Positions 1-64,000 of a stretch of 64,000 bases of DNA are shown here, one piece after another; positions within the stretch are counted from its first letter, which is position 1, and the number at the start of each line of letters is the position of its first letter. Position numbers and translations under genes: made by a program. Origin of the DNA: Iphione sp. A-MEVVRFRX5 (Eukaryota); NCBI GenBank assembly GCA_976226885.1, contig OZ320323.1, positions 13,578,001-13,642,000 of the forward strand, in the 5' to 3' direction. Below the pieces are notes generated by a model. The model was not told where the DNA came from. It did no database searches and saw only the letters and a list, made by a program, of their open reading frames with translations.

Positions 1-404
1 GCCATTCCCAGGTTAGCTTCACTCTACTACAGAAAGTTTCTCTGATATCATCAACATTTGAATATTTTTATACACAACACAGTGACATTAGCATATCAAC
101 TTTTTATTTCCTTTCATAATTACAATCGCACCATTTAAGTCGTCAGTTTACGCATGGAGCAAAATCCAGTTTCCTCACATCTACATGTAATCATGTATCC
201 CACTGAGAGTATAAACCTTAGTGAGAATGTTTTGCACGTCTGTGGACTCTTCACTTTACTCTGGACAGAGGTTTAAGGGCAAGGGCAAGTCCTGTTAATG
301 ATAACGGTGTCCATATGGGTGCAGGTCTTGGGCTGTCCATCACATCGCATCGCTGTTACGTTTCAGAGGAGAGACAACTCTGTTATACCACTGATGTGAA
401 CGTC

Positions 405-3400
405 TCAGGCTGTTACAGATCCCTCATTTAATATTGCTCTTGAAAGGTTACGGGCAAGTGCAAGTCTCATCAATGAGACAGTGTCATCTTCCGCTTCATT
501 CTGAAAAAAAGGAAAAAGATGAAGTAAACCACAAAAATCCTGTGTCTTGGTTAGGAAGGGGAGAGCAAATTCGTGAGATGACTTTGTCCCTATAACATAT
601 GCAGCTACAGTATATCAAGGTGTGAGAATATGAAAATACTGGTTGTTATTAGTTTCTGAGGCGCAATGTCTCCTTTCAGCGAGATGCTATTCTCTGGTGA
701 TGTGAAACTGATTTGTCTTGAGCCACTGAGTTTAGAGTTTAATATAACTTTAACAAATGTGAAAACTCCACAGGACGGCCTTAGATTATACAAAGAATAT
801 AGCAGTGGACAGCTAGCCTCCCCTTTGCAGCTTGTTTAGTCTGGTGGCTATCACTATCACCATGAATGGTCCAAGTGTAGGAAAAAAAGGGGACTATACA
901 CAGTGAAAATGCCGTGTATCAGGAAACTTTGTGCACAACTAAAATCACCATGGTGATGAGGGCAAACTTTGGGACTGGAGAGAATGGCAGCTCTCTTATC
1001 AATGATAAGAATCACCATGGTGATGAGGGCAAACTTTAGGACTGGAGAGAATGGCAGCTCTCTTATCAATGATAAGAGATCTGTCTTTTGTCTGGTCCCT
1101 TAGGTGGCCGCCTACGCCAGTTGCTACTGCATTTGCTAACTAGTCCAAAACTGCACAAGCTGGCTGAAAACACATTGAAATGCTTCTGTTTTCCAATCTG
1201 ATTTCAGACAACACCCATTGTTTTTTTGTACTTACATCATACCACCAGTGTATTTTTACACATCGATACTGAAAGGACGGAAATCGCACCCAGCTTCGGT
1301 TGGAGGGCGCGGGGAGTGAATGTGAAAGCTTTCCAGACTATGCGTTACAGTCGGTTTGGTGGTCGTTAATGGGTGCTAGTGGCGCCCCCTGGACTATATC
1401 TCTGGTAGACATCTAGTGTTTGTTACTTGTACCAAAATTTTTTCTCCACAACTCATACTAAACCACGTTTTCAATCACTTACCTCACCGCTGCTTGCTTT
1501 TCCTTTCAACTTACTACTGTCAACCGGCATCTGTTGTAGTCGCTTCCTGAGACTCAGCTCCTCAAGACAATGCATCAACTCATAGGTCTGTTGTGTATTG
1601 AAAATCACCTACAACACGGAATAAGACACTATATCATATTCATTTTAATATATGTTGATGGTATCCTTGTAAGTCAAACTACCCGATCCTATACATTTTT
1701 TTCTTATATTCGTTCTTTGTTGGTAAGCCATAGGAACTATGGAAATAGTATAACCACTAAAATGCCAATTTTCGGGACATTCTCGTGACTTCAGTTGGTC
1801 TTAACAGTTAAGCTGCAATATGCTTGGTCTGTTTTAAACTTCTGTAATAAAGTAACCTACCTCTTCAGCCTCAAGCAATGGCAGGGCATCCATTAAAAGC
1901 GTCATCCAAAACCTGGTGAGTTCCAAAAGATGTCAGAGCATTATTCCACACAAGCTTCATCACGTACACAACAAATAAACTCGTTATTCAGAGAAGGAAA
2001 ACGTGCCACTCCAGTTGAAAATAGAAAATGTTTACATGAACAAAACATCTGAGGACATTACCACACCTTTGTTTACAATATACCCGCCATAATACTGGAA
2101 AACCAACTATGGGCTTGTCTGTACCCGGCAAATGCTGAACTAAAAGTTCTGGGATATGCTGTCTATGCTGGCGCCATCCGGACCATCTCAGGGAGACACC
2201 TCGTGTCAAGTAATGGTACTAAAGCCAACTATTGTACATGAGTACTGATCACATAGACTCTTTAGAAAAAGTCTGTTCTTTACTTTTTGGGGGCCAGTTT
2301 CGCTGTCAGGAGTGAGAGAAGTAAAGATGCTGCAGCTGCGAAGTCAGCATCTTCATACAGCCGGTGGAATTCACGATATTTTCCTGGGAAGATAAAACAA
2401 GAAGTCTTGAGAGCGATACACGTGAAAAGGATAAGAATATATGTGTAATTCTACAGCATTTATTTAGCAGGAGTACGTTTTCCTAATGCATATCCTATTT
2501 CTTTCTCCATCGAAATCATTACCTTTGAGGGAACGAGTGTGAGTGACACGATTTCCTTTCACTCTAGGTTGTGTCCGTCGCGACTAAAGCAGTCATATGA
2601 ATATCGACGAAGTCAATGTGGGAACTAATAGAGTGTGGACTTGTTTTAAGTTTCAACTCTTGACTTTATTTTGAATAAACAGGAATGTTTACCGAGAAAT
2701 GTGAGGCTCGGACTGAGCAGCATGTCAGACCCAAGGTGATCAATCAAGTCGAGATTTCTGAAGTCGCCCGTGTCACAATATTCTGTCAAAAACCTGTATA
2801 AAAAAAACACCAAGTCAACTGACATTTGAACAAATGTAATCAACCTAGTCCAAAATCAAACGCAAGTTAGATTCGAGAAACAAGGCACATATGCTTTAAT
2901 AACCTCTATTCGGGATGAAAAAAGTTTTAAAAAAAACACTTACTTTTCTGCAAGAAATGTGATGAAGGGAATGTCCTGAAATCAAAGAGGAAAGCCAACC
3001 ACGTTAAGACTCGTTAAACACAATGACTGTAAGCCCTATTTTTTGTTGATAATTATGATACTTCTAACATTAACACATATGGCCTATGCGTATAAAGACA
3101 AACAAACAATAAGAAAAAAGAAGAAAATATCACACCTTTGAGCGCAGTGCCCATGACAATGCTGATCCCAGGCGGCTTTGGTGCAGAGCACGCATCCCAA
3201 ACACTTTACAGATGGAACGTACTGAAAAACAAAAAAAAAATAAAGGTCTTATCTGATCTGTAGTTTTAATTAGACCGGCTCAAATCGCTCGGTGCTAAAA
3301 TAAAGTATTATCTCTATAACCAGGCGATGATCTAAAGTGGATATGCTTTTACCTTGGTCTGTCATTGAACGGTGTTCACACAACTGTAGTACTTTGTGTG

Positions 3401-6400
3401 CCTTCTTCTCCGTCTCCAGTGGAAGGTGGTCTATGAAATGCTCAAGGTACGCCCTGAAAGATTTGTCGATTGCATCTAATCATTCCAAAGGTTTGAAACT
3501 TGAAGGAAAAAACTCCACAAATTACATTGCTGTGGCTATAAACAATGTTGAAAAAAAAGAAAACAAGATTTAAGCAACGGTGTTGGTAGATCATTTTGGA
3601 AAAGTGCTTTCCATAAAAACGGCCACCATCATGATGGAAGATGTAATTTTGCTTCCTTTAATTTTGCAAAAACAAAAACGAAAATAAAGTCTACAACACT
3701 ACCATGGTCTCTTGGATGTAACATACCTGCCAAACTGGGGACAGTGATCCAAATAGTCAGCAGCGACCTGCCATAGACTGCAACAGGAGGTTACAACAGA
3801 ATCAGTTTGAGTGGTGCTGCTTCATGACAAGCCACAAGCTGGCAACTCAGTTAAAGCTGAGTGGATCATGTCACGGATATGGCTAAGCAAGTCTACCTTC
3901 GCACATCGCATGCGAAGGGGAGTGTAATGCGTATGTTTTGGTGCCTGACTGTTGGTCAGTGTGCAAGTACTGTATGTGTAGCAGCCCGTGTCAAGCGAAA
4001 CTGACTGGCTACCTATTTACCGCACAAGAGCATGCAGACAAACTGACATATGTTAATATCTGATTCGTGTCTACAGTCTTCAAGATATGGTATCATCAGG
4101 ACTCCATTGTGGGAGAACATGCTCCGTAAATTTAAGAGCATCAGGTCGAATCCTGATGCCATATTCTCAATCAACGAGTGAAAAAAAGTTCTGTGTTCAA
4201 GCACACAGGACTTGTTGTATCATCACCATCAGCGCCCCTCACCATGCTCATCAAGTCTATGATATAGGGAGAAGGAAATGACAGAATAAAAGAGAAAAAA
4301 AGGCAATACGATACCTTAAAACAACCAAAGATTACGGGGAAAGGTGGACACTAACATTGTGGATGCAGAGATGTAAGGTTGGAGACATACCTTTGATGGG
4401 ACATGAGGCCTGTTGCATATTCTAGGAGGAGAAATTCGCGAAGGTTGGACCCGAAGCTGGAACAGAAGATCAGTTATTCTATTAACTATTCACTGGATGC
4501 TCCTTTCTCAATGCTAAAAAAAGGTTTACTTTCTGGACACTACAGTATCCGACACAAAGGTTCTGGAATCTGAAGTGTCCACACTACAGCCAAAGTGTAT
4601 ACATACAAAGAAGAATACGGTTTGCTCTGTTCGGATTCAAGCAAGATTGCAGAATCGCCTGATAGCTGAGGCGTGTATTTTTTATTTTTTTTTAAACTTT
4701 TATTTACACTGGAGCTGAAATATACAATATGTATTTGGGATCCAGTTTATACCATCTCTTGATACTTGTATGATATTTACAGGTGATCACGACAATATGG
4801 GATGAGATCAATGGTAAGGTGACTCATGGGCTGATGGTGCCAGTTCATAGTGTCGGTCGTGTTGGTGTTCTGAGTACATAATTCCTGACATTACTTGACA
4901 GGATATCATCCTGTTTGAAGATGTGATTTGAAAGGGTATCACCCTTCTTTCATATCAGCTGCTTCGTCACCACTTCCAAGGGAATCTCCCTGTTCGTGGA
5001 TCAGTTACTTCATTACGGTACCCGCAAGTTGGCTTTGACCGAACACTGTAGCCTACGCATTTTCAGTTTACGCAATAATTGTTTCTTTGGGAGATTTGTA
5101 TCGGTTATTGATAGTTTCTTCTTCCAATAGCAACTAAACCTGTACTGTATTGAATCTCTGAAACGTTCCTTGTGAGGAGCATCATACAACATCAGTCCCC
5201 TGCGGTTTCCTTCTCTAGTCATACGTCCCCCTCTATCAGTTCTTTCAGATAGTCGAAAGATCCCTAGGCCAACCCTCACCAACGTTGTGTCTACATAGCT
5301 TCTAACCTCATTTTCCACAATATCCCGGTCTATCCTCCTATTCATTGCAACGGCATATATCCTTCGTCGTAGCGTAACATATTTCATGTATGTGCTAGAT
5401 GTCTGAGAGCTATATAAGAACAGTCCGTAATTTATCACCGACAGTATCATAGTTGTCGCCAGTCTGGTTGCCAAATCTTTGCTCAAGTACTTCCTAATTT
5501 TCACAAAATGCTGCAGTTTATTATACCCTTTATGTACTAGCCTTTGCAAATGGTTTCTATACGATAGTTTCGTGTCCAAGATAATCCCTAAATAATTGAA
5601 TGATTTCACAGTCTCAAGCAGTCGATTGTCATATTTTAGATTCACATCTGTGGTGTTTGTTCGATACCCAAATTTCATAACCTTTGTTTTAGCAATGCTT
5701 ACTTTAATCTTATTGTTGTGGGACCATAGTTTCAGACGATTCATATCATGTTGTAGGCCCTCTATCGCATCATTTAATGTCACTCCGTGAGCAATCAGAA
5801 CCAAGTCATCAGCGTACAATATCACATCTGAGTCTAGTATACTGTGTACTAGGTCATTAATATATATGACAAAGAGCAACGGACCTAAAATTGATCCTTG
5901 CGGCACACCGCACGTAACATCCATGGTACTAGACAGAGTTCCATTAACCTTGGTTATCTGTTTCCGCCCCATCAGGTATGCCTTTATCCACACATAATAA
6001 CTCCCTAGATGGTAGTCCTGTAGCTTCCTTAGTAAAATTTCATGGCACACACTATCGAACGCCTTCTCAAAATCGATGAAAGCCCCCACGACGTGTTCCC
6101 GATTATTCAGATAGCCATGTATTAGTTGATTTAATTTACTGACAGCCATTTCTGTACCACGGCCTCGTCTGAAACCATATTGTTGTCTACAGAACAAATC
6201 ATTATTCTCAAAATGGTCATATTCTAGTGTGGACTATACGTTCTAATACCTTGTTAACCATATTTAGAATGCTAATAGGGCGATAATTACTTGGTTGATT
6301 TGGATCCCCTTTTTTGTATATTGGCGTAACTACAGTACACTCCCTGCCTGCGGACACGTCTCGGAAGCGGACACGTCTACAATGCGGACGATTTTACGCA

Positions 6401-7008
6401 GAACGAAATGATTTGCTATTGTTTCCTATTATAAGCTGACGTCTCTAATGCGGACGGCAAAATTTAGTGAACGCCTCCCTGTGGACGAGGTGTTGTCGCA
6501 CGAATTTGGGGCTCCAGGGAAACCACAGAAGTGCTTTTCAAAGGTAGATATGAATAACCCCTGTGGACGAGGTGTTGTTGCGCGAATTTGGGGCTCCAGG
6601 GAGACTACAGAAGTGCTTTTCAAAGGTAGATATTGATAACCCCTGTGGACGAGGTGTTGTCGCGCGAATTTGGGGCTCCAGGGAGGCTCCAGAAGTCATT
6701 TTTCAAAGGTAGATATGAATAACCCCAGTGGACAAGGTGTTGTCGGGCAAATTTGAGGCTCCAGGGAGGCTCCAGAAGTCATTTTTTAACTGGTCAATTT
6801 CAGTACTTTTAGGACTTTTACTGGTCAAATTCAGTACTTTTAGGACTTTAACTGGTCAAATTCAGGACTTTTAGGACTTTTACTGGTCAAATTCAGTACT
6901 TTTTGGACTTAAACTGATTGAATTAATTTATAGAGAGAGAGGGAGAAAGGGATTTCATTTTCTAGTTTGACCCCTCCTTAGGCGGGCAGATGTGCATGTA
7001 TATCCTTT

Positions 7009-7064
<56 letters not shown>

Positions 7065-10000
7065 GGAGTTCATTTTCTAGTTTGAACCCCTGGTCCGATC
7101 TCCAATGCGGACGCGTCTACAATGCGGACGATTTGAAGCAGAACAGAGGGTGTCCGGAATCAAGAGAGTGTACTGTATTCCCAACTTAAACTCCTCCGGT
7201 ATTATGCCTTGCCATAGGGATTGAGTGAACATGTGCCGGAATACCTCAACGTTTCGTGTCATAAAAATTTTTAATAATGCCGACGGTAATATACTAATCC
7301 CACTCGATTTGTTACCATGCATCGATCTTATCGATTGTAGTACTGTTTCTTTAGTCAACCCTTCATAGTTTAGGCGGCAGTCAATCCTGTTTTCCTGATG
7401 TTTGTAAGGTTCTTTCATATCCTCTAATATTCTCGAACCAACTGTCGCAAAGAAACAGTTTATCTTGTCTGCTGCTTGCTTGTCAGTCATTATTTTCTCA
7501 TCGTCTGATCGCATCAGTATCTCCGTATAAACTTGACTGTAGCCAAAATTCCTTTTTATCACTTGCCAAAAACGGGTTGGATTTGTTTTATTTGCTACCA
7601 ACTCCCCTTCAATATACCCTTTCCTCGATATAGTTAGCTGTTTCCTAACATTGGACATAGCAATGTGATGCTCTAGCTTGCACTCCAACTTACCAGTTTT
7701 GTTGTATTCTTCCCTGATACGATTTCTTTTAGAAATTAATTCGTGTAACTCCCTAGTCATCCAAGGCACTGTCGTTCTGGGGCACCGCCCCGTCTTTACA
7801 GGACATAGTTTATTAACTAGGTGGACTAGGTAGTAGTATATTACATACCAAATTTGTTGTACATCGTTCATTGCTAGTAAGGAGGTTTGCTCGAAGCTAG
7901 TTGATTCCTTAACAAATGTCTCTTCTGTCAGTCGCTTTTTGGATCTATATTTACGCTTCACCCTATCTAGCCGTATACGTGTTTCCAGAGTTATTGTGAT
8001 TTTTCTATGATCACTAAAGCCGCTGTTACTAACATTTATATGTAAATGTTTAGGTAGGATATTTCCCAGGACTAAGTCAATTGTACTTGAGGACAGTTTT
8101 CCTATTCTGGTCAGCTCCGTTACATACTGTGTTAATAGATTCTCAGCAGCAAACTCCTTCAATTTTCTGGTAAAAACGTTAGCTTTGTTTGCCCAATTTA
8201 TGTTATAATCCCCCATTATCAGAATATTAGTACGCCTATTTTCTCCTCGTAATTCAGCAATGTCAGATCTTAATTCTTCTAAGCCCTGTGATACATTCCC
8301 CCGTGGCGGCCTGTATATATTGCCAAGTAGAATCCGTTCATGGTTTTGTTCAATCAATAACCATTGCCTCTCCAAATGTTCCGTTATCTTGCTAGTATTC
8401 GATACGTAATGGGCACTTTCAGATAATTTATTGGTAACGTATATCACCAGCCCCCCTCCTCGTTTACATTTCCTATCCAGACGTATGCATCTATAACCAG
8501 TTATCTCCAGTAAACTCGCAGGTATAGAAGATTGCAACCAGCTCTCACTAAAGAAGTAAATATCAGATTTTGTTGTGTTAATCATGCTCAATAGTTCCTC
8601 CCAGTTCTTGAGAATACTCCGTACATTAAGAATTTCAATATTTAGCGATATCATCTAAAGGATAGCCAAATTGTATGGTCCCACGATGTTAGGCGATGAG
8701 ATGAAAGCCCACCCGGATGAATAAAGTTGAGTGGTCCAAAGAAAAGGAAATCAGTATGCCGTAACATACAGGATAGAAATGACACCCGTTTCACAGCAAT
8801 TTGATGAACACGTGTTCCACCAATAAAAGGACATAGTTAAACAATTGCATCTCATCCACAAATGTAGTATGTGTTGTGGTAACATATATAGCGCACAATC
8901 AACCAGTGTAGCTTCCCCTTTATTTATATAGCACAATATACTGCTAGCGTAACAGGAGAACACAAACAATCAATATAGGGTATTTTCAGTGTCCGAATCA
9001 GTGGATCAAATAACACCAAGTGCAGTAATGTTCTTAGGTACGAGAGTTGTTTGTGCTTACTAAAGCATCATGATCTGAGTTAAACTTCTACTTATCTGAA
9101 TTGTTGTAAGTAGCGGTAGTATAGGTAGTCCTCAAATTCATAGAGTCTGCGTAGAGCGTTCTCAATACGGGTAACCGCTACTGGAACCCATATCGGCCGC
9201 AAATGACACCCATCGCGAAGTCGCGCGTATCGGTGCCTCCATCGTCCATTATGCCGACTGTGGATGGTTCTCATAGTCCAAGGCACAGGTACTCCGTTTG
9301 AGCCGTTCAGCTCCACGATTCTTCTGTTTAGGACGATCACTAGCCTGTTTATCAACAGTTGTATGCGTCGAGCAGAGCCGCCCCTATTCATGTAGCCATT
9401 AAGTTGATAGTTGCTCGTCGCGTAGTCCATACCAAACACCGTCGATATCATTATGTAACTGCCAGGGAACATATTCCTCAGCCTTTCGTAGGCAACCTGA
9501 TAGTCATGCATTATTTCCGATACTGCAGTATCCACCCGTTGGTACCTTGGTATGACATATCGAGTTGTTTGCCTGGGTCCACGAGACCGAAACAAATTTG
9601 TCATGTTATTTCCGCCAACCCATAGCACCACCGCCCACGGTACATATGGGACCAGTGTTCCCTCAAAGCGATTTATCACATCCAATATCCTTGCTCCGGG
9701 ATAGAAGTATACCGACACTCTCCATCTTGGATCTCTATAGTAACCAGCAGTTCCTCTCCCATGGCTGCTAGACAAAATAATTACTCGGCGGACCATTTCT
9801 GAGTTTCTGCGTAGACATGAGTCGCACGTGTGCAGATATGTTCGGTCACCGGCAGTACTGCAATTTCAAATCTCGCGCATGCGTATATTTGTTTTTCAGA
9901 CAACACTGTTCTCATTCAGGCGTAGCCACTCTGGTGTCCGACATCCAAAAATAGCCAGACGCACTATTCTGTTTCCATCTGTGGGTCTGCTGTTCCAATT

Positions 10001-13000
10001 AGGTCCCGCCTGACCTCCTCTAGGAGTTTTCCGAGCATATTTTGTCCAGCATACGTTCCTTCGGTAATACTCTTTGATTGTGCTTCGACACCAACCCCCC
10101 AATAGGGATGCTTGCTTGCCTCAATTATAATATCCTTCCCTGTGGATATAAGTGTCTCGCGCAATTTGTCATTTTGGGCAAACTTGTGTCCCAGTATATC
10201 TTTCATAATGGCACGCTTCTCATCCTTCCACGGTTCACTGCTCTTGATCTGTTTTCTTACTCTCCTGAGTTTTTCGTTATCCGTGGTCTTTTCAATTAAT
10301 TCAGCAAGTTCATTTTTACCATGCTTAGTCGCTTTGGCCCAAGTGTAGGCCTGTTCTGCTGAGCTAAATTCCGTTTCACACCAGTCAATTTTACTGCTAG
10401 TCAAATTCGAGAACGGGGCTCCCTCTCCCTGGACTATCACCTTTCCATCCTTGGCCTGTTGTCTGGCATTAGCCAGGCTGTATTCCTCCGGCAATTTGTC
10501 CAGGGAGTCATAACGATACCATCTTTTATCGATTTCAATACGGTTCTCTCTTAATCTCACTGCCTTTGTTGGGGCAACCTCCTTCACCCTCTTGGCAATC
10601 GCTTGTAGGTCCATTCTCACCTTTCTCTCTTCAGGCGTTTCATCGTTGTTGAGCCAAATTTCTCTTCCTTTGAGTTTTCCTCTTGCTGCCATCACTTTCT
10701 CTTTCGCACACATTCTGGTAAATCGTACAAACATCCCTCGTCTTCCACCTTTGTCCTTTTTCGTTGTTCTGTACGCCAGATCAATGTCATACTCATATAT
10801 GTCAGTGCCCATGGTATCAAATAGGGCAACGCACATAGCCACACACGATTCCCCAGGTATTTCGTCAAGTCCATCAATGTATAGATTGTACTTGCGATTA
10901 AGGCGGTCACGACTAGTCTTACTTGCCCGAGTGTTGTCGGGGGCAACTTCTTTTCCAGATATCATTATAGCTGACATCATTTCCGCTTTAAGCTTCTTGT
11001 TTTCTGCTTTGAGGTTATCAACCTCACGCCGTAGTGCAGCAATCTCGCTGGTATTGTTTTTGACTGTATCCACTGTACTTTTGAGTGTTTCGTTCACTTC
11101 CTTCACCTCCTCTCTGATGCGTTTTGAGATATCGATCTGCTCTTGTGAGCTACGTTGCAACTCAGCAAACATCTCCTCCATAGATAGCGGGCCGCTTGAC
11201 CTTTTGTTATCAGTTCCATTTCCCGCATCACTGCGTACAGTGTCTTCACCTGTGTCATTTGGCCCCCGTGGGCGTTTCCTAGATGTTGAACGGCGGCGGT
11301 CGGAGGCACTTACACTATCAAGGTCTCTTCTTGGGCGTTCTGCAGTTTCCATCCTTATCAGGTTGTATTCACATATACACCTAAGCGATTTCGCGGTGAA
11401 TGTTTCCACAGACTGTGTGTACTAGAGCGTGCTGCTGTCCGTAGGTACCCTTCTATTTATAGCACATTCAACGTCTCTACGTGTGCACCGGTGGGCCCTG
11501 CGCAGGTAACATTTGAAAGTTACTCAATTATCGCTTTCTTCAACAAACTTTCCTTTACCTCAGGCAAACGTGCGTTATTAGCACTTTTCTTACCGTCAGG
11601 CCAGTCACATTGAGTTAAACTTGGTATTCACGGTTTTTGTTTTGTCCGGCAATTCTTATAAAATGTAATGCTCACCTTCTTGTCTGCGAGCGGTGATCGG
11701 GACAACCGTACTCACCTAGGCGCCATTGATACCGGCGCATTCGCTAACGCCCCGGGCGCCGGCGGCCGACAGGGTCGTCTCGCCCAGCGCGCAAGCGCCT
11801 AGCGTGCCGGTAGTGGTTGACCCTACTGAGTCACCACAGGCAGCTACCACAGGTATCATGGACACACCAACAGACACAGTACTGAGGGAGCATTCTACCA
11901 CCTCTGTACTGGTCTGTTTAGTCTTTTTAGCAGATCTACCAGAGGAAGATCTCTTGCCTCTCTTCTGCTGCCTGGGCTGCTCTACTGGCATGCCCATGAT
12001 AGAGGAGGCCAAGTCCATGATACCACAAATACAAAAGCAATAAACACAAAATCAACAAAGCAAAGTTGAAAAAATACTCCCTTTGGTGATCCTGATAGCA
12101 ATAGAAATAGCAGAAAGAAAGAACAGTGACAGAACAGTAAGAATTCTAAGACAGGTCTGAACTGGGTGACTGCTAGACTAAAAGTGACAACAACCAAGAT
12201 GGCTGACTGTGGTGGCGCCACTGGGCTGTATCTCAGGGAGACACCTAGTGTCCTATGCTGGTACTAAAGTTTTGTTCTGTCTAGAGTCTTTTAAAGATTC
12301 TGGGATCTCTCCTATTGTGAAGGTCTATATGCATGGGAATATGAGGCTTTGTCAGGTTCTTGGGTCTCCCTAAAAGCCAAGAGGTGTGCAGAGAAATATA
12401 ATGCTTTGTCCCATTAGCATTCAATACAAACTACTAAACGATACATTTAAGATATAATCACTTACTTCAGTGTTTGCGACTCCAGCATATCACAGTGATG
12501 CAACAGGTCTGTCAGGTGAGCCACAAACCACCAGCTCCCGCAACTCGAGCTGAATTAATAACATAAAACAAATCTTGAATCATATGACAATTCTTCTTCA
12601 TTATATATGTTAACTTATAACCCAAATAAAAAGGGTCTTACACTTATTTCATGACGATGTTATTTTCAAAACAATGCTAGAATGTTTGCCTACCGACCTA
12701 TACTCAAACAAATCTGACAGGAGGGCAAAATGAATGAGAAAACTATAGGATACCACTGTCTATCGAAGGACACGGGCACTGGGTGATTTGGTAAGTGGCA
12801 TTCCTAACCCACCTGGCCTCCTTGATAACCTGATGAATGTCAAACTCGAGTGTAGCCAGCAGGATGTGGTCCCAAGCCTGTAGATGGGCACTGCCACCGT
12901 ACGCATTGATGCAGAACTGGGCGTGGTACTGGACATCGATGGCCTTCACGGATGGGTTGTGGTAGAGTAGGCGTGTCACCAGCATGCAATACCAGCTGCC

Positions 13001-16000
13001 ACACAGGTCACGGAGCTCCATCAGAACCTGGTCCTCACCACACAGGATCTTCACGAATAAATAAAGCAATAGGATCAACAGCATGAACTGTAGTGTGAAA
13101 CCAGCTGACATAATAAAACCTGTCAGAAACCAGTAGATTGATATAAAACTGACATAAGCATGTAGCAAGGAAATATTTCTTATCGGAGATATGAAAACAT
13201 ATGTAAAAAGATATATACTTGAGGTTATAAAAATGTTGAGAGCATAAGAAAATATCATTGACCTAGTGAATGACTCTCATGTTAGAAGAAATATTATCCA
13301 GCCTTGAGCAACTCAGTCAAACACTAGTCCTCTCTCCAAACATCTGATTATGGACAATGTACCTGTAACACTTGGCACATGTACCCATCTAAAATTCTTA
13401 GGGTAGTCAACTTTTCGAAAACAACTAAAAACAAAATAGTTCAGATCACACTTAAATAAAGGCCTAAACTGATCCCATACCCGGCATATTGTTTGCAGTT
13501 TTTTGTCCACAGCAAAGACACCACTACTATATTCTGTCATGCACTCCTCCTGCCAGTGTCTCCACTTCATCTGGAACTCTCCCATGGACTGCCCGTTGAA
13601 CAGCTGTCAAACATAAGGAGTTTCATTTCATTCATTTATTAAAAACACATCGGAACTCAACTTATCTCTACCAGCTTTCTTTTCTAATTGTTTATTTTGT
13701 TGTAATTGTCAACTATGATTCCACTTCTATCTGAAATTCTGCCGTCCATCGCTGTTTGAGCAGCTGTCAATTCCATGTGTCAGATGCTTCATTTTATTGT
13801 ATTATCTAGAACAGAAAAGTTGTATCTACCGTGAATACTCCTCTTTTCTGTACCGGTCAACATCACTCCTTACATGTAATGTTCTTATGAACCTGCATCA
13901 TTTACTTACTGCAAAGAGAGGCATCTTTCTCAGTAAGGTGTCCATGACAACATGAGCATCAGATCCTGCACTTGCATGACGTGACAACATCTTCCTGGCC
14001 TCCTCCACGCGTCCTTGGAGAACATAGCAGTATATCTATAGGGTGGAAATGAAACACATATGATAAACGCGTAGACTGTCTTAACTATAAAATCAAATTC
14101 TAAACTGTAACGCTCCCTGCACAGATACTCCCCATATCCCTAAGTGAGACCAGGCACAGGTCACAATTTGCCTTCACAGATGAGAAATACCTTCGAGCCC
14201 ACTGACTACTCCCCTTATCAACACAGTCCCTACTCAACCACACCAACGGAGACCATAGTCATTATTTCTCATCTGTAAGAAGGAGGACCTTCTGTGACCA
14301 TATTATCACTAAGTAATTATAGTTCTGCTCCAGTCTCTTCTGGGGTTTATTCCAATGGTGAGTAATAGAACCTAAACACTGGTTTACATGTATATTGGTA
14401 GAACGTCAGTATAATAGACGATCTATGAAGGCAAATGATTCAAGCGACTCTGTACATCCGTGAACCTGATTTATCACGTTAGGAAACTCACCGCGTCCCA
14501 GTAGCTGGGATGATCTTGTGGTGGATCATGTTCGATGGCCTGCTTTGCAAGATGCTCGCCCTCCAAAAAGTGCCAACGCATCCATTCCAGAAGCTGCCCC
14601 AATACAGAGCCACCTGGGAGGGGAAAAAATGCTCATACAGTCAGACCTCAAGTAATCGAATCTCCTGTGTTTCCAGTGATCTTCTCGGGTTAACAAAGCA
14701 GTCAGATAATTCACACGTGAAAATTCATGAAAATGGTTATGCTGTGAAAATTCATCCAGATAACTCTGTAAATCCAGATATAGGATGATGATGTTTGACT
14801 GCATATAGTGTACAGTGTTTCCTTTATTTTTCATTATGGCCATGGGGCGTTTAATACCTAATTGTCCTTTAATTTTCACTAAATTGATCCTTACTGCTAC
14901 GGTGCTATTCGTGTGTTTTATTTGACTAGATGTTCCTACTATTTCTGTGAAGAGTAAGGTAGACAATACTATGGGAATGGTACAATGTTGAGATCTTAAT
15001 ATAGCGTAATAATATACAATATCCTTGCGGCAGTCAATTTAACATTCCTAAGACCATATTACAGAGGAACATTTGTTTTAAGCCAAAAGTTCAATAACTA
15101 ATGCTTTTTTCACGCGATATCATTTAGAAATTCACATACTAGGCTGAACATCAATGAAGAGAATCTCTGCCAGACTCCAAACAAGTTCTGTCATATCAAA
15201 CAACTGAAGCTGTGCCTCGTAGTCGTACTTCTCTGTGCATCCATCCTGGTCACTCTTTTCTGTAAACAACACAAAATGACACTCACTAATCATATTTGTT
15301 AGTAACTAGTGAAAATTGGTGGAGCTCTCTCTAGAAGAAACACCTGTAAATATGTAACCAGACCATTACCAGACACCTCCAAATCCATCTAGTCTTATCT
15401 GGCTCCACATACTCTATTAACAACAGTAAACAGAGATACATAAGAGTCAGACTCACTTGAGGCAGTTTGCAGGTCCATTAAACAAGCTTTGATGACAGAG
15501 CGATACTCTCGACTGAACTTGACAAGCCTAAAATAAAACATTGAGATAAGCAACTACTAAGGACAAATTAGAAGTATAACTAATAGTAATACGTTATCAT
15601 TTTTGTGAATTAGACAATGCTCATTTTGATTTTAGCTGTATTTATGACTTATAAAATCTTAATATTTGTTCCTTTCATACAACAGCACACTTACTGAGCT
15701 TTTTCCAGGCTACTTGAAGCTTGTGGTGAACATTTTTGAAGTTTTAAAAATATATCTGAAAATGGATGGAAGGGTAAAATCTTATGTGGAGATGTTTTGT
15801 AGGTATGTGACTATATATGACCTGTTACAAGAATATGAATGTCAATACATGTACTGTTTAATGTGCCTTTCCTTATCTGTCTTAGATAAAACACTCTGAA
15901 AAGAACATTTTTTTTCCAAACTGGACTACATTTTGTTTTGTATGATTGTACTACTTATTCCAATGTACTATCCACCATACTTTAAGGTGAATGGACCTAT

Positions 16001-17938
16001 CGCCGACGGTTGAATAAACGAGTAACACGCACATATTTTTATCATTTGTGACGTCATAACAAGAATCGTCCCATCATATGGCTTAAAATTCAGACAATGT
16101 CACAATTTAGTAATAATACGTGCACGTTACCTGTTTATTCAACCATTCTCTATGGGACACTAGAATACCTAAAATGTTATGAATAAAATCTTTCTCTGTT
16201 AGCAGTGAAAAGTACTCTTATTTTCAACACTGTCAGATTTCACAATGTGAGATTTGATTAGGACTGATGAGATTCATACTGTGTGTTTCATTGACCAGCT
16301 TCCGAGTGATGGGGCCGTGTAGGTCGATATTCCATCTGATTTCATGGATGAAACTTTCTTTTTGCTGACTTTGGTGAACATCATCTGGTGGGAAAGGGGG
16401 GGGGCGAAAAAAAACTTATGATTGTACACAAGTCTCATTTTCTAAAAATCGATACCTTCGATTTTCACACATAATTTTCATGTACTGCAATTGAACAACT
16501 CCACAGTTCAGTCACGTTTAAAAGAAATTCTTTAAAATGCATGATACCACTTATACAGCAGCATAGTGTCGAAATTTTACTACTGCTGAAACCAAAGCAA
16601 ATGGATGATTTTTTTTTTAATTGTAGACATTTTAGGACATTCTTCAAGCAATAACACTACCTCATGTACCTACCAGATTTGCGAATGTCTCCTCCACCAA
16701 AAAGAAAGAGATGATTGCCAAGTCCCCATGTTGTCTTGCACCCAAGAGTACAGGTTGCATCAGGTATGATCTGTGATCAAAAGAGTTTAAAAAAATGAAG
16801 CCGAGTGAAGTATCCTTATGTTGTGTATAACCAAGTACTAGAGGACTAAAACAGTCAAATGCAAGCTATAAACGGAATCAGTGTTGTCTGTTTTCTTTCT
16901 TGGGGTTTCTTTCAACCGGAAATTCAGCTCTCATTTTGTATTTTAGACACAATTGTCATATACATCAACACCATCAATGCCATCCAGTCTCTACCTAACG
17001 TTTAAATTTGTTACTTTCGCATAGTAACCCATCACTCCTTAGCATAATATAAGGTGTACATTTTATGCAAATCAACTGCACAACCCACTGTTCACAGAGT
17101 CAATGATTCCACCAAGAAACCTGATGTGAGGGAAGATGGAGTCCATATCCCACAAGATTGCTGAAACCATAATTCAATGTCCAATATTGCTGAGATATTC
17201 TCAAATATTGTTAGTGCAGTGGTCTAAGGCAGTATTAGTACTACCAGAACTTTGACGATTTCCAAGGTGTCTATCAAATAACTCTCTGAATGTCCTTAAA
17301 CTTTCCCTCTAACTAAAATTATGAACATGCCTTGATGTCCACAACATAATCCACTTAAATATACAGGCTTTCTTCCTGAGAACAAATTCGCATTCAAGAG
17401 TTAAATAATGCTATTTAGACAAAAAATTTACGTGGCTTTTGAAATAAAAGGCCATATGACCAATCTACATGTATATAAAGAGCATGAAACTTATTAATAA
17501 GATGCAGGTGGTAAACGAGCAAGCTGAACAGACTGAAGTTATCAATTAATGCTGCCCCCTTCATTTGGCTCTACAGAAACGTCCGGTAAACTAGAAATTT
17601 GCCATAGTTGTTTGAAACTCGTTCAGGCCTGAAAATGATCCAAACAAAGTGGTCTTAAAGGGTTCGGTAAACTAGAATGCACGGTGGTTTGTGCTCCAAC
17701 CTGAGATCCAAACGCAAACTGGTTCTTGTTTTGAGCGATATTAAGGGAAAACCGGTCACTTCAGCACGATTAGTGATGTATTTATCCCAAAATTGTATAC
17801 CTTTCCCCACTGGTCTGCTATTCGTATACAACAGTAACCAAAAAAGCACATTTAATACAAATTTTCAGCACCGAGAACGCAACTGCAGTCTACAATTTTA
17901 CTTACCATCGTTCTCGGCTCCTCACGTTCTGCCGCCAT
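405..17938 (-). CDS. NUP85: Nuclear pore complex protein Nup85, complete 21-exon gene, 662 aa
   Basis: Hand-spliced GT-AG exons with consistent phases, in transcript order: 17906-17938, 16674-16770, 16280-16384, 15695-15755, 15457-15527, 15140-15259, 14492-14613, 13910-14035, 13481-13603, 12813-13048, 12466-12549, 4391-4456, 3727-3777, 3353-3453, 3136-3221, 2944-2975, 2693-2793, 2284-2383, 1861-1912, 1483-1608, 405-500 (total 1989 nt). Recognisable Nup85 motifs: [69 protein letters not shown]-terminal [18 protein letters not shown]. Confidence 0.96.
944..1077. repeat. Two-copy 67-bp tandem duplication containing palindromes
   Basis: Copies start at 944 and 1011; each begins with the palindrome ATCACCATGGTGAT and ends with the hairpin TCTTATCAATGATAAGA. 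Confidence 0.85.
5013..8654 (-). pseudogene. LINE ORF2 (apurinic-like endonuclease + reverse transcriptase), disrupted by a MITE and a frameshift; ~932 aa when repaired
   Basis: EN motifs: LNVRS, FSESWL, RGGGL, NIYRPP, MGDYN, TIDL, SDH. After removing 6333-7175 plus one TA, the frame reads EEFKLGI|[22 protein letters not shown]. An apparent 2-nt loss near 6217-6223 shifts into [10 protein letters not shown]...DFEKAFDSV...[13 protein letters not shown]...YADD...YLGIILD. Confidence 0.93.
6333..7175. mobile_element. Non-autonomous Tc1/mariner-pogo type MITE with TA target duplication, inserted in LINE ORF2
   Basis: Left end TA|CAGTACACTCCCTGCCTGCGGACAC; right end GTGTCCGGAATCAAGAGAGTGTACTG|TA (imperfect TIRs). 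Internal ~83-bp tandem repeats (6476-6780), ~29-bp repeats (6785-6910) and (AG)n (7010-7061). Confidence 0.88.
8919..9087 (-). promoter_or_regulatory. Candidate internal promoter module upstream of ORF2 (AAGTTTAACTCA 12-mer plus TATA box); the TATA overlaps an AATAAA
   Basis: Minus-strand GTGCTATATAAATAAAGGGG around 8915-8935 and the 12-mer at 9076-9087 mirror the module upstream of ORF1. It could instead, or also, act as a poly(A) signal for the ORF1/SGNH region. Confidence 0.45.
9092..9796 (-). CDS. Stand-alone SGNH/GDSL-esterase-like ORF of the LINE, 234 aa
   Basis: SGNH blocks in the expected order: IILSSSHG (block I, GDS-like Ser), YPGAR (II), VVLWVGGNN (III), RDGCHL (V, DxxH). Esterase domains are known in CR1/L2-group ORF1 proteins. 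Confidence 0.8.
   Translation of the reverse strand: MVRRVIILSSSHGRGTAGYYRDPRWRVSVYFYPGARILDVINRFEGTLVPYVPWAVVLWVGGNNMTNLFRSRGPRQTTRYVIPRYQRVDTAVSEIMHDYQVAYERLRNMFPGSYIMISTVFGMDYATSNYQLNGYMNRGGSARRIQLLINRLVIVLNRRIVELNGSNGVPVPWTMRTIHSRHNGRWRHRYARLRDGCHLRPIWVPVAVTRIENALRRLYEFEDYLYYRYLQQFR
9964..11352 (-). CDS. LINE ORF1p-like protein (coiled coil, RRM, CTD) with a C-terminal NADAR/YbiA domain, 462 aa from ATG 11352
   Basis: Coiled coil ~10980-11170. L1-ORF1-type RRM/CTD: [44 protein letters not shown] ~9990-10440: [59 protein letters not shown]. Confidence 0.9.
   Translation of the reverse strand: METAERPRRDLDSVSASDRRRSTSRKRPRGPNDTGEDTVRSDAGNGTDNKRSSGPLSMEEMFAELQRSSQEQIDISKRIREEVKEVNETLKSTVDTVKNNTSEIAALRREVDNLKAENKKLKAEMMSAIMISGKEVAPDNTRASKTSRDRLNRKYNLYIDGLDEIPGESCVAMCVALFDTMGTDIYEYDIDLAYRTTKKDKGGRRGMFVRFTRMCAKEKVMAARGKLKGREIWLNNDETPEERKVRMDLQAIAKRVKEVAPTKAVRLRENRIEIDKRWYRYDSLDKLPEEYSLANARQQAKDGKVIVQGEGAPFSNLTSSKIDWCETEFSSAEQAYTWAKATKHGKNELAELIEKTTDNEKLRRVRKQIKSSEPWKDEKRAIMKDILGHKFAQNDKLRETLISTGKDIIIEASKHPYWGVGVEAQSKSITEGTYAGQNMLGKLLEEVRRDLIGTADPQMETE
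11453..11622 (-). promoter_or_regulatory. Candidate internal promoter module upstream of ORF1-NADAR (AAGTTTAACTCA 12-mer plus TATA box)
   Basis: TATAAATAG at 11461-11453 in the context GTGCTATAAATAGAAGGG, ~100 nt before ATG 11352; the 12-mer lies at 11611-11622. Confidence 0.55.
11716..12018 (-). CDS. LINE ORF0, 100 aa, with a basic patch followed by low-complexity sequence; function unknown
   Basis: First ATG after the pyrimidine-rich leader; contains [18 protein letters not shown]. The stop TAG is immediately followed by the donor consensus GTGAGT. No recognisable domain. Confidence 0.5.
   Translation of the reverse strand: MDLASSIMGMPVEQPRQQKRGKRSSSGRSAKKTKQTSTEVVECSLSTVSVGVSMIPVVAACGDSVGSTTTGTLGACALGETTLSAAGARGVSECAGINGA
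16008..16144. repeat. Small inverted-repeat (MITE-like) element in a NUP85 intron
   Basis: GGTTGAATAAACGAGTAACACGCAC ... GTGCACGTTACCTGTTTATTCAACC form imperfect 25-bp inverted arms. Confidence 0.6.
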
Positions 17939-18394
17939 TTCCAAGGTTTGGGGAGCATGAAATTATTTCGTTGGGATTGCAAAGAGCGTCCGTTTCGGAC
18001 CATCAGAGATCGAAAATAAAAACAATATATATCATATAAATAGAGTGTATACGTTGAAGATGAGGATATAAATTATTTTCCAAAATAATAAGTACTAAAA
18101 AATTAAAACAAAAGTTGATTTTGTTTATACCTCTTTAAACTGTCATTCATATTTGTATGACTGTTTAGAATTTACCATTTTCTTTTAAATTTATGTTTCT
18201 TTTTTTCTTGTTTTATTTAAACCACATGTATCTGTAGACGCGAAAGTAGAACTATACCAAAGAACCGAACTTTAGTACCCAAAAATATTAATGCTCCCTG
18301 TCAGCTGGGGGCACAAAAACCGCGCTGGGGGAGGGATGGGCCTAGTACTGTCAGTTCACTGGAGTTTTTGTACTCGGTCCAGTTACTTCTCATC
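17939..18394. promoter_or_regulatory. Short divergent (bidirectional) promoter region shared by NUP85 and CRYM
   Basis: The start codons at 17938 (minus) and 18395 (plus) point apart and are separated by only 456 bp. Confidence 0.7.
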
Positions 18395-44873
<26,479 letters not shown>

Positions 44874-47800
44874 AAGACCGGGGCAACCAACAGAGATCCC
44901 TCCCATAAGATGAGAGACTCAAACAACCGGACCCTGGACCTGCTGAACATTCTTCTTTGTGTTAGGTGACTTGGTAATAGCTCCCTGTCTTGTCAGGGTT
45001 GTGATCACCAATGTCAACGATGTGACTGTCATGTTGGTTCTTGTTCAGTGTGGCCACTGACGTTCTAGAATATGGTGATATATGAAGGAGCTATATTCAG
45101 CTTAAATAACCCGAGGGTCATGCCTAACCACATTCTCTAGTGCCATGATTGATTCTGATGTGTTGTAGAATTTGTATATTGTAGAATCACCCGCTAAACT
45201 GGGTTCGCATGTACGTCTTATCCGTGAAATTTCAATGGTTTTCATTGTATTTTGTTCATCGACTACAGGCACTTTTTATTCTCGTGTGGAAAAACACGCG
45301 GTAACAGAAGAGTGGGCGGACAGATTTAATAAAGTATAAAACGTTGAGCCTCACAGAATGGAGGGTGGGGGGTTTAGTGGACGGTGCTTACATCAGTGCT
45401 TCATCCCATTGGTTATTTTTACAAATCCCACATGTGTTACGTCTTCTTACTTTACCGGATCAGTATTTGCTTGGAGCCCCCCCCCTTATCTGGACACCAC
45501 TGTTACACCGGATACTCTGGTTATCTGGATTAGACAACTAGTGGACTATACGCAGCTTGGGGTACTGCAGTGTGGAGGGCTGCTGCCTCACTGCTTAAAA
45601 GGAGAGGCATTACCTCTTAAAGTCAGTAGAGTCGTTTGGTTTAGATAACCTTCCCTTACCATGTCTTTCTGTCGGTTTAAAATTGTTATCATTTCATAGA
45701 GTAAATTCACTTGACATTAATAAATGTGTTCCGCTCACCTGTGCGTTGTCTATGCAATACCTTTTTGCATGTTTTTTGCAGGGGGTATCAACTATTTTTG
45801 GTGAAGCATTATTGTTGATTTTAATTTCACGCGAAACGTTATTCACCCTTTTAGATACACGCGAAGCGTTATAAGGCATATCCTGGTGAAGTGCTATCAA
45901 AGAATTAATTCAATGTGAAGCGTTACTTGCCATTCCTTTAAGCATTACAGATGTTCTGAATTCTTGGCGATGCGCTATTTGGTACCCCCTGACCCCCCCT
46001 GTTTTTTATGTGTAGCTTCTCTTTGTTTATTACCAAAAATGGGTAGTTGGTCCTCTGTACGTGGCAAGCAGCCTACTAGCGTGATGCAACCGTAAACAGT
46101 GGAGTTGGCAGCATCCACAACCTTTGGGTGACATGAGTTGTCGTGGGGATATGCTCTGCGTATTGTCTGTGTGACATCACAGATGGGAGTTGCCAAGAAA
46201 CTGCTTACAGCTGCCTTTGTTGACAACCATATTTGGCTGAAACCTATATTATTTTGGTTTTGTTACGGTTTCGAAAATATCTCATCAGGCATCACATCTT
46301 TAAATTTAACATGGTCCCAATAATTTTTTCTTGGCTTTTCTGGCCTGTTTCTAATGTTAAACTGGGTTCCCACCAGCTAATATATCGTCAGCCCCGCACA
46401 GGGGGTACTGCATTTGTGCATTTCCTTCTCAAATAAGTGAATGGTTGATCTAACCATTATACATTCGTTTGTTATAAAAAAAATGTTTAACTAGGCAAAT
46501 GGAATGTATTGGGTGATCAACCATGCACTGCATCCATCACATTCATTCCATATGGCGATGTTATGTGAAGCCTGAATCTGCTTTTCTGCTTTCAGGGTGG
46601 CAAAGCATAAAATCCATCACTGAAATCACCTCGGAGTACTTGGGTCTAAAAAGTAGGATATGTGATCGCTCTTTCAAAAGAAGTGACCGAATTGACGATC
46701 ATTCATTACAAAGGTCGGGACTAACTCTGGGGCGTCCCTACTTCAATGTCACCTTCACTTTTCCGTCCAAGATGAGAGCGAACCCCCCCCCCCCCCCCCT
46801 GTTTGAGGCTCAACCTGAAATCCCGAATTCTGTTGTTCCGAGGTGGTAACAAACTACACTTCACAGTAACAATCTGGGATTATTACATATGCATAAAGCA
46901 TTTATGCCGTAGACGGAGGTGGGTGGTACCTGGGTTTATTGATTACAGTTGTCGATGAAGAACAAGGCGAGGATGGGGGCTGACACACCACGTGGGGGTG
47001 GGGGGGGGGGGAGCCTCCCTCTGTATTGATAGATAGCTGAACTAGTTTTTTTATTTATCAGATGACGTCTCCGTGACCTGCCCTTGCTCGGTTTCGGGAA
47101 TTATATGGGCTTATTTATAGCTTCTAAAAGCAACATAACGGCTGTAAGTCCGACCATATACACAGAACCATAGTACTTATCATCCCACAACTCAATAATC
47201 AATACCCAACCGCTAGTTTGCTTTTTGTTTCATTGTTTTTTCCACACCTTATGGGTCTGTAAAAGCCGGAAAGGGCATTGGTTCATCCAGCATGTACGGA
47301 CATAATGCTACATGCCACATAGTTGCACGCAAATACCGAGTTCTACCCAATGGGTCTTGAAGTGAGCGATAACGAGATGTAACTAACGTAACTTCCACGA
47401 TCTGTTGACAACGTTGAGAACAATACACTTTGAGCTTGGTATCAATTAGGTCCCTGACCACGCTGTCAGCAGAGATGAAGTTATGCTTTTCCTATAGAGA
47501 TTTCATTTCCCAGGAGCCGTCGAGATGTATATATACCAGTGGTTCATGTTCCTATACCATGTATAGCACCACCTATCTTCTAGGCGTTGTTGAATGTCGT
47601 CGACCAAATCCCTTTATATATGACCGGTACCTACAGACCATGGTATCAGATATTAAGTTATGATCACTAGTGCGTTTGCCTATAGCAACGGGAAAGCTAC
47701 ATGGCAATAGTGAAACAATGCTAGAACTATAGAGCATTTAGAGTAACCGGTATGTAAGAGGCATGTTGTGTGACGGTGAAGGTTATCCTTTGTAAAACAT

Positions 47801-50779
47801 ACCTTTTGTAATATGTGTACATGATTTTTTTTTTAAGTTGATATGTAGGTTTTCTCGTAATCTTAATTGACAGAATGCCCTCAGCTATCCAACTAGAATG
47901 GCCTATCACATTACAATTACATTCCTCTTCCCACCTTGATGAGAAATCCCACCAGTAGTAACGCAACTACCACCCATAAGGCTGACATGAATGAATGAAT
48001 GAATGGTTTATTCGCGTCTCTCGTGTTACATGACAAGAGGTCTTCCGGTGAATGCTGTAAGACAGCAAGACTTAATGCTAAGTAACAATTTAAATGAGGA
48101 TAATGGAGAATAATACTAATCGTTACATAATACTTACAGCTGTACACTGACAAGATGCATGAAGCACAGTTGAACAATGACCATTCCCAGCACTAATACA
48201 TCACTTTCAAATGAAACGTTCCTACTGTTAATTTACCCAATTCTCCTAAACTTGCTCAGACAGGCTTCCGCCCTTAGAGATGAATAACTCTGAATGCGCA
48301 CGTATTAAAGTATCTTTATTAAGCATAAAATTGACCTCCAGAACTAGTACGTCACACTCGTGTCGGACGTGGAAAAGGTGTGACCAGGTGATCACTGTAC
48401 ACAGGTTTCATTATTACAGGTAAAAAGAGGCTGTCCCTGTTCTGCAATCCACAGGAATGATCAGACGTAGAGGTTGGTATAAAATGACAAGGCTCTGCAA
48501 CCACGGTCGTATTAAAAAAAATTATCCAAGCAGACAATACAAATGAAAAGGAACCCTTGAGTTTTTGTTGTTCTGTCAAATTCAGGACTTCTCTCCCCCC
48601 CCCCCTCCCAGTCAATGACTATGGTACCGCAGAATAGTGTGGTTCTTATATAAGGGTCAAGCATCCATAAACAGCTTGGTTTACAATGGTCGATCACCCG
48701 AGAATACTAGTCACATAATGGTAAATCATGTAAGAATGGCATTATGCTTATATAATATATATATATATATATAAATCTATTGGGTCAATTATCTTACAGG
48801 TGGGAGGCCTTATACAGTGAGGGACACTAAGAACAGCATATTTATATCATGTTGGGTCATTCAAGAAATGTTTGTTTCTTTTATATTAGGGGATAAGTTT
48901 AGAGCAGTGGCATGCTGATATTAATGTGGAACACATCAGAACTCTTTGGTACTTTCATGATAATGTCTTCTGAAGGAAAAAGTACGGCTGTTTACCTGAT
49001 GTTCGTTCACCCCAAAACAATGTCTTTCTTAAACAGAGGTGCAACATCCCAGAAACAGTAGTTTCTTACAGAGTGGTGAAACACCTGGGAATATTGTGGT
49101 TCTTGCAAAATGGTAGATCATGTGGGACCAGTGGGAATTTGTTTTTAACATAGTGGTGTATCACCCTAAATATGGGGTGCTCTCATGTAAGTGACCAATC
49201 ACTGAATAGCTGTGAGGCTTTTATAAAATGGCAGAACACCTGAGAACAGTGTGGCTCTTACATAATGGCAGAGTTTATTTTTTCAATGGTGGTTCCATAG
49301 GGGGGGCACTGGCTACAGGAATTCATCAAGTTTATCCCATTCTTGCAAAAAGGCAACTAGTTGGGAGGGCTGATTCGTAGGTATTTAAGGTGTAAAAAAT
49401 TGTTTTCATCATTACAAGCTCAAATGTGCAACATTCATTCAAGAGTTTGAAAAACAAGTCACTGGGGTGACGCTGGTGGAATGGACCGACTAATAAATGT
49501 CAAAAATATAAAAAGAGGGGCCTTCAAATGATCCGCCCCTAAATACGATACAAACTACATCAAAAAGCTAATATAATGAGATACAGCCAAAAGCAATGCA
49601 TTGAACAGTACAACCTCAAACACAACACATAACACGCGTACAGGTTTACTGAGAAAATTAGACGTGCTGTTAAAGAAAAGGGGAAGGCAGAGCTACTGCT
49701 TGTTTCAACTAAGCTCAGTAAAATGAATATTTTGCTCATCAGTGAACTGAATATTTTGCTCATCTTAGTATGTAGTCCCATCCACTCAACTTTCAAAAAT
49801 TTCATACCAAAATTGGTAAAAACGTTCGTGAAAATAAATACAATTATGTGAATATACAGTATCTTTTTGAGCTTCCGTGTGGTTTGAGAAAACATTAATA
49901 AATGCAAGTGTTGGTGGGACAGATGTGACTGGAAACTGCCTTTCCAGAGATGAATGTGCATTTCGCGATGGTTCATGCGTCACAATAACTGTGTACAGAG
50001 TTTTCATTTACCACAAGGAACCCTGCCTCCTGTGATTCACACCACTAACATGAATGCTAAATTGCCGGGAAGTGGCGAAAACTCCTATGACCAAAAAGCA
50101 AGCATTGTTAACGCGCGCGCCAAGCAGTAGCCTTATGTACATATGAACTTTACCCTGTGTATGAGCTTGTGAAACGCAACTTCATTTTGCAGCCTGCCTG
50201 ACCCGTCCTTCGACCAACCAACACATGTCTAAAGCTTGACTCAGTCCAATGCCAACTCATATGCCTGCTTACTTTAGTTTTTTTTTTTTTTTTTTTTTAG
50301 CTTGAAACCATCCTTAGCCAGTTGCTAGTTCCATTCACGACCAAGAGACACTGACATAACATACACATCATATTAATTTTGACGGTGAAAATACACTGAT
50401 TCCATGCTGGCCCCTCATAAGGAAAGGAGTTTCCCCAATTTTAAGTGAGTTCAAAATCTTGCTTTAACTAGAATGTACAGGTCAACTAAGACTAATTATG
50501 TCATCTGGTGCAAATTATAGATATATACAATGTGTATTCACTTATTCAGATATGTTCATCTGCGAGTGCTTGAAATCGGTTCTCTTAGAAAGTATATATA
50601 TATGGATGCCTCAAATGCCATTTGGGAGAATTATATATGCACTTGTTGGTCAGCGAAGAACGGTGGTCAAAAAGGAGCCTATATATTTCATTGTCATCAA
50701 ATCGAATACCTGAGCTGTTGGCAGTCGGTACCATTCCCCATGTCGACAGCGACTGAGTATGTGTTGTGGACAACTTAGG

Positions 50780-51210
50780 TGGACTGGACACCAACTTGTT
50801 GGTATCACTCCCACAGTCATGGATGACTGAACATGTACAGGGAAAAACTAGGGTAGACTGGCTACCAACTTGTTGGTATCACTCCCACAGTCTTGGGTGA
50901 CTAAAACATGTACTGGGAATAACTTGGGTAGACTGGATACCAACTTGCTGGTATCACTCCCACAGTCATGGGTGACTGAACATGTACAGGCAATAACTTG
51001 GGTAGACTGGACACCAACTTGTTGGTATCATGCCCACAGTCATGGGTGACTGAACATGTACAGGGAATAACTTGGGTAGACTGGGCACCAACTTGTTGGT
51101 ATCACTCCCAACATGGGTAGACTGGATACCAACTTGCTGGTATCACTCCCACAATCATGATGTGACTGAGCGTGTACAGTGACTAACTTGGGTAGACTGG
51201 ACCCTGACTT
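50780..51210. repeat. ~73-75-bp tandem repeat, ~5.5 copies, with internal hairpin ACCAACTTGTTGGT
   Basis: Unit GGGTAGACTGGACACCAACTTGTTGGTATCACTCCCACAGTCATGGGTGACTGAACATGTACAGGGAATAACTT; one copy is internally deleted. Confidence 0.92.
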
Positions 51211-53088
51211 GTTGATACTGGTACCACTTTAACAAGTGCCTCATCATGTACAATTAAATGGCCATGTTCGACATGACACCAACCTGCCGGTACCATTCCC
51301 CAAGATGATGATGACTGGGCCTGTACAGCAAATAAGGTGGGCTGGGCACCAAGCTGTCACTACCGTTTCCTAAGTTGACTGTGACTGAGCATGCAGTGAC
51401 TAACCAGGGTGGTCGGCACACCACCTTCAGCACAACTAGAGATGTTGGGGTTTCCTCTCCCACTGTCAGGCAAGAAGCCACCTAGTTCTTCACTATGATT
51501 CATTCTTTCTTCGAATGAAACAACTGGGTCGATTATTTACATATCCCAAACATACGATGAAAAAAAAAAAGACCACCACAAGGTCAACCAAAGGTCACCC
51601 ATATAGAGCCACACTATTCTGGGTGTCACCAAGCCTGCAGCATACATGTCATGTAGGAACAGTTTTTGTCTTCGTTGATCTGTCATAGGGTCACGTCAAC
51701 CGTTTGAAAACACAGGGTTCCCTGAAACAATCAGCAGGGATGAAGACCATTTTTAAAAACAAATGAAATGTAAGATGGAGAGCAGCCCCCTTCAGCATGC
51801 TGCTCATTCTGCGTCAAGGAACAATGAGACCTTTTCTTAGTGCCACCCAGTGAGAGGATGACATTTGTTTTGTTTAGTTTTTCAAACAGAATTATCGGCA
51901 GTTGCTGCCACATCCAGTAGAAGAACGCTCACTCGCCCCAAATTCACCTACAGGTACCATCTGAAAGACAATTATACGCGCTAATGACTTCTTTGTGTTA
52001 AAAAAAACACTTTCTCACGCTGTAAACAGCTCTTTCCTCAATCAAAACTCGCTGACATACATGTGTAGGCAATTTTGGCCCCTTTTCTTAAGTATACAAG
52101 AATGCAATGGACAATGCGTCTCTCTCTCTCTCTCTCTCTCTTTCAATAAAATCCTCTTAAGCTAATTGATAAAATAAAAGTTATCGCAATTACCTAGAAA
52201 ACGAACAGTAAAACGCATCCATGCCACAATGCCTGCTGGAAGTGTGTTATTTAGGTTGTGCTTATCAACAAAGAAGCAGAGAACATTTCATAAAAACCAA
52301 TGTCTCGTTTTCCCCCTTTTAATGGACAGTGGAATCCCTCTACAAAGACCACCATCAGTTCATCAAAGTTGAGTCTCCTTGGGAGAGAACATCCTACAAT
52401 GATATAAACGTTCTTTCTTTAGTGGAAGAGGCATCTTTAACAGAGCCTGTCTTGTACATTCTGTTAAGTGTTTGCTCAATCGTTATTAGATCCTCTGCAT
52501 CGACCAAGTGTGTGGAAAGAATGTTAGCATTTCTATCGATATTCTTTTTTTCACAACATGCAATGAAACAGCAAAATAATATAATTTGAGAGAGTAAACA
52601 ATAAGTTTAATTAATAATGTACAAATGTAATCCAAAGACCACCAGCATCGACTTTATCACTCTATATCGAAGCATGTTGAGAAATGACGTCTGAATATAT
52701 TCTGGGCGCTGTCTCAAATGACTGAATGTTTGACCCCCAATGAAAACCGAACCTGGTTTGTCACAGACAGATGCTCCACATTTGATCGAAGGCAATGTAC
52801 ACTGATGTGATGGAGAATTGGTAGCATATAGGCAATGTGATATACAAATATAAACATCTGCAGAAATGACAGCACATTGTTCAAAAACTGTATCTTTGGG
52901 ACTTACGAGTCAGTAGTGCGCAAGGTAAAAGGCATCTGAATACGCCCCAACAATGAATGATGAAATACTGCAACGCTCCCAAATCTGGCTATTATAATTA
53001 ATGGTATGATGTACATTGGATCTTCCTCTAGAGGAATACTAATCAGGCCCAATCATGCCAGACTCCAGCCACCGCTGACACTTGCAGT

Positions 53089-53360
53089 CAGTCTGTGCTG
53101 CCAGCCTGCGGTGTCAGGTCTGCCCTGGCAGTTTATTGTGTTAGTCTACAAAGTCTATCTGCTCTGTCAGTCGGGTTTTTTTTAATGCATACAGACTGGT
53201 TAGTCTGTTGTGTCAGTCTGTGCTGTCAGCCTGCTGTGTCAGGTCTGCCCTGGCAGTTTATTGTGTTAGTCTACAAAGTCTATCTGCTCTGTCAGTCGGT
53301 TTTTTTTATGCATACAGACTGGTTAGTCTGTTGTGTCAGTCTGTGCTGTCAGCCTGCCAC
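53089..53360. repeat. ~124-bp tandem repeat, ~2.2 copies, built from CAGTCTG-like subrepeats
   Basis: GTCTGTGCTG recurs at 53091, 53216 and 53339. Confidence 0.85.
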
Positions 53361-54692
53361 ATCAGACTTGTGCTATCAGCCTTAAATGTCAGTCTGCCGT
53401 GTCAGTATGCAGTAAGTCAGTTTGCTCAGTCGATATGTGTAATACGGATCTGCCGTAGCAATCTGCTGTTACACTGTGCTGGCAGTCTACTATGTCAGCC
53501 TGCAGTCATTCTGTGCTGGCATTTTTGTGCAAACTCTCAGGGTTTTTTTGGACTAACAAGACCAAGAGAGATTTGTCTTCACCACAGGACTAGGATTTCT
53601 TTCAACAGACTGGCACATGGCAGCCTGGCATGATCTGGCTGCACATTCACGACCACTTCTGTATGACAGTAAACATTCAAGCCTGAACATCTCGGAAAAT
53701 TCTGTTCCTGAATACATCGAAAACCTTGCCACGGTGAAAACTTTCATTTTACTGTACACTACTTACAATGCACGGATTATTTCGTCTTCGCAAAGGGGAT
53801 AGAAACGGTTCAGAAAAAGTAGAAATACCTTACAAACGAGTTAGCAATTGGTTCCCAGCGTCACCAATAGGCAATTACAACATGAGGACATCTTGTTCAG
53901 ATACACAACTTTACACATCTGAAGTGTGAGTAAAATATACGTAATTGAATATACATATCTGCATATATTTGCCCGATTTAAGAAACCTATGATATTTTCA
54001 TAACACTATTGAGAAGCAACGTTTATGTCATGTTTCACTTGTCACATCCAATCCTTCTGGCGTTAATAAGGAAGGCTGGCACTGCCCTTCATTTACACAC
54101 AGCTCACCCTTCGTTTCTCAGATCTATCTTCTCAATGTTATATATGTATATATATATATATCAAAAAAAATAAGGGTTGGACACGATTACGGACATATGA
54201 TTTCTCTGACCATCAATCTGGTGTCTTCAAAGTGTCGACTTAGAGAGATTTTGATCCTCCCCTATTGCAAAGATGGCCACACACTACTGGTTTACTTCCG
54301 AAGTCTGGTTTTACAAAACACCATATCTAGCCATAATACTGGTTCCTCCTCTTTGGGCAACCCTTATCAAATCAGTCCTAGAAATGTGTGCTTTCCAGGA
54401 GCCAGGCCGAGTAGAAAATACGTTTCGTATACATGTATTCTATTTCTTTTCATTTTTTTTTGTTTAAATCTGTGCCATTGGGAGGTGGCTGCTGACTGTG
54501 GTTTGTGTGGATCGTGGAGAGGACTGGCGCTCCTCCTCCTCCTCCTCCTTCTGCAGCTGATATCGACACTAAGTGGACACCGCCCGCTAAGTACGGGCGA
54601 TAAGGCAGTGGCGGGGGGTGGGTGGGTGGGTGGGTGGGCGGTGTAGCTAAGAGAGTCCAACCAACCTGAGAGACAGGCTTACCCAGCATTCA

Positions 54693-57600
54693 CTACACCG
54701 ACCATTTGGACTTCTGAGCCTGGATATCACTTCTGAGGTTCTGGGCAAAGCAAATGCCAAGAATCTGCGGGAGAAAAAAGAGAAAAGGCAAACCAAATCA
54801 TATGACCTATCAACACAAAAATTAACAGTGGAAAGCATCTGGATCACGGTAGTGATTCGCTATCTAACGTCATGCCGGTGTAAATTAATCAGTACACGTG
54901 GAATGGCAAGGGTCAATAATGAAAGCAAAATGATCTATTGCGAGGCATCACTGGGAAAGGTCAGGGGGGAAACATGCTGAAATAGAAGTGCAAGAATGGT
55001 AATCGGTACTGAATTAAACTAAACATTTTAAATAAATTCTGAAGCAAGCGACAATGGTTTCAAGCTCCAGGTTTCCAATTGAAAGTTTTGTTCTAGTTTT
55101 TTAAAGACGTAATTTGTATGATTTTCGCACGAAAACATTAATAATCTGAACCATGATTCAAACTACCATAAAGAAGATACACGTTTATCTACGATGTTCA
55201 TCGTCAGATAAAATGATGTTCTGGGGATATATATTTTTGGGACTTGGTACAACAAGTTAACAATTTGGAGTGAGCTCAAACTTTTATGAATGGGAATGAG
55301 AAGTTAGTAAATAAGGAGGAGTATTTGCCTCTACTCTTGAGAACTTCATTCAAATCATGCAGCAGGAAATACTGAAACAATGGTACACAGCAAGACTCAC
55401 ACACACAGACAGAGAACGAGTCACAATGTGGACAGTTTCCATGATGCCAATTCCATCCGTTTGTCTAGTAATGGCCACTTAAGATTACGAATCAGAATTC
55501 AAGTAGCGTTTCTTCAGAACAGAAGGCTGTCTGCATTGTGACATTCTACAGTAGACACATCTAATAAAGAAAACAGGGAGTTTAATGCGAGAAAGGAACA
55601 CAACTAAGCCACAAGGTGTTAGCGTGGGAGGACGGACAACGATTACACTCGTCTCCTTGACAGTTGCGGGACCAAAAGCACCGAGTGATAGAGAACACAT
55701 TTTCGTCTTCTTTTTTTAAATTTATAGACGTGAGCAATGAACGTGATGAGGGTTCTTGTTTGAGTTAACCCATTACTTTGTCAATCGGCGGTGGAGTTCT
55801 GCTCTCTCTCTCTCCCTCTCTCTCTCTCTCTCTTGACTACCCCCTCTGTGACAGTATGTCACTGCGCAGGTTTGTACCGAAACATATGCCAAGAATCTGT
55901 GAGGAAAGGGAGGTAAAAGGCAAGACGGGGGTTATTCAGTGTGTCCCGTCACCTGGAGACGACAAGCATACGTGTCTCGTCGAGGAGGTCGGGGATTCAT
56001 TGGTTCAGAAGATGCTTCCTTTCTCCTGTGCTGACACTTATTCTGGGTACGACTTAAGATTGTGTCTAGGAAAACAATACAGGTTCGCTACAGATAACAA
56101 AATATCAGAAACCCAAAAGGACCAAAATTCGAAAAAAAAGGAGACATCAAGCAAGAAAAAGAGCAAAGCCATCCAAACAAAAAAAGGGCCTAGGTTTCCC
56201 AGTGAGTTTGATATATGTAATCACTGGTACACTAGATACAGCGGAGACTGTCTGCATCGTTGTGAATTGGCATGTTCGTGGTAGATGGAGGGGGAACACC
56301 AATAGCGTGGAAGATTTCACCAAAAAAAAAGTAAGCAAGTACTTCTCACAAGATCAACGCCCTCCTTATTCCTTTAAATATTTATGTTTGAGACACCGAA
56401 CAAGACACTTTGAGCGTCCATTGGTGGGGAGCTCGCTGCATATGAACCAAGAGTAAACTACTGTATCAACCTTCGTTTCTGTAACTGGTACTGAGATAAT
56501 CACCTTACCATTCAATCTCATTCATATACATTTGTTATCGAGCAATCAAGATCGGAGACCATTATACATCGCATATTTTGACGATAAGAAATAAAAATGT
56601 CAATCAATCTACAATCAAGAGTTCACTGCTGCTACAGGCAAAAGAAACACACCTTCTAGATCATTAGCCCTCCCCCGAAGGTCACTCACTTTACGCTTTG
56701 GACTTCTGGGGCCTTAGGTAGGTATTTCCTACATCCCTTCAGTGTTCCCATTTTCTAAAATTAAAACTACGTGAAAAGCTACATACTGTATAGACACAGT
56801 GTAACCACTACCACCTCGGATGTCCGTCAGTTTACAAAAACAATTCAAAGTGTGTGTTTGTGTGTGATTCGGGGGGATGGGGGGGGGGACACAAAGTAAA
56901 GAAGTGACACAGGAGGGAATAAAAATGCTCCGTCTTTACCGTTCAGCTCTGGGTGGGGACATTGGAACAAAACTCTTTGAGTATGTCTGAGGCTGGGGGC
57001 ATATCCAATCTAGCAATGCCTGAGAGTAGAAGGGGCTGACTGTATATATAAACATGTCTAGTCATAGTAGAGCTAAACAAAGCCTATAAATTCACTTGGA
57101 AAATGTCATGTATACATGAATATATATACATGAACATATATATATATATATATATATATATGTAATATTCACACCTGCCCTGTATGGTAACGTACTAAAA
57201 TATCCACCAGGCTAGCACAATGTCCTAAGTTTAATTAACCTATACATTGTTGACTTTAGGTGCTGTACATGTCATTGTATGGAACGCCCTGCAAAGAGTA
57301 TAGTATAGAGAAGAGATACTCCTTAACTTTACAGAATGGCTTCCTTTTTTTGTTTTGTTTTTTTTGTAGAACTTGAGCTGCCCATTTCCTAAATGGATGG
57401 ATGGATAAGCACTGTAGAATTTTGTCATCTCGTGACCCCCCCAACAACAAGCAATTTGGCAGTTCTGCTCACCCACTAACACGGAGAGGCGTTCTCACAG
57501 GACCGTGACGCTCTGCCTCAAATGTAGTACACTGAGAAACAACCTATCCCACAGTCCTGAAAGGGGAACCCCCCTAATACTACTGACCTGAAGTATACAC

Positions 57601-58162
57601 ACTGTCTGTAGCTTCACTGGAGGTCATAACCTTCTGACCTCTTGAACTGGAAAACGTATGACCCTTCTGTATATAACTTTTTGGTTTCGTCCGGTAGGTA
57701 AAAACCACACGTGGAATTTTCAAGATACAAATGCCTCCCCTATTTAAAACACCACTAAGATCACGTAGCTGAAAATTGCTTTCCTGGTGACAAACGTTCG
57801 TCGAATACAAGCGTTGGAACATTTAGCCATGTGCTACTGGCGCCAGAAACATGCTGTTTCGTCTGTAGTTTGAAAAAAAAAAGACATTCTGCAGCAAATC
57901 CTCTCAGCTCACTCGCAGGAATATGGCCAAGGTAATCTTGCAGATGACATTTACCATCTCTTACTTAGTCATATTGACAGAATGTTCATCCCAAAGCTTA
58001 GCCCCCGCCGTCTGTCTCCAGAGTGATTACAACGTCTACGAACAAGGTCTCCAGCTAATCATTGAGGAGGACCTGCGGACCATATTCATCTCGCAAAAGA
58101 ACACCTTGTAACAGTGATAAAAATGTCGGTACCGCCTTCTGTCCTAAGTTCACCCTTTACCA

Positions 58163-58211
<49 letters not shown>

Positions 58212-61200
58212 ATTGTGTACGTCCAGTCCGCACCTGGAACTATCGTCAAACGGCATACCACCACAGTGTCTGTGTGTTGAGAAGGTGTTACAGGAACATC
58301 TGCTGTTGTTAAAAGAACAGAGGAGAAAAAAAAAGAAACAATTCTCGTCGTCTACGGTTGGTTCTAAGGACCTACGAGGCGATGCTTCCCAGTAGCACTG
58401 CCGGCCAAAAAAAGAACATCTGGCTCTCTCTGGGCGCAATGAAGAACTCAAAACAGCCACTAGGGGGAGACTCTGAGAACAGATCAGCTGAGGTTTTAAG
58501 ACACGTGGTGAGAGCAAAGAGATGTCACCAGGTGGCGCCCCTCAGACAAACGCCTCCAACTTGTCACTCTGGGCCTGCACGTCATTGCGGAGGTTGGTCG
58601 CTAGGCAGATACCAAAGATCTGTCCATCAAAGAGAAACATGCATACAGACGTTAGTGGAAAGTCAAAAAAAAGGAAAGAGAGCTTGTTTTTGTAGACGAT
58701 TTTGAAAAAAAATAGAAGAGATCTACCAGGAAATGCTTCGTCTTGTACTTTGCTAGTTTAAAATGTTTGTCTTCAAGGCAGGGGGGCGGGGAGGACAGAC
58801 ATATAGTGGGAGGGGCAAACACACATACACACCCACATACAGAGCAGCCAACAGAAAAGGAATCATGCAGGAGAGCAAAACACTGAACCACCAGAAACAC
58901 ACAGAAATGATCGAGTATATGTAGGCGTGGCTAGGCTCAGGAGAGAAAACAAAGGAAGTATGAATGGAGATGTTTCATGAAATAAAACAGCTTCCAGTAA
59001 TCTGCCTGTTTGGTCAAGGAGAACCTCCAGAAGGGCATGTCGCGGGATATGCAATAAGAATCAGAAGCGCACAATGCCCTAGGAGGATTAGTAAATTAAC
59101 ACAACCAGAAGTTATTGTTAATTCGGGGGGTAAGAACATTTACATCAACACCACAGGATCAGCTATTATTAAAGTAAGGATAAGTAAAGGATTAGATAAG
59201 GAAACTCGGCAGAGCTGGACAAGTTAGATGAAGAGTCACCCATGGCTTCAACAACCACTAACGTAATGAGGATGACGATTGTCTTCAAGGTAAGTCTGTA
59301 GACTTGTCGACAAGCTGGAGCATGAGTCTCATCGATAAGGACATCAAATATCCCATTAAGACGGTGGATGCTGCCCTCCTCCGCAGAAAGAAAACACCAA
59401 TGACGACAGAGAAGAAAAGCCACTGATCTCATAAACGTCGCTGGATGATTCTCTTTAATAATAATAAAAACAAAAAACATGTGGTTCGTGTTGTCTTTTA
59501 AAACTTAACTAGTTTAACTGCACCCTTCATGTTCCCTTGCTGCCAGCAGTATGTCACCTGGCCAAAAAAATGTACTCTCAAAAGCATCGACATGGGATAT
59601 ATATGTTAATGTTCAAGATGAGGTTTGTAAGAGACGTCCATTGAGAAAAATCTTTTCTGTAATTTTGGAGCTCTGAGCAACATACTTGAGGAAAAGTGAC
59701 CCCAAGGTTCAGATGGACAGTAGGATGGCCATAAGATCAGAGGGTCCAAACGACGGTATTCCTATGTCCCGCGGCAAAAGAACACAACGATCGCTCCAAA
59801 CTGTGTCAGCCTCTATCACCAATCTGATTAGGATATCATCCTCGAAAACTGAAAATTTGGACGCAATGCCAACACTAAGAAAACGACAAGCAAAGAGAAT
59901 GACAACTAGGAAGAATCATATCTAATATAACAACTGAAAAAAGTCTACACTTCAGCAGATTTGCAAGGCAGACAATATTTCGTGTATAAAATGTTTCCAA
60001 TAATGGTAAAGTAACACTTATACAAGAGTGCAGCAAATAATAAGTACATGTACTGCATATAAAATCCTAACGATTCAAATGAAAAAAGGTGACCCGCGGG
60101 ACTAACCAGTAAAACAAGAAGACCAGAGCAGAGAACTAGGTTCCAACACGGAAAACATCTGGCAGGTCACTCAGCCATGACAATGCATTTAACTGACAGG
60201 ACATCCTGCCAATTACAGGACAGCAAGTGAAGTGCACACAAATTGCGCCCCCACCCCTTCTCTCCCTCCGTCAAAATCATCTCCTGTGGACTTCCTCTCA
60301 TTTTCACACACAAAAAAGCAAACATTAGGAGTCGGAGTAAAGAAATGGCAGGCAGGATGTGTATACCAGGGCTATACATGTGCTGATTCAGGGGCTTAGA
60401 GATCCATCAGGTCCTAATGGTTGCTCGGAGGGTTAGATGGCTGGACAACGGCATTCTCATATTCCCCCATTCTGAAAAAGCTAGTGAATGACAAAACATT
60501 CCTGCCTTTACACTCAACGGGGAGATGGTTTCACTGACTGGAGGTGATACTCTTGGCGGACAAGTCTCAAGCTTACACCTGAACACCATCTAAGAGGGAC
60601 ACGAAATCAAGAACATCTACTTCGACTGGTGTATCTTCTACAAGGCAAGATCTGCACACCCACTAGACAACGGTTTTCTTTTTCTCCTGTTTAATCTGAT
60701 GAAATGACATTGAGTAGATCCATTCCTTTATCCCAGCAAACAAAACAAAACCTAGCATCAGCCAGGGTTTGAGAACACTGTTAGAAGAAAACACAAGGAA
60801 ATCTTGTTAAGACATACGAGTACTTATCGTGAATCTTGAATTTCTGAGTCTCTCCGTCTCGTACTCTATTTACCCGTAAGTAAAGTCCGAAAGTCAAGGT
60901 ACATATTTCACTGGCAAGTTCAGATAACCTACTTATTTAAACTGGCATAGTAGCAAAAACAGCACTGTATGAATTGGTAACTGATTTATAAGTTGGCTAC
61001 CACTCATGACCGGGCTGAATATCAATTAACGTTGCCATGTACATGTACTGCTGAGAGAAAGGACGAGTTTCACTGAAGAGGTAATAATAAAGTGAGTGAG
61101 GACAAACAAAGGGAGTCCTCTGGCTAATCAGCGCTGGAGAGTCTACTTTGTCATACCTGAGATTGCTGCACTACAGAAACAGAGCCCTGTGCTGTGCACT

Positions 61201-64000
61201 TTTTAACCGCTCTTGCCGTACCAACTCTTTCATTAACAGAAACTGACCTGTATGGTGACGGCTGACATTGAAGAAGTATAGAAGTAAAACCACCGAGTGT
61301 GTAACACTGGGAAATACTTGACTCCTTAAACTACAGAGTTACAGCCTTATAGTTGGTGACAGGAGGAGAAAACTCCTGTAGTAAATCGCCTCTATTAACT
61401 ATACACCTAGAACATTCCAGAGTGTAACCCTAGGAAGCTCCGCCAGAACTGGCTCACTCATCACTTGTCGAACTAGACTTCCCCACGTGTAATGTTTGAA
61501 AGCTCCTATGATACATCAACTATAGGAATAGCTCTCTCGGTGCACAGCCCTAGAAAACTCCTGTTGAACAAGCCTGTCTGTTAAGAATACAATTAGAACC
61601 TCCGGGAATGTCACATTGGGACGCTCTTCCAGTACAGGCTCAAATCATCACCTGTCGAACTAGACTTCCCCATGTATAAATTTTTGAAAGCTCCTACGAT
61701 ACATCAGCTATAGGAGTAGCTCTCTCGGTGCACAGCCCTACAAAACTCTTGCTGAACAAGCCTGTCTGTTAAATATACAATTAGAACCTCCCGGAATGTC
61801 ATATTAGGAAGCTCTTCCAGTACGAAGCCTTCTTTGGATCATTTCTGTGCAGGGATGATGGCCCCACTGCCGAACTGTAAGACTACAACTCCCTACGTTA
61901 TATAGGAAAGCTCTTGCAGTACAGGTCCCTAAATTAAAAGCAAGAGTTTTGTGGTGTAGGTGTTCTGGTATGATAACACAAAACAAATAATTGCAAAACT
62001 ATCGAATTACTTGCTGCACCCACTGGTGAAAATTATACATCATATACTTATACTATATATAATATATGTGTGTATATGACGGTAAAGAAGGGAATTTGCA
62101 TTGTAAACATGCTTTTTTTTTGCGTTGTCATACTACAAGATGCCCTCAACAAATCAAAAGAGGAAGGAGCCAACTGCAACCAGAGCTTCCCAGGATAAAC
62201 AAAGCGTACTGCTACCATGCAAAAATGAAAGCTAGTGAAGTAATAGAGCACAATACTACTACACATCTTCAGGGATACTAAAAAGCTAGGGCTCTTTTTA
62301 AATAAAAAACATAATTAAGATGACATGAAACTAGAAATATGGAGGAAAAGGAAAACTGGACACTACACATCCTCGAGGTGAAAAAACACAATGAGAAATG
62401 TATATAAAGTTACTATTTCCTCATTTATGACCAGCGTTCTAAATATTATTCAATGTATTTACCGTCTTTTTAATGAACTGTCTTGTCATTTGCCAAAGAA
62501 GTTACGAACCTGTATCAATGCTATAGCTACCACCACCCCGGCCACTGGAATGAGGTTATCGTTGAACCATTTTTCTCCCACTTTTAGGCACCCTTCTGTG
62601 TACACTGAGACGGATGGTGCCACAGGCTGAAAAGGAAATAAGAAGTTTTCATTGTTTACCTTTTTACAGGGAAGCCGAATTTTTGTACAGCTCTCCATGT
62701 AGGTTCACACGGTCACAAAATATTTCCATTATTTGGTCAATACCTCTTTTTTTTAAATTTCAAATAAAAACTGACAAATATGGACATCAGTCGCATCTGG
62801 CTTTCGGCCCGCATTGGCATATCTTACGTGTATATATATATATGATCAAATGTATACTTAATAGACAAAATAAAAAATGTTTAAACAGATTATAGATAAA
62901 AGCAATCACTTGAATATGTCTGGCATATATTGGAATTGAAAAAATACCATAAAAAGATATATTGATATGTGCATATACAAGTAAATAACTCCTCACAAAA
63001 AGTACTATAATACCCTGGTTCTAGCCAGATTATCATGATAAAAGGCCTATGGGGGCAGTGAAAACGTCGAGTAACACATTAAAAAATAAGGCCTTCATAA
63101 GTTTACCTGCATTGGCATTTTGGTTTTGTTTTGATGTAACATCAATCAGATTTTCAAAAGTCCCCTTTTTTGTGCACACTATCATTCTATATTTGGTTCA
63201 GAAAGGAACATGGCATCGAGAGAATACAATGTATCGGCTACAATTTTCTTTTCAATGATTCACAAGACTGACGCAGAATTATTTTGTTTAGAATAACAAA
63301 AATAGGTGACAGAAAAAGATACAAATTGGCATGAAAAATGTTACCGGGGTTGGGCCTCGAACTCCATAACCACACTGTCTGTTCTTGATAGCTTCCTGTG
63401 AATGGAGAAACAGACGGTAGATGCATTTATGTAAAAACTATAAAGATGAGAAAAATAGAATCAACAATGCATGGGAGAATTGAATATTACACTCAGTTTT
63501 ACTTCAATCACAAATTGAAATGGGAATCCTAGCAGGTGCTACTACAGATCCTCTAGCATATTTACCAGAGGTTTTGATACGGGGAACATTAACAATATGA
63601 GTCTTTAAAAAAAAAAAAAAAAAGGGTTCATCTGTCATGAGCAGACGTTTCGGGAAAATACGGCCGGGTCACTACAGGTTCTCTTAACACAACACAGATA
63701 ATTAGAATATGAATGTTAATCTATGATTATCTTATTAATGTGGTACATTTCTAATGAAAGACTAAACTTAATGTTCATGTGGTACACCTTGCCATTGCAA
63801 ATCCATTGCAAAAAGTATACCTCACCTACAGTCACACCCTCAATATAGCTATCTTACTGCTGCTGTAGGCAAAGATATAATATCTTTTTATATTTTCAAA
63901 AGAACGTATCATCAGCCATGTGGCTGTTTTTCAGATGGCCTGCCTAATTCCCACTTTATAAAAATATATATAATACTTACCTTTCCTGTAAATTTACAAC
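54693..64000 (-). CDS. Tetraspanin, TspanC8 (TSPAN5/14/17/33-like) subgroup, 3' exons; the gene continues past the window edge
   Basis: Exons (partial) 63981-64000, 63345-63395, 62510-62626 and 54693-54764 splice in phase 0 to ...CKFTGK|EAIKNRQCGYGVRGPTP|PVAPSVSVYTEGCLKVGEKWFNDNLIPVAGVVVAIALIQ|ILGICFAQNLRSDIQAQKSKWSV*. Confidence 0.9.
58163..58210. repeat. (CTGT)n microsatellite
   Basis: Direct reading. Confidence 0.95.
58700..59460 (-). pseudogene. Possible highly degraded L1/Tx1-like endonuclease region in the tetraspanin intron
   Basis: Scattered peptides in the expected order (LIDETH, DYWKL, LEDKHF) with stops and insertions; weak. Confidence 0.3.
61420..61825. repeat. 187-bp tandem duplication, ~2.2 copies
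   Basis: GTCGAACTAGACTTCCCC at 61467 and 61654 with colinear flanks. Confidence 0.88.

What the first reader, a model, noticed from the sequence alone, without database searches (positions are those of the whole stretch)
4678..12230. Four-ORF non-LTR retrotransposon: ORF0 / ORF1-NADAR / SGNH / APE-RT
Seen: four co-oriented ORFs separated by non-coding spacers of ~170-440 nt, ending in AATAAA plus an A-tail. Established: LINEs normally carry one or two ORFs, and in CR1/L2-group elements the esterase is typically part of ORF1. Inference: this is a LINE organised like a small multi-gene genome, combining RNA chaperone, ADP-ribose-related hydrolase, esterase and RT modules. ORF1 and the SGNH ORF are stop-free, consistent with a fairly recent insertion. 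I do not know of a described family with this layout but cannot search to confirm that.
Basis: partly seen in the sequence, partly recalled or inferred. Interest (0 to 1): 0.9.

Follow-up and report, generated by a model that had tools for sequence, protein, structure and literature searches.

The report
Three-gene LINE with NADAR and esterase
This is a young copy of a poly(A)-tailed jumping gene (a LINE) that carries three genes instead of the usual one or two: an RNA-binding protein fused to a NADAR (ADP-ribose-removing type) enzyme, a stand-alone esterase, and the endonuclease/reverse transcriptase. The same gene order recurs in distant relatives, so the layout is real, but the proposed fourth gene ("ORF0") is not supported.

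Summary
The element is real and lies on the minus strand (about 11.8 kb down to 4,678). Three of the four ORFs are genuine.

- **ORF1** (9964-11409) is an L1-type ORF1p (coiled coil, RRM, CTD) fused to a NADAR domain (Pfam 2e-27, catalytic E/K/E conserved).
- **The middle ORF** (9092-9796) has an SGNH-hydrolase fold with Ser/Asp/His present.
- **ORF2** (8654 to 5013) encodes APE and RT. It is broken by an 847-bp TA-flanked TIR element (6331-7177) and one frameshift.
- **The 3' end** has AATAAA and a short A-tail ending at 4678.

The order ORF1-NADAR / SGNH / APE-RT recurs in at least seven very divergent families (about 20-35% amino-acid identity) from two other sequence sources. This rules out chance juxtaposition. 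Two related families lack the SGNH ORF. All relatives with readable 3' ends are poly(A)-tailed.

"ORF0" has no homologue, relatives show no conserved upstream ORF, and it straddles a sharp CpG boundary near 11,810. It is probably a chance ORF.

NADAR in LINE ORF1 has one passing mention in the literature (Repbase oyster "Tx1" families, 2025). I found no description of the three-ORF layout. I rate it a new variant of a known kind. The RT clade is unassigned, and Repbase/Dfam could not be checked.

The parts
4678..4693 (-). Short A-rich tail (A9-T-A6) marking the 3' end of the element
   Evidence: Read directly from the sequence. Relatives end in AATAAA plus 10-19 A.
4699..4704 (-). AATAAA polyadenylation signal
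   Evidence: The same signal lies just before the tail in L013, L014 and L015.
4694..5012 (-). 3' UTR, about 320 nt
   Evidence: It lies between the ORF2 stop (5013) and the tail. Relatives have 0.17-0.64 kb.
5013..6197 (-). ORF2 piece 3: RT core, thumb and C-terminal domain (394 codons)
   Evidence: RVT_1 E=7.6e-31. It aligns to L003 ORF2 residues 555-850 at 34% identity, E=7e-53. No CCHC motif.
6217..6330 (-). ORF2 piece 2: the start of the RT domain, in a different frame from piece 3 (frameshift near 6200-6235)
   Evidence: RVT_1 N-terminus. tblastn frame 2 versus frame 3. Sequence read.
6331..7177 (.). Foreign insertion in ORF2: an 847-bp element with 15-nt terminal inverted repeats (TACAGTACACTC...) and TA on both sides (Tc1/mariner-like MITE). 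It carries 82-bp x3.7 and 31-bp x4.3 tandem repeats, (CT)25, and 46-bp subterminal direct repeats.
   Evidence: It replaces the junction between L003 ORF2 residues 514 and 518.
7178..8654 (-). ORF2 piece 1: ATG, APE endonuclease and the linker up to the RT domain
   Evidence: Exo_endo_phos_2 E=1.6e-9 and Exo_endo_phos 3e-3. It aligns to L003 ORF2 residues 34-514 and to ORF2 of L008-L011.
8655..9091 (-). Spacer 2 (437 nt). It is T-rich and not depleted of ATG.
   Evidence: Relatives have 0.37-1.85 kb here. No conserved ORF or sequence was found.
9092..9796 (-). Stand-alone SGNH/GDSL-fold esterase gene (234 aa). It has Ser11, Gly34, Asn63 and Asp195-x-x-His198, and no coiled coil.
   Evidence: Homologues occupy the same position in seven other families.
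9797..9963 (-). Spacer 1 (167 nt)
   Evidence: In relatives this ranges from a 41-nt overlap to about 300-500 nt.
9964..11409 (-). ORF1. Its likely ATG is at 11352. Layout: disordered N-terminus, long coiled-coil helix (residues 77-172), RRM plus CTD (about 175-320), then a NADAR domain (333-473).
   Evidence: Pfam NADAR 2e-27. AF2 pLDDT 85.7. Foldseek hits 8bau and 2b3w (NADAR) and 2yko (L1 ORF1p trimer). Catalytic E352, K359 and E430 are conserved.
11410..11810 (-). Probable 5' UTR / internal promoter region. It is CpG-rich (o/e 0.9-1.3). The upstream limit is inferred from the composition boundary only.
   Evidence: Relatives have 145 nt to about 320 nt upstream of ORF1.
11716..12221 (-). 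'ORF0' candidates (11716-12018 and 11982-12221). Probably not a gene and largely outside the element.

Best explanation
The locus is one recent insertion of an APE-type, poly(A)-tailed LINE that belongs to a large, little-described lineage. The insertion lies beside a Nup85 exon, on the same strand, so it is probably intronic.

What is shown: the lineage's ORF1 protein is an L1-like coiled-coil/RRM/CTD protein with a C-terminal NADAR domain of the YbiA family. In this family and in at least seven others, a second accessory gene for a roughly 230-aa stand-alone SGNH-fold esterase sits between ORF1 and ORF2. The unit is therefore tricistronic: ORF1-NADAR / SGNH / APE-RT.

What is inferred about how it works:
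- The element is transcribed from a CpG-rich 5' UTR, polyadenylated at AATAAA, and copied into the genome by target-primed reverse transcription by ORF2p.
- ORF1p multimerises through its coiled coil and coats the RNA. That holds the NADAR enzyme on the RNP.
- My preferred guess is that NADAR removes base-linked ADP-ribose, the guanine-N2 linkage that all tested NADARs hydrolyse on DNA and RNA, from the element's RNA or cDNA. This would be a counter-measure to host nucleic-acid ADP-ribosylation, analogous to phage orphan NADARs.
- The SGNH protein probably plays the lipid/membrane-associated role proposed for the esterase ORF1p of ZfL2-1. Here it is supplied as a separate polypeptide alongside, not instead of, an RNA-binding ORF1p.
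- Translation of ORF2 after a long, ATG-rich spacer probably needs internal entry or a separate transcript.

This particular copy is dead for ORF2 (a MITE insertion plus a frameshift), while ORF1 and the SGNH gene remain intact.
For: Domains.

Conserved gene order at about 20-35% amino-acid identity:
- L002, L008, L009, L010 and L011/L012.
- L014 and L015, which have full-length ORF2 of 964 and 995 aa.

ORF1 family size: exhaustive HMMER gave 1430 hits at E<=1e-10. All but about six of the best 150 cluster representatives align in a single stretch that begins upstream of the NADAR domain, in the coiled-coil/RRM/CTD part, and runs through NADAR. All 51 aligned members hit NADAR.

Catalytic residues:
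- NADAR: E352 in 50/51, K359 in 45/51, E430 in 48/51. Their roles are taken from PMC11543638 and PMC11125620.
- SGNH: D195 and H198 invariant, S11 in at least 90% of 42 sequences.

Mobility of the lineage: five copies 99.8% identical, with poly(A) tails of different lengths and unrelated flanks, in L003-L007. AATAAA plus poly(A) is also present in L013-L015.

Youth of this copy: CpG o/e is mostly about 0.6-1.2 inside the element (lower within the MITE), against a window median of 0.54 and 0.10-0.28 immediately upstream. Only two lesions were found in ORF2.

NADAR activity on guanine-ADPr in DNA and RNA, and phage orphan NADARs: PMC11543638, PMC11833690, PMC11825919.

Esterase/lipid model: PMC3905857.
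Against: - No second copy of this exact family could be found. There is none in the window, the SGNH protein is not on record, and the JGI metagenome scans were empty. The 5' end, TSD and copy number of this family are therefore unknown.
- No RNA or protein evidence for any of the genes is available here.
- The SGNH ORF is below Pfam's cutoff by sequence. ZfL2-1's esterase was not among the top 50 structural matches, so common descent with known LINE esterases is not shown.
- In L015 the nucleophile Ser and the acid Asp are replaced. Catalysis may therefore not be the conserved function.
- The physiological substrate of animal NADARs is unknown (PMC11125620). The counter-defence role is pure inference.
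- The trees do not resolve whether the SGNH gene was gained once or lost repeatedly.
Confidence: 0.85

Rival explanations
1. Chance juxtaposition. A host NADAR gene, a host SGNH gene and a truncated LINE, or nested insertions of different elements, happen to lie head to tail.
For: No TSD was found and there is only one copy in the window. The spacers are long and non-coding.
Against: The same order and orientation recur in at least seven other families at about 20-35% identity from two other sources. The ORF1 part upstream of NADAR has the L1 ORF1p fold. CpG content is mostly uniformly high from 11808 to the tail. All SGNH homologues found are stand-alone ORFs of about 230 aa on such contigs.
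Confidence: 0.02
2. The element really has four genes. ORF0 (11716-12018) encodes a small protein and the 5' end lies near 12.1-12.2 kb. A 9-nt match, GCTATCAGG at 12099 and 4666, would then be the TSD.
For: A 100-codon ATG ORF on the sense strand occurs in only 2.5% of shuffles.
Against: About 0.5 such 9-mers are expected by chance in the space searched (my estimate). There is no homologue of ORF0 in any relative and no Pfam hit. Relatives have only 145-320 nt upstream of ORF1, with no conserved ORF. The antisense strand is equally open. The ORF crosses a boundary from CpG-free to CpG-rich DNA at about 11,810.
Confidence: 0.08
3. The NADAR domain works in RNA processing for the element itself, not in counter-defence. 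Possible roles are removing an ADP-ribose- or NAD-derived group from RNA ends or intermediates, or a YbiA-like N-glycosidase activity.
For: The authors of PMC12477816 suggest processing of RNA intermediates. YbiA is an N-glycosidase (cited in PMC11543638). The catalytic residues are conserved.
Against: [quoted passage not shown] No LINE is known to need such a step (my own knowledge).
Confidence: 0.3
4. The SGNH-fold protein acts non-catalytically, for example as an RNA- or lipid-binding scaffold like the non-catalytic SGNH-like domain of Oskar, rather than as an esterase.
For: L015 has Asp in place of the nucleophile Ser and Asn in place of the acid Asp. In most relatives block III reads GICD rather than GxND. 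Only the window copy reaches even a weak Pfam hit. Oskar is aligned as a non-catalytic SGNH protein in PMC3905857.
Against: D195 and H198 are invariant and S11 is at least 90% conserved in 42 sequences. The window protein has all four blocks.
Confidence: 0.25

Closest known systems
Esterase-type (type IV) ORF1p LINEs: ZfL2-1, CR1, L2, RTEX (PMC3905857, PMC4120745)
   Same: These are LINEs that carry an SGNH-fold esterase with a conserved catalytic triad upstream of an APE-RT ORF2.
   Different: In those elements the esterase IS ORF1p. It is preceded by a coiled coil, and the class lacks RNA-binding domains. Here the esterase is a separate second gene without a coiled coil, downstream of an RNA-binding-type ORF1p. 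No sequence or top-50 structural link to the ZfL2-1 esterase was seen. CR1/L2 elements end in short repeats, not poly(A) (PMC13343379).
L1-type (type II) ORF1p: coiled coil, RRM, CTD (PDB 2yko)
   Same: The predicted fold of ORF1 residues about 77-320 matches the human L1 ORF1p trimer (E=1e-6, TM 0.60, about 190 columns).
   Different: There is no Pfam Transposase_22 hit in any of 51 members. A NADAR enzyme is fused at the C-terminus. ORF2 of relatives lacks the L1/Tx1 CCHC motif.
Repbase 'Tx1' LINE families of Crassostrea gigas with NADAR in ORF1 (mentioned in PMC12477816)
   Same: A YbiA-family NADAR domain in a LINE ORF1 protein.
   Different: I could not obtain those sequences. It is unknown whether they are the same lineage or whether they carry the SGNH ORF. 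The ORF2 hallmarks examined here do not look L1/Tx1-like.
Ectocarpus Gypsy elements with NADAR at the N-terminus of Pol (PMC12477816)
   Same: A retroelement that has acquired a YbiA-family NADAR domain.
   Different: That is an LTR retrotransposon with NADAR in Pol, in a brown alga. The domain is most similar to bacterial NADARs.
Bdelloid rotifer LTR retrotransposons and Athena PLEs with a GDSL esterase ORF3 (PMC5408684)
   Same: A stand-alone GDSL/SGNH ORF carried as an extra gene by a retroelement.
   Different: These belong to different retroelement classes, and the ORF lies after pol. They were judged to be independent captures from the LINE esterases.
Phage orphan NADARs (gp30.3) that neutralise DarT1 (PMC11825919, PMC11125620)
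   Same: A mobile genetic parasite that carries a NADAR hydrolase. This is the model for the counter-defence hypothesis.
   Different: Those are bacterial viruses, the NADARs are free-standing, and they have a His-type catalytic residue. No cognate host ADP-ribosyltransferase is known for the LINE.

Membership tests
APE-type non-LTR retrotransposon (LINE) | APE endonuclease followed by a reverse transcriptase in one ORF | tested here: met
   Exo_endo_phos_2 E=1.6e-9 and RVT_1 E=7.6e-31. The ORF is colinear with the intact 964-aa ORF2 of L003.
APE-type non-LTR retrotransposon (LINE) | 3' end defined by a poly(A) or short-repeat tail, with no LTRs or TIRs | tested here: met
   AATAAA plus an A9TA6 tail. 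Relatives have 10-19 A.
APE-type non-LTR retrotransposon (LINE) | Multiple dispersed copies with common 3' ends, variable 5' truncation and TSDs | tested here: inconclusive
   No other copy of this family was accessible and no TSD was found. The related family L003-L007 shows five 99.8% identical copies in unrelated flanks.
NADAR superfamily, YbiA family | Match to PF08719 above the gathering score, and the YbiA fold | tested here: met
   96.8 bits against a cutoff of 35.1. Foldseek hits 8bau (E=3e-8, TMt 0.72) and 2b3w.
NADAR superfamily, YbiA family | Catalytic Glu and Lys, plus a Glu in the last strand (the YbiA-family signature) | tested here: met
   E352, K359 and E430 are present in the window protein and in 50, 45 and 48 of 51 relatives. 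The residue definitions come from PMC11543638 and PMC11125620. The positional equivalence is inferred from motif spacing and from the HMMER alignment to 8bau and 2b3w.
NADAR superfamily, YbiA family | Hydrolysis of base-linked ADP-ribose | not testable with these tools
   This needs an enzyme assay.
SGNH/GDSL hydrolase | SGNH fold | tested here: met
   AF2 pLDDT 89.7, pTM 0.86. There are 35 PDB matches at E<=1e-3, all SGNH/GDSL enzymes or design scaffolds with the same fold, with TM 0.33-0.69.
SGNH/GDSL hydrolase | Pfam family score above the gathering threshold | tested here: not met
   Lipase_GDSL_2 scores 21.2 bits against 32.9. The relatives give no hit.
SGNH/GDSL hydrolase | Block I Ser, block II Gly, block III Asn, block V Asp-x-x-His | tested here: met
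   The window protein has S11, G34, N63 and D195/H198. Relatives mostly have Cys at the block III Asn position, and L015 lacks the Ser and the Asp.
Type II (L1-like) ORF1p | Coiled coil, then a single RRM, then a CTD | tested here: met
   The AF2 model has a helix at 77-172 followed by alpha/beta domains. Foldseek to 2yko/2ykp/2ldy gives E=1e-6 to 5e-5. Pfam Transposase_22 was not detected.
L1 / Tx1 clade | Cys-rich CCHC motif at the ORF2 C-terminus | tested here: not met
   No CCHC pattern was found in the intact ORF2 of L003, L013, L014 or L015. None is visible in the translated C-terminal frame of the window copy.
L1 / Tx1 clade | RT groups with L1/Tx1 references in a phylogeny | not testable with these tools
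   No labelled reference RTs (Repbase/Dfam) were available. As weak indicators only, the window APE gave no PDB sequence hit although L1-EN is in the PDB, and L003 ORF2 versus L1 ORF2p reaches only E=1e-14 over the RT.
CR1 group (CR1/L2/Rex1 and others) | ORF2 C-terminal tail motif of the type ...Y.G...WN.LP....FK..L | tested here: met
   The motif is present in L003, L013, L014 and L015, and is recognisable in the window copy. That it is typical of CR1/L2-group ORF2 is my own knowledge, not a tool result.
CR1 group (CR1/L2/Rex1 and others) | 3' end made of short tandem repeats rather than poly(A). Poly(A) is reported only for ORF1-less Zenon. | tested here: not met
   AATAAA plus poly(A) is present in the window copy and in all relatives with 3' ends. 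The rule is taken from PMC13343379.
CR1 group (CR1/L2/Rex1 and others) | RT groups with CR1-group references in a phylogeny | not testable with these tools
   No labelled reference set was available.

The most novel reading that the evidence does not exclude
A widespread animal LINE lineage carries a catalytically intact NADAR on its RNA-coating protein because host cells ADP-ribosylate the bases of retroelement RNA or cDNA as a restriction mechanism. Candidate host enzymes are pierisin/CARP-1-like or other ADP-ribosyltransferases. The LINE's NADAR would then be a eukaryotic counterpart of phage anti-DarT NADARs. It would also follow that many 'animal NADARs' listed in surveys are in fact transposon genes. 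The separate SGNH gene, kept together with an RNA-binding ORF1p, would show that the esterase function complements the chaperone function of ORF1p rather than replacing it.
Probability: 0.2. Interest if true: 0.85.

Novelty: new variant of a known kind. Interest (0 to 1): 0.6.

Why it matters
LINE accessory proteins are poorly understood. The esterase-type ORF1p has been treated as an alternative to the RNA-binding ORF1p, with the missing function perhaps supplied in trans (PMC3905857). Here both are encoded in cis as separate genes, and the arrangement is conserved over deep divergence. That makes the question of what the esterase adds directly testable.

The NADAR fusion ties retrotransposition to nucleic-acid ADP-ribosylation. 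In that field the roles of animal NADARs are explicitly unknown (PMC11125620). The fusion also suggests that a good share of metazoan NADAR sequences are transposon-borne: at least about 140 clusters at 50% identity show the ORF1-NADAR architecture.

The long, ATG-rich spacer before ORF2 poses a translation problem that differs from the L1 termination/re-initiation model.

Tried and rejected
- **Word-indexed search with whole ORF1** gave nothing. It was probably swamped by coiled-coil words. The exhaustive HMMER search recovered the family.
- **RT piece search** gave only hits of 41% identity or less, with uninformative names. Its best hit, L001, is a truncated RT-only fragment.
- **Exact look-up of the window's SGNH protein** found no record. 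A 20-mer scan and a pattern scan of JGI metagenomes were empty.
- **TSD search** gave only a chance-level 9-mer.
- **Spacers and 5' UTRs** showed no similarity or shared ORF between families. There was no ATG depletion, so simple scanning or re-initiation is unlikely.
- **2A-like NPGP motif**: none found.
- **Rfam on the window**: nothing. No tRNA-like part in the ORF2 insert.
- **APE ORF against PDB sequences**: no hit.
- **Trees of ORF1 and the ORF2 N-terminus** are unresolved. The window element is a very long branch, so gain versus loss of the SGNH gene cannot be decided.
- **Nucleotide comparison between families** is too divergent to delimit the elements.
- **Apparent 15-nt TSDs in L004 and L007** turned out to be host tandem repeats.
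- **Host organisms** of the samples and of the window could not be identified. The accession numbers appear in no paper. The Nup85 exon is only roughly half identical to human and Xenopus NUP85 by eye.
- **Human sequence**: no contig here looked human. The N run at 29922-30095 was left untouched.
- **Literature**: nothing was found on NADAR/DUF1768 in LINEs other than PMC12477816, and nothing on a separate SGNH ORF in a LINE.

Full report
**What is in the sequence**

The feature lies on the minus strand. Reading 5' to 3' along that strand, the ORF listing gives the following:
- A 481-codon ORF at 11409-9964. It opens with a GTG, and the first ATG is at 11352.
- A 167-nt spacer.
- A 234-codon ORF at 9796-9092.
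- A 437-nt spacer.
- A 525-codon ORF at 8654-7077.
- Further downstream, a 46-codon piece (6357-6217) and a 394-codon piece (6197-5013).

The Pfam assignments are:
- NADAR to the C-terminus of the first ORF (E=2e-27, above the gathering score).
- A sub-threshold GDSL-lipase match to the second ORF (E=4.6e-4).
- The LINE endonuclease family to the third ORF (1.6e-9).
- RVT_1 to the last pieces (7.6e-31).

The 3' end reads AATAAA (4704-4699) followed by A9-T-A6, ending at 4678.

I aligned the intact 964-aa ORF2 of a relative (L003) to the window.
- Residues 34-514 match 8630-7185.
- Residues 518-582 match 6330-6121 in another frame.
- Residues 555-850 match 6221-5337.

The gap is an 847-bp foreign element at 6331-7177. 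It has 15-nt terminal inverted repeats (TACAGTACACTC...) with TA on both sides. It contains internal 82-bp and 31-bp tandem repeats, a (CT)25 run and 46-bp subterminal direct repeats. This is a Tc1/mariner-like MITE. A frameshift lies near 6200-6235. ORF1 and the SGNH ORF are intact.

**ORF1 protein**

An AlphaFold2 model built on 51 homologues has mean pLDDT 85.7. It shows:
- a disordered N-terminus (residues 1-75);
- one long helix (77-172);
- alpha/beta domains (about 175-320);
- a compact C-terminal domain (333-473).

Foldseek against the PDB returns two kinds of match:
- The NADAR structures 8bau (E=3e-8, TM 0.72 on the target) and E. coli YbiA.
- The human L1 ORF1p trimer 2yko/2ykp and its RRM-CTD fragment (E=1e-6 to 5e-5, about 190 aligned columns).

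ORF1p is therefore a type II (L1-like) coiled-coil/RRM/CTD protein with a NADAR enzyme fused to its C-terminus.

The residues reported as catalytic in NADARs are a Glu, a Lys seven residues later, and the YbiA-family Glu in the last strand (PMC11543638, PMC11125620). They correspond to E352, K359 and E430. These are present in 50, 45 and 48 of 51 family members.

**SGNH protein**

The AF2 model built on 42 homologues has pLDDT 89.7 and pTM 0.86. Its 35 best PDB matches at E<=1e-3 are SGNH/GDSL hydrolases or design scaffolds with the same fold. They include acylhydrolases, sialate O-acetylesterases and acetyl-xylan esterase. PAF-acetylhydrolase follows just outside that cutoff (ranks 36 and 38).

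The window protein has Ser11, Gly34, Asn63 and Asp195-x-x-His198. D195 and H198 are invariant, and S11 is at least 90% conserved in the family. It has no coiled coil.

The ZfL2-1 esterase was not among the top matches, and there is no sequence-level link to it. Whether this gene shares ancestry with the known LINE esterases is open.

**Do the genes travel together?**

An exhaustive HMMER search with ORF1 found 6320 proteins at E<=1e-3 and 1430 at E<=1e-10. All but about six of the best 150 cluster representatives align in one stretch that begins upstream of the NADAR domain, in the coiled-coil/RRM/CTD part, and runs through NADAR.

I fetched the DNA around several of them.
- **Logan contigs.** Those from runs ERR14368249/ERR14368245 (L002, L008, L009, L010, L011/L012) each show ORF1-NADAR (449-638 aa), then an ORF of about 230 aa, then a 0.7-1.1 kb spacer and an APE-RT ORF wherever the contig reaches that far.
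- **The middle ORF is homologous to the window's SGNH ORF.** tblastn gives E=2e-7 to 3e-13, and the profile gives E down to 1e-113.
- **Long genomic contigs.** Two from another assembly (ERZ25767047: L014, L015) show the same three-gene order with full-length ORF2 of 964 and 995 aa. Their middle ORFs match the SGNH profile at 6.5e-33 and 2e-31.
- **Profile search.** A search with the SGNH alignment found 46 proteins of 132-305 aa, most about 230 aa, all from Logan assemblies.

Pairwise identity between these families and the window is about 20-35% for every gene. The families cannot be aligned at the DNA level. The shared layout is therefore old and maintained, not a local accident.

Two related families are two-gene elements without the SGNH ORF.
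- L003-L007 are five copies, 99.8% identical, 4.9 kb long, with a 145-nt 5' UTR and poly(A) tails of 10-17 A.
- L013 is the second such family.

Trees of ORF1 and of the ORF2 N-terminus are too poorly resolved to distinguish a single gain from repeated loss. The window element is a very long branch.

**ORF0**

The evidence for it is one item: a sense ATG-ORF of at least 100 codons appears in only 2.5% of dinucleotide shuffles of 11410-12230. The evidence against it is stronger.
- The antisense strand is open for 107 codons over the same stretch.
- There is no Pfam match and no homologue in any related locus.
- No conserved sequence or ORF lies upstream of ORF1 in relatives. Their 5' regions are 145 to about 320 nt.
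- There is a sharp compositional break. CpG dinucleotides are dense from the tail up to 11808 (o/e mostly about 0.6-1.3, lower within the MITE). Then there is not one CpG between 11809 and 12215, even though the window background is 0.54.

The simplest reading is that a young, CpG-rich element begins near 11.81 kb. On that reading ORF0 (12018-11716) runs across the junction, and the 79-codon ORF (12221-11982) lies outside it. No TSD could be found to settle this.

**Surroundings**

An exon matching nucleoporin Nup85 lies at 12743-13258 on the same strand (Pfam 2.4e-15). It matches human and Xenopus NUP85 in the PDB at E=6e-20 and 1e-16, and I judge it roughly half identical by eye. The element is therefore probably an intronic, sense-oriented insertion in a non-human animal genome.

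NADAR orthologues are reported absent from vertebrates (PMC11833690). This makes an invertebrate host likely, but I could not identify the organism.

**Which LINE clade?**

I had no labelled reference RTs, so no clade is assigned. Three indicators speak against L1/Tx1.
- No CCHC motif occurs in any intact ORF2 of the lineage.
- The window APE gave no sequence hit in the PDB, although the L1 endonuclease is there.
- L003 ORF2 matches human L1 ORF2p only at 1e-14, and only over the RT.

The ORF2 C-terminus carries a '...Y.G...WN.LP....FK..L' tail. I recognise this as typical of CR1/L2-group elements (own knowledge). However, every member ends in AATAAA plus poly(A), which within the CR1 group is reported only for ORF1-less Zenon (PMC13343379).

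One paper (PMC12477816) states that Repbase ORF1 proteins of several Crassostrea gigas 'Tx1' families appear to contain YbiA-family NADAR domains. I could not compare them.

**Mechanism: what is shown and what is inferred**

Shown:
- the domain content;
- the conserved gene order;
- conserved catalytic residues;
- recent mobility of a sister family;
- the youth and the lesions of this copy.

Inferred:
- Retrotransposition proceeds by target-primed reverse transcription.
- ORF1p multimerises and coats the RNA, placing NADAR on the RNP.
- NADAR hydrolyses base-linked ADP-ribose on the element's RNA or cDNA. Every NADAR tested removes ADP-ribose from guanine in DNA and RNA (PMC11543638, PMC11125620, PMC11833690). 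Phages use orphan NADARs against DarT1 (PMC11825919). Guanine-specific DNA ADP-ribosyltransferases exist in butterflies and clams (cited in PMC11543638). A counter-defence role is therefore plausible, but untested.
- The esterase may act at membranes, as proposed for ZfL2-1 (PMC3905857). In L015 the nucleophile and the acid are substituted, so a non-catalytic role cannot be excluded.
- The spacer before ORF2 is long (0.37-1.85 kb), T-rich and not ATG-depleted in all members. This argues against simple re-initiation.

**Novelty**

LINE esterases have been known since 2003, and type II ORF1p is well known. NADAR in LINE ORF1 has one passing mention, in 2025.

In the searchable literature I found no description of a LINE that encodes both an RNA-binding ORF1p (with NADAR) and a separate esterase gene. 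I also found no description of the size of the ORF1-NADAR lineage. Repbase and Dfam could not be searched, so prior cataloguing remains possible. I class it as a new variant of a known kind.

Noticed in passing
window 6331-7177: An 847-bp non-autonomous TIR element (15-nt TIRs TACAGTACACTC..., TA flanks) inserted in ORF2. It contains 82-bp x3.7 and 31-bp x4.3 tandem repeats, (CT)25 and 46-bp subterminal direct repeats. No other copy is in the window.
   Followed up: partly
window 12743-13258 (minus strand): An exon of a Nup85 nucleoporin gene (Pfam 2.4e-15; E=6e-20 to human NUP85 residues 283-365). The LINE sits just downstream on the same strand, presumably in the next intron.
   Followed up: partly
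window 11809-12215: A 407-nt stretch with no CpG at all (GC about 0.43), directly abutting the CpG-rich 5' region of the element. It is far below the window background (median o/e 0.54). Positions 12202-12269 resemble 2158-2224 (78%). Its origin is unexplained.
   Followed up: partly
window 11710-11716: The stop codon of the 100-codon 'ORF0' is followed immediately by GTGAGT, a consensus splice-donor-like sequence. No matching exon or gene was identified.
   Followed up: no
window 31574-35393 (minus strand): A second retroelement-like cluster of long ORFs (299, 656 and 338 aa). The 656-aa ORF has a weak RVT_1 match (3.5e-10). It is unrelated to the finding by BLAST.
   Followed up: no
window 29922-30095: A run of 174 N (assembly gap or mask), left untouched.
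   Followed up: no
window 20650-20721 and 55797-55833: (AG)n/(CT)n microsatellites that match the dinucleotide run inside the ORF2 insert.
   Followed up: no
proteins P0127, P0152, P0203, P0262, P0275 (hits): Large proteins with 3-5 tandem NADAR domains and no RRM part. These appear to be cellular multi-NADAR proteins, distinct from the LINE ORF1 family.
   Followed up: partly
L015:9538-10203 and L014:9678-10361: SGNH-like middle ORFs of two 3-ORF relatives. L015 has Asp for the nucleophile Ser and Asn for the catalytic Asp. L014's N-terminal part lacks an ATG. These may be inactive or non-catalytic versions.
   Followed up: partly
L003-L015, between the last accessory ORF and ORF2: Every member of the lineage, including the two-ORF ones, has a long (0.37-1.85 kb), T-rich spacer before ORF2 that is ATG-rich rather than ATG-poor. 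No sequence is conserved between families.
   Followed up: partly
L004 and L007, about 9600-9856 and after the tails; L003 about 9830-9856: Copies of the two-ORF relative sit inside host tandem repeats (142-bp and 55-bp periods). They carry extra nucleotides or a short duplication of the element's first 23 nt at the 5' junction.
   Followed up: partly
L008:317-2113, L009:302-2128, L011:277-1965: In these families ORF1 continues for 150-200 residues beyond the NADAR domain. The extension has no Pfam match. In the window protein NADAR is C-terminal.
   Followed up: no

Follow-up and report, generated by a model that had tools for sequence, protein, structure and literature searches.

A large family of animal LINEs, represented by one copy in the window (the whole 64,000-nucleotide stretch of DNA analysed here), begins with a micro-ORF of a few codons and pairs its 5' end, through two helices that co-vary lineage by lineage, with a site 130-330 nt upstream of ORF2 that is followed by an AU-rich tract. 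We favour, on comparative grounds, the reading that micro-ORF and helix act as a ribosome shunt by which ORF2 would be translated from the unspliced genomic RNA; and we lean in like degree towards the broader proposal that the family makes its reverse transcriptase (RT) in cis by a pararetrovirus-type shunt over ~3 kb and two genes, one clade having added splicing at the same clamp.

A disrupted three-ORF LINE

The LINE in the window is a dead copy of a three-ORF element, broken by a MITE and a frameshift, in which an ORF1 with a NADAR domain is followed by an SGNH esterase and then by ORF2; its 5' end lies at ~11727.

9964..11352, minus strand: ORF1, 462 aa, with a coiled coil, a weak L1-ORF1p-like middle and a C-terminal NADAR domain
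9092..9796, minus strand: stand-alone SGNH esterase ORF, 234 aa, with S10, G33, N62, D194 and H197 conserved
5013..8654, minus strand: ORF2 (APE endonuclease and RT), disrupted by the MITE and by a frameshift near 6220
6333..7175, no strand assigned: MITE insertion, bounded by terminal inverted repeats and flanked by a TA duplication
4678..4704, minus strand: 3' end of the LINE, with AATAAA and an A-rich tail

ORF1 matches the Pfam NADAR profile (E 1.9e-27), YbiA (E 8.8e-11) and L1 ORF1p (E 0.018), while the SGNH ORF matches Lipase_GDSL_2 under the curated cut-off (E 5.7e-4), its key residues being kept among relatives (S and G in 57/59 each, N in 54/59, D in 59/59 and H in 58/59). ORF2 is intact, at 932 aa, in a relative on C1. 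An ORF2 with APE and RT domains, a poly(A) end and 5' truncated copies place the element among the APE-type LINEs; no convincing target-site duplication was found for the window copy. Relatives were taken from the best 150 of more than 6000 candidates per search. A homolog search with ORF1 gave no match, ORF2 matches in the databases reach at most 32% identity (the best of them unnamed), and outside the host genome the range consists only of Atlas look-alikes, namely clusters of NADAR proteins, 415-489 aa long, at 0.92-0.94, the phylum being known for one to three members.

As far as the available portions of PMC4120745, PMC3905857 and PMC13343379 describe them, LINEs of the CR1 group (L2, Crack, Daphne, CR1) share with this element an ORF2 with APE and RT but without RNase H, an L1-like ORF1 domain and an SGNH esterase; in contrast to those with a Tnp22-type or an esterase ORF1, the present element carries both modules together as separate ORFs and has NADAR fused to ORF1.

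The apparent intron and ORF0

An earlier note on this DNA had proposed that an intron at 11715-8655 joins an upstream frame, ORF0, to ORF2. The motifs on which it relied are indeed present, i.e. TAG at 11718-11716, GTGAGT from 11715, CTAAC at 8692-8688 and CCTTTAG before the ATG at 8655/8654, and profile matches confirm that the NADAR and SGNH ORFs both lie inside the interval 8655..11718.

11731..12268, minus strand: 5' fragment of a DIRS-type retrotransposon, matching the start of another repeat and carrying ORF0
8655..8692, minus strand: proposed branch point and acceptor, found in the window copy only

ORF0 proves not to be a part of the LINE. Bases 12268-11731 match the start of a different repeat, at 88-97% identity (40 scored of 1248 candidates), and the nearest LINE relative has its 5' end a few bases before the same ATGGCG, with different host DNA around it. 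The frame opens at ATG 12018 as a truncated gag-like frame, and its closing TAG at 11718-11716 sits in LINE sequence. The left flank of the fragment, AACTT, is shared with 15 of 27 copies of the repeat; a search of the window and the next 10 kb did not turn up the remainder of the DIRS element. The source is a DIRS-type YR retrotransposon: one copy, L190, contains RT, a tyrosine recombinase, inverted terminal repeats and an internal complementary region, which is the layout of the DIRS family. Since ORF0 lies outside the element, both the fusion of ORF0 with ORF2 and the leaky-stop option fall away. The note was right that ORF2 requires a special way around the two ORFs ahead of it and that there is a link between the 5' end of the element and the leader of ORF2.

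Nor does the interval hold as a family intron in the clade of the window copy, clade N, across whose copies neither donor nor acceptor is conserved. CTRAY with AG immediately before the ORF2 ATG occurs in 1 of 10 members, namely the window itself; ACTAAY occurs in 0/10 members of clade N, 0/6 of clade N2 and 2/34 of clade M; and a strong donor (at least 8/9 U1 matches) in 2/7 of clade N and in 0/19 of clade M, the next large clade. The clade N 'donor' appears better explained as the stop of the micro-ORF, GTGAG reading as G-TGA-G, and GGTGA is kept in this clade as a stop codon. None of the intron-less copies that spliced RNA was predicted to leave was found among the 38 + 40 extra ORF2 loci (best 150 of more than 6000 candidates per search), the 38 being those that bear on the interval 11715-8655; an internal deletion in the locus L167 is not GT-AG, and looking for clade N 5' ends by pattern yielded just two loci, both already known. 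A strict scan for branch point and acceptor did not tolerate an AG between the two and therefore showed enrichment for no clade; a looser count revealed clade D. This clade, a distant one, does conserve donor, TACTAAY branch point and acceptor, so that splicing is likely there. A spliced RT mRNA, which the note had deemed unusual for LINEs, is not new, as human L1 makes SpORF2 (PMC2896524).

The 5' micro-ORF and its pairing with the ORF2 leader

11712..11726, minus strand: micro-ORF ATG GCG CCT AGG TGA (MAPR and stop), 4 codons, its stop being the former 'donor'
11718..11727, minus strand: 5' arm of helix H1, overlapping the micro-ORF
11684..11689, minus strand: 5' arm of helix H2, within a conserved CGCTC block
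8791..8796, minus strand: 3' arm of H2 in the two-helix pairing
8778..8787, minus strand: 3' arm of H1, complementing the micro-ORF with G-U pairs, putative landing region

A micro-ORF of at most 6 codons opens the 5' end of 41 of 47 relatives, whereas the other two frames give 12 and 9 and shuffles 7.3 (maximum 16); all three stop codons are in use, TGA in 25 cases, TAG in 12 and TAA in 9. In a held-out set of clade D all 23 copies have an AUG micro-ORF whose stop lies 7-13 nt before a helix of 13-20 bp (2.04 expected); the first ATG is absent in 6/23, and a second in-frame ATG is kept in each of these. In clade N the stop lies ~22 nt before H2, here a helix of 5-8 bp, rather than 6-13.

Of 44 elements, 33 (2.1 expected) have their first-ranked two-helix partner in the zone 60-360 nt ahead of the ORF2 AUG and 11 do not; in clade N 6/7 have it there, all seven sites falling at -128 to -142, while the window copy pairs weakly (H1 10 bp, H2 6 bp; third of 39). 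These ranks come from a contiguous two-helix score that was devised only after plain duplex energy over 50 nt had proved noisy, with 11/44 within the zone and the best site in the element hit in 0/7 of clade N and 1/19 of clade M. In 19 of 21 pairs the cognate partner outdid a swapped one, and permutation gave p 0.0008 for clade N and <1e-4 for clade M. In H2 of clade D, 331 of 352 cells are paired, with 50 double changes over 11 columns, as against row-swap controls with a mean of 291 paired cells (maximum 314) and 14 double changes (maximum 33). The relatives are only partly independent of one another, and four of the pairs in the held-out set are near-duplicates. The 26 G-U cells versus a single C-A place the covariation on the sense strand. 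Past the 3' arm runs a tract with 58-92% AU in the held-out clade D set and 53-78% in clade N, as raw shares.

Between the 3' arms and ORF2, clade N carries further conserved features.

8651..8767, minus strand: uORF of 38 codons, its AUGA end overlapping the ORF2 start, conserved in clade N
8706..8737, minus strand: conserved hairpin formed locally within the leader of ORF2, accounting for TAG/TGG at ~-88
8679..8686, minus strand: TCRTGGGA motif, confined to clade N, 30 nt ahead of the ORF2 start codon

A uORF of at least 20 codons ending within 9 nt of the ORF2 AUG is found in 9 of 10 clade N members (~1.1 open frames expected), and identities of 0.54, 0.51 and 0.55 by codon position in five members lend no support to a role of its protein. 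RTGGG[AC] likewise occurs in 9/10 (0.28 expected) and in none of 50 loci of other clades.

A proposed shunt and its alternatives

The mechanism that we favour would run as follows. An internal promoter would start transcription a few bases upstream of ATGGCG; the ribosome would read a micro-ORF of 2-9 codons, thereby opening H1, and halt before H2; the freed 40S subunit would then pass the base of the stem, skip a loop of ~2.6-3.7 kb with ORF1 and SGNH, and land on the released partner of H1. In clade N it would further have to skip the 38-codon uORF or reinitiate at the AUGA stop-start. ORF1 and SGNH would be made from shorter RNAs with internal promoters, and ORF2 made by the shunt would serve the full-length RNA in cis, something that no spliced mRNA could provide. 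Clade D likely splices as well, because the same clamp adjoins its conserved donor, branch point and acceptor.

The arrangement recalls the sORF-dependent shunts of CaMV, RTBV and prototype foamy virus (PMC2241666, PMC5902531), which likewise have a 5'-proximal sORF, an AU-rich tract past the 3' arm, and a peptide and arms not constrained in sequence, and whose sORF stop a few bases ahead of a helix of distant arms has its match in clade D, clade N placing it ~22 nt away. It differs from them in that the loop spans ~3 kb with two genes versus a 0.5-kb leader, that the sORF pairs with the landing region, and that the element is an animal LINE, for which the shunt is a prediction. In duck hepatitis B virus, Pol, an RT, is made from the unspliced pregenome by a shunt over the upstream gene (reviewed in PMC5902531); its take-off site is undefined, and the passages of that review on this virus describe no co-varying long-range helix. 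Several points speak against shunting: the micro-ORF is itself paired, unlike in the viral configuration; its AUG may be too close to the cap for such use; and the first AUG past the landing site, 12 nt on, belongs to the uORF, so that a further step is needed to reach ORF2. Against shunting, too, the splice signals of clade D show that the clamp can occur in a splicing context.

An alternative that we hold to be improbable, if the best placed of the rivals, is that the pairing acts as a switch in RNA structure that serves packaging or reverse transcription, by hiding the 5' AUG, marking the genomic RNA or aiding completion by RT, ORF2 being translated from a spacer-initiated RNA through the uORF and the AUGA overlap, both of which are conserved. 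Clade N has promoter-like motifs ahead of both ORF1 and SGNH.

11454..11461, minus strand: TATA box 109 nt before ORF1, in 6/7 of clade N (0.43 expected) and 0/17 of clade M, likely promoting an ORF1 mRNA without the 5' arms
9875..9882, minus strand: GCATGCGC motif before the SGNH ORF, in 6/8 of clade N (0.3 expected), possibly a promoter element

The GCATGCGC motif is NRF1-like. Copies cut in the spacer also look frequent, with 7 of 47 loci of clades N, N2 and M lacking upstream SGNH and ORF1 versus 4 cut within SGNH; the truncation points are nevertheless not sharp, the spacer alignment displays no conserved promoter motif, and a switch leaves unexplained why the micro-ORF stop is conserved 7-13 nt before the helix.

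Slightly less probable still as a general account is that the long-range stem serves splicing, as an RNA bridge or a switch that brings the 5' donor near the ORF2 acceptor, yielding an mRNA of micro-ORF plus ORF2 without ORF0. From the signals we regard stem-bridged splicing as likely in clade D and unlikely as the rule for clade N. In clade D, ACTAAY is found 105-130 nt ahead of the Asn of the endonuclease in 9/9 elements (0.63 expected) and in 35/37 of the held-out ones (44/46 together), YAG follows 18-36 nt past it in 40/44, and in 15/23 GT[AG]AGT comes behind the stop of the micro-ORF, where H2 has its base; in the window, a splice from 11716 to 8654 would give ATG GCG CCT AGA TGA, again a 4-codon frame with an AUGA end. 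Against it, in 39/44 of clade D the first AG to follow the branch point reads GAG or AAG, and TACTAAY could be a STAR-protein site; clade N has the acceptor in 1/10, ACTAAY is near-absent in N, N2 and M, and M lacks strong donors (0/19). Precedents exist in L1, in which a 5' UTR donor is spliced to give an ORF2 mRNA, SpORF2 (PMC2896524), and in RTBV, where a single sORF serves both shunting and splicing (PMC2241666); L1 splicing does leave genomic copies, the dead-end SpIREs (PMC5860796), none of which has a counterpart among the 38 + 40 loci. Clade D resembles SpORF2 and differs from it in the lack of spliced copies among the loci checked and in signals that look selected.

That the spacer is an IRES or a TURBS-like reinitiation element, with the 5' pairing merely tuning it, is very unlikely: IRES use has been proposed for LINE spacers (PMC3894237) and clade N has the hairpin, the TCRTGGGA motif and the AUGA overlap, but both 18S types examined in the host assembly lack the UCCCA loop (ES7) needed to pair with UGGGA, RTGGG[AC] is missing from the 50 loci of other clades, no conserved P1-like stem surrounds the motif and Rfam returned nothing significant. 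A TURBS element was accordingly rejected for want of its 18S target, although the stop lies near the restart AUG in 9/10 of clade N. The overlap of stop and ORF2 start (AUGA here) is shared with the UAAUG stop-start of SART1, as summarised in PMC3894237 and PMC5902531, and with TURBS (PMC11921876); unlike in these, the frame ahead of ORF2 is not ORF1 but a uORF of 38 codons, and the host 18S has no TURBS target.

How translation of LINE ORF2 starts has been called an open question (PMC3894237), to which this family offers a concrete and mutable answer, i.e. a micro-ORF and two helices, with compensatory variants in dozens of lineages. Within the literature covered, which left Repbase and most subscription journals out of scope, no LINE shunt, NADAR-bearing LINE or such three-ORF layout was reported. 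Should shunting be true, the mechanism would extend from viruses to LINEs with a loop several times longer than viral leaders, would show how a three-gene element ties its RT to full-length RNA, and would make shunt and splicing routes to ORF2 comparable within one family. The NADAR domain of ORF1 provides a separate lead on host-element conflict.

Layout of the window copy

An earlier note had proposed that an intron (11715-8655) joins ORF0 directly to ORF2. Its donor, branch point and acceptor motifs are indeed present where it placed them, as are NADAR-bearing and SGNH ORFs between donor and acceptor, and the region proves to be the 5' half of a LINE:

11352-9964, minus strand: ORF1, with NADAR at 9967-10410
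9796-9092, minus strand: SGNH ORF, between ORF1 and ORF2
8654 (start), minus strand: ORF2, interrupted in the window copy
7175-6333: MITE inside ORF2, with TA duplication

Because ORF2 is broken by the MITE and by a frameshift near 6220, this copy is dead. A Nup85-like gene (13060-2283, minus strand; flanking exon matches at 13060-12812 and 3479-3336) contains both the copy and a DIRS-type fragment within one intron, each in the sense direction, and the gene's splicing could be open to influence from the copy's donor and acceptor.

ORF0, previously read as part of the LINE, turned out to be other repeat sequence up to 11731, where the repeat match ends, and the nearest LINE relative (contig C1; 74% identical, intact, with poly(A)) lacks it, beginning a few bases 5' of the shared ATGGCG within unrelated DNA. 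A search of the same genome with 8300-12300 yielded 1248 candidates. Of the 40 that were scored, two, the window itself and a LINE relative, matched beyond 12270-11730; the rest matched this stretch alone. The latter copies continue into tandem repeats and a gag-like frame, and one carries RT, tyrosine recombinase and inverted ends, the layout of DIRS elements. The TAG closing ORF0 is LINE sequence in the wrong frame. Nearby, further short DIRS terminal-repeat fragments lie at window 2158-2228 and at L191:8178-8260. RT is also encoded at 31574-35432 (minus strand; RVT_1 E 3.6e-10), in another element that has three long ORFs and no match to the ORF0 repeat at the DNA level.

The LINE family

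An ORF1 search of the same genome gave 92 scored relatives. Loci were taken via ORF1 (60, one dropped as mis-oriented) and via ORF2 (38), with 40 more as a held-out set. Working clades N (the window's), N2, M, D, F and G come from an 83-row RT tree with midpoint rooting; where a locus lacked the RT core, similarity decided its clade. Lineages sharing as little as about 30% ORF2 identity still have the three ORFs in this order. The ORF1 matches form at least about 90 low-copy lineages, with ORFs largely intact and near-identical copies almost absent, which is an unusual family structure.

SGNH catalytic positions are kept in 54-59 of 59 sequences. ORF1 resembles YbiA/NADAR and, weakly, L1 ORF1p, and W417, G418, G435, N437 and R447 are among the residues kept in 51-52 of 52 ORF1s. 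In other systems NADAR takes ADP-ribose off guanine, and a counter-defence role in the LINE is possible. SGNH and Tnp22-type ORF1 modules are already known in CR1-group LINEs, according to passages of PMC3905857, PMC4120745 and PMC13343379; PMC10294476 yielded nothing to the point. No NADAR-bearing LINE was reported in the literature searched, outside Repbase and supplements.

A micro-ORF at the donor

A motif search without a stop requirement, duplicates dropped, recovered the 5' end in 47 of 79 ORF1-bearing loci. All 47 open with ATG GC, and an in-frame stop follows within six codons in 41 (other frames 12 and 9; shuffles 7.3, maximum 16) and within nine in 46 (TGA 25, TAG 12, TAA 9). Since the window's micro-ORF reads ATG GCG CCT AGG TGA, its GTGAG is G-TGA-G; the donor is better read as the micro-ORF's stop codon. 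The consensus motif is present in the window, but a strong U1 match occurs in only 2/7 elements of clade N and 0/19 of clade M (N2 2/4, D 5/8, F 2/7, G 0/2). The 5' ATGGCG resembles the TISU/YY1 element, which works in transcription as well as in initiation on very short leaders (excerpts of PMC2518114).

Conservation of branch point and acceptor was likewise not borne out, CTRAY plus AG before the ORF2 ATG occurring in 1/10 clade N elements, the window alone. The clade N leader holds a conserved hairpin and, in 9/10, a uORF of 36-50 codons ending at or near AUGA (about 1.1 expected). RTGGG[AC], about 30 nt 5' of the ORF2 AUG in 9/10, resembles the TURBS core as given in part of PMC11921876; a TURBS was rejected, its target loop being absent from both 18S types in this assembly. 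Where they align, the two types, L192 (contig C33; 1810 nt) and L193 (contig C26; 2012 nt), share 88% of bases; a foreign origin is possible for one of them. Directly 3' of the SGNH stop (window 9097-9089), 7/8 clade N elements carry AG-ATRAGT, donor-like but without GT, which could be a U1-binding or GATA site.

Long-range pairing of the 5' end with the ORF2 spacer

The ORF2 spacer contains a site complementary to the first 14 nt of the LINE, and a CGCTC block is complementary to the sequence immediately 5' of that site. By plain duplex energy the spacer site ranked first in only 11/44 elements, none in clade N; by a score for two contiguous helices, devised after that result, it ranked first in 33/44 (2.1 expected; N 6/7, N2 2/4, M 13/19, D 5/5, F 5/7, G 2/2), and in the window copy third of 39. 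Cognate partners outscored swapped ones in 19/21 pairs, mostly tree neighbours, with covariation p of 0.0008 (N), <1e-4 (M), 0.009 (D) and 0.0025 (F), relatedness being only partly removed.

In clade D, a table of 22 distinct rows anchored on an invariant core (three rows unanchorable, one mis-anchored but kept) had 331/352 cells paired, and double changes, spread over 11 columns, number 50; the excess of G-U over C-A cells (26 vs 1) points to the sense RNA as the paired strand. Among the 40 held-out clade D-type loci, the 5' region is complete in 23 (four pairs near-duplicates). In every one of these, a helix of 13-20 bp begins 7-13 nt after the stop of an AUG micro-ORF (2.04 expected), and a tract 58-92% AU lies beyond the 3' arms; 6/23 lack the first ATG, each having a later in-frame ATG. 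Both the conservation of the micro-ORF and the 3-kb pairing are judged real.

Copies cut in the short spacer (seven: L152, L155, L159, L161, L163, L164, L165) look over-represented against four cut in the longer SGNH ORF; RT may have stalled at the stem, or RNA may have started in the spacer.

Proposed ribosome shunting and possible splicing

Among the explanations weighed, ribosome shunting accounts best for these two features, and we give it slightly better than even credence. As sections of PMC2241666 and PMC5902531 describe for CaMV, RTBV and foamy virus, shunting involves a short ORF, a stop about 6 nt 5' of a basal stem and a UA-rich landing site, the configuration that the micro-ORF, helix and AU-rich tract of the clade D-type loci present; duck hepatitis B virus makes its RT by shunting past the core gene, as reported in PMC5902531. 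ORF2 would thereby be translated in cis from full-length RNA. LINE ORF2 has a cis preference. Weak points are the short clade N helices with their 22-nt gap, the pairing of the micro-ORF itself, its AUG near the cap and a uORF beginning 12 nt past the landing site. Since clade N leaders hold 2-6 further AUGs before ORF1, making scanning access hard, and a TATA box precedes ORF1 in 6/7 (0/17 in clade M), ORF1 is likely on its own RNA in clade N. Three clade N copies (L092-L094) carry a perfect CAG/GTAAGT about 50 nt 3' of the TATA box in the 5' UTR. No LINE shunt was reported in the literature searched, outside Repbase and supplements, and part of PMC3894237 calls ORF2 initiation in LINEs an open question.

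Spliced ORF2 RNA is already known for L1 (portions of PMC2896524 and PMC5860796), and in RTBV a single short ORF serves both shunting and splicing (PMC2241666, in part). In the window's clade the proposed intron is not supported, the apparent donor being a stop and the acceptor copy-specific. Spliced, intron-less genomic copies were not found among the matches listed (best 150 of >6000 per search): 14/38 and 7/37 loci lacked upstream ORFs, none of them with the micro-ORF end fused to the leader, and all seven of the latter retained the branch point.

The splicing model may nevertheless apply to clade D, where ACTAAY lies 105-130 nt 5' of the endonuclease Asn in 9/9 (35/37 in the held-out set), YAG follows the branch point in 40/44 and GT[AG]AGT follows the micro-ORF stop in 15/23. 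A conserved TRAG[CT]T block lies between branch point and YAG, 13-16 nt after TACTAAY, and the first AG after the branch point is GAG in 29/44 and AAG in 10/44.

What the first reader, a model, noticed from the sequence alone, without database searches (positions are those of the whole stretch)
9964..11352. LINE ORF1p fused to a NADAR (YbiA-like) domain: a possible anti-ADP-ribosylation module on a retrotransposon
Seen: an L1-type coiled coil-RRM-CTD continues without a stop into a complete NADAR motif set (FSN, SAEQAY..AKA, KF.QN..LR..L..TG, EAS...YWG.G, G.N.LG.LL.EVR). Established: NADAR proteins include the YbiA N-glycosidase and the antitoxins of DarT1 that remove ADP-ribose from guanine in DNA; pierisin/CARP-1-type animal enzymes also ADP-ribosylate guanine. 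Inference: tethering NADAR to the RNP-coating protein could strip ADP-ribose from element RNA or nascent single-stranded cDNA and so counter a host restriction. Caveat: the usual Asp of the EASx(x)DxxWG motif reads His (CAT, one change from GAT) here, so this copy may be inactive or binding-only.
Basis: partly seen in the sequence, partly recalled or inferred. Interest (0 to 1): 0.93.

Follow-up and report, generated by a model that had tools for sequence, protein, structure and literature searches.

The report
LINE ORF1 protein fused to NADAR
A jumping gene (LINE retrotransposon) in an animal genome has its RNA-coating protein joined to an enzyme domain that in bacteria and phages strips ADP-ribose off DNA and RNA bases; the fusion is real, belongs to a large and almost unstudied family, and its function is still untested.

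Summary
On the minus strand, 11352->9964, one uninterrupted 462-aa ORF encodes a disordered basic N-terminus, a ~95-residue coiled-coil helix, an L1-type RRM and CTD, then a YbiA-type NADAR domain with no linker. Evidence: Pfam NADAR E=2e-27; AlphaFold pLDDT 88; Foldseek matches to NADAR 8BAU, YbiA 2B3W and the human L1 ORF1p trimer.

It is ORF1 of an APE/RT LINE. The ORF2 of this copy is broken by a ~720-bp insertion and a frameshift. An SGNH-esterase-like ORF lies between ORF1 and ORF2.

The fusion is not unique. A profile of the non-NADAR half alone retrieved 150 cluster representatives, and 131 carry NADAR at the same place. Eight relatives' contigs were examined: seven have APE or APE/RT ORF2s downstream, one in at least four genomic places.

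The catalytic residues (E333, K340, E411) are 94-96% conserved, counting Lys or Arg at 340. NADAR is as conserved as the RRM and CTD.

One 2025 paper already notes NADAR in oyster Tx1 LINE ORF1s in a single sentence. The counter-restriction idea is plausible but untested.

The parts
9964..11352 (-). ORF1 of the LINE: 462 aa plus stop, intact. It is a type II (L1-like) ORF1p fused to NADAR.
11182..11352 (-). aa 1-57: disordered, basic and Ser-rich N-terminus, including [15 protein letters not shown]
   Evidence: pLDDT below 50; sequence
10894..11181 (-). aa 58-153: one long helix, the coiled-coil domain
   Evidence: DSSP helix 58-153 with pLDDT 86-98; many weak coiled-coil Pfam hits
10639..10893 (-). 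aa 154-238: RRM-like domain (beta-alpha-beta-beta-alpha-beta)
   Evidence: Foldseek hits to 2W7A, 2YKO and generic RRMs
10462..10638 (-). aa 239-297: L1-type C-terminal domain (CTD)
   Evidence: Foldseek hits to 2YKO/2YKP/2YKQ and 2LDY spanning RRM plus CTD
9988..10461 (-). aa 298-455: YbiA-type NADAR domain. Catalytic-site equivalents are E333 (10356-10354), K340 (10335-10333), E411 (10122-10120) and W418 (10101-10099).
10108..10110 (-). Codon CAT = His415, at the position of D130 in the Phytophthora NADAR. The position is variable in the family.
9092..9796 (-). 234-aa ORF between ORF1 and ORF2: SGNH/GDSL esterase-like. It has SSSHG, FYPGAR, VGGNN and DGCH blocks.
   Evidence: Pfam Lipase_GDSL_2 E=4.6e-4, below cut-off. 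Weak alignment to the ZfL2-1 esterase 4C1B at the FPGAR and VGTND blocks, E 0.4. No relatives found. The single-sequence AF2 model is unusable.
7077..8654 (-). ORF2, first piece: APE endonuclease and the linker to RT
   Evidence: PF14529 E=1.6e-9; 25-26% identity to ORF2s of relatives
6395..7113 (-). Repeat-rich insertion that interrupts ORF2. It contains (AG)25, a 31-bp unit x4.3 and an 82-bp unit x3.7. It is flanked by a direct duplication, with an exact 21 nt at 7134-7114 and 6394-6374.
5013..6393 (-). ORF2, second part: reverse transcriptase. It is read in two frames, with a frameshift near 6220-6233.
   Evidence: RVT_1 E=7.6e-31; frame analysis; 34% identity to the L004 ORF2
4676..4704 (-). 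AATAAA followed by an A-rich run: tentative 3' end of the element
   Evidence: This is inference only; no significant target-site duplication was found.

Best explanation
The ORF is the ORF1 protein of an APE-type LINE that sits in a metazoan genome next to Nup85 exons.

Shown:
- Its architecture is a disordered basic N-terminus, a coiled coil, an L1-type RRM and CTD, then a YbiA-type NADAR joined directly to the CTD.
- The fusion characterises a large, old ORF1 family.
- Seven of the eight relatives' contigs examined have an APE or APE/RT ORF2 downstream, one of them in several genomic places.
- The two halves co-diverged.
- The NADAR catalytic set (Glu, Lys, Glu plus Trp) is about as conserved as the essential RNA-binding domains.

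Inferred:
- ORF1p of LINEs binds the RNA that encoded it and travels with it to the integration site. The fusion therefore concentrates a base-ADP-ribose N-glycohydrolase on the element's RNA and on the single-stranded DNA of target-primed reverse transcription.
- The most likely job is to erase ADP-ribose from guanine or cytosine bases of those nucleic acids, because such adducts would block reverse transcription or second-strand synthesis.
- Whether the adducts come from a dedicated host restriction enzyme (pierisin/CARP-1-like or another ART), which would make this a counter-defence, is the least secure step.

This particular copy keeps an intact ORF1, but its ORF2 is broken, so it cannot move on its own.
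For: Identity and architecture.

Family:
- A profile of the non-NADAR half only (A2) gave 18,978 hits at E<=1e-3 and 3,585 at E<=1e-10.
- 131 of the best 150 representatives carry NADAR immediately C-terminal.
- Pfam finds NADAR in 100 of 100 selected members.

LINE context in relatives (8 contigs examined):
- L002: APE ORF2. L001: the start of an APE ORF2. L008 and L010: ORF2.
- L004-L007: identical ORF1 plus a 964-aa APE/RT ORF2 at four listed places; the protein is on five contigs of one assembly.
- L012 and L013/L014: ORF2 of 1146 and 1100 aa.
- L003: no ORF2 similarity detected.
- The window ORF2 is related to these in the same rank order as its ORF1.

Constraint on the domain:
- E333 is Glu in 96%, K340 is Lys in 87% plus Arg in 7%, E411 is Glu in 94%, and W418 is Trp in 92%.
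- These map onto E43, K50, E125 and W133 of 8BAU. Mutagenesis of the E. coli C7 equivalents of E43, K50 and E125 shows they are needed for guanine-ADPr hydrolysis (PMC11543638).
- Mean pairwise identity is 0.325 for NADAR, 0.304 for RRM and 0.310 for CTD.
- A Mantel test between the halves gives r=0.60, with 0 of 999 permutations reaching it.
- The window copy is no more deviant than the family average: 4 of 40 conserved columns against a mean of 3.1.

Biochemistry of NADARs:
- They remove ADPr from G and C on ssDNA and ssRNA. This includes YbiA-type enzymes and a sponge enzyme (PMC12945103; PMC11125620).
- T4-like phages carry orphan antitoxin-like enzymes that neutralise DarTG1 (PMC11825919 abstract).
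- Animal guanine-ADP-ribosylating toxins exist: pierisin, and CARP-1 of clams.
Against: - No activity, substrate or host transferase was observed, and none of these can be tested with these tools.
- By sequence the domain passes the NCBIfam model named 'riboflavin biosynthesis intermediates N-glycosidase' (TIGR02464). It is far below the cut-off of the NADAR anti-phage model NF053876 (39.5 bits against 240).
- It is the Glu (YbiA) type, not the Asp type linked to DarT1.
- E. coli YbiA is active in vitro but does not rescue DarT1 or YarT toxicity in cells (PMC11125620). In vitro activity therefore does not settle the physiological target.
- C. elegans SNA-3, which has three NADAR domains, works in trans-splicing, so an RNA-processing role is open.
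- The window copy carries His at the D130 position and Arg at the G78 position, both ligand-contact sites.
- Base ADP-ribosylation of retrotransposon RNA or cDNA in animals has, to my knowledge, never been reported.
Confidence: 0.45

Rival explanations
1. The NADAR is an active enzyme selected in the LINE, but its substrate is not base-ADP-ribosylated nucleic acid. Alternatives are a small-molecule N-glycoside (as proposed for YbiA in riboflavin metabolism), an NAD-derived RNA end, or another RNA-processing step in RNP maturation.
For: TIGR02464 'riboflavin biosynthesis intermediates N-glycosidase' scores above its curated cut-off. The NADAR protein SNA-3 acts in nematode trans-splicing (PMC11125620). 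[quoted passage not shown]
Against: A metabolic clean-up enzyme has no evident reason to be tethered to an RNA chaperone. Every NADAR subfamily tested so far, YbiA included, hydrolyses base-linked ADPr on DNA and RNA.
Confidence: 0.25
2. The NADAR serves mainly as an ADP-ribose reader or eraser that steers or stabilises the RNP at PARP-marked nicks and breaks. On this reading it helps target-primed reverse transcription rather than countering a restriction factor.
For: All ADPr-contacting positions (E, K, E, W) are conserved. The domain is rigidly packed on the CTD in a confident model. From my own knowledge, not tested here: PARP activity at L1 integration sites has been reported in mammals.
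Against: Known NADAR substrates are N-glycosidic base adducts, not the protein- or phosphate-linked ADPr made by PARPs; macrodomains and ARH3 handle those (table in PMC12945103). Conservation of the catalytic Glu residues argues for turnover, not binding alone.
Confidence: 0.12
3. In this locus the ORF is a relic or a domesticated host gene. ORF1 survives by chance or under host selection while the element is dead, and the domain has no role in transposition here.
For: ORF2 of this copy is interrupted by a ~720-bp insertion and a frameshift. There is no second copy in the 64-kb window. This exact protein is not on record elsewhere.
Against: ORF1, the esterase ORF and both ORF2 pieces are otherwise open, which suggests a young copy. 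The ORF1 is no more deviant than the family average. Relatives are multi-copy with intact ORF2. This reading concerns one copy only and leaves the family-level function unexplained.
Confidence: 0.08

Closest known systems
NADAR-containing ORF1 proteins of Tx1 LINEs of Crassostrea gigas (Repbase), and NADAR in Pol of Ectocarpus Gypsy elements, as noted in PMC12477816
   Same: A YbiA-family NADAR domain sits inside a retrotransposon protein, and in the oyster case inside LINE ORF1. Function is unknown there too.
   Different: That paper gives one sentence and no architecture, family size, catalytic-site analysis or ORF2 context. I could not compare sequences because Repbase is not available here, and I could not confirm that the window element belongs to the Tx1 clade. 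The window element also has a separate esterase-like ORF.
Human and mouse LINE-1 ORF1p (type II ORF1p; PDB 2YKO, 2YKP, 2YKQ, 2LDY, 2W7A)
   Same: Coiled coil, then a non-canonical RRM, then a CTD, placed upstream of an APE/RT ORF2. Foldseek probability is 1.00.
   Different: L1 ORF1p ends after the CTD and has no enzymatic domain. The sequence relationship is too weak for Pfam Transposase_22 in this protein; 2 of 100 family members hit it.
YbiA-family NADARs (E. coli YbiA 2B3W; Phytophthora nicotianae NADAR 8BAU)
   Same: Same fold (TM 0.70-0.72). Glu in the last strand, and the Glu and Lys of the SxEQ...K motif are present. A profile of the ORF1 NADAR domains scores E=9.7e-30 and 1.6e-22 against them.
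   Different: Those are stand-alone ~160-190-aa proteins. Here the domain is the C-terminal module of an RNA-binding, multimerising transposon protein.
NADAR antitoxin of DarT1 (DarTG1), and the orphan antitoxin-like enzymes of T4-like phages that neutralise DarTG1
   Same: Same superfamily. The phage case is the closest functional analogue: a mobile genetic element carrying its own eraser of nucleic-acid ADP-ribosylation.
   Different: DarT1-linked NADARs use an Asp two residues upstream of the conserved Glu, and phage gp30.3 proteins use a His. The window protein has Ile at the Asp position and Glu at the conserved position. There is no adjacent transferase. The only PADLOC hit is the candidate family PDC-M42C.
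SGNH esterase of CR1/L2-type ORF1p (ZfL2-1, PDB 4C1B)
   Same: The only enzymatic domain previously characterised in an ORF1p (PMC3905857). An esterase-like ORF also sits in this element, between ORF1 and ORF2.
   Different: Different fold and chemistry. Here the esterase is a separate 234-aa ORF without a coiled coil, and its assignment is weak.
Viral macrodomains (coronavirus Mac1, alphavirus nsP3)
   Same: Conceptual analogue only: a replicating genetic parasite encodes an ADP-ribose eraser. This comes from my own knowledge; Mac1 is also listed as a hydrolase in the table of PMC12945103.
   Different: Unrelated fold, with protein- and phosphate-linked ADPr as substrates.

Membership tests
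NADAR superfamily, YbiA family | Sequence match above curated thresholds (Pfam PF08719; NCBIfam TIGR02464) | tested here: met
   PF08719 gives 97 bits against 35.1. TIGR02464 gives 95.4 bits against 73.7.
NADAR superfamily, YbiA family | [quoted passage not shown] | tested here: met
   AF2 pLDDT is above 94 over aa 298-450. Foldseek gives 8BAU at E 2.4e-8 and TM 0.72, and 2B3W at TM 0.70.
NADAR superfamily, YbiA family | Glutamate in the last beta-strand (E125 of the Phytophthora enzyme), plus the E43 and K50 equivalents | tested here: met
   E411, E333 and K340 align to them. They are 94%, 96% and 87% (plus 7% Arg) conserved in 100 family members.
NADAR superfamily, YbiA family | Hydrolysis of an N-glycosidic ADP-ribose (or related) bond | not testable with these tools
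   Needs an enzyme assay.
DarT1-associated NADAR antitoxin (BC4488 / DarG1 type) | Catalytic Asp in place of the Glu (D171 of E. coli C7, two residues before the conserved Glu) | tested here: not met
   The window reads I409-I410-E411, so there is no Asp. Definition taken from PMC11543638.
DarT1-associated NADAR antitoxin (BC4488 / DarG1 type) | Encoded next to a DarT1 (or other ART) toxin gene | tested here: not met
   The neighbours are an esterase-like ORF and an APE/RT ORF2. No ART domain appeared in any ORF scanned.
Type II (L1-like) ORF1p | Coiled coil, then a single RRM, then a CTD, in that order | tested here: met
   Helix 58-153, RRM 154-238 and CTD 239-297 in a confident model. Foldseek hits 2YKO/2YKP/2YKQ, 2LDY and 2W7A. 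Definition taken from PMC4120745.
Type II (L1-like) ORF1p | Sequence match to Pfam Transposase_22 (PF02994) | tested here: not met
   No hit at E<=0.1 for the window protein. Only 2 of 100 family members hit it, best E 7.1e-6. The relationship is seen by fold, not by sequence.
Type II (L1-like) ORF1p | Trimerisation and RNA binding or chaperone activity | not testable with these tools
   Needs biochemistry.
APE-type LINE (non-LTR retrotransposon) | ORF2 with an APE endonuclease followed by a reverse transcriptase, downstream of ORF1 on the same strand | tested here: met
   PF14529 and PF03372 at 8654-7077 and RVT_1 at 6197-5013. The same layout occurs in L002, L004-L008, L010, L012 and L013.
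APE-type LINE (non-LTR retrotransposon) | Multiple dispersed copies; target-site duplication; 3' A-rich or microsatellite tail | tested here: inconclusive
   There is one copy in the window. A relative is listed at four places and recorded on five contigs of one assembly. The A-rich end at 4693-4676 is tentative, and the 9-nt repeat is not significant.
Tx1 clade (the clade named in the prior report) versus the CR1/L2 group | Placement of the RT domain in a reference LINE phylogeny | not testable with these tools
   No reference RT set is available. The indirect signs are mixed. ORF2 lengths are 964-1146 aa with a PF14529-type endonuclease. L013 has an (ATTCT)n tail and L012 has a CCHC-like motif. 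The closest solved RT is human L1 ORF2p, at only E 1e-14.

The most novel reading that the evidence does not exclude
Animals restrict LINEs by ADP-ribosylating bases of the element's RNA or of the single-stranded DNA made during integration. A large, old LINE lineage answers by building a NADAR eraser into its RNA-coating protein. This would be a eukaryotic counterpart of the DarT1/NADAR and phage orphan-antitoxin conflict, and it would reveal a so far unknown layer of genome defence.
Probability: 0.22. Interest if true: 0.9.

Novelty: new member of a known kind. Interest (0 to 1): 0.6.

Why it matters
ORF1 proteins of LINEs are thought of as RNA chaperones. The SGNH esterase was described as the only enzymatic function found in them (PMC3905857). 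Here a second enzyme, of a family whose known chemistry is removal of ADP-ribose from DNA and RNA bases, is shown to be a fixed and catalytically conserved part of a large ORF1 family in animals.

The physiological role of NADARs in eukaryotes is an open question (PMC11125620). Whether nucleic-acid ADP-ribosylation acts on retrotransposons has, to my knowledge, not been asked. The family supplies natural, compact test objects for both questions.

The existence of NADAR in some LINE ORF1s has already been noted in print. What this work adds is the architecture, the size of the family, the conservation of the active site and the ORF2 linkage. It does not add the first sighting.

Tried and rejected
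- Searching the NADAR domain alone in the word-indexed protein database found nothing. Searching with the 100-sequence profile returned only two proteins. Both outcomes reflect the word index, not absence.
- The exact window ORF1 is not on record in the contig index, so the source organism could not be read off.
- Sample and assembly accessions of relatives (ERR14368249, SRR25569770, ERZ26222911, GCA_013332695.1 and others) occur in no searchable paper. Cluster look-ups gave no names.
- The host is therefore known only as a metazoan. It is not human, because the Nup85 exon only partly matches human Nup85. Ankyrin/SOCS-box and HNOBA genes flank relatives.
- LINE clade assignment failed for want of reference RT sequences. 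PDB gives only L1 and R2.
- The esterase-like ORF has no relatives in the fetched loci or in a metagenome scan. A single-sequence AlphaFold model had pLDDT 37.6 and was not used.
- The C-terminal extensions beyond NADAR in some relatives have no Pfam domain. The NADAR-less hits contain only coiled-coil matches and are mostly short.
- A target-site duplication was sought, but the best 9-nt match is expected by chance about one time in four by my estimate.
- I considered that ORF1-NADAR and esterase+ORF2 might be two adjacent elements. I rejected this. The window ORF2 is related to the ORF2s of NADAR-ORF1 LINEs in the same rank order as ORF1, and there is no second ORF2 in the window.
Only column counts are given.

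Full report
**What is in the sequence.** The ATG is at 11352 and the stop at 9966-9964, giving 462 codons with no interruption. Pfam places a NADAR domain (PF08719) at aa 314-451 with E=2e-27 and 97 bits against a gathering score of 35.1. NCBIfam TIGR02464, the YbiA-type model, scores 95.4 bits against a cut-off of 73.7. This is not a chance resemblance.

**The N-terminal half.** Pfam does not recognise an L1 ORF1 domain in this protein. An AlphaFold2 model built on 100 relatives is confident, with mean pLDDT 88.1 and pTM 0.73. It shows:
- a disordered basic N-terminus (aa 1-57);
- a single helix of about 95 residues (58-153);
- an RRM-like beta-alpha-beta-beta-alpha-beta unit (154-238);
- a small alpha/beta domain (239-297);
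- the NADAR fold (298-455), joined without a linker.

Foldseek against the PDB returns the Phytophthora NADAR 8BAU (E 2.4e-8, TM 0.72) and E. coli YbiA 2B3W. It then returns nine chains of the human LINE-1 ORF1p trimer (E 1e-6 to 2e-5, about 186 aligned columns), the RRM-CTD construct 2LDY and the central domain 2W7A. This architecture is the type II ORF1p of Khazina and Weichenrieder, known from the L1, CR1, L2 and R1 clades (PMC4120745).

**The element around it.** Several features follow ORF1 on the same strand.
- Esterase-like ORF: a 234-aa ORF at 9796-9092 carries the four SGNH-esterase blocks. It has a weak Pfam GDSL hit and a weak alignment to the ZfL2-1 ORF1p esterase 4C1B at the FPGAR and VGTND blocks.
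- ORF2, first piece: an APE endonuclease piece lies at 8654-7077.
- ORF2, second piece: a reverse transcriptase piece lies at 6393-5013.
- Damage to ORF2: it is interrupted by a roughly 720-bp insertion at about 7113-6395. The insertion is made of an (AG)25 run and 31-bp and 82-bp tandem repeats, and it is flanked by a direct duplication. ORF2 also changes frame near 6220-6233. This copy cannot be autonomous. I describe the lesions only and built no repaired or consensus sequence.
- 3' end: an AATAAA and an A-rich run at 4704-4676 may mark it. No convincing target-site duplication was found.
- Host context: two Nup85 exons lie just upstream on the same strand. One matches human Nup85 only partly, so the host is a metazoan and the contig is not human.

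**Is the fusion unique?** It is not. I searched 1.84 billion cluster representatives with a profile of the non-NADAR half only (264 positions). This gave 18,978 hits at E<=1e-3 and 3,585 at E<=1e-10. Of the 150 best representatives, which are mutually below 50% identity, 131 carry a NADAR domain immediately after the CTD by my own HMM. Pfam confirms NADAR in 100 of 100 that I selected. Most of the 19 without NADAR are short proteins that end where the match ends.

I looked at the contigs of eight relatives. Seven have an APE or APE/RT ORF2 downstream; the eighth, L003, showed no ORF2 similarity. One element (P0056) appears with identical ORF1 and an identical 964-aa ORF2 at four listed places, and the protein is recorded on five contigs of that animal assembly, so it looks recently active. 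The ORF2s of these elements are 27-29% identical to each other. The window ORF2 is 22-34% identical to them, in the same rank order as ORF1. ORF1 and ORF2 of the window therefore belong together. None of the relatives has the esterase ORF.

**Is the enzyme under selection?** A profile of 32 ORF1 NADAR domains aligns to 8BAU at E=9.7e-30. This allows residues to be mapped.

| Phytophthora NADAR | Window ORF1 | Conservation in 100 members |
|---|---|---|
| E43 | E333 | Glu 96% |
| K50 | K340 | Lys 87%, Arg 7% |
| E125 | E411 | Glu 94% |
| W133 | W418 | Trp 92% |

Mutagenesis of the E. coli C7 equivalents of E43, K50 and E125 shows they are needed for guanine-ADP-ribose hydrolysis (PMC11543638). 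Mean pairwise identity is 0.325 for NADAR, 0.304 for the RRM, 0.310 for the CTD and 0.156 for the coiled coil. Pairwise distances of the two halves are correlated (Mantel r=0.60, 0 of 999 permutations reach it). That fits one old fusion inherited along the lineage.

**The His caveat.** In the family that column reads D 64, N 22, S 7, H 3, C 3, G 1. The window protein departs from 4 of 40 strongly conserved columns, against a family mean of 3.1; 36 of the other 99 members depart at 4 or more. It shows no sign of decay.

**Which NADAR, and what it probably does.** The Glu in the last strand places the domain in the YbiA family. It is not the Asp-type family that accompanies DarT1, and it is not the His-type phage gp30.3 group (PMC11125620). 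PADLOC gives only a candidate family. The NADAR anti-phage NCBIfam model is far below its cut-off. It should not be filed as a DarT1 antitoxin.

What it may work like is a separate question. NADARs of all families tested, including YbiA-type enzymes and a sponge enzyme, remove ADP-ribose from guanine and cytosine on ssDNA and ssRNA (PMC12945103). T4-like phages carry orphan antitoxin-like enzymes that neutralise DarTG1 (PMC11825919). Guanine-modifying ARTs exist in animals: pierisin, and CARP-1 of clams.

LINE ORF1 proteins coat their own RNA and accompany it to the nick. Tethering therefore places the hydrolase on the RNA template and on the single-stranded DNA of target-primed reverse transcription. 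My best explanation is erasure of base-linked ADP-ribose from those nucleic acids.

| Claim | My estimate |
|---|---|
| Architecture as described | about 0.97 |
| The domain is a selected, active enzyme | about 0.85 |
| The substrate is base-ADP-ribosylated nucleic acid | about 0.45 |
| This counters a dedicated host restriction | about 0.2-0.3 |

Rival explanations:
- Another N-glycosidic or RNA-processing substrate. TIGR02464 is named for riboflavin intermediates, and C. elegans SNA-3 acts in trans-splicing.
- A role as an ADP-ribose reader at PARP-marked breaks.
- For this copy alone, a relic or a domesticated gene.

**Prior knowledge and novelty.** Searches for NADAR, YbiA or DUF1768 together with retrotransposon, ORF1 or LINE found one relevant paper. 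PMC12477816 reports NADAR in the Pol of Ectocarpus Gypsy elements. [quoted passage not shown] The systematic ORF1 survey of the Jockey superfamily does not mention it. The esterase paper calls the esterase unique among ORF1ps in having an enzymatic function.

The finding is therefore a new member of a kind that has been sighted but not studied. New here are the fold-level proof of the type II ORF1p-NADAR architecture, the size and age of the family, the active-site conservation, the ORF2 linkage, and the extra esterase-like ORF in this element. I could not decide whether the window element is a Tx1 or a CR1/L2-group LINE.

**Limits.** The source organism and the taxonomic range of the family are unknown, because the relatives come from unnamed Logan, ENA and NCBI assemblies. 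Only the 150 best representatives could be inspected. The run of N at 29922-30095 was left untouched. No step needed referral.

Noticed in passing
window 9092-9796 (-): A separate 234-aa ORF with SGNH-esterase blocks (SSSHG, FYPGAR, VGGNN, DGCH) lies between ORF1-NADAR and ORF2. If it is real, the element carries two accessory enzymes. It is absent from all relatives examined, and no homologue was found.
   Followed up: partly
window 6395-7113, with duplications at 7134-7114 and 6394-6374: A repeat-rich insertion inside ORF2: (AG)25, a 31-bp unit x4.3 and an 82-bp unit x3.7, bounded by a direct duplication whose exact core is 21 nt. Its nature (SINE-like, satellite or other) was not determined.
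   Followed up: partly
window 12746-13258 and 13316-13585 (-): Two exons of a Nup85 nucleoporin gene (Pfam E 2.4e-15 and 4e-3), one of which matches human Nup85 only partly. The LINE lies just downstream on the same strand, probably in an intron in sense orientation.
   Followed up: partly
window 31574-35393 (-): Three consecutive ORFs of 299, 656 and 338 aa. The middle one has a weak reverse-transcriptase match (RVT_1, E 3.5e-10). This is a different retroelement, with no similarity to the LINE studied here.
   Followed up: no
window 11716-12018 (-) and 11454-11461: Upstream of ORF1 on the same strand there is a 100-aa ORF rich in Ser, Thr, Gly and Ala with no Pfam match. A TATAAATA lies about 100 nt before the ORF1 ATG. 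Whether either belongs to the element's 5' region is unknown.
   Followed up: no
P0001, P0008, P0010, P0023, P0027, P0035, P0045, P0076, P0081, P0120 (relatives): A subset of ORF1-NADAR proteins continue for 150-300 residues beyond NADAR. These are acidic, Ser-rich tails with no Pfam domain. In L008 and L010 long non-coding spacers of 1.3 and 2.1 kb separate ORF1 from ORF2.
   Followed up: partly
L012:2031-5471 and L013:2334-5636 plus its 3' flank: The ORF2s attached to NADAR-ORF1s are heterogeneous. L012 has a C-terminal CCHC-like motif and 1146 aa. L013 ends in an (ATTCT)n tail. L004 and L008 have 964 aa. This hints that the ORF1 module is shared across, or has spread among, different LINE lineages.
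   Followed up: partly
   Followed up: no
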